53,957 nucleotides of DNA from Candidatus Binatia bacterium (GTDB taxonomy: Bacteria > Desulfobacterota > Binatia > UBA9968). Position 1 is the first letter of the stretch, and every line of letters begins with the position of its first letter. The stretch covers positions 1 through 53,957 of the forward strand of contig DASTOD010000023.1 of the NCBI GenBank assembly GCA_035762645.1. Reading direction: 5' to 3'. Under the pieces are notes generated by a model. That model ran no database searches and was not told the origin of the DNA. It saw nothing but the letters and a program-made list of their open reading frames with translations. Shown here in pieces: positions 1 through 53,957 of the stretch. The translations under genes were made by a program, and so were the position numbers.

Positions 1-881
1 ACGGTCGGTAAAAACGATTCTATCTTGTTCGAGAAGGATGCCACGGCCATGGCGTCTCCCCGCTTCTGTGTCACATAACTTAACATGACGGTCGCGTTTA
101 AGGCGTGTTCTAACTTTGAAACCGTTCCAATGGTTTCCGCCATCATGCGTCCGGCGTCCACGAGCACCGCCAGCTGCTGTCCCTTTTCCACCTGTTTGTT
201 GCGGCTGATGAGAGCGCCGCGCCTGGCGGTGGCCTTCCAATCGATGTTTTTGAGATCCTCGCCGGAAATATACGGTCGTAGGCTTTCAAAGTCGGTGCCG
301 GGTGCTTTGATCTGCCGCGGTTTTCTTACGACTTCATCACGTTGGTCGATCTTTGCCAGCAACTGATAATGATCCGCGCCGCGAAATTTTGGATATACTT
401 TGACAGCGCTCGGAACGCGGAGTGAAGCTTGCTTCTGGAGCAGGCGCAACTCGCCGCTGATACGCAGCGCTACTTCGCCGAAAGTGCAGACGCCGCGTTT
501 CAGCGGGCGCACAGAATAGACCAACGTTGCCCGACCACCGGCCGGGATCTCTACCGCCGGAAACTCGCTGAGCAGCTCGAAGGTCTCGGGTAGTTCATCG
601 CGGACGCGCAGGTGAACCGGCCGCGCGGACTGATTGCCGAGCATCAGTGTGATCGGATGCTCGACCTGCAGAGCAAACCGAGACGGCAGCACGCGCTCGG
701 CGGAGAGCTGAGACAGGCGGGGAACCGTCCGCCAATCGTGCCAGCACAAAGCCGACAGAAGCACCAGGTAAACCAGACCGGCGATCGCTCCGCCCGGCAC
801 AAAAATCGCCAGCAACCAGAGTGGGGCTCCGAGCGAGAGAAGCCGAATCAAACGGAGCGACGGTATGAGGGGAATAACCAT
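1..881 (-). CDS. DUF58 family protein (vWA-like partner of MoxR ATPases); C-terminal part runs off the window edge
   Basis: Absent from the ORF track because there is no stop in the window. My minus-strand translation from ATG 881..879 gives MVIPLIPSLRLIRLLSLGAPLWLLAIF... (two N-terminal TM helices), then ...FESLRPYISGEDLKNIDWKATARRGALISRNKQVEKGQQLAVLVDAGRMM..., the DUF58 signature. It lies downstream of a MoxR gene, as is typical. Confidence 0.8.
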   Translation of the reverse strand, partial: MVIPLIPSLRLIRLLSLGAPLWLLAIFVPGGAIAGLVYLVLLSALCWHDWRTVPRLSQLSAERVLPSRFALQVEHPITLMLGNQSARPVHLRVRDELPETFELLSEFPAVEIPAGGRATLVYSVRPLKRGVCTFGEVALRISGELRLLQKQASLRVPSAVKVYPKFRGADHYQLLAKIDQRDEVVRKPRQIKAPGTDFESLRPYISGEDLKNIDWKATARRGALISRNKQVEKGQQLAVLVDAGRMMAETIGTVSKLEHALNATVMLSYVTQKRGDAMAVASFSNKIESFLPT

Positions 882-982
882 GCTATGGCCTCAGCAAGAT
901 CTTAAAAGTTGTTCACCATTTCCTCAGCCCCGGGCTTTAGCAGTGTTACCATAGGAACGGAGTTCGCTTAGAACAAGTGCTT

Positions 983-1068
983 ACCACGAAGGACACGAAG
1001 GCCACGAAAGGCAAAAGATTTCTCCCTTTAATTAGGTCTTTTTTCGTGTGCTTCGTGCTCTTCGTGGT
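983..1068. repeat. Imperfect hairpin built from ACGAAGG-type sub-repeats, in the MoxR-DUF58 intercistronic gap
   Basis: The left arm is accacgaaggacacgaaggccacgaaagg (983-1011). The right arm cttttttcgtgtgcttcgtgctcttcgtggt (1038-1068) is its imperfect reverse complement. The loop is about 26 nt. Confidence 0.7.
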
Positions 1069-1131
1069 GAATAGCATCCGTTGGAATATTCGGTAAGTCG
1101 TTGGCACGGAGTTCGCCATGAATGGTTGCGC

Positions 1132-2100
1132 CTAACGTGGAACGTCCACCTGAGCGAGCAGGGATTGGATGCAGGCATCGGGTGTCAGCCCCTCGATCTC
1201 CGCTTCCGGAGTGAGCCGGACGCGGTGCCGCAGCACCGGCAAGGCGATGACCTGGATATCATCCGGTGTCACGTAGTCCCGGTCGCGCAGGAGCGCCAGG
1301 GCCTTCGCTGCTTGCAGCAGCATGATGGCTGAACGAGGACTCCCCCCGAGCGTGAGACTGGAGAGAGAGCGCGACTGGCGAATGAGCTTGAGAGCGTACT
1401 CGAGCACCGTCTCATCGACTTGGACGTTGTGCGCTCGTTCTCGCAACTCAGCGATCTCGGCCGGTCCGCCAACGGGCTGAATGACTTTGAAAGGTTTCAG
1501 CGACTCTGCGCCTAGGGCTTGCGTCGCTTTTAGCATAGCCCGTTCATCCGCTTCCCCGGGGTAGTCCATGATCACTTTCATCAGGAACCGGTCGAGCTGC
1601 GCCTCCGGCAGCGGGTAAGTGCCCTCGTACTCGATCGGATTCTGTGTCGCGACAACGGTGAAACAGGAAGGCAGCCGGCGCGTTTCACCGTCGATGCTCA
1701 CCTGAAACTCCTGCATGGCTTCGAGCAGCGCCGCCTGCGTTTTGGCGGGCGCTCGGTTGATTTCATCAGCCAGCACGATATCGGCAAACAAGGGGCCGGG
1801 CCGGAAGCGAAACCCTCCGTTAGCGGAGTCGAAGACGTTGACGCCGGTGATATCCGAGGGCATCAAGTCCGGCGTAAATTGAATGCGTGAAAAGCTGCAG
1901 CGGAGCGAGGCCGCGAGGCTCCGCGCCAGCAACGTCTTGGCGACTCCCGGCACACCCTCGAGTAAGACGTGGCCGCCGGCCGTCAAGGCAACAATGAGAC
2001 TTTGAATCGCCGTCGACTGGCCATGGATCACCCGCTCCAGCTCTGCTTGGACAGCGCGTCCGATGCTCGCGCTTTCGATCGAAATGGTTTCTGTCTTCAT
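1132..2100 (-). CDS. MoxR-like AAA+ ATPase
   Basis: Walker A is LLEGVPGVAKT and Walker B/sensor is IVLADEINRAPAKTQAALLEAMQE. I chose the start MKTETISIES (ATG 2100..2098) because it forms an ATGA overlap with the upstream stop at 2097. The track ORF (to 2301) is an in-frame upstream extension. Confidence 0.9.
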   Translation of the reverse strand: MKTETISIESASIGRAVQAELERVIHGQSTAIQSLIVALTAGGHVLLEGVPGVAKTLLARSLAASLRCSFSRIQFTPDLMPSDITGVNVFDSANGGFRFRPGPLFADIVLADEINRAPAKTQAALLEAMQEFQVSIDGETRRLPSCFTVVATQNPIEYEGTYPLPEAQLDRFLMKVIMDYPGEADERAMLKATQALGAESLKPFKVIQPVGGPAEIAELRERAHNVQVDETVLEYALKLIRQSRSLSSLTLGGSPRSAIMLLQAAKALALLRDRDYVTPDDIQVIALPVLRHRVRLTPEAEIEGLTPDACIQSLLAQVDVPR

Positions 2101-3341
2101 GCAATTGGTCCTTGAAGAAGTTTTCTCGCGATGCGCCCGACCTCGATAAACTCCTGGTCTGTGAGTTGTTCGCCTTCTTCGGTTTTTGAAACTAAGGCTT
2201 GGAAGGCAACCAACTGCTCGGCGGAGTCTTTTGCTTCCGTGACCCTCGCGTTGGCACTCAAACTCGATAAGTCGACCGGCTTGCCGCAAATCTTCGACCA
2301 TTCATGGCAAAGGTTCTGCGCGATTAATTCCACGGCCACCCCCTGAGCGGTTGCCGCTTGAAACATCCCGGCCCGGGCCTCGACGAGCTCCAAGGCGCTC
2401 GTGCGGGCGGGTAGCGGCGATTCGGAGATCCGTCCGAATCGGCGGCGATAGCCGAACACGTAGAGCAAAGCCGCCGCGGCGATTTGAGCTGCACACCAGC
2501 CCCAGGGGGTCTTGAGAAAGGCCCAGGTGAGTTCGCTCGCGCTGCGCTTTTGGCCGAAGCCATGATGGTATTCGTCGAAGAAAGCTTTTTGGCTGCCCCA
2601 CTCCGCCGCCAGCGTGACTAACCAGACAGCGTTATCCGCTTCGCGCAGCGCCCGGTTGCTGACAATGCCAGGATCGGCGATGGCCACGATGCGCCCTCGA
2701 CCGACCGGGATCGTAACCGCCAGGGCCGCGCCGCCGGCCGCAGCAATGACTTGGGCTCCTTGCACCGAAGAAAAACTCCGGCTCAATTGCATTGTGATCT
2801 CCCCGAGGGGCACCGAGGCGCCGGTGACCCTCAGGTTCTTCGCTTCACCGGGTTTTGACCATTCCAGATGGGCTCCGTGCCCGGACAGGTAAGTAGTCGC
2901 TCTGGCCTCCGCCGCTCGATCTTGCGGCGGGTCGGCAGGGGTCCTGTTACCTTCTCTGACGGCGCGGCTCACCGGCCAGCCGTTACCGGTTGCCAAAATA
3001 AGTTGGCCGCCCGCGGCCAGCCAGCGGTCGAGATGTTCCGCTTCCGTATTGGAAATGGGTTTTCCCGGGCCGGCGACGATCAGCGTCGAGCCCGAATTTC
3101 GATCTGCCGATATCGACAGCAAGTTGAGCGGCCGCCGCCATTGTTCCGCCGCAGGCAGCAGCTTTTTGGTCACCAGGAAGAGCGCTCGGGCGCCGGTGCT
3201 GTCGGTGAAGAAAGTAGACGGCCGCCGCTGAAACAAGTCTCCCATGGGTTCGCCGGAAAGACCGCCGAAGGTCACTGCCAGCGCGACCACCAGGAGCGTG
3301 GCCAGAGCGGCGGTGAGCCAATTGCGCGTTCGAGGCGTCAT
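2097..3341 (-). CDS. DUF4350-like protein with N-terminal TM anchor (MoxR-operon component)
   Basis: The N-terminus MTPRTRNWLTAALATLLVVALAV is a TM segment, and a second hydrophobic segment lies near WGWCAAQIAAAALLYVFGY. It occupies the usual position between DUF4129 and MoxR. ATG 3341 has an AAGGAG site 9 nt upstream and an ATGA overlap with the upstream stop. Confidence 0.65.
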   Translation of the reverse strand: MTPRTRNWLTAALATLLVVALAVTFGGLSGEPMGDLFQRRPSTFFTDSTGARALFLVTKKLLPAAEQWRRPLNLLSISADRNSGSTLIVAGPGKPISNTEAEHLDRWLAAGGQLILATGNGWPVSRAVREGNRTPADPPQDRAAEARATTYLSGHGAHLEWSKPGEAKNLRVTGASVPLGEITMQLSRSFSSVQGAQVIAAAGGAALAVTIPVGRGRIVAIADPGIVSNRALREADNAVWLVTLAAEWGSQKAFFDEYHHGFGQKRSASELTWAFLKTPWGWCAAQIAAAALLYVFGYRRRFGRISESPLPARTSALELVEARAGMFQAATAQGVAVELIAQNLCHEWSKICGKPVDLSSLSANARVTEAKDSAEQLVAFQALVSKTEEGEQLTDQEFIEVGRIARKLLQGPIA

Positions 3342-3991
3342 GTAACCTGCTCCTTGCACATCCGGTCGACGCGCAGAACCAGCGCTTCTATGGAAGACGC
3401 CACCGCCGCCCGGTGCGCGTAGATCGCGCGCTCGTAGGCGTCAGTGAGCTCAGCGAAAGTCACGTACCAAGGATGACTGCCGGCGCATTCGCGCAAATAG
3501 TGCGAGTTGGTTTTCCATCCGGCGAATTTGATCGCCCCCTGTTCGTCCAACATCGCCAAACAGACCCGATGGACGATCCAAATCGCGCGACGGTGATCGC
3601 CTTCCTTGAGCCTTCGATGCGCGATTTCCAGAGCCTCCCGCCAGTTCGTTGCGGTCCCCTCCAAAATTTCCCACCGCGACCGCCGGTGCGCCGCCGCGTC
3701 CTTTCCTCGTTTGAAAGGCAGCAGATCGCCCAGCGCCAGATAGAGGAGATGGGCCAGGCACCCGATCATGACTAGTACCGCCCCGATAAAAAGAATTCGC
3801 GCCAAGTCGGGATTTGCCGCCGACCAAGAGGCTAGACCGTCCAACCATTCCCGGAGCAATTTCCAGAGCGAGAGTAGGACTTCGTCCCAAGGAGGGGGAG
3901 CGGTAAATTCCGGCTGGCTGACGATCTCCCTCGTCACGCTGCGAATCGTTTCGGGCGGCGGAATTTCCGGTGCCGGTTGGAGTGCAGACAT
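3338..3991 (-). CDS. DUF4129-like membrane protein
   Basis: It has a central TM (LARILFIGAVLVMIGCLAHLLYLAL) followed by WREALEIAHRRLKEGDHRRAIWIVHRVCLAMLDEQGAIKFAGWKTNSHYLRE...YERAIYA, which resembles the DUF4129 C-terminal module. Operon context is with DUF4350, MoxR and DUF58. Confidence 0.65.
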   Translation of the reverse strand: MSALQPAPEIPPPETIRSVTREIVSQPEFTAPPPWDEVLLSLWKLLREWLDGLASWSAANPDLARILFIGAVLVMIGCLAHLLYLALGDLLPFKRGKDAAAHRRSRWEILEGTATNWREALEIAHRRLKEGDHRRAIWIVHRVCLAMLDEQGAIKFAGWKTNSHYLRECAGSHPWYVTFAELTDAYERAIYAHRAAVASSIEALVLRVDRMCKEQVT

Positions 3992-3997
3992 CGGCGA

Positions 3998-4810
3998 TCA
4001 GGAGCCCGGAATCGGCGCCATGACGCTCCGCTCCGGCGGAACAGAGAGAGCGCGACTGAGCATTTCCAGGTCGAAGCCCTCTTTGCGAATGCGCAGATCA
4101 TAATAGAGCAGAATGTCGGCGACGATTCCGAAAGGAGTCGCGCAGATCGACAGTAAGTTTGACAGTGCGGATTCCATGATATTGGCGGTGCTCGAGTCCC
4201 CGGCGAAAATCGCGCCGGTAAGGCTTCCTACCCCGAAACTCAATACCCACTGGAGCACGTAGACGATGAGAAAAATGCCAAACAGCTTTTTCCGGTAGCC
4301 TTTGACGAGATCCCAGCTCCGCCTCAGGCTGGGGGCGGCCTTGTGACCTTCGATTAGCACCACGGGAACGATCAGGGCATAGGAGAGCGACCAGAGAATT
4401 CCCGGAACAATCAGAAGGAGGATGCCGAAACATACGCGAATGGTCGCGGAAATCTGAGCAATCGAGAGAGTCCAGAAACGTCTTATAGCGCGGCCCAGCG
4501 CCTGACCCGTCGTCACATTGTTCCCGAGGTAGCGCTCGCTAATGGCGTAAGTTCCGGCCGCGGTTGCAATCGGGAATGCCAGGGTTGACCACAGAACGAA
4601 AAATACCAGTTGGCTCAGTACCGCCGTCATTCTATTTTGTGCAACTTCGAGGCTGGAGTTGACGAGAATCATAACGGCGTACAGCGGCACATAGGCGGCG
4701 GCAGTAATGCCGAGCATCAACGAAAAATTTTGCGCGTAGAGTCTAAATGCGCGATCGAGTAATACTCCAGTCGTCATGGCCTCGAATCGCGGCCTGTCAG
4801 AGGACATCAT
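3998..4810 (-). CDS. Polytopic membrane protein (GP-PDE-membrane-domain/DUF975-like); first gene of the MoxR operon
   Basis: About 6 predicted TM helices. The N-terminus TGVLLDRAFRLYAQNFSLMLGITAAAYVPLY is typical of this family. An AGGAGG site lies 8 nt upstream of the ATG at 4810. Confidence 0.55.
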   Translation of the reverse strand: MMSSDRPRFEAMTTGVLLDRAFRLYAQNFSLMLGITAAAYVPLYAVMILVNSSLEVAQNRMTAVLSQLVFFVLWSTLAFPIATAAGTYAISERYLGNNVTTGQALGRAIRRFWTLSIAQISATIRVCFGILLLIVPGILWSLSYALIVPVVLIEGHKAAPSLRRSWDLVKGYRKKLFGIFLIVYVLQWVLSFGVGSLTGAIFAGDSSTANIMESALSNLLSICATPFGIVADILLYYDLRIRKEGFDLEMLSRALSVPPERSVMAPIPGS

Positions 4811-5090
4811 AGGGGAGGCCTCCTAAGCATGGTAATTGTCCGGGATCGAAAGGACGCCAATTGTGGCTCGACATAATGCAGTGCGCTTGATCAAGGCAAA
4901 CAGGCGGCAAAAACATCAGGGATTGGCAGCGAATATGGACAACTTGACAAGCCGGATCACGTGTAAACTAAAAATAGCTTTATTATGGGCCATTTACCCG
5001 CTCGGGGATGTGAGACGTGACGCCAAGTATAGCACATCTCGCGAAAATGGGAGGAGAGTTTGGCCGGCCCAGTCTTAATCGAGCCTGGGT

Positions 5091-5798
5091 CTATTTCTCT
5101 TTTCGATTCGCGGCGCGAAGCGTCCAGCTGCCGGACTGTCCCCCAGCGCTCCAGAGGCCGCGGATCGCGTCTTTAACACTGGCTTCGAACAGCTCAATGA
5201 AGGACGCGTCGTGAGCGGCGTCAAAAGCCGCTGTCCAGCTACCCGCATAATCACCGCTTCTGCCGTCGACCACCGCGCGCCAAACGCCTTGCCAGCCGGT
5301 GGCAAACTTCTCGGCGGTCCACGTACCTCGCAGGTTGGTCTTACCGGTCGGATCGCTGAGCGTCCATGTACCCGAGACAGCCGTGGCGGAAGATCCGGGG
5401 TTGATCGTCCAAGTGCCGTCAAACGTGCGGCCGCTGCTCGTGCGGGCACTCCAGGTAGAAAGGGAAGGATCCTCAGTAGCCTCCTTAAAGACTTCCTTCA
5501 CCTGAGCGGTTGCAGTCACATCCACGGCCCGGACCCACCCGGTCAGCCCGCCCTGGGTTTTCACCATGTACCAAACTTGTTGTCCAATCGCCTCAATCAG
5601 CGGAACCAGCCGTTCGCCTTTTTCCAATTTGGCGATCGGACTGGATTCCTCATCCTGGCGGGAGTACAGGTAAGCTCCGGATGTTCCGGCCATGAGCGCC
5701 GGGACGTCTTCGGCTCCGATGCAAAAAGAAGGTAGAAAAACAAGAAAGAACAATAGGCCCAAAGAGAAGCGTCGTGGAATTGAACAGGAAGGATTCAT
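5091..5798 (-). CDS. Secreted protein: signal peptide, SH3b-like domain and G(T/S)WT repeat region
   Basis: The signal peptide is MNPSCSIPRRFSLGLLFFLVFLPSFCIGA. The SH3b-like stretch is YSRQDEESSPIAKLEKGERLVPLIEAIGQQVWYMVKTQGGLTGWVRAVDV. Five G(T/S)WT motifs follow: DGTWTI, SGTWTL, RGTWTA, AGSWTA and SGSWTL. Confidence 0.7.
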   Translation of the reverse strand: MNPSCSIPRRFSLGLLFFLVFLPSFCIGAEDVPALMAGTSGAYLYSRQDEESSPIAKLEKGERLVPLIEAIGQQVWYMVKTQGGLTGWVRAVDVTATAQVKEVFKEATEDPSLSTWSARTSSGRTFDGTWTINPGSSATAVSGTWTLSDPTGKTNLRGTWTAEKFATGWQGVWRAVVDGRSGDYAGSWTAAFDAAHDASFIELFEASVKDAIRGLWSAGGQSGSWTLRAANRKEK

Positions 5799-5858
5799 GC
5801 AGAGTTTTTTCGGCAGCCAAAAACGTCGAGAGCCATCCGGATAGGCACGGGGAGCGAT

Positions 5859-6935
5859 TTACAAGGAGAGTTTGTCCCAATCTGCGTTGGAGGCATCCTG
5901 GGCGATCTGCAGCCCGCCATCCGATCCTGCAAAAATAGGATCCTTGACCACGGCGACTCGGCCGCCGCCCAGTTCTTCCAGCGCGTTCTCAATGGCTTCG
6001 GTCAAACCGCCAATAAGAGAGCTCCCGCCGGCGAGAACGATATGATTGCGCACATTCTCCTGGTACTCCGGCTCGACCCGCGCAATCAGGTCCAACATAG
6101 TCTCCGAGATGGCGGGAAGAATACTTTCACAGGCCGCGCGCATCTCAATCGTAATGTCCAATTCGGTCGCCTTTCCCTTGACCGGCACTTTGACGACCAC
6201 ACGCTGTTTCGGCTCCCCGACGAAGCTCCACTTTTCCTTCCACTCACGGATCATATAGGTCGAGAACTGAGCGTCCGGGTAGCGCTCCTGAAGGAGTTTC
6301 GCGAGCTGTTCATCGATCCAGTCGCCGGCATTCGGCAAGGTCCGCTGATCTTCCTCGGTTGGATAATGACCCTGCATCACGCAAAGGTCGGTCGTGCCTG
6401 CGCCGATGTCGATCACCATCGCGTGGAGCAACGCTTCCAACCCGTAGGCGACCGCAAAAGGCTCGGAGACGAGCATCACCTTATCGGCAATACCGTCCAT
6501 CGCGCTTCGCAGTCGCTGCCGGCTCACGCGGAACGCTTCCGCCGGTACGCCGACGACCGCGCGCACCTTCGGTCGGGTCTTGCTTCTCTGTTTGACGCCG
6601 ACCAGAGAAATCAAATGGCGTAGCAGCTCGTGAACGGCCTGTTCGTCCTTTTCTGATCCTTCTTTAATCAGCCCGCGCTCCAGGGGGCGTCGAAGGTCCA
6701 GCATCGAGCGATTTTCCAGCGCTTCGCGCCCTATGAGAACCGGTTTTTTCACCAGTTTGCGGGCCACCAGGTCCAAGGGCCATCCCACATAACTGTCGAT
6801 CACGTGGCGCTCTCCATTCGAACCTGAAATGGAACTTCGAGAAGTCCCCAGATCTATTCCTGCAGACAGAAATTCTTTCGCGTCTTCCATTAGGCTAGCT
6901 ACCTTTTTTTTCCGGCCGGTTGAGGGTTTCGGCAT
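5859..6935 (-). CDS. MamK-like actin-family (ASKHA) filament protein
   Basis: Actin-fold motifs are present: GIDLGTSRS (phosphate 1), VVGVPAEA, LVSEPFAVAYGL, VIDIGAGTTDLCVM (phosphate 2) and IVLAGGSSLIGGL. The segments YVGWPLDLVARKLVKKPVLIGREALENRSMLDLRRPLERGLI and VAVVKDPIFAGSDGGLQIAQD closely parallel my recollection of MamK (VVGYPKDVIGLKLLGRPYVVGDEAFEMRSYLDIRYPLQDGVL; VTCVKDPTFDGCRGALRLAEE). An alternative start MEDAKEF at 6890 would avoid overlapping the upstream gene. Confidence 0.8.
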   Translation of the reverse strand: MPKPSTGRKKKVASLMEDAKEFLSAGIDLGTSRSSISGSNGERHVIDSYVGWPLDLVARKLVKKPVLIGREALENRSMLDLRRPLERGLIKEGSEKDEQAVHELLRHLISLVGVKQRSKTRPKVRAVVGVPAEAFRVSRQRLRSAMDGIADKVMLVSEPFAVAYGLEALLHAMVIDIGAGTTDLCVMQGHYPTEEDQRTLPNAGDWIDEQLAKLLQERYPDAQFSTYMIREWKEKWSFVGEPKQRVVVKVPVKGKATELDITIEMRAACESILPAISETMLDLIARVEPEYQENVRNHIVLAGGSSLIGGLTEAIENALEELGGGRVAVVKDPIFAGSDGGLQIAQDASNADWDKLSL

Positions 6936-8187
6936 AAGAGCGAATGCCCCTAGACAGCGCCAATGCGATCTTCTCTCGATAATCCGAGCTCGTCAACAAT
7001 TTCACCTCGTCTTCATTCGAAAGACACGAAACCTCCACGAGTATCGCAGGCATTTGCGTTCCGACCAGGACGATGAACGGCGCCGTTTTCACTCCACGAT
7101 TATCTAATTCGGGATTGATTTCTCTCAGCGAGAAATACAGTTCGGTGTGAATCGTTTCAGCGAGTCTACGCGATTCATCCCGACGCATATGAATAAAGAC
7201 CTTTTCCAAAAGCTGGCGGTAGTCCGCCATAGAATAGCCGGATTCGCGATTTTCCAGGCCGGCGAGCCGGATGGCGGTGGGGTCGTCGGTCGGGCCGACG
7301 AAGTATGTTTCCAGCGGGCGAATGCGCCGCGGCTCCACCCAGTTGACGTGAATGGAAATGAAAATGTCCGCGCCGGTCGCGTTGGCGAAAGCTACCCGTT
7401 TGTCGAGCGGCATCGTACGATCCGTCTCTCGCGTCATCGAGACCTCGAAGGAGGCCTGTTCCATCAGCCGCCGCAGCCGCAGAGCGATATCCAAAGTAAT
7501 CTCTTTTTCCGATACGCCGGATTCCGAGATGGCTCCGGTTTGCGTGCCGCCGTGCCCGGGATCAATGATGACCTTCCTTATCGAGAGAGGGAAAACCTCC
7601 CGATTGATGGGGTGCGGCGCTGGCGCTGCGACGTCCGGCTGCCGCGCCGCAAAGGACAGCCCCTGGCTTGGTTCAGCTTGGAGTGCGCGCGGCGATGCGG
7701 CTGTTCCGGTAGAAACGACATGGGTTGGCAGGGCGAGGTAAGCGAAACCCGCGATCACCAGGAAACCCAAGATGGAAAAGCGAAAAAATTCTTTGGACCG
7801 CGCCCGCGTCCGTACTTTGTCCGACACCGGCCGGCCCTGGTTTCCTGCATCCGGGTTGGTTCTGATGCGGTGCGCCGTTTCGGCATGGCTTTGAATCGGC
7901 TCTTGGACAAGCCGGCACTCGGTTGGTTTGGGACGCGCCCGAACTTTGGGCGCGATCCCTTGCGCCGTTTTGATACTATTTTGAATCGGCTCTCGAACGA
8001 GCCGGTGCTTGGTTGGTTTGGGACGCGGGGGCGCTTTGGCTCTAATACCCCGCGCTGTTTCGACATTGCTTTGGATCGCCTCTCGAACCAGGCGGCGCTT
8101 GGTTTGGTTAACCGTTTCCATGAATGGCGATGTACACCGATCGATATATGGCTTACAAAAGGTACTGATGAGGATTTGCCCTGTCAA
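6895..8187 (-). CDS. N-acetylmuramoyl-L-alanine amidase (Amidase_3), bitopic, with a basic repeat-containing cytoplasmic N-terminus
   Basis: The C-terminal catalytic domain reads VIIDPGHGGTQTGAISESGVSEKEITLDIALRLRRL...ADIFISIHVNW...LVEVSCLSNEDE. There is a single TM (FFRFSILGFLVIAGFAYLAL). The N-terminal roughly 150 aa are K/R-rich and carry three 30-aa repeats. An alternative start is METVNQ at 8121. Confidence 0.85.
   Translation of the reverse strand: MTGQILISTFCKPYIDRCTSPFMETVNQTKRRLVREAIQSNVETARGIRAKAPPRPKPTKHRLVREPIQNSIKTAQGIAPKVRARPKPTECRLVQEPIQSHAETAHRIRTNPDAGNQGRPVSDKVRTRARSKEFFRFSILGFLVIAGFAYLALPTHVVSTGTAASPRALQAEPSQGLSFAARQPDVAAPAPHPINREVFPLSIRKVIIDPGHGGTQTGAISESGVSEKEITLDIALRLRRLMEQASFEVSMTRETDRTMPLDKRVAFANATGADIFISIHVNWVEPRRIRPLETYFVGPTDDPTAIRLAGLENRESGYSMADYRQLLEKVFIHMRRDESRRLAETIHTELYFSLREINPELDNRGVKTAPFIVLVGTQMPAILVEVSCLSNEDEVKLLTSSDYREKIALALSRGIRSYAETLNRPEKKGS
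7864..8112. repeat. 90-bp tandem repeat, about 2.7 copies, inside the amidase 5' coding region
   Basis: Units 7891-7980 and 7981-8070 both begin ttgaatcggctct...ggttggtttgggacgcg. Partial units flank them. They encode KRRLVREAIQSNVETARGIRAKAPPRPKPT / KHRLVREPIQNSIKTAQGIAPKVRARPKPT / ECRLVQEPIQSHAETAHRIRTNP. Confidence 0.85.
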
Positions 8188-8281
8188 CCCTTTTTCCGTG
8201 TGCGAACACGATTAACGAAGTAGATGAGCTTTTTTGAGCCACCTGTCAACATAAAAGTTTGAACTCTTAGATTCACCACCA

Positions 8282-8340
8282 CCGACTACCGGAGAACGGA
8301 CTATTTCGCGATGGGCTGTCCTCTGTAGTCTGTCGTCGTC
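8282..8340. repeat. Intergenic imperfect hairpin, GACTACAG/GACGACAGAC word family
   Basis: ccgactaccggagaacgg (8282-8299) faces ctgtcctctgtagtctgtcgtcgtc (8316-8340). It shares the word cgacgacagactacag with the element at 41944-42008. Confidence 0.6.
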
Positions 8341-8463
8341 TCGTCGCACCAGCATCGGCCCGGCAGAGGCGCTGGCTCGAAACCGCGGTTTGACTCTGAA
8401 ATCTCCGGGCTAGACGCCGCGGCTGCGCGCGTGTTATAGCCGAAGCAGCAGTCATCGAAGGCC

Positions 8464-9843
8464 GTGAAGTTTTGGTGGGGCATTCCTGCGCTTCGGCCGG
8501 CTGCGGAGCTTGATCTGCGATCACCCCCAATCGAGAAAGAAGCACCCGACCGAGCGCCCCGCGAGGCCACTGAGGAAGCGGCTTCATGGCCGTCGCGGGG
8601 TCCCTTCCAGACGCTGTTCCGGCTCAGCGCTTTCGCGGCGCTCAGCCACCGCGAATACCGCCTGATCTGGTTTGGCCAAATCTTTGCGTCGATGGGAACC
8701 TGGATGGATCAGGTCACCCGGGGCTGGCTCATCTATGAGCTCACGAACTCTGCGCTGCAGCTTGGCCTGGTGCGGGGCGTTCAAGCGATACCGTTTTTAT
8801 TATTATCTCCGGTGGCGGGCAGCGCCGCCGATCGCTATTCGCGCAAAACGCAGGTGTTGCTTGCCCAACTAGCGACCGGGTTGTTGTACGCCGCGACCGC
8901 CCTGCTGATTTTTACCGGCCGGATTCAGCCGTGGCATGTCTATGTCGCTGCCTTTTTGCTGGCGATGGTTCAGGTCTTTCTTCAGCCGGCGCGCGCCGCG
9001 ATGATTTCCGACGCCGTGCCGGCCGGCAACTTGACCAATGCCATCGGTTTAAACGCAGTCATCTTTAACGTCGCGCGAAGCACCGGCCCCGCGCTTGCAG
9101 GCATGCTCATCGCGATCTCCAGCACGGGCGGAGCCTACGTCGTGCAGGCTGTCTTTTTTTTCTTGGCAACCGTCTGGACGGTGCAGCTTCGCTCTGCTCG
9201 GCCCGCTTTCGGCCGCTCTCACGGTCCGGCGACGGATCGTGAATCGTTCGGCCAGAGTATTCTCGAAGGTTGGAAATTCAGCTGGCGGAACGAGGTCGTT
9301 CGCACCGCGCTTCTCATTGTGATGTTCGCCTCGCTGTTCATCGTGCCATTCACAACGCTCCTGCCGATCTTTGCGCGAGACATCCTCGATGTCGGCGCGA
9401 CGGGCCAGGGACTGCTCCTAACGGCGATGGGCGCGGGAGCTCTGTGCAGTTCCGTTCTGATTGCGTCGATGGGCGACCGGCTGCCGCGAGGGATGCTGAT
9501 GCTCGGTGGCGTGATGTGCTATGGGCTGATCAACGTGCTGTTTGCGGCATCGCCCTGGTTTGGCGTTTCGATGGTGCTGATGGGCATCGTGGGGGTTTGC
9601 CATGTCCACTCTCACGCGCTGGTGCAAACCGTAATCCAATCTCACTCTCCTGCCGAATTCCGCGGGCGGGCAATCGCCATCTTTCATATGAGTCAGGTCG
9701 TCCTGACCGTGGGCGCCATGCTGGTTGGCGCGCTATCGTCGGCAATCGGCGCGCCGGCCGCCGTGGCTTCAATGGGCGCTGTAGGCGCGTTCACGATGGT
9801 GGGGATCTATATCGCGCTGCCGCGCGCGCGGCTCATCCGATAG
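8464..9843 (+). CDS. MFS transporter (paralogue of 12605..13855)
   Basis: About 12 TM helices. The conserved N-terminal block is HREYRLIWFGQIFASMGTWMDQVTRGWLIYELTNSALQLGLVRGVQAIPFLLLSPVAGSAADRYSRK. GTG 8464 is the only canonical in-frame start, so there is a roughly 45-aa N-terminal extension relative to the paralogue. Confidence 0.85.
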   Translation: MKFWWGIPALRPAAELDLRSPPIEKEAPDRAPREATEEAASWPSRGPFQTLFRLSAFAALSHREYRLIWFGQIFASMGTWMDQVTRGWLIYELTNSALQLGLVRGVQAIPFLLLSPVAGSAADRYSRKTQVLLAQLATGLLYAATALLIFTGRIQPWHVYVAAFLLAMVQVFLQPARAAMISDAVPAGNLTNAIGLNAVIFNVARSTGPALAGMLIAISSTGGAYVVQAVFFFLATVWTVQLRSARPAFGRSHGPATDRESFGQSILEGWKFSWRNEVVRTALLIVMFASLFIVPFTTLLPIFARDILDVGATGQGLLLTAMGAGALCSSVLIASMGDRLPRGMLMLGGVMCYGLINVLFAASPWFGVSMVLMGIVGVCHVHSHALVQTVIQSHSPAEFRGRAIAIFHMSQVVLTVGAMLVGALSSAIGAPAAVASMGAVGAFTMVGIYIALPRARLIR

Positions 9844-9922
9844 CGGGAGGAGCAACCAGGACTGAGTAATGAGGACTGAGCTATGACTCAGGAAGCGGCT
9901 GGGCGCTTAATCCTAGCAGCAG

Positions 9923-10501
9923 CTAGAGCGGTTCTTGTTGCAGCAGGCGAAGAACTTTTTTCCACAGTTTGCTGCCACCGATCGGGTGTCTTATCTTTTC
10001 TTCCAGTCGTGCAATGATCAAGCTCTTTTGATGAAGTTGCGCGGTTAGTTTTTCACATTCCGCAGACAGTCGAACGACCAACTTCCCGATGGCCTTTTCC
10101 CTCGAGGCGGCGGCTTCGATCACGCCTGCTTTTTCCTTTAGTTCTGTCTCGCGGCTTGCCAACTTGGCTTCGGCATTCTGCAGCCGTAATTGGAGAGTTT
10201 GGAACTTTACCCGGAAATTTCCCGCGAGCTGATTCAGAGCAGCCTCTCTGGCCGCAACGGATTCCTCACGCTCAGCCATCTCGAGCCTGAGCCTGCTGAG
10301 CTCGGCTCTCAGCTCCCTCAATTGGCGCGCTGGAGATTCCGCTTGCTGCGCTGCAGGTGCCGCTTCGTTTAGAATGCTGACAAGAGAATCGCTTTCCCGT
10401 CTTCGGGCAAGGCCTTGGTTGGGCGTCCCACGAAGTCCGGAATCAGCTCCATTCTCGCTTTCACGTTCCACCATCCGACGCCGGACGGGTTCCTCGCTCA
10501 T
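9923..10501 (-). CDS. Hypothetical coiled-coil protein
   Basis: A 192-aa ORF with a long heptad-like, E/R/L/A-rich stretch (LRELRAELSRLRLEMAEREESVAAREAALNQL...LQLRLQNAEAKLASRETELKEKAG). I recognise no catalytic motif. Confidence 0.5.
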   Translation of the reverse strand: MSEEPVRRRMVERESENGADSGLRGTPNQGLARRRESDSLVSILNEAAPAAQQAESPARQLRELRAELSRLRLEMAEREESVAAREAALNQLAGNFRVKFQTLQLRLQNAEAKLASRETELKEKAGVIEAAASREKAIGKLVVRLSAECEKLTAQLHQKSLIIARLEEKIRHPIGGSKLWKKVLRLLQQEPL

Positions 10502-10886
10502 GGTTCAACCTCCGTGCTTCATTCTAGACCGGAGCCCGCACGGGTCCCGCGGTATAGCGGAGCAACTCCTATACCAGCCAAACATCTGTCCCGGAGTTCG
10601 ATAACCTATTGAAACTATGGAGGTGTAACCTGTGATTTAGGTTGGGGTGGCGGGTAATCCCCTGACAGTGATGAACAATGGGGGACAATGTTGGCCGCTT
10701 GGAACCGACGGTTTCGGTTGAACTGCGGGTTCATCCACCCATGATCAGCAAAACACTGCGAGTTCCCAAGTTATCAAGCAGAATAGACAATGGCTCTGCC
10801 GATTCCGTACCGGACGAATTGACGGCGGGGCGGCCGGTTTCCCTATTTCGGGCGTTTCGCCTATAAATGTGCGTGAGGAGGCTACT

Positions 10887-11543
10887 ATGGCTAAGCAGCG
10901 CATCAGTTACGTGGATCCACAAACTATTACCAATCCCGCTATGCTCGAAGAGCTCGATCGGTGCCGGCGCGAGGGCACGCCGCGGCCGGAGAGTTCCGCA
11001 ATCCGCGCGCACGTGCCGGCTTGCTTCTGGTCGTTCGCCAATTCGTGGCGCGACATTTTCAAAAATGGCGTGTGCGATCACAGCATAAAAGAGCTCTGCC
11101 GGGTCTATGTTTCACGGTCGATCCGCTGCGAGTACTGCGGCAACCAGAGATCATTGAAGGCCGCCAAGGCGGGACTCGAAGAAGCGCAATACGACGATCT
11201 CCTCAATTTCGAGGCATCCAATCGCTACGATGAAAAGCAAAAGGCCGCCCTCGCCTACGCCGAAGCGATCACCTGGCGGCTTGAAACCGATGACGCGTTC
11301 TGGGAGCGACTGTACAAACATTTTTCCGAGCCCGAGCTGGTCGAGCTGGGATGCTTCATCGCGTTGACCATGGGCCAGCAGAGCTGGCTTCGCCTGCTAA
11401 ATATCGAACACCATCAATTGCTGGCTGGGACTTCGGCGGGAATGGCGCCCGGCTTTGAAACTGCCGAGGCTTTGGCCGAATCAAAAGCGGCCGCAGAATA
11501 CTGGGCAAAGCCAAAGGAATCCTCGGTCATTGCGAAGAGTTAG
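10887..11543 (+). CDS. Carboxymuconolactone decarboxylase (AhpD-like) family protein
   Basis: The AhpD-like core with CxxC is ELCRVYVSRSIRCEYCGNQR...KQKAALAYAEAITW. ATG 10887 is preceded by GAGGAGG, whereas the track start GTG 10869 lies upstream of that SD. Confidence 0.75.
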   Translation: MAKQRISYVDPQTITNPAMLEELDRCRREGTPRPESSAIRAHVPACFWSFANSWRDIFKNGVCDHSIKELCRVYVSRSIRCEYCGNQRSLKAAKAGLEEAQYDDLLNFEASNRYDEKQKAALAYAEAITWRLETDDAFWERLYKHFSEPELVELGCFIALTMGQQSWLRLLNIEHHQLLAGTSAGMAPGFETAEALAESKAAAEYWAKPKESSVIAKS

Positions 11544-11631
11544 GCAGCAGCGGACCAGCCTATCGGCGGTCAACAAGAACATGTGCAATTCAGCCATAAC
11601 CCGCCTCCGGTGCGCGGCTCACTCCTGGCAA

Positions 11632-12501
11632 TCAAGGTTTTGAGTAGTAGTTAGCGTAAAAATAATCGGCGATCTCAGCGCCCGTGGCTTTCCAGACTCC
11701 TTCGTGCGCGCAGATATACTCCAGGGCCTGGTCGAGATATTTAATGCGAAACGCCAGGCCGATAACGAACGGATGCAACGGAAGGGTCATCACGCGTCCC
11801 TGCGTCGCGCCCTCGGCATAGAGTGTGTCGAACTGATCGCAAACCATTTGCAGCCAATCCTTCGGTGTGTGGCCTCCCTGAAACATCACCCGGATGTCGT
11901 TGAGTCCCTGCTGGTACGGAATCCCGATCATGCGCCCGGCTTTGACGCGCATCGCGACGGGTTGATCGTCACAACCCCAGTCGCAGACATAGTCGAAACC
12001 CTCCGCGGCGAGATGATCCAAAGTATTGGGACTCTCGTCGCCACCGCCGGGGCCGAGCCAACCGCGGGGTCGGCGGCCGGTCGCCGCCGCAATCGCTTCT
12101 CTAATCTGTCCGATGACCGCGCGTTCTTCCTCCAACGGATATTCATTCATTCGAATGTTATTGGTTACGCCGTGGCCGAGCCACTCCCATCGGCGTTGGT
12201 TGCCTTCTTCTATGATGGCCGTATGATGGGCACAGACATCGGCGTTCAGCAGCACCGTCGCCCGTATCGCATGCTTGTCCAACACGTCCATCATGCGAAA
12301 AACGCCAATCCGCGATCCGTAATCTCTCAGCGCGTAACCTGTCACGTCCGGCAACTGAGAACTCGGAGCGCCCGGAATCACTTTGTCAATATGAAAAAGC
12401 TCGATGTTCGGCGCCACCATCAAGGCGACCTTCGCGTTATTGGGCCACTTCAGTTGCCTGCGCCGGATAATCGGTGAGTAGTCGTAACGATCGGTTTGCA
12501 T
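11632..12501 (-). CDS. Polysaccharide deacetylase (CE4/PuuE-like) family protein
   Basis: The pattern is YDYSPIIRRRQLKWPNNAKVALMV...RDYGSRIGVFRMMDVLDKHAIRATVLLNADVCAHHTAIIEEGNQRRWEWLGHG. A second copy of the family lies at 35999..36943. Confidence 0.75.
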   Translation of the reverse strand: MQTDRYDYSPIIRRRQLKWPNNAKVALMVAPNIELFHIDKVIPGAPSSQLPDVTGYALRDYGSRIGVFRMMDVLDKHAIRATVLLNADVCAHHTAIIEEGNQRRWEWLGHGVTNNIRMNEYPLEEERAVIGQIREAIAAATGRRPRGWLGPGGGDESPNTLDHLAAEGFDYVCDWGCDDQPVAMRVKAGRMIGIPYQQGLNDIRVMFQGGHTPKDWLQMVCDQFDTLYAEGATQGRVMTLPLHPFVIGLAFRIKYLDQALEYICAHEGVWKATGAEIADYFYANYYSKP

Positions 12502-12604
12502 TGGCGGTTCCCTGGCGAAACGCGTGAGAGGAAGCTATGACAGGGCAGTAGCGGCCGTCAAGGGTTAAGAGTATCGCTGCGATTGGACAATTTGTTTGAC
12601 AACG

Positions 12605-13855
12605 ATGAATCGACTGCTCACCGCCTTCCTGCGACTTCGCGCCTTTGAGGTGCTTGGCCATCGTGAGTTTCGTTTGCTCTGGCTCGGCCATTCATTCACG
12701 TCGATGGCCTTCTGGATGGATCAAGTATCCCGCGGCTGGTTGATTTATGAGCTGACCGATTCGGCGCTTCAGCTCGGCTTAATTCGAGGAGTTCAGGCGA
12801 TCCCGACTTTGCTGTTGTCGCCAGTAGCCGGCAGCGCTGCCGATCGCTATTCCCGCAAGATGCAGATACTCGTTGCCCAGATCATTGACGGTTTGATGCT
12901 GGCGGCGCTGGCCCTGCTCATTATGATGGACCATGTCGAGCCCTGGCATGTCTACGCGACCGCTTTCGGTATGGCAGTCGTCCAAACCTTTCAGCAGCCG
13001 GCCCGCGCGGCGATGATTGCCGATGTCCTGCCACGGAGCCACCTGACCAACGCCATCGGTCTCAATTCGATTATCTTTAACGTGGCGCGAAGCACCGGTC
13101 CTGCCGTCGCGGGGATACTCATAGGGACGTTCGGCACCGCCGGCTCCTTTGCAATGCAGGCTCTGTTCTATCTTTTGGCGACAGTTTGGACCGTGCAGCT
13201 GCGCCCGGCCGAGGGCTCCTCTGTGACGGCCGGCGGTCATTTCGCCGGCGGGGCTTCTTTCGCCCGGAGCATTATCGAAGGGTGGAAGTTCAGTTGGAAT
13301 AACGAGACGGTTCGCACCGCGCTGTTGGTGGTCATGGTTGCCTCATTGTTCATCGTCCCGTTCACAACTCTATTGCCGGTATTTGCCCGCGACATCCTCG
13401 CGGTGGGAGCGACAGGGCAGGGGCTTCTCCTCACGGCGATGGGCGTCGGCGCCTTGGGCAGCGCTGTCATCATCGCGTTTTTCGGCGACAGACTGCCGAG
13501 GGGAATTTTCATGTTGGGAGGCGTCGCCCTGTACGGGGTGAGTGTAACGGCTTTCTCGGCCTCGTCATGGTTTCAACTCTCCCTGGCGCTGATGGTGGTC
13601 GTCGGTTTTGCCAACGTCTGTTCCCACGCGCTCGTCCAGACCGTAATTCAAACCTACTCGCCTTCTGAATTTCGCGGGCGAACGATGTCCATCTTTCACA
13701 TGAGCAATGTCGTACTGACGGTGGGAAGCATGTTTATCGGCGCGCTGGCCACGCTCTGGGGTTCCCGGTGGGCCGTGGCTTTAATGGGCACGGCCGGCGC
13801 CTTGGCCATGCTCGCTATCCATGTGATGCTCCCGCGGGCCCGGGATATCCGTTAG
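12605..13855 (+). CDS. MFS transporter (paralogue of 8464..9843)
   Basis: It contains HREFRLLWLGHSFTSMAFWMDQVSRGWLIYELTDSALQLGLIRGVQAIPTLLLSPVAGSAADRYSRK and aligns with the first copy along the whole length. I preferred ATG 12605 over the track's TTG at 12596. Confidence 0.85.
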   Translation: MNRLLTAFLRLRAFEVLGHREFRLLWLGHSFTSMAFWMDQVSRGWLIYELTDSALQLGLIRGVQAIPTLLLSPVAGSAADRYSRKMQILVAQIIDGLMLAALALLIMMDHVEPWHVYATAFGMAVVQTFQQPARAAMIADVLPRSHLTNAIGLNSIIFNVARSTGPAVAGILIGTFGTAGSFAMQALFYLLATVWTVQLRPAEGSSVTAGGHFAGGASFARSIIEGWKFSWNNETVRTALLVVMVASLFIVPFTTLLPVFARDILAVGATGQGLLLTAMGVGALGSAVIIAFFGDRLPRGIFMLGGVALYGVSVTAFSASSWFQLSLALMVVVGFANVCSHALVQTVIQTYSPSEFRGRTMSIFHMSNVVLTVGSMFIGALATLWGSRWAVALMGTAGALAMLAIHVMLPRARDIR

Positions 13856-13946
13856 GATCATTGACCGCCTCTCCGACTCCCGCCCCTGTTCGGCAATGTG
13901 AACGCCGCGGCTAAGGCGGCTCCAACCGACCGATTTTCAACTCCCA

Positions 13947-13974
13947 TTGTGCCGGAGCGAAGTTTTGATATGAT
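13947..13974 (+). promoter_or_regulatory. Putative sigma70 promoter with extended -10
   Basis: The arrangement is TTGTGC (13947-52), N16, then TGaTATGAT (13966-74), about 24 nt upstream of the GTG start at 13998, which itself has a GGAGG SD. Confidence 0.35.
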
Positions 13975-13997
13975 CTGGCGCATCAGGAGGTACTCAC

Positions 13998-14558
13998 GTG
14001 AGACTACTACATGCCGGAACTACAGCTTTACTGTTGGTTTGCCTTAATGGCACCGCCTGGACGGGCGAGCCCATACCTTTCGTGCCGACTCATATGGCGG
14101 TCGTCGATCGAATGCTCGAGATGGCCGAAGTTAAGAAGAACGATGTGCTGTACGATCTCGGCTGCGGAGATGGACGCATTTTGATTCGGGCGGCGAAGAA
14201 ATACGGCACACGCGGCGTCGGCATCGACCTCGATCCGCAACGAGTCGAGGAGGCGACCCAGAAGGCGAAAGAGGAGGGCGTGAGCCATCTCCTTCAATTC
14301 CGCGCGGAAGACGGCACCAAGACGGATATCTCCAATGCCACGGTTGTCATGCTCTACATGTTCAAATGGTTCAACAACGCGATTCGGCCCAAGTTGCAGA
14401 AACTAAAACCCGGATCGCGCATCGTCGCTCATGACTACGATATCGACGACTGGCAACCGACCCTGGTCGTAAACCTGGAGCCGGGCAAGATCGAAGGGAT
14501 CGACAGGCAGCACACGCTTTACTTGTGGAGAGTTGGGACTGATTTAGCCCAGCCGTAA
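13998..14558 (+). CDS. Class I SAM-dependent methyltransferase with hydrophobic N-terminal signal/anchor
   Basis: SAM motif I is VLYDLGCGDGRILIRAA, followed by GVGIDLD. The N-terminus MRLLHAGTTALLLVCLNGTAWTG looks like a signal peptide or anchor. A GGAGG site precedes the GTG. Confidence 0.75.
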   Translation: MRLLHAGTTALLLVCLNGTAWTGEPIPFVPTHMAVVDRMLEMAEVKKNDVLYDLGCGDGRILIRAAKKYGTRGVGIDLDPQRVEEATQKAKEEGVSHLLQFRAEDGTKTDISNATVVMLYMFKWFNNAIRPKLQKLKPGSRIVAHDYDIDDWQPTLVVNLEPGKIEGIDRQHTLYLWRVGTDLAQP

Positions 14559-14781
14559 CAGAACGGTCGGGCCTGCCCCTCCAGGCGGCGCGAACTCCCG
14601 TGTGGATCCGTGATCTCCTGCCGCGGATAAAGAGACCTGTCGGTTGGTGGCATTGTACCGTCGTGTCGCCCACGGTCTGCGGTACAATTTCGTGCAGGCG
14701 AGGCGATTTCTACCGCGAGCCAGCGGTTTGCTTGCTACCTATTTTTTCCGCGTAAAGTCCCTGATTAGCCATTATACGATT

Positions 14782-14797
14782 TGGCATAGGCATTGCT
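14782..14797 (+). promoter_or_regulatory. Putative sigma54 (-24/-12) promoter
   Basis: The sequence TGGCATAGGCATTGCT has GG (14783-84) and GC (14795-96) separated by exactly 10 nt. It matches TGGCAC-N5-TTGCW closely and lies about 80 nt upstream of the ATG at 14877. Confidence 0.4.
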
Positions 14798-14814
14798 GCC
14801 TAGGCATTGCTCCT
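14787..14814 (+). repeat. 14-bp direct tandem repeat (2 copies) overlapping the sigma54-like site
   Basis: taggcattgctgcc (14787-14800) is followed directly by taggcattgctcct (14801-14814). Confidence 0.8.
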
Positions 14815-14876
14815 GTAGATGCGCTTGTGGAAAAGCCGTTTGATAAGCGCTGACGAGACTTAACGGAACAAACAGA

Positions 14877-15212
14877 ATGAGACAGCCGCTCTCAATCCAA
14901 ATATTGGCCGCCACTTTGGCTGCCGTTGTCTTTGCCGGTTGTTCCGGTGGCTCGCTGACCACCAGGGAGAAAGCGGCGGGGATCGGCGCGCTGGGCGGCG
15001 CTGCTGCCGGCGGAATCATCGGCGCAACCGTAGGCCATCCGGGCGCGGGCGCGGCGATCGGTGGTGCCGTGGGATTGGGCGCGGGAGCCCTTGTTGGAGA
15101 CTATATGCAAGGGCAAGAGCAATCGAACGATCAGCAGATTCAGCAGAACCAGCGCGTCATCGAACGCAATCGCCAGGAGACTCAAAGGCTGCGACAACAA
15201 CAAGAGTATTAG
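14877..15212 (+). CDS. Glycine-zipper lipoprotein
   Basis: The lipobox is VVFAGC. The Gly-zipper is GIGALGGAAAGGIIGATVGHPGAGAAIGGAVGLGAGALVG. The tail is Q-rich and coiled-coil-like. Confidence 0.8.
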   Translation: MRQPLSIQILAATLAAVVFAGCSGGSLTTREKAAGIGALGGAAAGGIIGATVGHPGAGAAIGGAVGLGAGALVGDYMQGQEQSNDQQIQQNQRVIERNRQETQRLRQQQEY

Positions 15213-15359
15213 GATGCCAGCGTCCGAAAATGACGGTTTATCACGCACGAGCCGATGGAGCTACCCGCTGTCTTTAAATACCTCCAGCCTGGACGTGATC
15301 TCGAGACGTCGAATGGGCGTAGCGGAAACGGGAGCCTCAGGCTCGTGTGTGATTAGAGG

Positions 15360-15745
15360 AAAGATTAGGGAAAGCCGGGCCGCTCCTCAACCCGGCGCAA
15401 TGGGTCTCTGCCTCTCTTATCCAATCGCACCGAGTCTCCTGAGATCTCTTTCATCGTCAGTAGCCGTGAAGTAGGCGTACCCTGAATTTTCAAGCGCCCG
15501 ATCACGGTGGCTAAGTCGCCACGTCCCTGGTCTTTGACAGCGTAGCGTCTCGGTGCGCCGGCTTTCGTATCGACCTGGCTTTCCCCTGTTAGTAGGCAGG
15601 CCGACGGGAGCAAGCCCTGGAAGCCGCGGGTCATAGAGACGTGGAGGTTGAGTTCAGGCCCCGCGCGCGGGAACAGCCACCATTGGAGTGGATCGGGCGG
15701 GTCCTACAAGGCACAGGCTTATTGACCGCGGCTGGAAAGGCTTGC
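15360..15745. other. Long noncoding convergent spacer with long-range helices (candidate structured RNA, class and strand unknown)
   Basis: Helix A pairs gggaaagccgggc (15368-80) with cctggctttcccc (15574-86). Helix B pairs aagcc-ctgga-agccgcgggtc (15612-32) with gaccgcggct-ggaaa-ggctt (15724-43), giving 5+10 bp around a 5x5 internal loop. There are also local hairpins (ccac..gtgg, cccgcgcgcggg). I cannot support any convincing protein-coding ORF here. Confidence 0.25.
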
Positions 15746-15771
15746 CTCGTATTTGTGCTTCCGTGAAGAAT

Positions 15772-17025
15772 CTAGCGGGCCTCCGCGGGATCCTCCGCCA
15801 TCGCCGGCGACTCTCGCTCCACCTCTCGAATGGCAAGAACCGCGAAGTTGGCGATAAGAACCGTGCCGGCGAGAAAATAAAAAGCCGTCAGAATTCCCCA
15901 GCGGTCGGCGATGAAGCCGCATATCACCGGCGACAGCGAGCTCAACAGCGACTGTGAGCCGGAAAAGAAGCTCACCATGCTCCCGCCCAACTCCTTGGGG
16001 CCGAGGTCCAGTACCCAAGCCCATATTACAGGCCTGACGGCGTAGAGAAAAAATCCCAGAAAGGCGAGCGCCGTGATAAACAACCAGGGCATCTGAAAGA
16101 AGGCGATAACGAACAGAACGACGCTCGTCGAAAATAACCCTGCCGTTAACACCCGCTTGCGGCCGCTCCGATCGGAAATAGTACCGGCAATCGGTGTCCC
16201 GATCATACCGGCGGTCTGGGTCACAGAGAGATAAAGGCCGGCCAGAGCGCTGGACAGTCCGAGGTCATGAGTCAGATAAATGGGGAGAAACGTATGCAAC
16301 CCTTGCTGGGTCATCGAGCGCATGCCGGCCACGAAGACAAGCAGCAAAATACTTGGACTTCGCGCCATCCGCTTCATGCCGGCGAGATACTCCGCAAACG
16401 AAAGGCCTTTTTTGGAGGCGGCCCGTTTTTCCAGTTTGCCGAAGAGAAACTTCCAGAGAATGAAGGCGATGACGATTCCGGGAACAAGGTTAACGAACAG
16501 AACGCTGCGCCAAGACAAAAAAAGTAGCAGGACACCTACCAACAGCGGGGCCACGCTCTCACCGATATTAGGGCCGATTGCGTGAATGGCGATCGCAAAG
16601 CCACGCTTCTCGGGGTATTTTTCAGACAGCGTCGAGATCGCCGCCGGATGCCAAAGGTAATTACCCACACCCACGAACGCCATGAACAGAGCCACCCAGA
16701 AAAAGCTGTGACTGAGGCCGACCAAAAAGTAGGGCACGCCGGTGGCCACAAGCGCCAGCGCCATCAGCAGCGCTTTTTTGCCGATTAAATCGACCAGGAT
16801 CCCCGAGGGGATATTGACCGCAAGATTTACCACCGCTCTAATCGTGACCAAGAAACCTGCCTGGCTGTAAGTGAGACCGAGCTCTTGGACGAGGTAAGGT
16901 AAGAGAAGATAAAAGGTCGCCGGGCACCAGTGCGTGAAGGTATGGCCAAGGGCGATCAGCCATAGCAGGGAGTCCGTCTCGCGTGCGAGTCTCAGCTGGT
17001 TCGCCAGCTTCTCTACCATCAACAT
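15772..17025 (-). CDS. MFS transporter
   Basis: A 417-aa protein with about 12 TM helices. MFS loop motifs are present (LVDLIGKKALLM; SDRSGRKRVL). Confidence 0.85.
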   Translation of the reverse strand: MLMVEKLANQLRLARETDSLLWLIALGHTFTHWCPATFYLLLPYLVQELGLTYSQAGFLVTIRAVVNLAVNIPSGILVDLIGKKALLMALALVATGVPYFLVGLSHSFFWVALFMAFVGVGNYLWHPAAISTLSEKYPEKRGFAIAIHAIGPNIGESVAPLLVGVLLLFLSWRSVLFVNLVPGIVIAFILWKFLFGKLEKRAASKKGLSFAEYLAGMKRMARSPSILLLVFVAGMRSMTQQGLHTFLPIYLTHDLGLSSALAGLYLSVTQTAGMIGTPIAGTISDRSGRKRVLTAGLFSTSVVLFVIAFFQMPWLFITALAFLGFFLYAVRPVIWAWVLDLGPKELGGSMVSFFSGSQSLLSSLSPVICGFIADRWGILTAFYFLAGTVLIANFAVLAIREVERESPAMAEDPAEAR

Positions 17026-17285
17026 GTTGCTAACCGGGATTATTCACCAGCCAGCAACGATCAAGGGGCGAGCCCTCCGGAGCGAAGGCAATGGGCCTGT
17101 ACCTTGAGGCGGCTGGCAAACTTGAGTTCTGGAGCAGATTGCAGGTAAGCAATTCGAGCGCACGGCCAAGCACCATAGACGTCATTGAAGCTGTTCGTTT
17201 CTGTGCCTTCGCTCCTCCAAGCTCATCCCCCGATCGACAGTCTGTCATCGTTTTTACTTGGACCATGAATAATCCGGCTAACAGG
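17026..17285 (-). mobile_element. MITE-like repeat, copy Y (terminal inverted repeats, conserved flanks, variable core), abutting the MFS start codon
   Basis: The TIRs are tgctaaccgggattattca (17028-46) and tgaataatccggctaaca (17266-83). An inner 12-bp perfect inverted repeat is ggagcgaaggca (17079-90) / tgccttcgctcc (17205-16). Both flanks recur in the opposite orientation at 32108-32324. Confidence 0.6.
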
Positions 17286-17552
17286 ATGAGAAATCCCTCT
17301 TTTCTTAAACTGGTGTGTGGCCTTTTGCAACCGCGGGAAGGCGGTTAAGAAGGTGCGGACGACTATTTGCTTCAATCGATCCGAAGCGTGACGAGCACAG
17401 GGTTATCGAAGGCGTTTTTTAGCCTGCACATAAGCTCGAAAGGGCGCACCGTGGGTGTAACCGGTGGCATAGTGACCGTGCCCGTTTTGTAATGCGGGCA
17501 GGCACGTGTGCCAGATCGACGAGTTATAGAGAGGCGAGCGGCGCTCTGAAAC

Positions 17553-17834
17553 CTAAATCTTACCGGAAGATTTGAAATGTTCGATGCCGCTCTTGATGAT
17601 CTCTTGCAGCTCGGGGGTCGGTAATTGCTCAGTCATCGGCGGACGTTTGGCCCGGAGCCGGGAAAGATGCTCGTTAATCTTGTCCAAGGCTAATCGGGCC
17701 CGCTGGTATTCTTCCAACGATTTGCGGCAATCTAATAGCTTTTGATCGATTTCTTCCAGGCACTTTGTAAGTCTGCGAACTTCATTTTCCTGAAGTGTAT
17801 GTAGAAGAGACTGATAGAACCTTTCAGGCTTCAT
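17553..17834 (-). CDS. Small hypothetical coiled-coil protein; last gene of the ExeA/HAMP/SBP operon
   Basis: A 93-aa ORF with a GGGAGG SD upstream of the ATG at 17834. Its helical heptad-like sequence is LEEIDQKLLDCRKSLEEYQRARLALDKINEHLSRLRA. Confidence 0.6.
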   Translation of the reverse strand: MKPERFYQSLLHTLQENEVRRLTKCLEEIDQKLLDCRKSLEEYQRARLALDKINEHLSRLRAKRPPMTEQLPTPELQEIIKSGIEHFKSSGKI

Positions 17835-17911
17835 TTAGCAAACCTCCCGCCTAGATCTCTTTGACCTTGCCGTTGGCGCACGAAAATCACTTCCGGCCCA
17901 GGCGGCCACGA

Positions 17912-19246
17912 TCAGGAAGAAGGAATCATGAGCTTCTGCCCAATGAATATATAGTTGGGATTGTTCATCGTCTGCTTATTGGCATCGAAGATCTTGGGCC
18001 ATTTATTGGAGTCTCCATAGTATCGAGCCGCCAGGTGGCTCAGTGTGTCGCCGCGCTCAACCGTGTATTCGCGCGCCTCCCCCGAAACCGCAGGAGTCAC
18101 AACCGCCTTGACCGCCGGCGCCGCCGGTTTCGGCCTTTCGGTCAGGGACGCCGGTTTACTCACCGTGACGGGTGTCGGCGCGGGACGTGCCGGCTCGCGG
18201 CTCGCCACGACGGGCGCGGTCTTGTAGAGGCTATCAATGAAGCCGGAGCTGTCCAGTTCTTTTATGAAGGTGAGGTCCACGAACTCCTCCGGCCGCGCGG
18301 TCCTGACTCTGGGATCTCGCGCCGACAACTCCCGGAGCATCACGTCGATTCCCCTGAGCGTGGGGTACGGCTTCTGGGGAAGCAGCGTCAATCCGATATC
18401 TTCATAGACTTCCTTGAGAATGGCCGGATCGGAGGTTTTTAGATACTTTCCAAGAATCGCAAAAGACTCGGCTCGTTGGGTCTTGTAGTAATGAATCGCT
18501 TCAACAAAGGCTTTCATCACGTTGCGGACAAGATCGGGGCGCGCTTTGATCATTGCCTGAGTCGTTGCCAAACCGGTGTGCTGATATTCGAGTCCGAGCA
18601 TCTGAAGATCGGCAAGAGCGTGAAAGCCGAGCGCCTTGGCCTTCACCGTCGTAGGCACTGCGACCATCGCGGCCTGGATTCTTCCCGACTCGAGAGCGGC
18701 AAATCGGGCCGGTTGGCTGCCGATCTCTAGAATCGTCACATCCTTTTCCGGCACCAGTCCGTACTTATCCAGAGCGTAACGCGTTGCAAAATCTGACGAT
18801 GAGCCAAACCGGCTCACCGCGACCGCCTTCCCCTTGAGCTGCTCGGGCCGGGTGATGCTTTTTTCAACCATGAACTGATAGTCCAACGTGTTGAGGAAGC
18901 CCGCAATCATCAAGACATCCGACCCTCGGAGGCGGCTTTGGATCACCCCCGCTCCCGCCATTTGCGCAAACGCCACCTCTTTAGAAATCAGGCTTTGCAC
19001 GGCGGTGCTGCCACTTTCTATGAAGACGAGCTGCGGATCGATGCCGTATTTTCGGAAAAAGCCGCGCTCGTAGGCTATCCACAAGGGCGCCATGTTGCCG
19101 GAAATGGAACTGTAGGCAATGGTCATCTTCTCTAGAGGCCGCTCTGCGGGCGTCTGCGCCGCGGCGGGGCCACGGAGCGCTAGTAGGGCAAGCATGCAAG
19201 CCAGAGCCGATAGCCGAATGGGATACTTTTTGTTTTGCGTGTACAT
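17912..19246 (-). CDS. NMT1/SsuA-type periplasmic solute-binding protein fused to a C-terminal LysM domain
   Basis: The signal peptide is MYTQNKKYPIRLSALACMLALLALRGPAAA. The SBP core is MTIAYSSISGNMAPLWIAYERGFFRKYGIDPQLVFIESGSTAVQSLISKEVAFAQM. A Pro/Ala linker is PARPAPTPVTVSKPASLTERPKPAAPAVKAVVTPA. The LysM domain is YTVERGDTLSHLAARYYGDSNKWPKIFDANKQTMNNPNYIFIGQKLMIP. I chose ATG 19246 because it has an AAGGAGA SD. Confidence 0.85.
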   Translation of the reverse strand: MYTQNKKYPIRLSALACMLALLALRGPAAAQTPAERPLEKMTIAYSSISGNMAPLWIAYERGFFRKYGIDPQLVFIESGSTAVQSLISKEVAFAQMAGAGVIQSRLRGSDVLMIAGFLNTLDYQFMVEKSITRPEQLKGKAVAVSRFGSSSDFATRYALDKYGLVPEKDVTILEIGSQPARFAALESGRIQAAMVAVPTTVKAKALGFHALADLQMLGLEYQHTGLATTQAMIKARPDLVRNVMKAFVEAIHYYKTQRAESFAILGKYLKTSDPAILKEVYEDIGLTLLPQKPYPTLRGIDVMLRELSARDPRVRTARPEEFVDLTFIKELDSSGFIDSLYKTAPVVASREPARPAPTPVTVSKPASLTERPKPAAPAVKAVVTPAVSGEAREYTVERGDTLSHLAARYYGDSNKWPKIFDANKQTMNNPNYIFIGQKLMIPSS

Positions 19247-19286
19247 CCTCTTTCTCCTTATGAAACTCGATATAAGACTCGATTGC

Positions 19287-20039
19287 TTACGCGGTTTCAC
19301 GGCCAAGACGCAGCATGGCTGCTTTCAGGCTCGAACGCATGCGCTCGAGAGAACGAGCCAAATCGCCGATCTCATCGCGCGACTGAACGCATTCTCCGCT
19401 AACCGATGTTTCAAGATCTCCCATCGTGACTTGGTCCGCGACCCTGGTTAGACCGACGATGGGTCGAACGATCCAATGGGCCACCACAAACGAGAGCAGC
19501 GCGCCTACCAGTGGCACGAGGGCAACGATTCCGATGAGCGGGAGCAGGGCGCGCTGGATTTCCCGCTCTATAGCGTCGCCCCAAAACCCGATATGAACGC
19601 TCCCCGCCTGTCCTTCAAGGACCGGAACGGCGGTTTCGTAGACTGGCCTTTGTTGCAGCGACAATTGGCGCCGGCGGATGACGCGCTGCCCGTCAGCCGT
19701 AAGTCCTTGGCGGATTTCCGCTGGAAACGTGCCGAACGTATGGGCGACGATCTGCCCGCTGCCGTCCTCGATAAAGGCATAGGCCGCGCCTTCGAACAGC
19801 GTGTATTTTCTTGCCAGAACATTGAGTGCCAGGAGATTTTTCGCAACCATGTGGCCCGCGGCGGCATCACCGAAGTTCGTGACAATCGCCATCGCGCGTT
19901 TGTCGAGTTGATCTCGCAGCATGCCCTTGGTGAGTTGGTACACCGCGGCAAGCACGAAGATGCCCAACAGCAGCATGACCCCCGTAAAGGTGCCGCCGAT
20001 TTTCCATTTGAGCCCGATACGTCGCGATTCTAGATCCAT
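19287..20039 (-). CDS. Membrane sensor with periplasmic domain and HAMP domain, with no output domain
   Basis: TM1 is IGGTFTGVMLLLGIFVLAAVY. A roughly 150-aa extracytoplasmic region follows. TM2 is LLPLIGIVALVPLVGALLSFVVAHW. The HAMP domain is IVRPIVGLTRVADQVTMGDLETSV...RDEIGDLARSLERMRSSL. The protein ends about 15 aa later. There is a GGAGGG SD. Confidence 0.8.
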   Translation of the reverse strand: MDLESRRIGLKWKIGGTFTGVMLLLGIFVLAAVYQLTKGMLRDQLDKRAMAIVTNFGDAAAGHMVAKNLLALNVLARKYTLFEGAAYAFIEDGSGQIVAHTFGTFPAEIRQGLTADGQRVIRRRQLSLQQRPVYETAVPVLEGQAGSVHIGFWGDAIEREIQRALLPLIGIVALVPLVGALLSFVVAHWIVRPIVGLTRVADQVTMGDLETSVSGECVQSRDEIGDLARSLERMRSSLKAAMLRLGRETA

Positions 20040-20060
20040 TTTCCCTCCGTGCGGAAATAG

Positions 20061-21338
20061 CTACAAATTCTTGAGCGCGGCAATTTCTCGGAACATCTCG
20101 TTTTGAAAGCGCACCCTCATCGCCTCGTTCAGAATTTCCCGGCTGACCAGCTCGATCAACTCTCCAATTCTTACCTCCGGGAAGGCGTCGCGCGATTCGC
20201 CGAGCGCAGAAATTTGATCGCTAACGACCAGCTGCGCCATAGGACCCATGGCTTGGATGGCTGCGCGGGTCATGAAATCGAGAAATTCCTGCGGCACGGG
20301 AGCTTCTTTCGAATCGGTCTCGGAGGCCGCCTCGGGAGGAGCGGCGGAAGGAGAGGCCGTTGGCGCCTCAAGGCCGCGGCGGGCTTTTACCTCTGCCCCA
20401 TTAGTTTCGCTTCGCTTTGCGCTCAATTTTGCCGCTGGAGTTTTCGCTTTTGCCGGTGGCTCCGAGACGCCGATCTTCGGAATCGCATGCCCCCGCTCCA
20501 ATAAAAGGCCGCTGGCTGCCTTCATCACCGTGTAGGCAGAGACCTTTTTTTTCCCCGCTGCGCAGGCCATGGCAAGTGAGTTATCGCAGATGATGTTGAC
20601 CAGCCGGGGAGTCCCCGACGAATAATACCAGATGGCTTCGGCTGCTTCTTTGGCGAAAATCTCTGGACCGGTGTAACCCGCTACCTGCAAACGGTGACGG
20701 ATATACTGTTCAACCTCGTTGACCGTCTGCAAGGCATGGAGGCGATAATGAATCGCGATCCGTTGCTTTATCCGGCGGAGGGAAGATTTACCCAATTTGA
20801 TCGCCAATTCCGGCTGGCCGACGAGAACAATCTGAAGCAATTTTTGCTCGGCTGTCTCCAAGTTCGACAGGCCGCACAAACCCTCGAGCGCCTCATCGTT
20901 CAGATTTTGGGCTTCATCCAACAGTAAAGCGACCGTCTGGCCGGCTTTGTTTTGCTCTATCAGGTATTCCTTTAGCTCATGCATCATATCTAGCCGATTT
21001 CTTTCGGCATTGGTGATACCGAGATCCTGGATGATGAGCTCCACCAGTCCGTAGGAAGTCAAGTGACTTGTTGAAACGAAGACAAATTGGACATTGGCCT
21101 CGAGCTGGCGCATGACTTTGCGCAGCAGGATGGTCTTGCCGGTTCCCACTTCTCCGGTGAGGAGCATGAAGCCTTTCTTACCTTCAATGCCGTAAGTAAG
21201 CGCGGACAGCCCATCAAGATAAAGAGGGTTGCCGTAGAAAAAACGGGGGTCCGGTGTTACACCAAACGGTGTCTCTCTAAAACCGAAGTAACTCTCAAAA
21301 CTCGTTTTGTGCTGGTCAGAGTTAACCAGTTCGATCAT
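20061..21338 (-). CDS. ExeA/GspA-like AAA+ (AAA_22) ATPase with an uncharacterised C-terminal domain
   Basis: The ExeA-type N-terminus is YFGFRETPFGVTPDPRFFYGNPLYLDGLSALTYGIEGKKGFMLLTGEVGTGKT. Walker B is ALLLDEAQNL. An Ala/Pro-rich linker is followed by a roughly 90-aa C-terminal domain that I do not recognise. ATG 21338 has an AAGGAGG SD. Confidence 0.8.
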   Translation of the reverse strand: MIELVNSDQHKTSFESYFGFRETPFGVTPDPRFFYGNPLYLDGLSALTYGIEGKKGFMLLTGEVGTGKTILLRKVMRQLEANVQFVFVSTSHLTSYGLVELIIQDLGITNAERNRLDMMHELKEYLIEQNKAGQTVALLLDEAQNLNDEALEGLCGLSNLETAEQKLLQIVLVGQPELAIKLGKSSLRRIKQRIAIHYRLHALQTVNEVEQYIRHRLQVAGYTGPEIFAKEAAEAIWYYSSGTPRLVNIICDNSLAMACAAGKKKVSAYTVMKAASGLLLERGHAIPKIGVSEPPAKAKTPAAKLSAKRSETNGAEVKARRGLEAPTASPSAAPPEAASETDSKEAPVPQEFLDFMTRAAIQAMGPMAQLVVSDQISALGESRDAFPEVRIGELIELVSREILNEAMRVRFQNEMFREIAALKNL

Positions 21339-21478
21339 ATCTGGCCTCCTTGTAAGTAGACCCCGGCGCACGGTTCTTAGACCTGTCCTTCCTTCCCGGT
21401 CAGCGGTTCGGGACGGCGCTAAATTTGTTTAGTCGTACGAGATGAAATATTTTTTGCTGAACGTGGCGTGAGGAACAA

Positions 21479-21508
21479 TTCATAATCACTTTCATTTCCG
21501 CTTGTCAA
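21479..21508 (-). promoter_or_regulatory. Putative sigma70 promoter of the ExeA-like operon
   Basis: On the minus strand, TTGACA (21508..21503), N18, TATGAA (21484..21479). It sits in an AT-rich island about 130 nt upstream of the start codon. Confidence 0.35.
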
Positions 21509-21566
21509 GAAAAAAATTCGCAAAAACACTCTGGAGGCGACTCACGTTCTCCTCGCCAGCGCCGCG

Positions 21567-21596
21567 CACGAGACCCGCGACCCGAAACGAGAACAC
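21567..21596. repeat. CGAGAC/CGAAAC-word repeat, half element
   Basis: The sequence is cacgagacccgcgacccgaaacgagaacac. It uses the same word family as 32185-32262, 35831-35920, 47735-47763 and 51092-51122. Confidence 0.55.
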
Positions 21597-21683
21597 TTTG
21601 GCGTCGACCCGGAAGGACTCACCGCTCGATCTACACCGGCTCTTGAGTGCCGCTACCTTGGGACGGGGATTCCCGCGCTTCTT

Positions 21684-24092
21684 CTACAGGGCGGGACCGG
21701 TCGGGAGGGCTTCGGCTGCCCGCAGGCCGTCGGCGCCTTGAGGCTCGAGGGCGAGGGCTAGCGCTTGGTCGACCGTTTGCAAAAACTCGAAGCGGATACC
21801 CGCGCACGCCGCAGGTGGAATCTCTTCCATGTCCTTTCGATTCAACTCCGGCAGCAAGACACAAGAGATTCCGGCCCTTTTAGCGGCGAGTACCTTTTCT
21901 TTGATGCCGCCGACCGGCAGCACTAAACCGCGGAGGCTGATCTCGCCGGTCATCGCGACGTCTTTGCTGACGCGTCGTCCGACGAGCAACGAGACTAAAG
22001 CAACGAACAGCGTAATCCCTGCGCTTGGCCCGTCTTTTGGGATCGCGCCCGCGGGGATATGGATGTGCAGGTCGTTCTCCCTGAACAGGGCCGGATCGAT
22101 TTCCAGCGCCTCCGCGCGCGATTTCACCAGACTGAGGGCGGCTTGCGCGCTTTCTTTCATCACATCGCCGAGCTGTCCGGTGAGCTGCAACCGCCCTTGC
22201 CCGGGCATCTTGGTCGCCTCGACAAACAAGATGTCTCCGCCAAACGGCGTCCAGGCCAAGCCCGTGGCGACGCCCGGCAAGCTGGTGCGAAGCGCGACTT
22301 CATTGAAGAACTTTTGCGGGCCGAGATAGGTCCGGACCGATTCGCGGTCGATGATGGTGTTTTCCTTTGATCCTTCCGCCACGCGCGTCGCCACGCTGCG
22401 GCACACGGACCCGAGCTCCCGCTCCAGTTGGCGAACGCCGGCTTCGCGCGTATAGGACCGGATGATTTCGCGAACCGCGTCGTCTGTAAATGTGATGTCG
22501 CCGGGCTGCAGGCCGTTTTCGGCGATTTGCCGAGGAATCAGATAGTTTCTGGCGATCGCCAATTTATCTTCTTCGATATATCCGGCGATCTCTAAAATCT
22601 CCATTCGGTCGCGGAGCGGAGCGGGGATCGTGTCGAGCACGTTCGCCGTTGCAATGAACAAAACCTGACTCAAATCAAAGGGCAGCCCGAGGTAATGGTC
22701 CTGAAACGTGGCGTTTTGGGAAGGGTCCAAAACCTCCAACAAGGCGGCCGAGGGATCGCCGTGGAAACTCGCGCTGAGCTTGTCGACTTCGTCGAGCATG
22801 AAAACCGGATTTTTCGTGCCGGCCTTCCGGATGCCTTGGATAATGTTTCCCGGGAGCGCGCCCACGTAAGTGCGCCGATGGCCGCGGATTTCCGCTTCAT
22901 CGTGGACGCCGCCAAGGCTCTGGCGCACGAATTTCCGGTTCATGGCCCGAGCGATGCTCTGCCCAAGAGATGTCTTGCCCACGCCCGGAGGACCGACAAA
23001 ACACAAGATCGGACTTTTTCCCTGCGGCATCAGTTTACGGACCGCAAGGAATTCAACAATTCGCTTTTTCACTCTCTCGAGGTCGTAATGATCGGCGTCG
23101 AGAATCTGGCGCGCTTTCGGAAGATCGATCTGCTCCTCGCTGGAAACTCCCCAGGGAAGCTCCACCATCCAGTCGAGGTAAGTCCGCAGCGCCGAATACT
23201 CAGCGGCCACTTCGGGGATGCGTTCGAGCCGGGTGATCTCCCTCAGCACTTCCTTCTCCACCTCCGGCGGCATTTTGGCTTCCTGGACTTTCTTGCGCAG
23301 CTCGGCGGCTTCCACGCTGTGACCGTCTTCCTCGCCCAGCTCCTTTTGTATCGCCTTCAACTGTTCACGAAGAAAATACTGGCGCTGCGCCCGGTCCATC
23401 GATTCTTTGGTTTGCTCGCCGATTTTCTTGCTCAGCTCGAGCAGCTCGATCTGCCGCGCGAGCTTTTCCGATACTTTTTGCGCGCGCGCCTCCGGGTCGA
23501 GCGTCGCTAAGAGTTCCTGTTTGTCAACGAGCGGTAGATCCAAGGTCGAGGCGATCATGTCGATCAGCGACAGCGGATTTTCAATCCTTTCGATCGTCGA
23601 CCTCAGCTCGTTCATAGGCTCAGGCAACAAAGATAAGGCTTTGGCCGCTTCCTGTCGCAGGTTCAAGATTCTGGCTTCGAACTGCTTGGTCTGAGGTATT
23701 TTCTCCTCCACCATCGTCACGCGGGCGATGAGGAACGGCTCGGTTTCGATGAATTCCGAGATTTCGAAGCGTTGACGGCCTTGAATGATGATCTGCCGCT
23801 GGCCATCGGGAAGCGCGAAAAGCCGAACCACGTCTGCGGCCGTGCCGATATTGAAAAGATCCGCAGGCTGGGGTGTTTCTATGCTCGAATCCCTCTGGCA
23901 GACGAAGCCGACCGCCATTTGTTGGCGAACCGCTTCTTCTATCAGGCGCAGGCTCGCCGGGCGGCCAACCGACAACGGCATGACCGTTGAAGGGAAGAGC
24001 ACCATATTGCGCAGAGGTAAGATCGCCAATGCCCCCGCAGGGATGACGAGACGCGGCCGGGCTTGAGAGTTGTCCTTCGCTTCTGCCGTCAT
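21684..24092 (-). CDS. lon: ATP-dependent Lon protease (LonA type)
   Basis: The Lon N-domain is LPLRNMVLFPSTVMPLSVGRPAS. Walker A is GPPGVGKTS. The catalytic Ser is in PKDGPSAGITLFVAL and the catalytic Lys in GGIKEKVLAAKRAG. I set the start to ATG 24092 (MTAEAKDN), which forms an ATGA overlap with the hsp20 stop. The track ORF (to 24242) is an extension into hsp20. Confidence 0.95.
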   Translation of the reverse strand: MTAEAKDNSQARPRLVIPAGALAILPLRNMVLFPSTVMPLSVGRPASLRLIEEAVRQQMAVGFVCQRDSSIETPQPADLFNIGTAADVVRLFALPDGQRQIIIQGRQRFEISEFIETEPFLIARVTMVEEKIPQTKQFEARILNLRQEAAKALSLLPEPMNELRSTIERIENPLSLIDMIASTLDLPLVDKQELLATLDPEARAQKVSEKLARQIELLELSKKIGEQTKESMDRAQRQYFLREQLKAIQKELGEEDGHSVEAAELRKKVQEAKMPPEVEKEVLREITRLERIPEVAAEYSALRTYLDWMVELPWGVSSEEQIDLPKARQILDADHYDLERVKKRIVEFLAVRKLMPQGKSPILCFVGPPGVGKTSLGQSIARAMNRKFVRQSLGGVHDEAEIRGHRRTYVGALPGNIIQGIRKAGTKNPVFMLDEVDKLSASFHGDPSAALLEVLDPSQNATFQDHYLGLPFDLSQVLFIATANVLDTIPAPLRDRMEILEIAGYIEEDKLAIARNYLIPRQIAENGLQPGDITFTDDAVREIIRSYTREAGVRQLERELGSVCRSVATRVAEGSKENTIIDRESVRTYLGPQKFFNEVALRTSLPGVATGLAWTPFGGDILFVEATKMPGQGRLQLTGQLGDVMKESAQAALSLVKSRAEALEIDPALFRENDLHIHIPAGAIPKDGPSAGITLFVALVSLLVGRRVSKDVAMTGEISLRGLVLPVGGIKEKVLAAKRAGISCVLLPELNRKDMEEIPPAACAGIRFEFLQTVDQALALALEPQGADGLRAAEALPTGPAL

Positions 24093-24520
24093 GAATTTTT
24101 CCTCAGCTCGATAACGAGCAGTCCGTCCTGAAGGGAGAGTTCTCCTATGGACAAAGAGCCCCGGCCGGCGACCAAGCTGAGACGCCGCTCGAAACGCCCC
24201 AGCGGGATCTCCCACACCTTGAGTTCGCCGTCCTTGCAGCATTTGGGCAGCGGGCGTTCACCAGCGATCACGAGCTCGCCATTCTCCAATCGTACTTTTA
24301 CCCGATCGGCTGCCACGCCGGGCAGGGCGGAAACCACCCATAAGCTTTCTTCGCTCTCAATGATGTTTACCGGCGGTTCCCAGTGGGGACCACGGGCGTG
24401 AGCGGATCGGTAATGAGTCCCCACGGCTATTTGTAAAAAATTCCTGTGGATGCGCTCTACCTGCCGGAGCAGGTCGTTCGCGCGTTGCCAGATGACAAGA
24501 TCCCAATCGCCGGCCGCCAT
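24089..24520 (-). CDS. Hsp20/alpha-crystallin family small heat-shock protein
   Basis: The alpha-crystallin domain is WEPPVNIIESEESLWVVSALPGVAADRVKVRLENGELVIAGERP...RLSL. It is translationally coupled to lon. Confidence 0.85.
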   Translation of the reverse strand: MAAGDWDLVIWQRANDLLRQVERIHRNFLQIAVGTHYRSAHARGPHWEPPVNIIESEESLWVVSALPGVAADRVKVRLENGELVIAGERPLPKCCKDGELKVWEIPLGRFERRLSLVAGRGSLSIGELSLQDGLLVIELRKNS

Positions 24521-24799
24521 ATCGAGTACCTCAATTTATTAGAAACAGTGAGCGTCTATAACGAGACTAGTCTTAAGTGAAGCAATGTCAAGGAACCGTC
24601 GAAGTAATTTTCCTGGCCGGGAGCAAGGGCGAAGGGTCACAGCGCTTGACACCCGCCCGGGCATGGAGATATAGCTCCTCCCCATGTTTGATTTGACTGG
24701 TTGTCGTGGACGGAACGGCAGCCCGATGATAGCCATCGAGGTGAGATCGAGCGCTCCGGGCGAAGCGACGATGCGTCGGCAGACCAACAGAAAGGATCT

Positions 24800-25195
24800 A
24801 TGGATCCCATAACGGCGGCAAACATTTTGCCTTGGTGTCTCCTCGCGCTGGCGTTCACGTGCGTGATCACGCTTGTCGGATGTGCGGCGCATGAACAGTT
24901 CGTCGACCGCAGCCGGCGGAAGCGGCAGGCAAACAGGACTGTGACGCTCGTCCCCCTGCCAACCCAGAAGCCCGACCGATCGGCGGCCCAAAGGCTCGTT
25001 GTCCGCGGCTATGACAGTCCGGAGCTCTGGCGGGAAGACCTGTGGCTCCTGCGGCTCGAGCGGAGCCGTAAAGACATTGCCGCGCTCAACGGAGCCGCGC
25101 CGCGTTTGGAGGAGCGCATCGGCACACGCCAATTCCATGGGTGGCGAGTTTCTGCCATGCTCGCCCACTGCTCCGGCGTCCGATGCGACAATTGA
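24800..25195 (+). CDS. Hypothetical lipoprotein
   Basis: The N-terminus MDPITAANILPWCLLALAFTCVITLVGC has a lipobox (LVGC), and AAAGGA lies upstream. Third-position GC is strongly elevated in this frame. The overlapping 226-aa minus-strand ORF looks like a shadow ORF. Confidence 0.5.
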   Translation: MDPITAANILPWCLLALAFTCVITLVGCAAHEQFVDRSRRKRQANRTVTLVPLPTQKPDRSAAQRLVVRGYDSPELWREDLWLLRLERSRKDIAALNGAAPRLEERIGTRQFHGWRVSAMLAHCSGVRCDN

Positions 25196-25401
25196 TCCTC
25201 CCGAAAACCAGCTCTTCATATTTTGACCGGCTCATTATTTCGGCCAGCTCAGTCGACTGGAAAATCATCAAAAATCATCAATAGGCCGACGTAAATTCCC
25301 GTACGCCTTGCTTACCCGAGACATTGATTTTGCTGGTTCCGAGGCGCCGACCCATTGACTCGGGCCGCAGGTTTTCTCCTCGAAGCCATAGCTTGGCGGC
25401 G

Positions 25402-25431
25402 TTGACAAATCTCGCGCGGCTTTTCTACAGT
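25402..25431 (+). promoter_or_regulatory. Putative sigma70 promoter
   Basis: TTGACA (25402-07), N18, TACAGT (25426-31), about 30 nt upstream of the ATG at 25460, which has a GGAGG SD. Confidence 0.4.
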
Positions 25432-25459
25432 GCCTCAAGACAATCCGGAGGTAATCTTC

Positions 25460-26185
25460 ATGCCAGAAGCCATTCTTGAGCAAAAAAACGGCGACATAAC
25501 GACGATCATCCTGAACCGGCCCGAGGTCGGGAACCGGCAGACCGACGGCACGTGGAATCAGCTCACTCAAATGATTCACGCCGCAGCGCAGCAGTCGCGC
25601 CTGATCGTCTTCAAAGGCGCGGGGGACGATTTCTGCCTGGGCCGCGAGGCGATGGGCCAGCCCGCGCCGGTTCTCGAGGCGTACTCCATGCGCGAGAGAA
25701 GCGAGACGATCTTCGACCTCTACGGAGCATTTCGCGCCTCCAAAATTCCCATTCTCGGGGTGGTTCAGGGCCGTGCCGTCGGTCTCGGATGCGCTCTGGC
25801 CGCGCTATGCGACGTCACGCTCGCCAGCGAAAAGGCGCGCTTTCAATTGCCCGAAATGGCCCACCATATCATGCCGACGATCGCGATGTCCGCGCTGGTC
25901 GATCGGGTGCCGCGCAAGGCCGCGACTTTCTTGGTCTACTCGACGCAGGAGATCGACGCTTACAGGGCGCTCATGTTCGGCATTGTCAGCAACGTCGTCC
26001 CGGCGGGCGAACTCGAGGACGCCGTCGCTGCCCTCGTCGAGCGTGTCAAGAGGACTCCGCTTCCCGCTTTGCTGGCGGCCAAAGAGTACGCCCGGTCCGC
26101 TTTCAGCATGAACACGCAGGCGGCAAACGATTTCGCTCGCAACCTACACGCCACAGTGAATGCGTTCTCGGGAATGCGACCGTAG
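25460..26185 (+). CDS. Enoyl-CoA hydratase/isomerase (crotonase) family protein
   Basis: The crotonase pattern is ITTIILNRPEVGNR...VFKGAGDDFCLG...ILGVVQGRAVGLGCALAALCDVTLASEKARFQLPE. Confidence 0.85.
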   Translation: MPEAILEQKNGDITTIILNRPEVGNRQTDGTWNQLTQMIHAAAQQSRLIVFKGAGDDFCLGREAMGQPAPVLEAYSMRERSETIFDLYGAFRASKIPILGVVQGRAVGLGCALAALCDVTLASEKARFQLPEMAHHIMPTIAMSALVDRVPRKAATFLVYSTQEIDAYRALMFGIVSNVVPAGELEDAVAALVERVKRTPLPALLAAKEYARSAFSMNTQAANDFARNLHATVNAFSGMRP

Positions 26186-26322
26186 TCATCGCGGCGCTTC
26201 CGTCGCGGACCCGCATCGGTTTCCTCCGCCTGCGCGACGCCTGAGCGGGGGGACAAGGGGGGGAACTTCGAACCACCGGAGCGGTTTTGGCCAGAAAGCA
26301 TTTCCGCGAGCCGTAGGACATT

Positions 26323-26808
26323 ATGGCCAAGAAAAATAGCGCGGGCATGCTCCTGTACCGGTTGCGCCGCTCAACGCTCGAAGTGTTTCTCGTCCATCCC
26401 GGCGGTCCGTTTTGGCGCAATACGGACGCCGGCGCGTGGTCGATTCCCAAGGGGGAATTCGACAAGCATGAAGAGCCGCTCGACGCAGCGAAGCGGGAGT
26501 TTCAGGAAGAGACAGGCTGTCCGGTGGAGGGAGACTTCATCGAGTTGGCGCCCCGCAAACAACCCGGCGGCAAAGTTGTACATGCGTGGGCTGTCGAAGG
26601 AGACTGTGAAGCGGAATCCATCAAGAGCAATACGTTTTCACTGGAGTGGCCGCCGCGCTCCGGTAACCGCCAGGAATTTCCGGAAGTGGATAAAGCAGGA
26701 TGGTTTAACCTGGAGGTTGCCAGACGAAAAATTCGGCCGGGTCAGGTAGGGTTTCTGGACGAGTTGCTGGAAAAGACTTCGGCGGGCCGAAAAAAAAGTT
26801 TGTCCTGA
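26323..26808 (+). CDS. NUDIX hydrolase
   Basis: A perfect Nudix box (G-x5-E-x7-REUXEEXGU) is present: GEFDKHEEPLDAAKREFQEETG. Confidence 0.9.
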   Translation: MAKKNSAGMLLYRLRRSTLEVFLVHPGGPFWRNTDAGAWSIPKGEFDKHEEPLDAAKREFQEETGCPVEGDFIELAPRKQPGGKVVHAWAVEGDCEAESIKSNTFSLEWPPRSGNRQEFPEVDKAGWFNLEVARRKIRPGQVGFLDELLEKTSAGRKKSLS

Positions 26809-26835
26809 CGCGCGCCCTTTCTCATTCCTTGGCAT

Positions 26836-26879
26836 CCCCTTCGACGGAGTTTATCCTGAGCGTAGCCGAAGGGCTCAGG
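26836..26879. repeat. Intergenic palindromic element (cctgagc...gctcagg / ccttcg...cgaagg)
   Basis: The sequence is cccttcgacggagtttatcctgagcgtagccgaagggctcagg. It can form two alternative stems. Confidence 0.55.
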
Positions 26880-26926
26880 CCATGCTTTGTGGCTTAGCGC
26901 GAGAACCTCCGATCTGTCGCGGCTGT

Positions 26927-27382
26927 ATGATCATTATGTTTTGCGGCATACCGGGTTCAGGCAAAACTACTATAGCCGAACTGCTGGCGGCGCGGCTTGG
27001 TGATTTAGGGCGGGTTCAGCTGTTGAGTTCGGACAAGCTCAAAGCTCCGGTCTATCGGAAAATGTTGAAGACGCTTGGGCCGGATCAGAAGCGAGCCGAA
27101 TTCGTCATTCTTGACGCAACTTTTTATAAAAAGGCCTGGCGCGAGCAGGTCGAAGCGCTCGCACACGATGAAAAGGTCATAACGGTGCACCTGGAGTGCG
27201 CCTTGGACATCGCTCTGGAGCGAAATAGAAAGCGGCGCCCGAACATCTCGGAAAAAGCGCTGCACGTCGTTTTTCATCGAATGGAGCCGCCGGACCGTCC
27301 GACGCTAAAAATCGATACGGCCAACCTCCCCGCTAGCGATGCCGCCGCAAAGATATTCGACCACGTTAAAGAGCAGCGCTGA
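26927..27382 (+). CDS. Small P-loop kinase-like protein (AAA_33 / KTI12-PSTK-like fold)
   Basis: It starts MIIMFCGIPGSGKTTIA (Walker A). Downstream are FVILDATFYKKAWRE...LECALDIALERNRKRRPNISEKALHVVFHRMEPPD...LKIDT. I preferred ATG 26927 over the track start at 26882. Confidence 0.7.
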   Translation: MIIMFCGIPGSGKTTIAELLAARLGDLGRVQLLSSDKLKAPVYRKMLKTLGPDQKRAEFVILDATFYKKAWREQVEALAHDEKVITVHLECALDIALERNRKRRPNISEKALHVVFHRMEPPDRPTLKIDTANLPASDAAAKIFDHVKEQR

Positions 27383-27430
27383 CCCCCTCCTTGATCTCCC
27401 CCGCGTGACGCGGGGGAGGACAGAGGTGGG
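27383..27430. repeat. CCCCTC..TCTCCCCC / GGGGGAGA..GAGGGG hairpin between convergent genes (terminator-like)
   Basis: The stem is ccccctccttgatctcccccgcg, loop tga, cgcgggggaggacagaggtggg. It uses the same word family as 36944-36996 and 47805-47848. Confidence 0.7.
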
Positions 27431-27431
27431 C

Positions 27432-27830
27432 TTAGTTTTTCCGTTGGCGGAGGTCTTGTGCGAGTTCGATGAGATGGCCGTCAGGATCGCGCACGTAAGC
27501 CGTCCGTTGACCCCAGAACCGGTCGGTCGGCGGCACGACGGGCAAAGCGCCGCGCGCCACGACCTCGCCGAAGGCGCCATCGACATCCGCTACCTTGAAG
27601 CCGAGCTCAAACGCCGCCCGGTTCGAAGCCGGCGGTTCTAAGGACACTCCCAAGATATTCCCCATCGCGCGGCGCGTGTACAGCGCCAGGCGCGTAACGC
27701 CTGTGTCGAGTTGAGCGTAATCGCCGGACCGATGTCCGAGTCTGAGGCCCAACACTTCCGTGTAAAAGCGCAGCGCGCGGTCGAGGTCCGCGACGATCAG
27801 AATCACGTAGTCAGGCGCTGTCAGTTTCAC
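27432..27830 (-). CDS. VOC (glyoxalase/bleomycin-resistance) family protein, single domain
   Basis: The N-terminus is MKLTAPDYVILIVADLDRALRFYTEVLGLRL and the C-terminal part reads ...RTAYVRDPDGHLIEL. Confidence 0.8.
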   Translation of the reverse strand: MKLTAPDYVILIVADLDRALRFYTEVLGLRLGHRSGDYAQLDTGVTRLALYTRRAMGNILGVSLEPPASNRAAFELGFKVADVDGAFGEVVARGALPVVPPTDRFWGQRTAYVRDPDGHLIELAQDLRQRKN

Positions 27831-27851
27831 ATGCCCGTCGAAGCCGCAAAC

Positions 27852-28811
27852 TTACAGATAACCCTTTTTCTTGAAGTAAAAATACAACGTCAGTGACGCC
27901 AATACCATGACCAAGAGGACGGCGAAGTAACCGTACCGCCACTCCAGTTCCGGCATGAATCTGAAGTTCATGCCGTAGATGCTTGCAATAGTGGTAATGA
28001 CGATAATTATCGTGCCCCAGGCCGTAAGCCGCTTCATCGTCAAATTGAGCTGATTGGAAGTGGAGGCCAGGTGGATCTCTAGGGCCGCTGAGAGAATGTC
28101 CCTGAGGCTGTCGAGTTCTTCGGCAATGCGGATCAAGTGATCGTAGACGTCGCGGAAGTAAACCACATTCGCCGGCTGAATGAATGGGAAGTCATGGCGG
28201 GTGAGCTGGTTGAAAACTTCCCGCTGGGGCATGACCGCGCGCCGGATATGGACCAGGCTGCGCTTTAACCGCAGAAGCCGATTCATGTCTTCGGGCCGGG
28301 CCTGCGCGAGCAACCGGTCCTCAAGCGCGTCGATCTCGTCTTCGATGGCGTCGAGAATCGGAAAGTAGCTATCGACGACCAAATCCACGAGCGTGTAGAG
28401 AAGAAAATCGACTCCTCGGCTGAGAGCGGCCGGAATTCTCTCGTTAAACCGGGAATTCTCTACCAGGCCCGGCAAAGGGCCATAATGAACGGAAACGATC
28501 CAGCGGCGCCCCAGAAGCAGATCGAGCTCGGAGGGCTCGATGTCCCAATTGCCGTGGCGCAGCAACGGATGAATGGCGATATAGACGTAATCTTCGAATG
28601 ACTCTATTTTCGGGCGCTGGTTCTGCTTGACGATGTCCTCTAATGTGAGGTCGTGGATCTTGAGCCACTGTTGGAGTAGGTGGGTCTCCTCGTCGGTCGG
28701 CGTATCGCAGTGAAACCACAGGTTGGAGTCAGCGCGCTGCAGGCAATCGAGCACGGAATCTCGACCGAGGGTCTCAAGGCCAGTTGCTGTGGCGCGCCTG
28801 ATGGTGAGCAT
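27852..28811 (-). CDS. corA: CorA magnesium/cobalt transporter
   Basis: The YGMNF signature lies between two C-terminal TM helices (GTIIIVITTIASIYGMNFRFMPELEWRYGYFAVLLVMVLASL). Confidence 0.9.
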   Translation of the reverse strand: MLTIRRATATGLETLGRDSVLDCLQRADSNLWFHCDTPTDEETHLLQQWLKIHDLTLEDIVKQNQRPKIESFEDYVYIAIHPLLRHGNWDIEPSELDLLLGRRWIVSVHYGPLPGLVENSRFNERIPAALSRGVDFLLYTLVDLVVDSYFPILDAIEDEIDALEDRLLAQARPEDMNRLLRLKRSLVHIRRAVMPQREVFNQLTRHDFPFIQPANVVYFRDVYDHLIRIAEELDSLRDILSAALEIHLASTSNQLNLTMKRLTAWGTIIIVITTIASIYGMNFRFMPELEWRYGYFAVLLVMVLASLTLYFYFKKKGYL

Positions 28812-28845
28812 GTTTTGAAGCTTTATAGCATAACCTTCGGGCTAC

Positions 28846-28911
28846 CTGGCTTATGGCCTATGGCGTATGGTCCTTTGTCGGTCTATATGCGATCAGCTAT
28901 CAGCCATATGC
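28846..28911. repeat. TATGGC/ATAGC-word hairpin
   Basis: ctggcttatggcctatggcgtatgg (28846-70) faces ctatatgcgatcagctatcagccatatgc (28883-911). It is related to 44305-44398 and 46566-46625. Confidence 0.65.
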
Positions 28912-28925
28912 AATCTGTGGTGAAC

Positions 28926-29561
28926 CTACCTCAGTCGTCCCCCGCCGAGGAGATTTTTCTCGTTCAGCGATTTTATTACGGTTTGAACATAGCTCTTGAT
29001 CGCCGTATTGGGATTGTCCGGAGCGGTTGTCTTGAGCGTGCCGGTCCAGACGACTTCGTTTTTACCCACATCATAGAGGGTGGTCTCCGACGTATAGACA
29101 TCATAGCGATAGACGCTCGGCACCCCGTACAGACCGTACCAAGCGGCCGACACGTTACGGCCAAAAATGCCAAAGGCCGGGGACGGATAATAGCTCGGGC
29201 TCACTTCCGTCTTCTGTTCCACGCTGACAGACCGGGCGATGATCACAGCGTCGGCGCCGGCCTCTTGGGCCGCTTGCTTGAGCTTGCCCTCGTCGAGCTT
29301 TTCATCTTCCGGACTATACCGATAGCTCGGCAACCCGTCGACGCCGGCGGCTCTCAGCTGGGCCACGAATTCATCTTCGAAGTTCCGCCGGATACTGGGA
29401 GATCCGCCCATTCCACCCACCAGGACTCTGTTGAAGGAGCGGGACGTGTAGGCGGGATTGCTCCACTCGTTGACAAGCATTTTTGTCGCCGAGCAGCCGC
29501 TAGTGGCAACTGTAGCCACTAAAGTGCAAAGCGCAAAAATGCAGCGCGATGTGATCGTCAT
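28926..29561 (-). CDS. DUF4136-like lipoprotein
   Basis: I chose the start MTITSRCIFALCTLVATVATSGC (lipobox) at ATG 29561. The track ORF extends 63 codons further upstream without support. Confidence 0.65.
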   Translation of the reverse strand: MTITSRCIFALCTLVATVATSGCSATKMLVNEWSNPAYTSRSFNRVLVGGMGGSPSIRRNFEDEFVAQLRAAGVDGLPSYRYSPEDEKLDEGKLKQAAQEAGADAVIIARSVSVEQKTEVSPSYYPSPAFGIFGRNVSAAWYGLYGVPSVYRYDVYTSETTLYDVGKNEVVWTGTLKTTAPDNPNTAIKSYVQTVIKSLNEKNLLGGGRLR

Positions 29562-29803
29562 ATGTCTAACCTCTTGAGCCGCCGTGACCCCGATTCCAAC
29601 GGTGTTGAGCCCGATAACATGATAACACTCAAGCGAGGCTTTTCTAACTGCGCTCAAATTCGGAGGCCGGCGGGCTCCGCGGTAGATAGCGATTTCAAAC
29701 TGCAACGGAAATCCTGCCCCTTTGACAACGGGGGAAAAGAGGATTACCAAACCAACGCTCGGAACGTGCTTTCGGGAAATGACGATGCCAAACGCGGGGA
29801 GGG

Positions 29804-30109
29804 TTACGCTTTGAGGTCAAACTTCGGGATGACGAGCAGCGACTCGACTAACCGATCGGTGCCGAATTTACTCGCGTAGATACCGATTGCGCCCAGGGGC
29901 AAAAACAACAACGTAAGGAGCCAGGCGGGCCATGTAAAGTGATAACCCAGCCAAGAAATGACATAAGGGAGCGCGGCAATTTCCAGACAAACTCCGCTCG
30001 AGAACACGAGCAGGCTCCTTTTCCAACGGCTGGTTTGTAGGCGGACGGCTTGTGAGTCCCAGAGGCACAATAAAAACCCTTCTAACAAAGACGGTTCGGA
30101 ATCTTTCAT
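29804..30109 (-). CDS. Hypothetical small membrane protein
   Basis: A 101-aa protein with two hydrophobic helices (LLVFSSGVCLEIAALPYVISWL; WLLTLLFLPLGAIGIYA). I recognise no family. Confidence 0.4.
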   Translation of the reverse strand: MKDSEPSLLEGFLLCLWDSQAVRLQTSRWKRSLLVFSSGVCLEIAALPYVISWLGYHFTWPAWLLTLLFLPLGAIGIYASKFGTDRLVESLLVIPKFDLKA

Positions 30110-30352
30110 ACCTCTAGACTATCCTTTCGCGCCCGCCTCGAGTATTTAGACAATGGTTCGGACTGCCGGATCCGAGCGCTCGCGAACACTCACGGGCCCA
30201 GACCGCCGCCCCGCCGGCGTGACACGAAGCGGCATATTAAGGTCCGCGAAGAAAGAAATCAAGCGGATCAGGGTGAGAGAGGATCGAGGTGGAAACGCAG
30301 TCAAAAAAATCGCAAAGAGGAGGGAAAACGCCAGGAGCGGGGGAGCCGAGGG

Positions 30353-30520
30353 TTAAACCAAAAATCCAGGTAAGCCGATGTCCAATAGCGCCACGTCGAT
30401 CTCGCGGCAGTAGCGACGATACAGATCAATGGCCTCTGCGCCGTCCCTGCTACCATCCGGCTTGACATCAACGAGCGGTTGATATGAAAATGCGTCATTC
30501 GAGTTGAGGAGAAACATCAT
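30353..30520 (-). pseudogene. Remnant of a response-regulator receiver (REC) domain
   Basis: The sequence MMFLLNSNDAFSYQPLVDVKPDGSRDGAEAIDLYRRYCREIDVALLDIGLPG-stop resembles the first half of a REC domain (DG.EA......DlvllDi.mPg). It has a degraded acidic pocket and terminates after about 55 aa. Confidence 0.3.
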
Positions 30521-30707
30521 GGAAAAGACTTTAGCTCGCGGTTGCGGCGTCGCTCTACCGGAGCAGGTTTCGTTTTTGATCAAATCAGGAAGTTTTCTGA
30601 CTGCATGCGCGGCGATCTTGTATGTTTTGCTGGCCGCCGACTATCCGGCCGTCCACGACACGCTTCACAACTTCCGTCATGGGTTGGCCATCGTGCCTTG
30701 TCACTGA
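30519..30707 (+). CDS. cbtB: CbtB (small subunit of the predicted CbtAB cobalt transporter)
   Basis: A 62-aa protein with one TM (FLTACAAILYVLLAA) and the characteristic C-terminus HDTLHNFRHGLAIVPCH. A GAGGAG SD lies 8 nt upstream of the ATG at 30519. Confidence 0.7.
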   Translation: MEKTLARGCGVALPEQVSFLIKSGSFLTACAAILYVLLAADYPAVHDTLHNFRHGLAIVPCH

Positions 30708-31681
30708 AGACCGCTCTCGGGTTTTTATTCATCGTTGCTTCGGCGATCCCCGCCCTGCGGGCTGGCGAGCCCCAGATCTATTTTAAGAATTCTCCGCCTG
30801 TCGAGCAGCTGCGTCCTTTTTACGACCCGACGACTCTGTCACTCCTGGTCACGGCCGCGGATGGCAGACCGGTCACGCAAGGATGGCTGGAGATTCGGCT
30901 CGACGCACCGAAGCCGAGTGGGTTTTTCTCGACGGATTTTCCACTGGTAGAGGGGAGCCGATTGCTCGAGATGCGGTTGCCGCTCAGGAGCGGCAGGGCG
31001 GAGTGGACATACCTATTTCCGATCCGCGGTAAGTATGAAATCAGCGTTGACTTCGTCACGGCGGAAGGAAAGCAGGCGACCCGGACTTTTTCACTTCAAG
31101 TCAGAGAGCACACAAATAAGTGGACCTTCCTCGGGATCTTTACCCTCGCGCTGTTTGCCAGCGGTATGGTCGCGGGACGGATTTTCACGCGTGCTTCCCG
31201 CGGTGCTAAAGACAAACTGGTCGCGTGTCTATTGCTCTCGTTCGTTTGCTCCGGCTCATCAGCGGCGTTGGCGGCGCGAGAAGAATACTCCGGATGGCTG
31301 GGGGTAGACGCGGCGACAGTGGGTAAACCGACGCGCGTGCATTGGCGTTTGTCGGAAAATGGCGGCGGAGGGCGGCCGCGGGCAGCGCTTACGCTGACCA
31401 TCACTCACCTGGAAAAAAGTAAGATCGTATTTGCCGTGGAGCGGCTTTGGGTCGCGGGAGAATTCTCGATGGATTTTCATTTTAGCGACGGCGCGAATTA
31501 CCGCGTTCTCGCGAGCGCCGAGATCCCAGGCTACCGAACTGTCCGCACGGAACGGTATTTGTCGGTGACTGGCGTAGAGCCTCAGGTCGCGGCCATGCTT
31601 CCAGCGCTGTCCTTCTTTGTCGCGGTAATTGCTATCGGACTAGGTGTGGGGAGATGGAGTAAAAAGGCCCCGCCGGGGTAA
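30698..31681 (+). CDS. Hypothetical two-module membrane protein (signal peptide - domain - TM - hydrophobic segment - domain - TM), occupying the slot normally held by cbtA
   Basis: The frame of track ORF 30542..31681 is used. The only plausible start giving a signal peptide (SLKTALGFLFIVASAIPALRA/GE) is TTG 30698, which overlaps the cbtB 3' end by 10 nt. TM segments are WTFLGIFTLALFASGMVAGRIF, LVACLLLSFVCSGSSAALAA and VAAMLPALSFFVAVIAIGLGVG. The start is uncertain. Confidence 0.55.
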   Translation: MSLKTALGFLFIVASAIPALRAGEPQIYFKNSPPVEQLRPFYDPTTLSLLVTAADGRPVTQGWLEIRLDAPKPSGFFSTDFPLVEGSRLLEMRLPLRSGRAEWTYLFPIRGKYEISVDFVTAEGKQATRTFSLQVREHTNKWTFLGIFTLALFASGMVAGRIFTRASRGAKDKLVACLLLSFVCSGSSAALAAREEYSGWLGVDAATVGKPTRVHWRLSENGGGGRPRAALTLTITHLEKSKIVFAVERLWVAGEFSMDFHFSDGANYRVLASAEIPGYRTVRTERYLSVTGVEPQVAAMLPALSFFVAVIAIGLGVGRWSKKAPPG

Positions 31682-31750
31682 CCGATGAGATATGCGATGC
31701 CAGCGTCGCACGGTGAAACCGCAGCGAACTATACTTTCGATCGCTACAGC

Positions 31751-31984
31751 TCATGGAGTTATGGGTGGGGGCGCGATTGCCGACGAGATCACCAGGGCAA
31801 ATCCGATGATCACAGAAGCCAGAACGATAGCGATCGCAAGGTTTCCCTTCTTCAATTCATCCCACTCATCCACGGGAGTGAGCCAGGTGAAAACCGACAG
31901 CAGTATCCAGAGGGAAAGGACCATTGTGAAAACGCCAACAGCGCCCCATCCTATTAGTTTGAGGTAATCGACAAGAATAGTCAT
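31751..31984 (-). CDS. DUF350 family small membrane protein
   Basis: A 77-aa protein: MTILVDYLKLIGWGAVGVFTMVLSLWILLSVFTWLTPVDEWDELKKGNLAIAIVLASVIIGFALVI. This is the typical DUF350 layout. Confidence 0.7.
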   Translation of the reverse strand: MTILVDYLKLIGWGAVGVFTMVLSLWILLSVFTWLTPVDEWDELKKGNLAIAIVLASVIIGFALVISSAIAPPPITP

Positions 31985-32107
31985 CGGTCCGGCCTCCTTT
32001 TAATTGTTGGGTCGCAGCCTATTTTGTCAGCGGACCGCCGTCAACTCATTGACGCGGAACAGGGCTAGATTCTAACGAGCGTTACGAGAAATCGATGGGT
32101 AGGGGAG

Positions 32108-32324
32108 CATTCAACCGGATCGGATGGTGGGTTGCCAGAGTGTCGATCAAGGGATGAGCTTGGAGAAGCGAAGGCACACAAGCAGTTTCGCGTTTCGGGT
32201 TTTGGAGTCTCGAGTTCCTCCTCGCCCAACCCGAAACACGAGACCCGAGACCCGAAACCGAGAAGCTATCGGAGGGCTCGTTCCTTGATCGTTGCCGGCG
32301 GGTGAAATAATCCGGGTTAGAACC
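32108..32324 (+). mobile_element. MITE-like repeat, copy X (opposite orientation to 17026-17285), with a CGAGAC/CGAAAC hairpin as its core
   Basis: The left flank gagtgtcgatcaagggatgagcttggagaagcgaaggcacacaag (32138-83) matches the reverse complement of 17196-17242. The right flank tatcggagggctcgttccttgatcgttgccggcgggtgaaataatccgggttagaacc (32267-324) matches the reverse complement of 17026-17081. The core 32185-32262 is gtttcgcgtttcgggtt...aacccgaaacacgagacccgagacccgaaaccgag. Confidence 0.6.
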
Positions 32325-32343
32325 AGAAGCTATAATAGAAACC

Positions 32344-33144
32344 TTAACCCTCAGCCACATCGATCAACACGCCGTCTGGATCGGCCAGCTGAAATTGGCC
32401 GAAGCAGCATTTGGCGAAGAGTTTTTGCCTGGCTTCACGCTCGGGGTTCTTCTCCGGGCGATCGTCTTGCGGCGCATACCTGCTTCTAACCTTTTCCAGA
32501 TCGGCTTTAAAGGCGGCGAGGCTTTCGACTTTGAAGCCGATGTGATCCAAAGCGGGCCGCTCGATCCCAGAACCTTCGTAGTCTCTGATCTGCCAGGGAA
32601 AAATCGCCAGAGTGACTCGGCCGTCCGACAAATAATGATTCGGATCGCCGGCAGGTTTCTCCAGCTCCGTCAATTCAAAGACGGTGCGGTAGAACTCGGC
32701 GATTTTTTCGGGCTCCACGACGCGCAAGGCAAAATGACCGACGCGCCGCGGCATTTCTTCATCTTTTTCGACGTAGAGGTCGCGCCGATTTTCCATTCCT
32801 TGTTGCGATAGGTCGAAGACATTGCCGGCCGGATCGTGCGTGCTGATGCCGGCGAACGGGCGGTTTCCCGGCCGTTTGAGCACGCGAACGGACGGATATT
32901 TTTCCTTGAACCGCGCGAAGACCAGCTCCACGTCCTCAACTTCGAAGCCGAAATGATCAAAGCCGGCTTGGCGGCCCGGCGCGCGCGGGTTAAGGTTGAC
33001 TCCGACATAACCGTCGCGTACCACCACGGCGCCGCCTGCTCGCGCCACACCCGAACGTTTTAGACGAAATACATCTCGGTAAAAATCGCCCTCTTCATTA
33101 ACGTTGCTGCTGACAATCGCCAAGTGCTTCATTTGGGCAAACAT
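32344..33144 (-). CDS. Two-domain VOC family protein (extradiol-dioxygenase/glyoxalase fold)
   Basis: It contains MKHLAIVSSNVNEEGDFYRDVF...GFDHFGFEVEDVELVFARFKEKYPSV...VGHFALRVVEPEKIAEFYRTVF...LDHIGFKV. There is a GGAGG SD. A paralogue lies at 47912..48724. Confidence 0.8.
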   Translation of the reverse strand: MFAQMKHLAIVSSNVNEEGDFYRDVFRLKRSGVARAGGAVVVRDGYVGVNLNPRAPGRQAGFDHFGFEVEDVELVFARFKEKYPSVRVLKRPGNRPFAGISTHDPAGNVFDLSQQGMENRRDLYVEKDEEMPRRVGHFALRVVEPEKIAEFYRTVFELTELEKPAGDPNHYLSDGRVTLAIFPWQIRDYEGSGIERPALDHIGFKVESLAAFKADLEKVRSRYAPQDDRPEKNPEREARQKLFAKCCFGQFQLADPDGVLIDVAEG

Positions 33145-33221
33145 TGCGGCCTCCGTTGTTTCGGTAAGCTGAGCGGCAGGCTATTCGATAGGGGAGCTCA
33201 TTGTCAACCGAAGCCTGCCCC

Positions 33222-34685
33222 CTACACATTGACGACGACAACGCCCTTGGGCTCGAGATAATAATCCAAGGCCTCGGGGCCATGCTCGCGACCGACGCCG
33301 CTGGACTTTACCCCGCCGAAGGGAAGCTCGTCATAACCGTAGTGAAGCGAGTTGACCCACACATTGCCGGCCTGGAGTTTGTCGATCGCCTTGTTCGCGT
33401 AAAGGAGATTGCGCGTCCAGATCGAAGACCCAAGTCCGTACTCCGAGGCGTTGGCCTTCTCGATCGCTTCATCAATCGTTTTGAAAGTGTAGACCGGCAG
33501 GGCCGGGCCGAACACCTCTTCCTTGGTCACGCGCGCGTCATCGGGGACGTTAGTCAACAGAGTCGGCATGTAGAAAGTCCCCTTGTCCAACTCCCCGCCT
33601 TTGGGCCGCTCGCCGCCAAAGAGGGTCTTGGCGCCGCGCGATTTTGCCTCTTGCACCTGCTCTTCGACTTCTTGTCTCTGGGACTCGAGGTGAATCGGTC
33701 CCATGCGGGTTTCCTTGTTCATGCCGTTGCCCAAGGTCTTTTTCTTCAGAATTTCGACCAACCCGCCGAGGAACTTTTCGGCTATCGATTCTTGCAGGAA
33801 CAACCGCTTTACGCCGAGACACATCTGGCCGCAGTTGAAGAAACGGCCGACGTCGGCCATCTTCACCGCCATATCCAGGTTGGCGTCCTCCATCACGATC
33901 ATCGGATCGCTGCCGCCAAGCTCCAGCGTTATTCGTTTGATCTCGCGACCCGCAACTTCCATGACGTGGCGGCCGACGGGCGTGGAGCCGGTGAAAGCGA
34001 TGCGGCGAATCCGCGGGTTGCGCAGGATCTCCTCGCCGACGCTCCCGCCTGGACCCGTGACCACGTTGACCGCTCCTTTCGGTAAAGTCTTTTGAGCTTT
34101 TCCTTCGCCGTAGGTTGCCTGCTGTATCAATTCGATCGCGCGAACGGTCGCCAGCGGAGTCGTGCTGGCGGGCTTGATGATGATTGTGTTGCCCGCCGCG
34201 AGCGCCGGACCGAGCTTCGTGCCCATCAGCGTCAGCGGAAAATTCCACGGCACGATGCCCCCGCAAACTCCAATGGGCTGGCGCACCACCATGCCATACG
34301 CGCCTTTCTGCGGCAGCGGGACGTGGGAGCCGCGCACTTTCGATGCCAGCCCGGCGTAAAATTCCAAACCGTGCACCAGGTGATGAATCTCCAGACCCGC
34401 TTCGAACAGAGTCTTGCCTTGTTCCTGGGTGAGCAACTGAGAAATTTCCGCGCTGTTCTTTTGGATCAGCTCGCAGGCATTCATCAGCGCATGGCCGCGA
34501 TCTTCCGCCGTGGTATCGGACCATTCCTTAAACGCGGTTTCGGCGGCGTCGATGGCCTGCTGCACGTCCTTCTCGTTTCCCTTGGGCGCGGTGTCGACAA
34601 CCGCGCCCGTTGCTGGATTACGAACCTCGTATTTGTCTCGGGTGACCGAGTCCACCAGCTCTCCGCCAATTAACATCTTTGCCAT
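33222..34685 (-). CDS. NAD(P)-dependent aldehyde dehydrogenase
   Basis: The catalytic Glu is in ELGGSDP and the catalytic Cys in FNCGQMCLG. Also present are the GxxxxG-type motif FTGSTPVGRHV and the C-terminal PFGGVKSSGVGRE. There is a GGAGG SD. Confidence 0.95.
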   Translation of the reverse strand: MAKMLIGGELVDSVTRDKYEVRNPATGAVVDTAPKGNEKDVQQAIDAAETAFKEWSDTTAEDRGHALMNACELIQKNSAEISQLLTQEQGKTLFEAGLEIHHLVHGLEFYAGLASKVRGSHVPLPQKGAYGMVVRQPIGVCGGIVPWNFPLTLMGTKLGPALAAGNTIIIKPASTTPLATVRAIELIQQATYGEGKAQKTLPKGAVNVVTGPGGSVGEEILRNPRIRRIAFTGSTPVGRHVMEVAGREIKRITLELGGSDPMIVMEDANLDMAVKMADVGRFFNCGQMCLGVKRLFLQESIAEKFLGGLVEILKKKTLGNGMNKETRMGPIHLESQRQEVEEQVQEAKSRGAKTLFGGERPKGGELDKGTFYMPTLLTNVPDDARVTKEEVFGPALPVYTFKTIDEAIEKANASEYGLGSSIWTRNLLYANKAIDKLQAGNVWVNSLHYGYDELPFGGVKSSGVGREHGPEALDYYLEPKGVVVVNV

Positions 34686-34792
34686 TGCGTGACCTCCGCT
34701 TTTCGGTATTTCACATGTCGCGCGCCGTGAAATCGCCGCCGCTTGTCATCGAAAACTGCGGCGGGATTGTTTTCAGCGAGCAGTCATGCAGT

Positions 34793-34973
34793 TGCTGAAT
34801 GCTTTTGACTGGTTATTGATCCTGCTGAAAAATCCTCCGTTCATCCTTCGAGAACCTCAGAGCCCGTCCTGAGTTCATCGAAGGAACGAACGGAGGAGCG
34901 ACCGAAACATTGGAGATCTTTCCCGTTCATGCTGAACTTGTCGAAGCATTCTTAAAGTTTTTCAGCAGAATCC
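34793..34973. repeat. Composite nested palindromic element (about 180 bp) between the ALDH and crotonase genes
   Basis: The outer inverted repeats are gatcctgctgaaaaatc (34818-34) and agtttttcagcagaatc (34956-72). A second pair is gaatgcttttgac / gtcgaagcattc. The inner hairpin is cctccgttcatccttcgagaac (34834-55) / gttcatcgaaggaacgaacggagg (34873-96). Confidence 0.7.
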
Positions 34974-35765
34974 TTATTTACCTTTGAATTGCGCCGTTCT
35001 CTTCTCGAGGTAGGCCTTCACGCCTTCCTGGCCATCCTCGCTGGCGAAAGCTTGAGCGAGCAACTCGCGCTCGAAAGCCAATCCGTCCGGCAAAGACAAT
35101 TCGAGACCGGTTTGAATGGCGCGTTTAACTTTGCCGACGGCGAAACTGCTCTTGTTGGGCACGATGAACTGGCGCGTGTAGTCCAAGACCTGTCCCATGA
35201 AATTCTCGCGGTCGTAGATGTAGTTAACGAGTCCCATTTCGAGGGCTTCTTCGAAGGCGATGGTCTTGCCGGTGGCGCAAAGCTCCATGGCGCGCGCTTT
35301 GCCGACCAACCGCGGCAGACGTTGGGTGCCGCCCATACCCGGCATCACGCCTAGATTGATCTCCGCCAGACCCACGCGGCCCCCCTCTTTTTTGGCAATC
35401 CGGATATCGCAGGCCATAGCGATTTCGAGACCGCCGCCGACCGCGTGACCGTTAATGGCAGCGATGACGATCTTGGGAGTGTTTTCCAACCGCATCAGCA
35501 CCTCATGTCCGTGCAGCGCAAAGTTATTTTTGAACGCCAAAGACTTGCTGGATAGCATGTTGATGTCCGCGCCGGCGGAAAAAAACTTCTCAACTTTACC
35601 GGTGATCACAATGGCGTGGACGTTGTCGTCGAAACGCGCATCGAGAATCGCGGCGTCCATCTCCTTCAAAAGTTCGGTGGTGTAGCTATTGACCGGCGGC
35701 CGGTTGATCTCCATGACGGCGACGCCGTTATCGACGCGGTATTCGATCATTTTGCCTTCTGCCAT
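34974..35765 (-). CDS. Enoyl-CoA hydratase/isomerase (crotonase) family protein
   Basis: It contains VAVMEINRPPVNSY...VITGKVEKFFSAGADI...AAINGHAVGGGLEIAMACDIRIA..LAEINLGVMPGMGGTQRL. There is a GGGAGG SD. Confidence 0.9.
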   Translation of the reverse strand: MAEGKMIEYRVDNGVAVMEINRPPVNSYTTELLKEMDAAILDARFDDNVHAIVITGKVEKFFSAGADINMLSSKSLAFKNNFALHGHEVLMRLENTPKIVIAAINGHAVGGGLEIAMACDIRIAKKEGGRVGLAEINLGVMPGMGGTQRLPRLVGKARAMELCATGKTIAFEEALEMGLVNYIYDRENFMGQVLDYTRQFIVPNKSSFAVGKVKRAIQTGLELSLPDGLAFERELLAQAFASEDGQEGVKAYLEKRTAQFKGK

Positions 35766-35830
35766 AGCTCAAGCCTCCCTCGGTTTAGTCCTGCTTTTTT
35801 CACTTAACCGGCATCCCCGCGCAAGTCAAG

Positions 35831-35920
35831 GCCGGAATCGGGTCTCGGGTCTCGCGTTGAGTGTCTCGCGTTGGGGCGGAGGAAACTCGAGACTCGAAAC
35901 CCGAGACTCGAAACTGCCGG
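35831..35920. repeat. Long imperfect hairpin of CGAGAC/CGAAAC words
   Basis: gccggaatcgggtctcgggtctcgcgttgagtgtctcgcgttgg (35831-74) faces ggaaactcgagactcgaaacccgagactcgaaactgccgg (35881-920). Confidence 0.7.
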
Positions 35921-35998
35921 CTCTATTTAAGCTGGGTTGGCAAGTCGTTGGAAGTATGGCATGAGTAACGAAAATTTTTAAAACTGCAAGGAGGCGTT

Positions 35999-36943
35999 AT
36001 GAAGGTAAGGCCCAAGCGAAAACCGATCAAGTGGCCCGATGGGGCGCAAATCGCTATTACCCCGTGCGTGGCGTTTGAGACTTGGCCTGAAGATTTAGGG
36101 GGCCCGTTCTCGCGCCAGCAGCAGAACCGTCGCGCCTTTCCCAAAAACGCGCTCACCAAGAAAGATTTGGGCGTCATTACCGACCGCGAGTTCGGCGAGC
36201 GCGTGGGAATCTATCGGTTTCTCGAAATTCTCGAAAAAGAAAACATCCGGACCTCTTTCTTTCCCACGGGCATTACCGTTCAGAACTATCCTGAGATTTT
36301 CAAAGAAATCGTCGAGCAAGGACACGAAGTGGGCACCGAGACTTGGATTCATGACTATAGCTACATGAAAAAGCGCGCGCAGGAAAAGAAGGATCTGCAG
36401 AAGACCGTCGAGGTCGTGAAAAAAGTGGTGGGCAAAGCGCCGGCCGGCTATCTCTCGACGGGCATTGCCCCGAGCGTCAACACTCCCGAGGTCATTGTCG
36501 AGTGCGGCTACACTTACTGGATGGACCCGCAACATCAAGAGACCCCCTACACCCTCAAGCTGCAAGGCAAAGAATTGACCGTGCTGTCGTATTTCCAGGA
36601 TTTGAACGATTATTCCAGTTATCAGCGCGCGGGCAGAACGCCGCGAGATCTTCTTCAGATGTGGAAAGATTGCTTCGATTGCCTTTATGAAGAGGGGGCG
36701 ACGGATCCCAAGTTCATGGTGTGGGGAAATCACCCGTTTGTCGGCGGGCGGCCGTTTCGCGCCCTTCTGCTCCGGGAGTTCCTTCGCTACGCCAAGAGCC
36801 ACGGCAAAGTTTGGTTCGCCACCGCCGGTGAGGTCGCGAAATGGTATCGCGATAACTACCGTGACGCTCAAATCGAACAATGGCCAAACTTCGCTTTCGC
36901 CGGCCGCGCCGGAAAACTTTCGGATCTCACGAAAGCAAACTAA
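35999..36943 (+). CDS. Polysaccharide deacetylase (CE4) family protein
   Basis: It contains IKWPDGAQIAITPCVAFE...REFGERVGIYRFLEILEKENIRTSFFPTGITVQNYPEIFKEIVEQGHEVGTETW. There is an AAGGAGG SD. Confidence 0.75.
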   Translation: MKVRPKRKPIKWPDGAQIAITPCVAFETWPEDLGGPFSRQQQNRRAFPKNALTKKDLGVITDREFGERVGIYRFLEILEKENIRTSFFPTGITVQNYPEIFKEIVEQGHEVGTETWIHDYSYMKKRAQEKKDLQKTVEVVKKVVGKAPAGYLSTGIAPSVNTPEVIVECGYTYWMDPQHQETPYTLKLQGKELTVLSYFQDLNDYSSYQRAGRTPRDLLQMWKDCFDCLYEEGATDPKFMVWGNHPFVGGRPFRALLLREFLRYAKSHGKVWFATAGEVAKWYRDNYRDAQIEQWPNFAFAGRAGKLSDLTKAN

Positions 36944-36996
36944 GCCCCCCTCTCTATCTCCCCCGGTCGCCGCCGGGGGAGATGAAAGAGGGGGAG
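36944..36996. repeat. CCCCTC..TCTCCCCC / GGGGGAGA..GAGGGG hairpin between convergent genes (terminator-like)
   Basis: gcccccctctctatctcccccgg (36944-66) faces ccgggggagatgaaagagggggag (36973-96). Confidence 0.7.
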
Positions 36997-37007
36997 AGTT
37001 AGAGGAA

Positions 37008-38603
37008 CTAGAAACTATTTGAATCTCTCCTGCTCTTCGAAATGAACTGCCGTTCATAGAGAGCCTGGAGCTCTGCTTGAGTCGTGATCTGCGCGACGCT
37101 TTTGTCGTCGCGGATTCGCTTGATCCGCGCAAAACGGAGCGCAAAGCCCGAGCTGTATTGCGGGCTTCGTTGTATCTCGTTATAGGCCACCTCGACGATG
37201 ACCTCCGGTTTTACCGTTACCGTATAGCCGTCGTCGGCCAGCTCAAGTTCTTTTAGCCTGGAGGTCATTTCAGCGAATTCTTTGTCGGTCAATCCTTTGA
37301 AGGTTTTGCCTACCGGAGCGAATCCTCCTGCTCCGTCGGCTACCGCGAGATGGTAATTGGAGAGCCAGCCGCGGCGCCGCCCGGAACCGCGATCGGCGGC
37401 CGTGATCACGCAATCGACCGTTTCGGCGGGCTTGATCTTAAACCAGAGTTTGCCGCGGTTGCCCGGCATATAAAGACTGTTCAAGGCTTTCGCCATCAAG
37501 CCTTCTTGGCCCGCTGCGAGGGCTTCGTTCAAAAAACCTTCCGCCTCGAGTTTATCTCCGGTAATTTTCCGCCGCGCCAGATATCTCCCGCCGGTCATGG
37601 ACTCGAGCTTCGACCAGCGCTCTTCATAAGGCTCGTCGATGAGAGAGCGGCCGTTCAAAAAGAGGCAATCGAACAGATGAAGCGCGAGCGGAATCTCGAT
37701 GGCGGCCGATTCTATTCCATGAATGCGCTTGAAGCGTCGCATGAGTTCTTGAAAAGGAAAGGGCCGCCCATCTTTTCCGATCGCCACGACTTCACCGTCC
37801 ACTATGAAAGAATCTCCCTGGAGATCCTTTCGCGCGAGATCGGTGATTTCCGGAATGCTCCGAGTCACTTCGGAGAGGCGGCGGCTCCAGATGCGCACCC
37901 GGTCACCTTCTTTGTGAATCTGAATGCGTGCGCCGTCGTATTTAAACTCCAGCGCCGTCTTCCCCTGATGGGCTTCAAAAATCGCGTCGAAATCTTGCGA
38001 CAGTTCGGAAAGCATCGGGAGAACGGGAACGAAGAGCTTGATGTCGACCTGCTGAAGAGCCGCGGCTCCACCCGCCAGCGCAACCGCAGCGACTTCGGCA
38101 AGGTCGGAAAGAAACAGAGCCGCGCGCCGCACGGTTTTTAAATCGGCCCCGGCGGCGCGCGCGATCGCTTCCTGAATGAGCCCGTCGTGCAGGCCAATGC
38201 GAAGTTCGTTGTGCAGCAGGCGAAATAGGATTGGCCCTTCTCTCGCCCCCGCCCTCTCGACAAGTTCTTTGAGCCGGGCAAACTTTTCTCGTCGCGAGCC
38301 TTTTCCGCTGGCCTCGGAAATCTTGGCGAAGCTGAGCGCCACGTCGTGAATCGTCAGCGGCGTCGGCGCCGAATTTTGGGTCATGGGAATTTTTCCGACT
38401 TCAAAGAAAGCCCCCGCGCCGATGTCGAGAGTGCGAGGGTCGGACACCGGAAAAGGGCGGCCGGATAAAAAAGCGACGCCGTGGCGGATCTCGTCGGGCT
38501 GAAGCTGCTGGAGATACGCCGCCGCGGCGGCGACTTTCGCCAGCCGGCTCGGCGTCTTCTCAAGCTCGTAACAGAGCGCTGCAAATGCGGAAAAGTTCAT
38601 CAA
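37008..38603 (-). CDS. ATP-dependent DNA ligase (Lig1/LigB-like, with N-terminal DNA-binding domain)
   Basis: Adenylation motif I is EFKYDGARIQIH. Also present are FIVDGEVVA, ...LFDCLFLNG..., and GLMAKALNSLYMPGNRGKLWFKIKP (motif V/OB region). Confidence 0.9.
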   Translation of the reverse strand: MMNFSAFAALCYELEKTPSRLAKVAAAAAYLQQLQPDEIRHGVAFLSGRPFPVSDPRTLDIGAGAFFEVGKIPMTQNSAPTPLTIHDVALSFAKISEASGKGSRREKFARLKELVERAGAREGPILFRLLHNELRIGLHDGLIQEAIARAAGADLKTVRRAALFLSDLAEVAAVALAGGAAALQQVDIKLFVPVLPMLSELSQDFDAIFEAHQGKTALEFKYDGARIQIHKEGDRVRIWSRRLSEVTRSIPEITDLARKDLQGDSFIVDGEVVAIGKDGRPFPFQELMRRFKRIHGIESAAIEIPLALHLFDCLFLNGRSLIDEPYEERWSKLESMTGGRYLARRKITGDKLEAEGFLNEALAAGQEGLMAKALNSLYMPGNRGKLWFKIKPAETVDCVITAADRGSGRRRGWLSNYHLAVADGAGGFAPVGKTFKGLTDKEFAEMTSRLKELELADDGYTVTVKPEVIVEVAYNEIQRSPQYSSGFALRFARIKRIRDDKSVAQITTQAELQALYERQFISKSRRDSNSF

Positions 38604-38640
38604 CTATACTTTAACATGCGGCTTCGAACTGCGAAAAAGC

Positions 38641-38669
38641 TTGACTCTGGTCGTTTAGGTTGGTATTTG
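38641..38669 (+). promoter_or_regulatory. Putative sigma70 promoter for the GYD-korAB operon
   Basis: TTGACT (38641-46), N17, TATTTG (38664-69). This would give a roughly 190-nt leader. Confidence 0.3.
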
Positions 38670-38785
38670 ATGCGTACGTGTACATAACGGCAATCAATGT
38701 CCCGCGTCTGTAGTGATGAGCCTGATTCAATGGGCTAACAAGAGGAGCGTAAGCATTCCTCGGTGCGGGAATATCGGTGAGCAGT

Positions 38786-38836
38786 GCCAGTTGCTATTGC
38801 GAATTTTTCGCAAGGGGCGGCTGGCTTTTTTGTTTT
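38786..38836 (+). terminator. Intrinsic-terminator-like hairpin plus U-tract inside the leader of the GYD-korAB operon (possible attenuator)
   Basis: The outer stem is gccag...ctggc (38786-90 / 38821-25). It encloses a perfect inner hairpin ttgcgaa-ttt-ttcgcaa and is followed by ttttttgtttt (38826-36). It lies 25 nt upstream of the GYD ATG, with no upstream plus-strand gene to terminate. Confidence 0.45.
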
Positions 38837-38860
38837 AAGTCACGGCGAAAGGGAATTTCT

Positions 38861-39154
38861 ATGCCGACCTATGTCGCCTTGGTTAATTTTACGGATCAAG
38901 GGATCCGGCAAATCAAACAAACCACGGAAAGAGCAAAGGGCTTGATCAACGCGGCCGCGAATCTCGGCGTTAAGGTCAAGGAAATTTACTGGACCATGGG
39001 GGCCTACGACGCTTTGTTTATCGCCGATGCTCCGAACGATGAGGCCGTGACGGGCCTGGCCCTGAGCCTGGGAACGTTGGGAAACATTCGGACGCAGACC
39101 ATGCGGGCCTACAATGCCGACGAGGTGGCCAAGATTTTAGCCAGGATTCCTTAA
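38861..39154 (+). CDS. GYD domain protein
   Basis: It starts MPTYVALVNFTDQGIRQIKQTTERAKGLINAAANLGVKVKEIYWTMGAYDALFIADAPNDEAV. I preferred ATG 38861 over the track start at 38777. Confidence 0.8.
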   Translation: MPTYVALVNFTDQGIRQIKQTTERAKGLINAAANLGVKVKEIYWTMGAYDALFIADAPNDEAVTGLALSLGTLGNIRTQTMRAYNADEVAKILARIP

Positions 39155-39200
39155 ACGGTTCTTTGTTGTTGTTTTGGATCATTCCCGGCGGGAGGGTGCC

Positions 39201-40991
39201 ATGGGAAAAATCGATCTTTCAATTGGAATCGGCGGCGCCGCGGGGCAGGGGATCGCCACTCCGGGCGATATTTTGGCGCGTATCTTCGTGCGCCGCGGCC
39301 TGCATCTGAATGCCTACAACGCCTACCAGTCGATCATTCGCGGCGGGCACATCTTCCTGACGCTCAGGACCGGCGACGAACCGGTTCTTAGCTTCGGCGA
39401 TAAGTTGGATGTCCTCATTCCGCTAAATCAAGACACCATGAATCGCCATCTCCGGCTCATGGGAGACGGTTCGGCAGTGCTTTATAACAGCGATAAGATC
39501 AAGCCGGGAACCACGGCTGACGGCGTCCAGCTCTGCCCGTTTTCCGTTAAAGAGCTCGCGCCCGCGATCAAGGGCGATCTGGTGCAAAATACGATTGCTT
39601 TGGCGGCGGTGCTGCGACTCATCGGCGTTGAGTTCAAGGTGTTGGAAGAAATTCTGACACTGCAGTTCAAAAGAAAAGGACAGGCGGTCGTCGCCGAAAA
39701 CGTCGGTGTGGCGCGCGCGGGCTATGACTACGCCGCCGGGCATTTCAAGCCGTTTCCTTTTTCTCTCCCCAATACGGGCAAGCCGTTGGGGTTTTTCGAG
39801 GGAAACCAGGCTCTGGCGATGGGCGGGGCCGCAGCCGGCGTCCGTTTCTATTGCGCTTACCCGATGAGCCCGTCTTCCGGCGTGCTTCACTGGATGGCGC
39901 GGCATGCCCGACAACTGGGTATTATGGTGCGGCAAGTCGAGGACGAACTTGGAGTCATCAACATGGCCATTGGCGCCGCGCACACGGGCTGCCGCGCGAT
40001 GTGCGCTACTTCCGGCGGGGGCTTTGCGCTGATGAGCGAGGCTCTCGGCTCCGCGGCTATGATGGAGATTCCGGTAGTATGCATCAATGTTCAACGCGCC
40101 GGCCCGGCCACCGGAGTGCCGACCAAGACGGAACAGGGCGATCTCTGGCAAGTCATGGGCGCCGGCCAGGGAGATTATCCCCGAATCATCGTCGCGCCGA
40201 CCAACATAGTCGACTGTTTCGAAACTGTGCCACAGCTTTTCAATCTGGTGGATAATTTCCAGTGTCCGGGGATTATCCTCACGGATCTCTTACTCTCGGA
40301 AGGTCGCTCCAGTGTAGATCCCGCCGATTTGAATTTTAACGTCCCCATCGACCGGGGCGAGATCATCGGGCTCAACGGAAAGGCTCCTCCCGTCAACGGT
40401 GGCTACCAGCGCTTCCGCGTCACCGAGAGCGGCATTTCCCCGCGCGCGCTTCCGGGGACTCCGGGTTACGCCCACGTGGTGGCCACCGACGAGCACGACG
40501 AAGAGGGAGTGCTGATCAGCGACGAATTTACCGATCCTCACAAGCGCCAGGCGATGCATGAGAAGCGCATGCGCAAGATGGAAGCGATCCTCCCTCAGCT
40601 GGATCCGCCGCGGCTCTTCGGGCCGCCTGACGCTGCGGTCACGTTTGTCGGCTGGGGCTCAACCGAGGGAGTCATCCGCGAGGGAATGCAAAAACTCGCA
40701 AGCCAGGAAGGCATCGTCGCGAACCATCTCCAGATCAAATGGCTCGTGCCGCTGCACGCCGACGCGATCACGGCGCTCCTTTCCAGCGCCAAAAAACTCG
40801 TCATTGTGGAGAATAATTATAGCGGTCAGTTTGCTCGCTATCTCAGATCGGAGACCAGCATTGTGGCGGACGGTCATATTCGAAAATACGACGGCGAGCC
40901 GTTCATGCCGCACCATATCGTCGACGGCGTTAAAGCGATTTTGGCCGGCAGCACGCAGAACTACGTGCCGGTTCACGAAATCATGGTTTAA
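39201..40991 (+). CDS. korA: 2-oxoacid:ferredoxin oxidoreductase, alpha subunit (gamma-alpha fusion)
   Basis: The N-terminal gamma-type domain is IGIGGAAGQGIATPGDILARIF...YQSIIRGGH. The alpha domain is FYCAYPMSPSSGVLHWMA...VEDELGVINMAIGAAHTGCRAM. A GGGAGG SD precedes the ATG at 39201. Confidence 0.9.
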   Translation: MGKIDLSIGIGGAAGQGIATPGDILARIFVRRGLHLNAYNAYQSIIRGGHIFLTLRTGDEPVLSFGDKLDVLIPLNQDTMNRHLRLMGDGSAVLYNSDKIKPGTTADGVQLCPFSVKELAPAIKGDLVQNTIALAAVLRLIGVEFKVLEEILTLQFKRKGQAVVAENVGVARAGYDYAAGHFKPFPFSLPNTGKPLGFFEGNQALAMGGAAAGVRFYCAYPMSPSSGVLHWMARHARQLGIMVRQVEDELGVINMAIGAAHTGCRAMCATSGGGFALMSEALGSAAMMEIPVVCINVQRAGPATGVPTKTEQGDLWQVMGAGQGDYPRIIVAPTNIVDCFETVPQLFNLVDNFQCPGIILTDLLLSEGRSSVDPADLNFNVPIDRGEIIGLNGKAPPVNGGYQRFRVTESGISPRALPGTPGYAHVVATDEHDEEGVLISDEFTDPHKRQAMHEKRMRKMEAILPQLDPPRLFGPPDAAVTFVGWGSTEGVIREGMQKLASQEGIVANHLQIKWLVPLHADAITALLSSAKKLVIVENNYSGQFARYLRSETSIVADGHIRKYDGEPFMPHHIVDGVKAILAGSTQNYVPVHEIMV

Positions 40992-41001
40992 GGAGAGCGC
41001 T

Positions 41002-41940
41002 ATGAGTATACCGATGGCTAAAACAGAACTTAAAACGCGGGGCCCGGGCGGGCCGCGACCCGAGCGCGGCAAGCTCACCATCAAGGACTTCAAGGGCAAG
41101 AGCGAACCCGACTGGTGCCCCGGCTGCGGCGACTTCGGCGTGTTGAGCGCCTTGAAGCAAGCGATCGCAGAGTTGGGTCTTTACCCGCACGAGGTGATGG
41201 TCATTAGCGGGATCGGCTGCTCCTCAAACCTCCCCGGCTATATCAATACGTACGGCATGCACACACTGCACGGCCGCGCGCTCGCCGTCGCCACGGGAGC
41301 GCAGCTTGCGAACCATACACTCAAGGTCATTGCCACGGGCGGCGACGGCGATGGCTACGGAATCGGCGGGAACCACTTCGTCCACTCGATGCGGCGCAAT
41401 GTGGATCTCACCTACATCGTAATGGACAACCAGATCTACGGGCTGACCACGGGTCAGATCTCGCCCACGAGTCTCAAGGACATGAAAACGAAAAGCACGC
41501 CTTTCGGTAGCGTGGAAAATCCCATCAATCCTATACCGCTAGCGATCGCCGCGGGAGCGACCTATGTAGCGCGCGGGTATACGGGGCAGGTGAAGCATCT
41601 GGTGGATTTGATCAAGGGCGGCATTCAACATAAGGGCTTTGCTTTGATCGATGCCTTCAGCCCATGCGTGACCTACAACCATGATAACAGCCACGAGTTT
41701 TTCAAGCAGAGGACCAAGAAGCTGGAGGAGATAGGCCACGATCCGACGGATTTTGGCGCGGCTATGAAGCAGGGTTATATGTGGGGCGAGGTGATTCCCA
41801 TCGGTCTTTTCTGGAAACGTGAGGATCTGCCGAGCCTCGATCAGCTGGAGCCGGTCCTCGAGGAAGGCGGTCCTCTTTCCCATCGCTCCCTCGGCGTGCC
41901 TCCGGAGACCGCCCAAGCGCTCATCAGGGAACTGATGTAG
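41002..41940 (+). CDS. korB: 2-oxoacid:ferredoxin oxidoreductase, beta subunit (TPP-binding)
   Basis: It contains DWCPGCGDFGVLSAL, ...GGDGDGYGIGGNH... (TPP motif) and ...YIVMDNQIYGLTTGQ. An AAGGAG SD precedes the ATG at 41002. The track ORF 40558..41940 is an out-of-context upstream extension overlapping korA. Confidence 0.9.
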   Translation: MSIPMAKTELKTRGPGGPRPERGKLTIKDFKGKSEPDWCPGCGDFGVLSALKQAIAELGLYPHEVMVISGIGCSSNLPGYINTYGMHTLHGRALAVATGAQLANHTLKVIATGGDGDGYGIGGNHFVHSMRRNVDLTYIVMDNQIYGLTTGQISPTSLKDMKTKSTPFGSVENPINPIPLAIAAGATYVARGYTGQVKHLVDLIKGGIQHKGFALIDAFSPCVTYNHDNSHEFFKQRTKKLEEIGHDPTDFGAAMKQGYMWGEVIPIGLFWKREDLPSLDQLEPVLEEGGPLSHRSLGVPPETAQALIRELM

Positions 41941-41943
41941 GCG

Positions 41944-42008
41944 ACCGACGACAGACCACCGACTACAGACGACAGACCGTCAGGTTTGCGTGCTTCGTCT
42001 GTAGTACT
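41944..42008. repeat. Hairpin of the GACTACAGACGA word family, downstream of korB
   Basis: actacagacga (41962-72) pairs perfectly with tcgtctgtagt (41995-42005). It is flanked by gaccgacgacagaccacc. Confidence 0.7.
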
Positions 42009-42249
42009 CCGCTGTTGTTCGACACGGTCGTGAAAAGGGATTCATCCAGTCTTCCCGCTGTCCACTCTACTTCGTTGGGCGAAAATAGTTTCTTGTGCCG
42101 AGTTGCGTGTTTCTACTTCCCTCCCGTTTATCCCGAGTCCCTCGTTACAGCCTTATGGGCCTACTCGGGACACCGTAAACCCCGAGTAGCGCGCAGCGCG
42201 TATCGAGGGGAACCTGAAACCAGCAACCTGAAACAAGAAACGAGGTAAC

Positions 42250-43599
42250 ATGAGCGCAGCGATCATTACCAACGCTCTGATCATTCCGATGACCGAGGAG
42301 CGGAAGTCGTTCAACGGATTCGTCCGTTTCAGGGACGGCCTCATTACGGAGGTGAGCACGGGCTCGCCGCGAGAATGGATCCAGTCGGAACAGATAATCG
42401 ACGCTAGGGGGTTCGTTCTGATGCCCGGTCTGGTCAACGCCCACACGCACCTCTACCAAGTCTTGCTGCGCGCGGTGTGGGAGGATCTACCGCTCATGGC
42501 CTGGCTCAAGAGCATTTACGGCGCGGCCCAAGTTCTTCGGCCCGAGCATTTCTACGCCGGAAGTTTGCTCGGCTGCGCTGAGGCGATTCAAAGCGGCGTG
42601 ACGACCGTTTGCGAGCACAATTTTCTCAATCCTCACCCGGACTGCGCATCTGAAACGATTCGCGCCATCAGCGAATCAGGGCTCCGCGCCGTGTTTGCGC
42701 GAACAGTGATGGACGCCGGTGAAATCGTGCCGGACTGCGTCAAAGAAAGACCGGAACAAGCATTCCGTCATGTCGAGGACCTCCTTACCGCCAACGGCGG
42801 AAACGATCGGCTTGCTATCATGACGGGTCCCAATACCCCGCCGCTGAACACGACTCCGGCGCTGCTGAAGGAGATCCGGCGCTTTGCCGAGGAGAGATCG
42901 CTCGGCATCAGCGCCCACGTCGCGGAATCGAAATCAGTGGTAGAGTTCACTCGGGAGAAGCACGGCAAATCAGGCGTTGTCGAATTTCTCGACGACTACG
43001 GCATTCCCGGTCCGGCTGCGCTATTTGCGCACTGCGTCCACGTGTCGGATTCTGAGATCGGTATTCTCAAAGAACGCGGCGCGTCCGTGTCGCACAACCC
43101 GGTCAGCAACATGATGTTGGGTGACGGGGTCGCGCCGGTCATCGAAATGCTTAGACGGGGAGTGAACGTCGCCCTGGGTACGGACGGCGCGGCCAGCAAC
43201 CACTCGCAGGATCTTTTTGAAACCATGAAATGCGCCTCTCTGCTGCAAAAAGTTCACCATCAGGACGCGAGCGTTATAGACCCCTATACGGTGTTGCGCA
43301 TGGCGACCGGTGGCGGAGCGAGCGCTCTGGGTCTATCGGCCTGCGGAACGATCGAGGTAGACAAAAAAGCGGATCTGATTCTGATTAATCTGGAGAGGAT
43401 CCATGATCAGCCGGTCAATGACACCTTCAGCCAGCTGGTGCATTGCGCCAAAGCGAGCGACGTCGAGACCGTCATCGTAGACGGCGAGATCGTGATGAAA
43501 CAAAGACAGCTGCTGCGCTTGAACGAAGTACAAATCCTTGAGCAAGCCAAAAGAGCAAACATCGACCTCATGGAGCGGCTGCGGCCGCTCTCGTTCTAA
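42250..43599 (+). CDS. Amidohydrolase of the TRZ/ATZ-MtaD/SsnA deaminase-chlorohydrolase group
   Basis: The metal-binding motif is LMPGLVNAHTHLYQ. Also present are ...ISAHVAES..., FAHCVHVSDSEI and ...ALGTDGAASN... Confidence 0.85.
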   Translation: MSAAIITNALIIPMTEERKSFNGFVRFRDGLITEVSTGSPREWIQSEQIIDARGFVLMPGLVNAHTHLYQVLLRAVWEDLPLMAWLKSIYGAAQVLRPEHFYAGSLLGCAEAIQSGVTTVCEHNFLNPHPDCASETIRAISESGLRAVFARTVMDAGEIVPDCVKERPEQAFRHVEDLLTANGGNDRLAIMTGPNTPPLNTTPALLKEIRRFAEERSLGISAHVAESKSVVEFTREKHGKSGVVEFLDDYGIPGPAALFAHCVHVSDSEIGILKERGASVSHNPVSNMMLGDGVAPVIEMLRRGVNVALGTDGAASNHSQDLFETMKCASLLQKVHHQDASVIDPYTVLRMATGGGASALGLSACGTIEVDKKADLILINLERIHDQPVNDTFSQLVHCAKASDVETVIVDGEIVMKQRQLLRLNEVQILEQAKRANIDLMERLRPLSF

Positions 43600-43617
43600 G
43601 ATCGAGCAATTTGTCCT

Positions 43618-44232
43618 TCACGGGCTTTCTTGTTGCGACGCTGATTTCCCTGCGTGCTGCACCAGCCGTTCCAGCTCGCCATAGGGCTGGGCGCCGACCA
43701 TGAGATAGCGGCCGGCAAGGAAGGTCGGCACGGCGTGGACCCCGATAGCGGCGCACCGTCGCCAGTCTTCATCGACCGCCTTCTCATAGGTCCGGCTCCG
43801 TAAGACATCAGTTGCTTCGTCCGCGGGCAATCCCACGTCCGCCGCAATCTGGCTGAGGACTTCTGTCTTACCGATATTCTTGGCGTCGACGAAATAGGCG
43901 CGGAAAAGGGCGTCGTTCATCGGTTGCGCCTTGCCGTGCGATTCGGCCCATTTCGCCAGCTCTTGCGCGAGCCGGCTGTTGTACGACATGTTGCGCTCGA
44001 CATTGTAGGGCAATCCCTCGCGATCCATATTCATCTTCATCTGCTGATTCCGAGCGGCATATTCCGGTCCGCGCTCGTTGCCTTCTTCCGGAGTTTCCGG
44101 ATGGAGAGGAAAATGCGTGAACTTGATCGCGAGATCGTAGTTGGCTTTGAGTTTCTCGACACGCCCGGTGACGAGATAGCACCACGGTCAAACGAAATCG
44201 GAAAAAACTTCAAGAACGAGCGGTTCCGCCAT
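43618..44232 (-). CDS. DsbA/FrnE-like thiol:disulfide oxidoreductase with an in-frame TGA (44190..44188) at the first Cys of CxxC; probable selenoprotein (U-P-W-C)
   Basis: A GGGAGG SD lies 5 nt upstream of ATG 44232. The frame reads MAEPLVLEVFSDFV-TGA-PWCYLVTGRVEKLKANYDLAIKF... and continues in the same frame into track ORF 43618..44040. A SECIS-like hairpin starts 11 nt after the TGA. Confidence 0.7.
44154..44176 (-). promoter_or_regulatory. Candidate bacterial SECIS hairpin
   Basis: The mRNA sequence UCUCG-U-CAC-CGGGC-GUG-U-CGAGA gives 5+3 bp, a U.U mismatch and a G-containing 5-nt apical loop. Its first nucleotide lies 11 nt after the UGA. Confidence 0.5.
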
Positions 44233-44304
44233 GATAGCCTCCCATTGTGGCTCTGCTGCTTAGATTCTACGTTTCCGGTTCGCAGAAAGTCAAAGGGGAG
44301 GACT

Positions 44305-44398
44305 CTTGGCTTATGGCGTATGGCTTATAGCTTATAGTTAAATCCCAATTCAAAATACCAGAAACGTGGAATGGCATAAGCTATCAGCTATATGCCAT
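44305..44398. repeat. TATGGC/ATAGC-word hairpin, with the right arm overlapping the DUF488 stop region
   Basis: cttggcttatggcgtatggcttatagcttatag (44305-37) faces atggcataagctatcagctatatgccat (44371-98). Confidence 0.65.
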
Positions 44399-44939
44399 TA
44401 GTGACTGGATAGAAAATCTTCTTCCCTTTCGGGCGGGCAAAGGGCGGCAACCGATGCGCATGACAGCCGTCGTCCAAAATATGGCGCGCCGGGAAGCCGC
44501 GAACAAGAAGGGCATCGGCCAGGAGCTGGCGATGACAACGCCATGGAACGGCTTCCGCGCACATGATCGCGAGTCGCTTGTTCTCGGCGAGCGCTTCCAT
44601 CTCCTTCATGATGGCATCGAATTCCGGCGTGAGCATGAAATCAGCGTAGCCACGAAACGCTCCTACCTTCCACGCTCCATTCGGCGAATCGCGCCCGGGT
44701 TGGCGGAATCCGCCGAGGTCGCCGCGCCAGATGTAATCGATGCCGCGACTCTCCACCAACGCGGCCAACGCCTCGCGGCGAAACTGCGAATGGCGTTTTG
44801 ATACGGGCCAGCGCCGCACATCGACAAGCAGCTCGATTGTATGCGCTGCCAGTAAATTCATGAAGGCGTCGATTGGGCGCGTGGAATGGCCGATGGTATG
44901 CACAGCTCGTGGCGAATCGCAGCTCATGATGATCAACAT
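44388..44939 (-). CDS. DUF488 family protein
   Basis: It contains VHTIGHSTRPIDAFMNLLAAHTIELLVDVRRWPVSKRHSQFRREAL...LAIMCAEAVPWRCHRQLLAD, the conserved DUF488 pattern. Confidence 0.8.
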   Translation of the reverse strand: MLIIMSCDSPRAVHTIGHSTRPIDAFMNLLAAHTIELLVDVRRWPVSKRHSQFRREALAALVESRGIDYIWRGDLGGFRQPGRDSPNGAWKVGAFRGYADFMLTPEFDAIMKEMEALAENKRLAIMCAEAVPWRCHRQLLADALLVRGFPARHILDDGCHAHRLPPFARPKGKKIFYPVTNGI

Positions 44940-44990
44940 AACCGAACCATGGCTGATCTGAAAGATAAGGGGATGTGCTAGGATCGCGCC

Positions 44991-46187
44991 ATGTGGCGTT
45001 CCGTACCTCTGACACTCTTCTGGTTTTTCTACATGGGTTCTGTGGGGATTGTTCTTCCCTACTATAGCCTCTACCTAAAAGAGAATGCCGGCCTCTCGGG
45101 CACTCAGTTAGGCTGGGTGCTCGCCATCCTTCCGCTCGTAAGCGTCATCGCCCAACCGTTCTGGGGACAGGTTGCGGATCGGACCGGCGCGCGCAGCCGC
45201 ATGGTAGCGCTACTCTCGATCGGATCAGCCATGGGTTATTTGGCAATCGCAGCGGCGAAAGATTTTTGGTCTATTCTTTTCGCCACGGCAGCGCTCGCGA
45301 CTTTTGGAACCGCGGTGCTGCCTATTACCATCTCCGTAAGCTTGGCATTTCTGCGCGATGCCGGGCCGCACGCCTTCGGGTTCGTGCGGGTTTGGGGCAC
45401 CCTTGGATATTTTGTCTTGATCATCAGTTTTCCTTGGATTTTGAATCGCTACCAAGCCGCTCAAGGTCTGGTGGAACGGCAGGACATCTCTGATCCCGGG
45501 CTGGAGATCATGTTCATCGTGACGGCTGTGCTGACCGCGATCTCGGCCGTGATCGGCTTTTTTTTGCCCAAAGAAGGAGTTGTTGCCATGCGCGCGGCCA
45601 GAAGGGATTGGCGATCGCTGCTGGGCAATAGCGTGTACCTGCGGTTTCTAGCGTTTTCATTTCTAGCCTACCTTTTGTCGCAGGGACCCATGTGGCTTTT
45701 TCCCATTTTCGTACGCTCCCGCGGTGGAGATATCGAGGCGATTCGCAGCATGTGGATTTACATGCTCGCGGTTGAGATTCCTTTGGTGTTGGCCTCAGGT
45801 AGCGGTCTTCGGCACCTGGGCGCGCGCGGTCTTCTCGGCATCGGCGTATTCGTCGGTGGACTGCGCTGGACGCTGTGCGCCGTCACGACGGACCTGCAGC
45901 TCCTGTCCTACGTGCAGACGCTTCACGGCGTTACGGTCGTGGGTCTGCTCATGGGCGGACCGCTCTATCTCGACGGAATCGCGCCGGAGAAGCTCCGATC
46001 CACGGCTCAAGCCATGCTTTCCACGGTCGGTGTAGGGATCGCAGGGATCGCATCGAACCTGGGATCGGGATGGTTGCTGGACCATGCGGGGATTGACGCG
46101 CTCTATGCGGTCAGCGGGTTGGGTTCCGCTCTGCTCGGCTGCATTGTCTGGTGGATTCTTCCTTCTCCCGCCCGTGCCAAAGACTGA
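44991..46187 (+). CDS. MFS transporter (MFS_1_like/HcaT-like group)
   Basis: It contains LTLFWFFYMGSVGIVLPYYSLYLKENAGLSGTQLGWVLAILPLVSVIAQPFWGQVADRTGARSR and has 12 TM helices. Confidence 0.85.
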   Translation: MWRSVPLTLFWFFYMGSVGIVLPYYSLYLKENAGLSGTQLGWVLAILPLVSVIAQPFWGQVADRTGARSRMVALLSIGSAMGYLAIAAAKDFWSILFATAALATFGTAVLPITISVSLAFLRDAGPHAFGFVRVWGTLGYFVLIISFPWILNRYQAAQGLVERQDISDPGLEIMFIVTAVLTAISAVIGFFLPKEGVVAMRAARRDWRSLLGNSVYLRFLAFSFLAYLLSQGPMWLFPIFVRSRGGDIEAIRSMWIYMLAVEIPLVLASGSGLRHLGARGLLGIGVFVGGLRWTLCAVTTDLQLLSYVQTLHGVTVVGLLMGGPLYLDGIAPEKLRSTAQAMLSTVGVGIAGIASNLGSGWLLDHAGIDALYAVSGLGSALLGCIVWWILPSPARAKD

Positions 46188-46352
46188 CGACGATTTGTTT
46201 TTGGAATTGCCTGAATAAGATTTGTTCCAGCCCTGAGACGCCGGACGGATATTTTATCTAAAAATCCCGCCAGTGGGACAGGGTGCAACTACCTCGGCAA
46301 TGACTCAATCGTGCCGTTTTATCTGGCATGTTCCTTGCTCCGTCTCGATAAC

Positions 46353-46562
46353 ATGAATTTCATCTGCCAGCATTGCTGTGAGTTGAGAGTCGGCAGAACC
46401 TATCGGGTCACCAGCGAGGAAGAAGGCGTTCGGTTGCTGGACATGATAGTGTGCGACTCCTGCTACCGGCAGGCAAAGCGACTCGGGCTGCGGGCTGAAG
46501 AGATCGGCGTCAACGATCAATTCGATTCCCGTCCATTCGCGAAAAGCGCAACGGGCTCCTAG
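46353..46562 (+). CDS. Hypothetical small zinc-ribbon-like protein
   Basis: The sequence MNFICQHCCELRVGRTYRV...MIVCDSCYRQAKRLGL has two CxxC pairs. Third-position GC favours this frame over the overlapping minus-strand ORF. There is no clear SD and the start is uncertain (GTG 46311 is possible). Confidence 0.4.
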   Translation: MNFICQHCCELRVGRTYRVTSEEEGVRLLDMIVCDSCYRQAKRLGLRAEEIGVNDQFDSRPFAKSATGS

Positions 46563-46565
46563 GCA

Positions 46566-46625
46566 CATGGCTGATAGCTGATGGCGTATGGATTGAACCA
46601 TACGCTATAAGCCATAGGCTATCGG
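46566..46625. repeat. TATGGC/ATAGC-word hairpin
   Basis: In catggctgatagctgatggcgtatgg - attgaa - ccatacgctataagccataggctatcgg, the central 8 bp gcgtatgg/ccatacgc pair perfectly. Confidence 0.7.
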
Positions 46626-47788
46626 CCGAGTGCGCCATCCAAACCCGTTTTCAAATCACTGTACAGTAGTCGGTGAAACAGGTGTTCTCCCGCCTCGCGG
46701 CGGACTGACAGTCGCCCGGCCACATAAGCCGGCGAGGCGAGCCCCCGCTGGACTGAGCTGCAGATCGCGGCGTCCTCCTCCTGTATTCGCTCGCTCGCGG
46801 CGATGCTCGCGAGGTCGCGTTCCCGGGCTCGCTCGGAAATATCGGCGAAGTAAAAGTCGAAGATGATTTCCGTCCGATCCACTCCGCTCGGACAGACGAG
46901 GTTCGTGTCCAGGACCCCTCGGTACGCGTTGACCATAAGATTTGGATAGATCCAATAGTAGCGGGCTCGGTTTCCTTTACGGACGGCGCTCATGCGAACA
47001 TCACCTCCGCGCTTGGTGATCGGACTGGACTGGAGGCAGAAACGCTCGCCGGTTTCAATCGTGTATTGGCTGCGGTCTAGAACGCTGCTCAGGCCTCGAT
47101 GGAGGAGAGGCACGTGATAGCCGCCGTCGAGGTAGTTGTCAACGAAAATTTTCCAGTTGCAGTTAAGGCTGTATCGCCGCCGTTCCAACCAGTGGAGCTT
47201 TTCCAAGCCCAAGCGCCGTATTGGGTTCATCAGAGCACCGCTCAAAAATTCCGCAAGCGAGGATCCAACGGCTTCAAGCTTTACGAATACCCACTTTTCC
47301 CAAACGTCTACTTGAACGGGGACCAGACCCGTCATCGCGCGATCAAAGTTGCAGACGCCGGCAAAATCCGGTGTTCCTTTCAGCTCTCCTTTCAGTGTGT
47401 ATGTCCAGCCATGATACGGGCAGCGCAGATTCTGGGTCTTCCCCTCCGACCGTGGCATCACGATGGCGGCATGGTGGCGGCAGACATTGAAGAAGCCGCG
47501 AAGAACGCCATCGTTTCCTCGGACGACCAGGACCGGTTCGCCGGCAATATCGCAGGTCAGATACTCACCCGCTCGGCGCACCTGATCCACGCGTCCCGCC
47601 AACTGCCACGAGCGGGAAAAAACGGTGCGACGCTCTAGCTGTAATACCCGCGGATCCACATACCACGGTGCCGGGATCGTGGATGCCTCAGCGAGAGGAG
47701 ACTCGGCGCGGTAGCTTTCGACGATCTCTTTAACCGAGTCTCGGGTCTCGTGTCTCGCGTTGGCAGAGTTGGTGCTCGTTTTGGTCAT
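46619..47788 (-). CDS. Rieske [2Fe-2S] non-haem-iron oxygenase, alpha subunit-like
   Basis: The Rieske motif is CRHHAAIV...CPYHGWTY. The C-terminal catalytic domain contains NWKIFVDNYLDGGYHVPLLH. The first roughly 18 codons overlap a CGAGAC-word repeat, so the exact start is uncertain. Confidence 0.9.
   Translation of the reverse strand: MTKTSTNSANARHETRDSVKEIVESYRAESPLAEASTIPAPWYVDPRVLQLERRTVFSRSWQLAGRVDQVRRAGEYLTCDIAGEPVLVVRGNDGVLRGFFNVCRHHAAIVMPRSEGKTQNLRCPYHGWTYTLKGELKGTPDFAGVCNFDRAMTGLVPVQVDVWEKWVFVKLEAVGSSLAEFLSGALMNPIRRLGLEKLHWLERRRYSLNCNWKIFVDNYLDGGYHVPLLHRGLSSVLDRSQYTIETGERFCLQSSPITKRGGDVRMSAVRKGNRARYYWIYPNLMVNAYRGVLDTNLVCPSGVDRTEIIFDFYFADISERARERDLASIAASERIQEEDAAICSSVQRGLASPAYVAGRLSVRREAGEHLFHRLLYSDLKTGLDGALGR
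47735..47763. repeat. CGAGAC-word repeat, half element, inside the annotated 5' end of the Rieske gene
   Basis: cgagtctcgggtctcgtgtctcgcgttgg closely matches the left arm of 35831-35920. Confidence 0.6.
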
Positions 47789-47804
47789 TTTAGGGAATCC
47801 AAAA

Positions 47805-47848
47805 CCCCCACAAAATCTCCCTTTTCAAAGGGGGAGACAAAGAGGGGT
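47805..47848. repeat. CCCC..TCTCCC / GGGGGAGA..GAGGGG hairpin between the VOC and Rieske genes
   Basis: The stem is cccccacaaaatctccctttt, loop ca, aaagggggagacaaagaggggt. Confidence 0.65.
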
Positions 47849-47911
47849 CAGAGGGACGTCGAATTATGTCAGCGACTTACGGCACATCGGGGAGTTGTCT
47901 TCGGCGCGCTT

Positions 47912-48724
47912 TCAATCCGTAAGGTCGAGTAATATGCCGTCCGGATCGGAAAGCGCATGGCGGCAGAGTTTGCACGCTTCGAGATTTTTCTGCCGCGTCG
48001 CACCGTCGCGCCCGATCGCGATTTTTCGCGCCGCAGAGGTTGGTTCGGCAGCGGACAGGGAGTCAATGTCCTGTTTCGTTTTCTCGAGATTTTCCACTTT
48101 AAAGCCGAAATGATCCAGGCCGGCCCATAACCCTCGATAAGAAACCATATCCCAGGGTTTCAACGCCAAACTTACTTTGCCGTCCGAAAGATAATAGGTG
48201 TTGTCACCCGACAAGCCCTCCACCGGCCGCAATTCGAAGACCTTCTGATAATATTCAGCGAGATACGCCGGGCGAGTGCTGCGGATCGCGATGTGATTGA
48301 TCCAGCGCGGTTGATCCCAGCCTCCTTCCAAATAGCCCTCACGGACGTTCGCCATTCCCTTCTGCGAGAGATCAAATTGATTACCGTCGGGATCGTGGGT
48401 CCTCAGGCCGGCGAAAGGCACATGGCTTTGGCTTTGCGCGACGAACACGTCGGGATAAAACTGCTTTAGCCGGTCGCGCACTTTCTGAACATCCTCCACC
48501 TCTAGACCGAAGTGATCCAGTCCCGCGCTGAAACCGGGCTGCCGCTGCAGCAGGGCGAGGCCGATTACCCCGTCGCTCAGATGACCCCGGTCTTTATCAT
48601 AATTGCCGTGCTCATCGGTCATTCCCTCGGTTATTTTTTTCATGCCGAAAACCGTCTTGTAGAAAATAGCCTCCCGGGCGTGGTTTTCCGTCTGGACGGC
48701 GATGTGTCTAATTTTTGTAAACAT
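47912..48724 (-). CDS. Two-domain VOC family protein (paralogue of 32344..33144)
   Basis: It contains MFTKIRHIAVQTENHAREAIFYKTVFGMKK...GLDHFGLEVEDVQKVRDRLKQFYPDV...INHIAIRSTRPAYLAEYYQKVF...LDHFGFKV. An AGGAGG SD precedes ATG 48724. Confidence 0.8.
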   Translation of the reverse strand: MFTKIRHIAVQTENHAREAIFYKTVFGMKKITEGMTDEHGNYDKDRGHLSDGVIGLALLQRQPGFSAGLDHFGLEVEDVQKVRDRLKQFYPDVFVAQSQSHVPFAGLRTHDPDGNQFDLSQKGMANVREGYLEGGWDQPRWINHIAIRSTRPAYLAEYYQKVFELRPVEGLSGDNTYYLSDGKVSLALKPWDMVSYRGLWAGLDHFGFKVENLEKTKQDIDSLSAAEPTSAARKIAIGRDGATRQKNLEACKLCRHALSDPDGILLDLTD

Positions 48725-49011
48725 CGGTGTAGGCCCTCCTTCGCTGCAAATTCTTTTCAAAGATGGCGATGTCTGTCAACAGTGAACGGGGTTACCTCGC
48801 GGGGCGAGTCAGACAATTTTGTGCCGATCTCCTTTCCGATTGTGCAGGCACGCAGTGATCGCGATGTCATGCTGACGGTCGTTGAAGTCTAAGGCCTTAA
48901 ATTTATTGTCGTAATTGATAAGCCGCCACGTTCAAGGTCTTCAAAATCATTGGCATATAATATGCACCATAGCCGAATTTATTTACTGTCATTGTTTCTT
49001 CACGGCACCGA

Positions 49012-50904
49012 ATGGATGCGCTTCACACCGTTGACTCATCAGCCTCCGGGGCAGGATTACAACCCCTGGATCGTCTATTCGAGGTGGCGAAAAAGAAAAC
49101 GATCATTCAGCTACGCTGGCCGCTCGTCATTCTCTGCTGCTATTTGCTCTTGTATTCCCCCGAAACCTGGTTGACCCCGGCTCAGACGCAGGCCATCCTC
49201 GTCTTTTACCTGCTTACCAACGTTTCGTTGTACCTGATGGCCGACGAGCTATTTGACTCACCCTATTTTTACGGGCCGCTGCTGTTTTTTGACACGGTAT
49301 TTCTGGCTGTCTCGCTGGCGGTGAGCGGTGGCGCCACGCCGGATTTCTATATCGCCTGTTTTTTCACTCTGCTGTTGAGCTGTATATGCAACGATTCGCG
49401 CGGCTTGCTCGTGATTACTTTTGTTTCGCCGCTGCTCTATGGCTATGTCATATTTCAATCCGGCGCGACTCTCGATCCGAGCACGTATCTACGATTGCCT
49501 TTTCCGTTGGTGATCGCGATGTTTTACGGCTACTTTGCGCAGGTCGAGCGCCTCCGGCGAGTCGCTCGGAAGCATGAGGAGGAAGCCAAGCGATACCAGC
49601 GGGCGGCCGACGAGATCAGGCGGCAGCGCCAGCGGCTCGAAGTTCTTCATGAAGTCAACGTTGCAGTGACTTCGACGATCGATACGGTAAAGATCCTAAA
49701 TATTTTTTTGGGAAAAGCCCTGACTCATCTTCCTTACGCGGCGGCGCTTATCCGCTTACGAAATCACGCGAGCCGAACGATGGAAACAGCGGCGCAGAAG
49801 GGACTGGTGAAAAAGGCGCCAGACCCATCAGGCGACCCTTATGCATTTGTCGACAGAGTGATCGACACCAAATCGCCCCTGATCATTCGCAATGCCGCTA
49901 GAGATGGAGGTATGGAAGACGTCAAAGGGTTACACGAAGAGGGCCTGGTTTCGGTCGTGGCAGTACCGTTGATCGCGAACGGGGAGGTCCTGGGAAATTT
50001 GGCTTTTTTGACCCGGGACGAACACGATTTTTCCCCCGAGGAGGTAAGTTTTCTTTCGACTCTGGCCGGGCAGGCGGCGATCGCCGTGCACCATGGGCAG
50101 CTTTTCGATCAGATACGTCAACAAGCGAGCGAGTTGCAAAACGCCAACAAGGTGAAAGACGAATTCTTGGGAGTCGTTTCACACGAGCTCAAAACCCCCC
50201 TCAATGTGATTTCCGGTTACACGAATATGCTGTTGGAGGCGATGCTGGGCGAGCTTAGCCCGATCCAAGAGAAGGCGCTGCAAACCGTCGCGCGACAATC
50301 CAGAGAGCTTCACAGTTTGATCAACTGCGTATTACAGGTAAGCAGCATCGAGGCGGATATGCTCGAGCCGGACATTCACGATGTCAACTTGTGGGAGTTT
50401 ATTTGTGAGTTACGGTCTTCCTACGATTACCCGGTCGACAAAGAGGTAAAGCTCGTTTGGGAAGTCCCCACCGACTTGCCGGCGGTCCGTACCGACCGCG
50501 GAAAACTGAAGCACATCCTCGAGAACCTCGTGAATAACGCGATCAAGTTTACCGACGAGGGCACCGTGACGTTCTCCGCGCGCTACCGGCCGGGGAGAAA
50601 AATGATGGAGTTCAAAGTCTCGGATACGGGGATTGGCATCTCAAAGGATCAATTGGCGACGATCTTTGAACGCTTCCGGCAGGTGGATAGCTCGGATACG
50701 CGGGCCCACGGCGGCGTCGGCTTGGGCCTCTACATCGTGAAGAAGTACACAACGTTATTGGACGGGACCATTCAAGTCGACAGTAAACCCGGAGAGGGTT
50801 CGACGTTCACCTTGCGAATTCCGTGTCAGCTGCAAAAATCCGTTTCCGAACAGCCGCCGCAGCCGATCTCTACCGAAGCCCACACCTCCAACGCCGCTGT
50901 TTGA
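49012..50904 (+). CDS. Sensor histidine kinase: polytopic N-terminal membrane domain, GAF, HisKA and HATPase_c
   Basis: There are 5-6 TM helices in the first roughly 190 aa, then a coiled linker and a GAF-like region (VAVPLIANGEVLGNLAFLTRDEHDFSPEEVSFLSTLAGQAAIAV). The H-box is SHELKTPLN, the N-box LENLVNNAIKF, G1 VSDTGIGI and G2 GGVGLGLYIV. The start is uncertain. Confidence 0.9.
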   Translation: MDALHTVDSSASGAGLQPLDRLFEVAKKKTIIQLRWPLVILCCYLLLYSPETWLTPAQTQAILVFYLLTNVSLYLMADELFDSPYFYGPLLFFDTVFLAVSLAVSGGATPDFYIACFFTLLLSCICNDSRGLLVITFVSPLLYGYVIFQSGATLDPSTYLRLPFPLVIAMFYGYFAQVERLRRVARKHEEEAKRYQRAADEIRRQRQRLEVLHEVNVAVTSTIDTVKILNIFLGKALTHLPYAAALIRLRNHASRTMETAAQKGLVKKAPDPSGDPYAFVDRVIDTKSPLIIRNAARDGGMEDVKGLHEEGLVSVVAVPLIANGEVLGNLAFLTRDEHDFSPEEVSFLSTLAGQAAIAVHHGQLFDQIRQQASELQNANKVKDEFLGVVSHELKTPLNVISGYTNMLLEAMLGELSPIQEKALQTVARQSRELHSLINCVLQVSSIEADMLEPDIHDVNLWEFICELRSSYDYPVDKEVKLVWEVPTDLPAVRTDRGKLKHILENLVNNAIKFTDEGTVTFSARYRPGRKMMEFKVSDTGIGISKDQLATIFERFRQVDSSDTRAHGGVGLGLYIVKKYTTLLDGTIQVDSKPGEGSTFTLRIPCQLQKSVSEQPPQPISTEAHTSNAAV

Positions 50905-50974
50905 GCCGTAAAGCCCCTGGAAAAAAGGCGCGGCTCCAGCGTTGCGCTGCGTGAAGACTTTCCCGCGATCCGTC

Positions 50975-51091
50975 ATGTTCGATTGTGATGGTCACATCAT
51001 TGAATCCATTCCCGAAATGGCGCCGTTTTTGGACCCTGTCGATCGGGAAATCGCGCTGCGGCCTTCGCGCAACCGGCAGGGCGTCTTTGCT
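50975..51091 (+). pseudogene. 5' fragment of an amidohydrolase_2-type gene
   Basis: MFDCDGHIIESIPEMAPFLDPVDREIALRPSRNRQGVF matches the typical N-terminus of PF04909-like amidohydrolases (iDcdgH..e....yl). The similarity ends at the repeat at 51092, and the frame then runs antisense into eutA. Confidence 0.4.
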
Positions 51092-51122
51092 GAACCCGAA
51101 ACACACCCGAGACTCGAAACTG
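51092..51122. repeat. CGAAAC/CGAGAC-word repeat, half element
   Basis: gaacccgaaacacacccgagactcgaaactg closely matches the right arms of 32228-32262 and 35881-35920. Confidence 0.6.
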
Positions 51123-51130
51123 TTTTAACC

Positions 51131-52612
51131 CTACGCCGAGGCGGGGAAAATCAGCGATTTAATCACGACGGGAACGGAACCGGAAGCCTCGATCAAGGAC
51201 CCGATGTCGATGTAATCGAACTCGTTTAGAGCGATACCGTCTATCGAGATGATCGGGTTTGCGATCTTCATCTCTTCCTGGAAGTGAAGACCGATAATTC
51301 CTCCAATGTCCCCATCATTGACGAGCGCAAGCGGATGGCCTTTGGCCAGAATGTCTCTGAGGCCATCCGCCACGCCGGCGCAGAAAGATTGCAGGCGAGC
51401 AAAGGTCGCCGAGCCCTCCCAGTGAAAGGCAAGAGCGACGGGCTGCTTGCCCTGCAGGAGATCCAGTCTTGTCAACGAGCTGAGAATGGACTGTTTGACC
51501 GCGGCCGGATCGATCTCTTCGCCGTCGAGGGAAAGCGCGGGAGCCACCACCGGCACGTTACGTACCGGCACCGCCTCCAGGGGGGTGATAAAGATGGTGT
51601 TGCCACTGACCTGAATCGTATACTGGGAGGCGCCGATCACCGTGGCCCGAATTCTCGCCGCCGGTTCCATCACCAGTATTCCAAACGTTTGAATCCGCCG
51701 GTTGATCTCGTCCGCGAGGTGCGGTCCCAAATCGCCAAAGGTCGTTTTCTCACGCCGGTAAATGAACTCCGACACGCCTCCGGAAAAGGTGATGGCCTCG
51801 ATCTCACCGCGATAGGCAAGGGGCGGCAAGCGTAGAAACGGGCGCGTCCTATCCCCGATCGTTTTGGGGCTGAGCAACTCGAACAACCTGTCGGCCATCG
51901 CCGAGATCATGGGCCGCAACTCATCGAGGGTTCTTTTTTGGCCGAGTTCCAGTACGAGTCCGGCCGACGCGGCGTGCTTGCGCCCCGCCTCCTCGATACG
52001 AACGATGGCGCCGTCGGGATCGAACGCGACGAGCCGCGCTCCCACGTCTATAGCCGTTACTTCCTGGACCTTGCCGCTGTTGCAGACCGCCAACTTGCTC
52101 GTTCCGCCGCCGACGTCGATGTTAAGAACGACGCCGTCGATCTTTGCCGAATGCGCGACCGCTCCGGACCCGTAAGCGGCCATGGTGGCCTCCAGGCCAT
52201 CGCCGGCGCTGACCGCGACAAACCGGCCGGCTTCTTTGGCAAATAGCTCCGCGATCGCGCGCGCATTGCGCCGGCGCACCGCGACACCGGTCAGGATCAA
52301 AGCCCCGGTGTCCACCTCGTCGCGCTTGATGTTAGCTTTTCTGTATTGCTGATTAATGAACGATTCGAGAGTCTCCACGTCGATTCGGGTCTCGTCGACA
52401 TAGGGAGTGAGCAAGATCTCCGACTCGTTTAAGACCTCGCGCCGGGTCACCCGATAGCGCGATCCCTCGAGGGTCAATTCGAGCCGAGAAAAGACCAAGT
52501 GTGATGTCGAGGAGCCGATATCCACGCCCACGCTGGTGAGCTGAAGCTTTTCTTCCTCCTGCATGTGGCGGTTGGCATTAGAAAACGAACCTCGCGTCGG
52601 GGTGCTATTCAT
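51131..52612 (-). CDS. EutA-like reactivating factor (ASKHA-fold ATPase of the ethanolamine ammonia-lyase reactivase family)
   Basis: It aligns by eye with E. coli EutA along the whole length: LTSVGVDIGSSTSHLVFSRLEL, ALILTGVAVRRRNARAI, VAVSAGDGLEATMAAYGSGA, VLNIDVGGGTSKLAV, IRATVIGASQYTIQVSGNTIF and YIDIGSLIEASGSVPVVIKSLIFPA. An AAGGA site lies upstream of ATG 52612. Confidence 0.85.
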   Translation of the reverse strand: MNSTPTRGSFSNANRHMQEEEKLQLTSVGVDIGSSTSHLVFSRLELTLEGSRYRVTRREVLNESEILLTPYVDETRIDVETLESFINQQYRKANIKRDEVDTGALILTGVAVRRRNARAIAELFAKEAGRFVAVSAGDGLEATMAAYGSGAVAHSAKIDGVVLNIDVGGGTSKLAVCNSGKVQEVTAIDVGARLVAFDPDGAIVRIEEAGRKHAASAGLVLELGQKRTLDELRPMISAMADRLFELLSPKTIGDRTRPFLRLPPLAYRGEIEAITFSGGVSEFIYRREKTTFGDLGPHLADEINRRIQTFGILVMEPAARIRATVIGASQYTIQVSGNTIFITPLEAVPVRNVPVVAPALSLDGEEIDPAAVKQSILSSLTRLDLLQGKQPVALAFHWEGSATFARLQSFCAGVADGLRDILAKGHPLALVNDGDIGGIIGLHFQEEMKIANPIISIDGIALNEFDYIDIGSLIEASGSVPVVIKSLIFPASA

Positions 52613-52679
52613 GCAAATCCTTGGTTTGGACGAAAGTCTGCAGGGGCGACCGGCTGGTCGCCCCTATGAGAAACGGCGT

Positions 52680-53876
52680 TTAATAAGATTTCTCGTAGAG
52701 CTCCGGCTCCATGCGGGATTTCGCACCCACGCTCGCGAGCGTCTGCTCGAACTCTTTACGGAGGAATGGGTCTTCCTCATTGTAAGGGATCGCCGTGCCA
52801 CCATCTTTCATGTCGATGGCGCCATAATCGATCGATTTTTCGCCCGGTCGTCCCCGCTCGCGTCCGGGAGCGTTGGGACCGAACCATGCGGTTAGCCGTA
52901 GTGGCTCTTTGCTGGCGCCAAAATGGGCGTGAAACCAGTTGCCGCTCATCGGCGCCGCGCTCACCATGCCGACGGGCTCATAATCCTGCCGTCTAATCAG
53001 GTCGGTTTTGCTGCTTTCCCACGGATGTGTGCCGAGACTGCTGGGCCACGTATACGTGTAGCCCTTACCGCCGAGACAAATCAGCACCGCGGCTGAGCCA
53101 TGAGCGTGGGCTTTGGAATAGCGGCCGGTCTCATGCTGGCCGATCCAACAGTAAAATTGCTGGCCCGCCATATGCGGTTCAATGCGCCGATAACCGGGCG
53201 AGCGCCGATTATCGAGAGGCAACTCGCAGCTCATCACATCGGGAATGATGTTGGTTTGCCGCATCGCGAGGCCGCGCACCGGGTCCGGCGTAACATCTTC
53301 CTTGTATTTGTAATAATCATCCGAGGGATCGAACCGATCCTTGAAGTGATAGGGGCAATTGAAGACGAAATCTTCACTCGCGAACAGGTTCATCACGTTG
53401 GGCGCCGTCGTTCCGGCGAGAAGCAGCGCGGGGCTCGAAGTCGCGTTGACGATGCGGTGCCAAGCATTCATCGGAATGGCAAAGATAGAACCTTTCTGCC
53501 ATTCGAAGGTAAGCTTTTTCGGGTTGCCGTCGGTCCAAACCTCCGTTGTGCCGCGGCCTTCGACGACGAGAAATTGCTCCTCGTACAAGTGTTTTTCGGC
53601 GTTCAGCGCGCCGGCGCCCGGAACTTCAATGATGTAGCAGCCCCACAGTCCCTCGGTGCCGAGCAGCTGGATAAAAGTGCCGTTGCCGCCCATGCGCTTC
53701 CAGGGTTTGCGCGGCAGGTCCTGGACGCGGCGCACGCCGATGTCGCGATAAATGGGTATTCCCTGAGCTTCCATGAAATTGTCATACGGAGTATTGGGCC
53801 GCAGAAACTTGCCAAGCCCGGCCCGCGTCTTCTTGTCTGCCGGTTCCTGCCATGTTGCGGAAGTGGGATGATCCAT
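52680..53876 (-). CDS. Bicupin protein (two cupin barrels; function unknown)
   Basis: The first barrel is AEKHLYEEQFLVVEGRGTTEVW...GSIFAIPMNAWHRIVN. The second is YSKAHAHGSAAVLICLGGKGYTYTW...MSGNWFHAHF, which has an HxH plus a distal H. An AAGGAGG SD precedes ATG 53876. Confidence 0.7.
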   Translation of the reverse strand: MDHPTSATWQEPADKKTRAGLGKFLRPNTPYDNFMEAQGIPIYRDIGVRRVQDLPRKPWKRMGGNGTFIQLLGTEGLWGCYIIEVPGAGALNAEKHLYEEQFLVVEGRGTTEVWTDGNPKKLTFEWQKGSIFAIPMNAWHRIVNATSSPALLLAGTTAPNVMNLFASEDFVFNCPYHFKDRFDPSDDYYKYKEDVTPDPVRGLAMRQTNIIPDVMSCELPLDNRRSPGYRRIEPHMAGQQFYCWIGQHETGRYSKAHAHGSAAVLICLGGKGYTYTWPSSLGTHPWESSKTDLIRRQDYEPVGMVSAAPMSGNWFHAHFGASKEPLRLTAWFGPNAPGRERGRPGEKSIDYGAIDMKDGGTAIPYNEEDPFLRKEFEQTLASVGAKSRMEPELYEKSY

Positions 53877-53957
53877 AAAAAGCCTCCTTGAGGATGATGT
53901 CTTCTAATCGTATCTGCGCCAGGCAAGAGTGTCGCTGCCTAAGTTCAACGGATTGTT

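Follow-up and report, generated by a model that had tools for sequence, protein, structure and literature searches.

The SECIS (selenocysteine insertion sequence) of Escherichia coli fdhF is the model of the bacterial element and is bound by SelB. Among the proteins that carry selenocysteine (Sec), a DsbA-like group (COG2761, PF01323, UxxC; 'DsbA-like protein form 1') is documented (PMC1088965, PMC1794560, PMC13188914). This family was first described in 2005, in the Sargasso Sea metagenome, and members were later added from Anaeromyxobacter dehalogenans, Desulfovibrio desulfuricans and Desulfotomaculum reducens. No bacteria are richer in selenoproteins than the Deltaproteobacteria, among which Syntrophobacter fumaroxidans possesses 31 selenoprotein genes (PMC1794560). 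The accepted way to diagnose a selenoprotein is the pairing of Sec with Cys at a redox-active site (PMC1088965). A further described relative is FrnE of Deinococcus radiodurans, a cytoplasmic disulfide reductase/isomerase of the DsbA family, of which the C-terminal CxxxxC tail (residues 239-244) regenerates the active site; this motif occurs in many, but not all, FrnE proteins and is optional for the subfamily (PMC8945050).

Here, we analysed a stretch of DNA of 53,957 nucleotides (the window), for which an earlier note, made from the sequence alone, had proposed a selenoprotein gene of the DsbA/FrnE type. The comparisons reported below make it very probable that the locus holds a genuine gene, encoding a small thiol-disulfide oxidoreductase of the FrnE subtype of the DsbA family, in which the nucleophilic Cys is replaced by Sec. 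The biology is long established: for the DsbA-like family, the insertion of Sec for the nucleophilic Cys of a thioredoxin-fold oxidoreductase by means of an in-frame SECIS has been known for about 20 years; the practical value lies in documenting the near-universal truncation of this gene in databases.

Reading frame and resemblance to FrnE

The features of the locus are collected in Table 1. The Shine-Dalgarno site GGGAGG, which the earlier note had placed 5 nt before the ATG at 44232..44230, is present there. The frame opened by this ATG reads MAEPLVLEVFSDFV-TGA-PWCYLVTGRVEKLK... and, as had been claimed, translation carries it through the TGA at 44190..44188 and without a shift into the 140-aa ORF, giving 204 codons with a single in-frame TGA and Sec (U) at residue 15. 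PF01323 (DSBA) matches the read-through protein over residues 7-190 (profile positions 2-189 of 191, E=2e-35, 122.8 bits against a cut-off of 25.6), whereas the 140-aa ORF alone covers profile positions 69-189 only (E=7.9e-19); strand beta1, the active-site helix and the CxxC, which correspond to Pfam profile positions 1-68, are missing from this C-terminal fragment.

Table 1. Features of the selenoprotein locus and the basis on which each was placed
Feature	Position	Strand	Description and basis
Shine-Dalgarno GGGAGG	44238..44243	minus	read directly; 5-nt spacer to start codon
Start codon ATG	44232..44230	minus	read directly
Predicted DsbA/FrnE-like selenoprotein CDS	43618..44232	minus	204 codons and TGA stop; U15-P-W-C18; translation, PF01323, 5cnw
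Predicted Sec-encoding UGA codon	44188..44190	minus	replaces first (nucleophilic) Cys of CPWC; comparison of homologous loci
Spacer from UGA to stem base, CCGUGGUGCUA	44177..44187	minus	11 nt; Pro-Trp-Cys-Tyr codons
Candidate bacterial SECIS hairpin	44154..44176	minus	5' arm 44176..44168, loop CGGGC 44167..44163, 3' arm 44162..44154
Conserved core of hairpin	44174..44168 with 44162..44156	minus	inner 7 positions
140-aa fragment from Met65	43618..44040	minus	ORF list; standard gene-caller product; without active site
Own terminator TGA	43618..43620	minus	no SECIS behind terminator

Most of the nine loci of which the upstream sequence was inspected have purine runs like GGAGG ahead of the ATG, and 81 of 83 loci keep the start ATG exactly 14 codons in front of the TGA. 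Variability in the codons upstream of the TGA amounts to 0.45 at the third position compared to 0.17 at position 1 and 0.08 at position 2; by this measure the 14 codons behave like coding sequence under purifying selection. As the conserved start leaves just 14 residues ahead of Sec, a signal peptide has no room, and the 204-residue oxidoreductase is probably cytoplasmic.

The best match among solved structures is FrnE of D. radiodurans (DR_0659; PDB 5cnw; E=3.5e-20, residues 3-183), in which DIWSDIACPWCY is aligned to EVFSDFV[U]PWCY; the CPWC of SCO1869 (3gl5) is likewise aligned to U-P-W-C. Together with the span of the PF01323 match, these alignments bear out the proposal that the N-terminus preceding and surrounding the TGA belongs to a DsbA/FrnE protein. 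The predicted protein shares with FrnE, a DsbA of the cd03024-type subfamily, an N-terminally placed active site of the CP(W/F)C type (here residues 15-18), the absence of a signal peptide, an inserted helical domain and a cis-Pro (V-P-T/F) loop. It differs from it in possessing Sec where FrnE has Cys, and the similarity in the aligned region is only modest. Moreover, no C-x4-C was found in the last 40 residues of any of the 84 proteins of the Sec clade, nor a CxxxxC tail in any of the 78 Cys homologues examined, a trait in which the FrnE proteins of S. roseofulvus and D. maricopensis resemble the Sec clade (PMC8945050). Active-site regeneration must therefore differ from that in D. radiodurans FrnE.

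The redox-active codon and the hairpin behind it

Orthologous loci were sampled from metagenomes, one Syntrophobacteraceae MAG (L001, assembly CAYPHJ01) and one Deltaproteobacteria MAG (L002), which provided 83 further TGA-containing orthologues beyond the window; the gene order of the window is also found at the Syntrophobacteraceae locus. Each of the 84 orthologous loci, whose products are 52-80% identical to the window protein, has TGA as the Sec codon, while the matching codon is TGC or TGT in 78 of 78 more distant homologues (29-50% identity). With the FrnE alignment, these counts uphold the claim that the TGA stands in place of the nucleophilic Cys. Cys160 was considered as a resolving cysteine and rejected, since 52 of the 84 orthologues have Cys there, against 30 with Ser and 2 with Ala.

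A SECIS-like hairpin had been proposed at 44176..44154, and UCUCG-U-CAC-[CGGGC]-GUG-U-CGAGA, which starts 11 nt past the UGA, is indeed the minimum-energy fold there (-9.1 kcal/mol as a 23-mer and -9.9 as a 31-mer; clade mean -8.4). The stem in the window comprises 8 bp and one U.U mismatch; elsewhere in the clade it has 7-9 bp without interruption. Taken by itself, the energy of the window sequence is weakly better than that of shuffled sequences, not significantly so (z = -0.85 to -2.15). That the hairpin is more than chance follows from its conservation across the 84 loci, its covariation, its absence in Cys homologues and codon resampling, and not from the single-sequence fold.

Among 51 unique sequences, the spacer has a constant length and exists in five variants, all differing at third codon positions only, and the distance from the UGA to the loop is invariably 20 nt (11-nt spacer plus 9-nt arm). 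The loop reads CGGGC in 33, CGUGC in 17 and GGUGC in one of them, so that every sequence has a G at position 2 followed by G or U. Six of the seven core pairs are paired in 100% of the sequences. Pair +18/+32 (A-U 29, G-C 20, U-A 2) and pair +20/+30 (U-A 28, C-G 23) change without a single mismatch, and RNAalifold predicts the same stem. Overall, 86.5% of the cells are paired and 45 are double-sided compensatory, a number reached by none of 500 shuffles, register slides giving 0-4. The pair-type combinations GC/CG, AU/UA, UA/UA, AU/CG and GC/UA point to several independent compensatory events; as many compensatory cells are inherited within clades, the 45 cells perhaps stand for four or five events.

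Cys homologues pair at 4.3 of 9 positions compared to 7.8 of 9 in the Sec clade (Mann-Whitney P=2e-6), and in the closest of them the hairpin does not fold. Synonymous-codon resampling, which controls for protein constraint, gave P=0.0024, 0.0001 and 0.005 for the three stem types. Residues 20 and 24 of the protein co-substitute (Val/Val, Ser/Ile, Cys/Ile), which visibly reflects the base-pairing of the putative SECIS as the driving force.

Like the SECIS of fdhF, which reportedly has these same traits, the hairpin lies in the coding sequence immediately 3' of the UGA with its stem base 11 nt past this codon, has a small apical loop with a G followed by G or U at about 20 nt from the UGA, and contains a non-Watson-Crick position in mid-stem (here U.U or G.U). 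A symmetric U.U mismatch takes this position in the window, and a G.U pair does so in most of the clade, as opposed to a bulged U in fdhF; there is no sequence similarity between both elements, the loop here being CG(G/U)GC, and SelB binding is a prediction for the present hairpin. The published bSECIS consensus model (PMC13188914, Fig. 2A) specifies 3-9 nt for the apical loop and 4-16 bp for the upper stem. Position 1 or 2 of the loop, or both, must be G, as a rule with G or U next to it, and the minimum free energy is to be -7.5 kcal/mol or lower. With its 5-nt loop, loop G, 20-nt spacing, 8 bp and -9.1 kcal/mol, the window hairpin agrees with every constraint of this model. Rfam returned no SECIS family match in the whole window at the gathering threshold, nor on 44080-44260 at E<=10, where the sole match was a spurious miRNA (E=8.7). 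Conservation, covariation and fit to the model support the hairpin as a conserved, covarying bacterial SECIS candidate, as the earlier note had suggested.

The UGA could also be read through without Sec, at a low level by near-cognate Cys or Trp insertion, or the Met65 fragment could be the functional product, the hairpin then being a by-product of codon conservation or a generic stimulator of read-through or pausing. In line with this, gene callers pick a downstream start and no Sec machinery is seen in the window: Pfam scans of 40 ORFs from its 54 kb found no selA, selB or selD, ARAGORN found no tRNA, and hence no tRNA-Sec, in the window or in 49 related loci, and no sel genes lie within 10 kb of the gene on the contigs of two relatives, which measure 643 kb (ENA assembly ERZ25039494) and 446 kb (ERZ25039533). 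In addition, a competing hairpin, pairing the Pro-Trp codons with ACC-GGG of the Thr-Gly codons, is the single-sequence minimum-energy fold of RNAfold in many orthologues. This competing hairpin was rejected, since it has no covariation (498 of 500 shuffles score at least as high) and one of its pairs is broken in 30 of the 51 sequences. Conversely, the loop size, loop G and UGA distance of the proposed hairpin match the bacterial SECIS model and its covariation exceeds what the amino acids require; the Met65 fragment lacks beta1, the active-site helix and the CxxC, while the 14 N-terminal residues are conserved; and the site displays the Sec/Cys pair by which selenoproteins are diagnosed (PMC1088965). 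We therefore regard readings without Sec as very improbable.

Proposed decoding of the UGA and the genetic code of the window

If Sec is inserted, the UGA at 44190..44188 would be decoded by Sec-tRNA(Sec) brought by the elongation factor SelB, which would be tethered by the mRNA hairpin at 44176..44154 (loop CGGGC, 20 nt from the UGA); the terminal UGA, without such a hairpin, would act as a stop. For the catalytic chemistry, FrnE offers an analogy: the selenolate of Sec15 would attack a substrate disulfide and Cys18 would resolve the mixed selenenylsulfide, after which the resulting intramolecular Se-S bond may be re-reduced by a cellular reductant. Sec insertion implies a host with the Sec-decoding trait, probably of deltaproteobacterial type and kin of the Syntrophobacteraceae MAG. 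A script searching for in-frame TGA codons with a redox-type context found no convincing further selenoprotein gene in the window.

Elsewhere in the window, TGA is an ordinary stop. It ends 7 of the 31 Pfam-supported ORFs, the own gene included, and this speaks against a reassigned code in which UGA would be a sense codon for Trp (table 4) or Gly (table 25). The one observation in favour of such a code is database entry P0001, which has W at the UGA codon. The corresponding DNA (L081) has TGA and its translation with table 11 differs from the database protein, so that the W goes back to the gene caller and its choice of code. Furthermore, the distant homologues all have Cys at this site, never Trp or Gly, and a W-P-W-C would ruin the CxxC redox centre. 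The G+C content of the window, about 57%, is to our knowledge unlike that of known code-4 or code-25 lineages. Taken together, a reassigned code is extremely unlikely. If the TGA were a mistake of sequencing or assembly, or a nonsense mutation of recent date, the locus would be a pseudogene of a Cys-type DsbA/FrnE gene. This needs a change of one base only (TGC or TGT to TGA) and the window sequence is a single one, but this reading is refuted by the conservation of TGA at this codon across 84 independent loci from many metagenomes and MAGs (52-80% identity), besides the purifying selection on the upstream codons with an ATG kept at codon -14 and the covarying hairpin behind the TGA, and retains next to no probability.

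Family membership and database annotation

As a Sec-containing protein, the product resembles the DsbA-like selenoprotein family in its PF01323 domain, its UxxC with N-terminal Sec, its widespread Cys homologues and the SECIS stem-loop right after the UGA, whose small apical loop contains a G. Probable membership in this family, with the published representatives AACY01178397 and NIP15863.1, is supported by the shared Pfam/COG type and motif. The loci found here are mainly JGI metagenome (Ga-prefixed) contigs and deltaproteobacterial-type MAGs, and not marine plankton. The selenoprotein gene was rightly recognised by a reader who had only the letters, and the identification is correct but not new, the family having been catalogued since 2005.

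The prediction that gene callers would keep only the C-terminal half agrees with the databases: 118 of the 120 closest database proteins begin downstream of the TGA, at assorted ATG, GTG or TTG codons. The remaining two are P0001, which reads through with the artefactual W, and P0007, which has an unrelated N-terminus. No NCBIfam model recognises the window protein as a selenoprotein; the sole match is NF041057, a model for another seleno-lipoprotein family, which stays below threshold (37 bits against a cut-off of 190). As no family model flags the gene, nearly every public annotation, those of NCBI included, gives it in truncated form.

A metagenome scan gave at least 600 matches. It is conceivable, though rather doubtful, that the Sec clade is a distinct, very abundant and not separately catalogued FrnE-type subclade, without the CxxxxC tail and with a rigid SECIS of its own. 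If so, a dedicated model would mend hundreds to thousands of records and the gene would be a convenient marker of Sec use in these lineages. From the well-supported SECIS alignment of 51 unique sequences, with its compensatory changes, a covariance model or an NCBIfam rule for selenoproteins could be started. Among the present records are P0022 and P0045 (91-95% identical), both annotated exactly as the 140-aa fragment of the Met65 type, and a 170-aa fragment which NCBI labels "DsbA family protein".

Reading frame and the TGA at the nucleophilic cysteine

Re-reading of the minus strand of 43500-44400 and its translation reproduced exactly the frame described in the earlier note, in which an ATG with a GGGAGG Shine-Dalgarno site leads through an in-frame TGA, without a shift, into a 140-aa ORF of the mechanical ORF list. 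The read-through product of 44232..43618 has 204 residues, with the TGA as residue 15. With Cys put at the TGA position, PF01323 (DSBA) aligned end to end with this protein (residues 7-190, profile 2-189 of 191, E=2e-35), whereas the 140-aa ORF alone matches profile positions 69-189 only, so the segment 5' of the TGA is homologous to the family N-terminus and not spurious. Among solved structures, the closest are FrnE of D. radiodurans (5cnw, E=3.5e-20) and SCO1869, a putative DsbA of Streptomyces (3gl5), and in the HMMER alignment their SDIACPWCY pairs with SDFV-TGA-PWCY of the window, giving the motif U-P-W-C.

Features of the selenoprotein gene and its hairpins (U of UGA = 0; A2, a sequence alignment)
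Feature	Position	Strand	Basis
Shine-Dalgarno GGGAGG	44243..44238	minus	read from sequence; 5-nt spacer to start
Start codon ATG	44232..44230	minus	read from sequence
Peptide MAEPLVLEVFSDFV	directly 5' of in-frame TGA	minus	translation of 44232..43618
In-frame TGA, codon 15	44190..44188	minus	translation; then PWCYLVTGRVEKLK...
140-aa ORF	43618..44040	minus	mechanical ORF list; same frame as ATG 44232
Terminal TGA stop, second TGA of frame	43620..43618	minus	translation
Hairpin 5' arm	44176..44168 (+14..+22)	minus	stem geometry
Hairpin apical loop	44167..44163 (+23..+27)	minus	stem geometry
Hairpin 3' arm	44162..44154 (+28..+36)	minus	stem geometry
Competing hairpin	44186..44180 with 44170..44164 (A2 columns 11-17 and 27-33)	minus	RNAfold; mutually exclusive with SECIS

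A scan of reference genomes gave 80 loci. Two close ones, from an uncultured Syntrophobacteraceae MAG (L001, 77% identity in the scan) and a Deltaproteobacteria MAG (L002, 81%), have TGA, and the remaining 78 (≤49%), labelled Terriglobia, Acidobacteriota, Desulfarculia, Gammaproteobacteria, Myxococcota, Chloroflexota, Actinomycetes and others, have TGC or TGT. The claim that the TGA replaces the first Cys of CPWC was thus borne out by both structures and homologues, and PWC and the N-terminus line up with Cys relatives. In metagenomes (at least 600 matches, from which 80 loci with a scan identity of 50-80% were used) the codon is TGA in 80/80, in the context SD[FY]V*PWCYL. In the combined alignment, identity to the window protein is 52-80% in the Sec clade and 29-50% among Cys homologues; this clean split at about 50% is no proof of a single origin, because the patterns used for scanning were themselves biased, DFVCPWCY towards Cys forms in genomes and the patterns for metagenomes, derived from the Sec clade, towards that clade.

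In the 12 codons 5' of the TGA, variation falls mostly on third positions, with a minor-allele frequency of 0.45 there and of 0.17 and 0.08 at positions 1 and 2, and an ATG lies exactly 14 codons 5' of the TGA in 81 of 83 loci. Since TGA ends 7 of the 31 Pfam-supported ORFs in the window, this gene included, UGA is an ordinary stop there, recoded at residue 15 only. Judged from these comparisons, the TGA is neither an error, nor a pseudogene mutation, nor a reassigned codon.

A covarying hairpin 3' of the UGA

The earlier note had also proposed a SECIS-like hairpin 11 nt past the UGA. Among 51 unique Sec-clade sequences, the pairs +16/+34, +17/+33, +21/+29 and +22/+28 are invariant, +18/+32 occurs as A-U (29), G-C (20) or U-A (2) and +20/+30 as U-A (28) or C-G (23), both without mismatches, and +19/+31 is G.U (31), U.U (19) or C.U (1). 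Positions +18/+32 and +20/+30 occur in five combinations (GC/CG, AU/UA, UA/UA, AU/CG, GC/UA), which implies that compensatory change arose independently several times. Only 49% and 69% of the sequences keep the two outermost pairs, so that the conserved core comprises the inner seven positions. In the covariation test 86.5% of cells were paired, with 45 double-sided changes, a number equalled by none of 500 shuffles and compared with 0-4 for register slides of the stem; RNAalifold independently predicted the same stem. Cys homologues pair at 4.3 of the 9 stem positions versus 7.8 in the Sec clade, and no SECIS fold was found in the closest of them (L003-L007).

Resampling of synonymous codons with window codon usage gave P=0.0024 for the window type of stem, 0.0001 for the Ser/Ile type and 0.005 for the Cys/Ile type. 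The hairpin agrees with all four constraints of the published bSECIS model (PMC13188914 Fig. 2A): a loop of 5 nt (limit 3-9 nt), a G in the second loop position with G or U after it, a UGA-loop spacing of 20 nt (16-37 nt) and, for the window 23-mer, -9.1 kcal/mol (≤-7.5 kcal/mol). Folded singly, the sequence had no significant advantage over shuffles (z = -0.85 to -2.15), and Rfam has no family matching the hairpin, in the whole window or at E≤10 on 44080-44260. On this comparative evidence, 44176..44154 is conserved, covaries and is very probably a SECIS.

For many single sequences, from orthologues whose Pro codon is CCC, the RNAfold minimum is an alternative hairpin between the Pro-Trp and Thr-Gly codons. 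It shows no covariation and was rejected, and it forms poorly in the window, where the Pro codon is CCG; it could nevertheless rival the SECIS in some relatives.

Residues 20/24 follow the stem type: the window clade has Val(GUC)/Val(GUC), the larger clade has Ser(AGU)/Ile(AUU), and L138 and L148 have Cys(UGU)/Ile(AUA). A G/U swap in the loop exchanges Gly22 for Val22 (stem 44168-44176 with 44154-44162). By this co-variation of residues 20, 22 and 24 with stem and loop, the SECIS visibly constrains protein evolution at residues 20-24.

Family membership, annotation and predicted chemistry

Frame, TGA conservation and covarying hairpin together sustain both the observation and the selenoprotein interpretation of the earlier note, and the gene very probably encodes a DsbA/FrnE-like oxidoreductase that does contain Sec and is decoded with a working SECIS. 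This makes it a further member of a known family and not a new kind of system. A "DsbA-like protein" (COG2761, UxxC, 9 sequences) with a predicted SECIS entered the literature as a new selenoprotein family in the 2005 Sargasso Sea study (PMC1088965), was listed in 2006 for the genomes of Anaeromyxobacter dehalogenans, Desulfovibrio desulfuricans and Desulfotomaculum reducens (PMC1794560), and is listed in a 2026 review as "DsbA-like protein form 1, PF01323, UxxC" (PMC13188914). The locus, assigned by domain type and motif, shows all testable defining features of this family (COG2761/PF01323, UxxC) and of the bSECIS model. Its clade may be the published subclade or may stem from a separate conversion of Cys to Sec.

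The chief value of the finding lies in annotation correction. Of the best 120 matches among about 5.8 billion proteins (66-95% identity), 118 are 136-176 aa long and start at assorted ATG, GTG or TTG codons just past the TGA position, as expected if gene callers keep only the C-terminal part; in NCBI records the truncated fragments carry the label "DsbA family protein", and no NCBIfam model recognises the read-through protein. One full-coverage match (P0001) reads FSDFVWPWCY. This Trp is an annotation artefact of a contig called with a TGA=Trp code: the corresponding DNA (L081, JGI metagenome 3300086519) has TGA, its table 11 translation differs from the database protein, and the gene call begins 51 residues 5' of the real ATG. 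Another (P0007, 207 aa, JGI, 932-nt contig) begins with MVVQTTETHQEVPVRTLGPIIHNPQ..., which bears no relation to the conserved leader MxEPLxLExFSD[FY]VU, and matches the family only from VEKLKK on; the probable cause is a frameshift or chimerism of the short contig.

SelB with Sec-tRNA(Sec) would bind the hairpin and decode the UGA 11 nt 5' of the stem base, and the terminal UGA, without a hairpin, would terminate. As the conserved start allows just 14 residues ahead of Sec, there is no space for a signal peptide, and the protein would be cytoplasmic, like FrnE, a cytoplasmic disulfide reductase/isomerase that helps cells to withstand cadmium, diamide and oxidative stress (PMC8945050). If the protein works like FrnE, Sec15 would make the nucleophilic attack and Cys18 would resolve it. 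All 84 orthologues lack the C-terminal CxxxxC by which D. radiodurans FrnE is regenerated, so re-reduction must take another route. Cys160 is invariant in the closest relatives and Ser or Ala in 32/84 orthologues, which rules it out as an essential residue.

Gene neighbourhood and the Sec machinery

Neither selA, selB, selD or tRNA-Sec nor an evident second selenoprotein gene was found within the 54-kb window; in relatives, no sel genes occur near the gene (10-kb flanks, two long contigs) and no tRNA-Sec in 49 related loci. The order DUF488, dsbA(Sec), convergent amidohydrolase is common to the window and L001. In the window (neighbourhood 42250-44939), as in five related loci (from the set L001, L082, L089, L102, L124, L162, L163), DUF488 lies directly 5' of the selenoprotein gene and in the same orientation. 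The 449-aa amidohydrolase lies convergent 3' in the window and in L001, where it is 77% identical; L162 and L163 have it close to the gene. A Sec-decoding host is plausible, given this shared gene order and the fact that no bacteria are known to be richer in selenoproteins than Deltaproteobacteria, with 31 selenoprotein genes in Syntrophobacter fumaroxidans (PMC1794560). The long relative contigs carry many NMT1-type substrate-binding proteins.

The intergenic region 44233-44400, 5' of the selenoprotein gene and overlapping the DUF488 3' end, contains two tandem 14-nt units TGGCTTATRGCKTA at 44307-44334 and several long, interleaved inverted repeats (44313-44335 with 44376-44398, 23 nt, 87% complementary; 44264-44279 with 44357-44372, 16 nt, 88%; 44370-44378 with 44391-44399, 9 nt, perfect), which could represent a DUF488 terminator, a structured leader or a small repeat element. 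Elsewhere, the 460-aa ORF of a 2-oxoacid:ferredoxin oxidoreductase beta subunit (40558-41940, plus strand) overlaps the alpha ORF (39174-40991, plus strand) by about 430 nt. Pfam matches the beta ORF only from residue 219 on; its true start probably lies well 3' of 40558, an ordinary over-extension of the ORF list.
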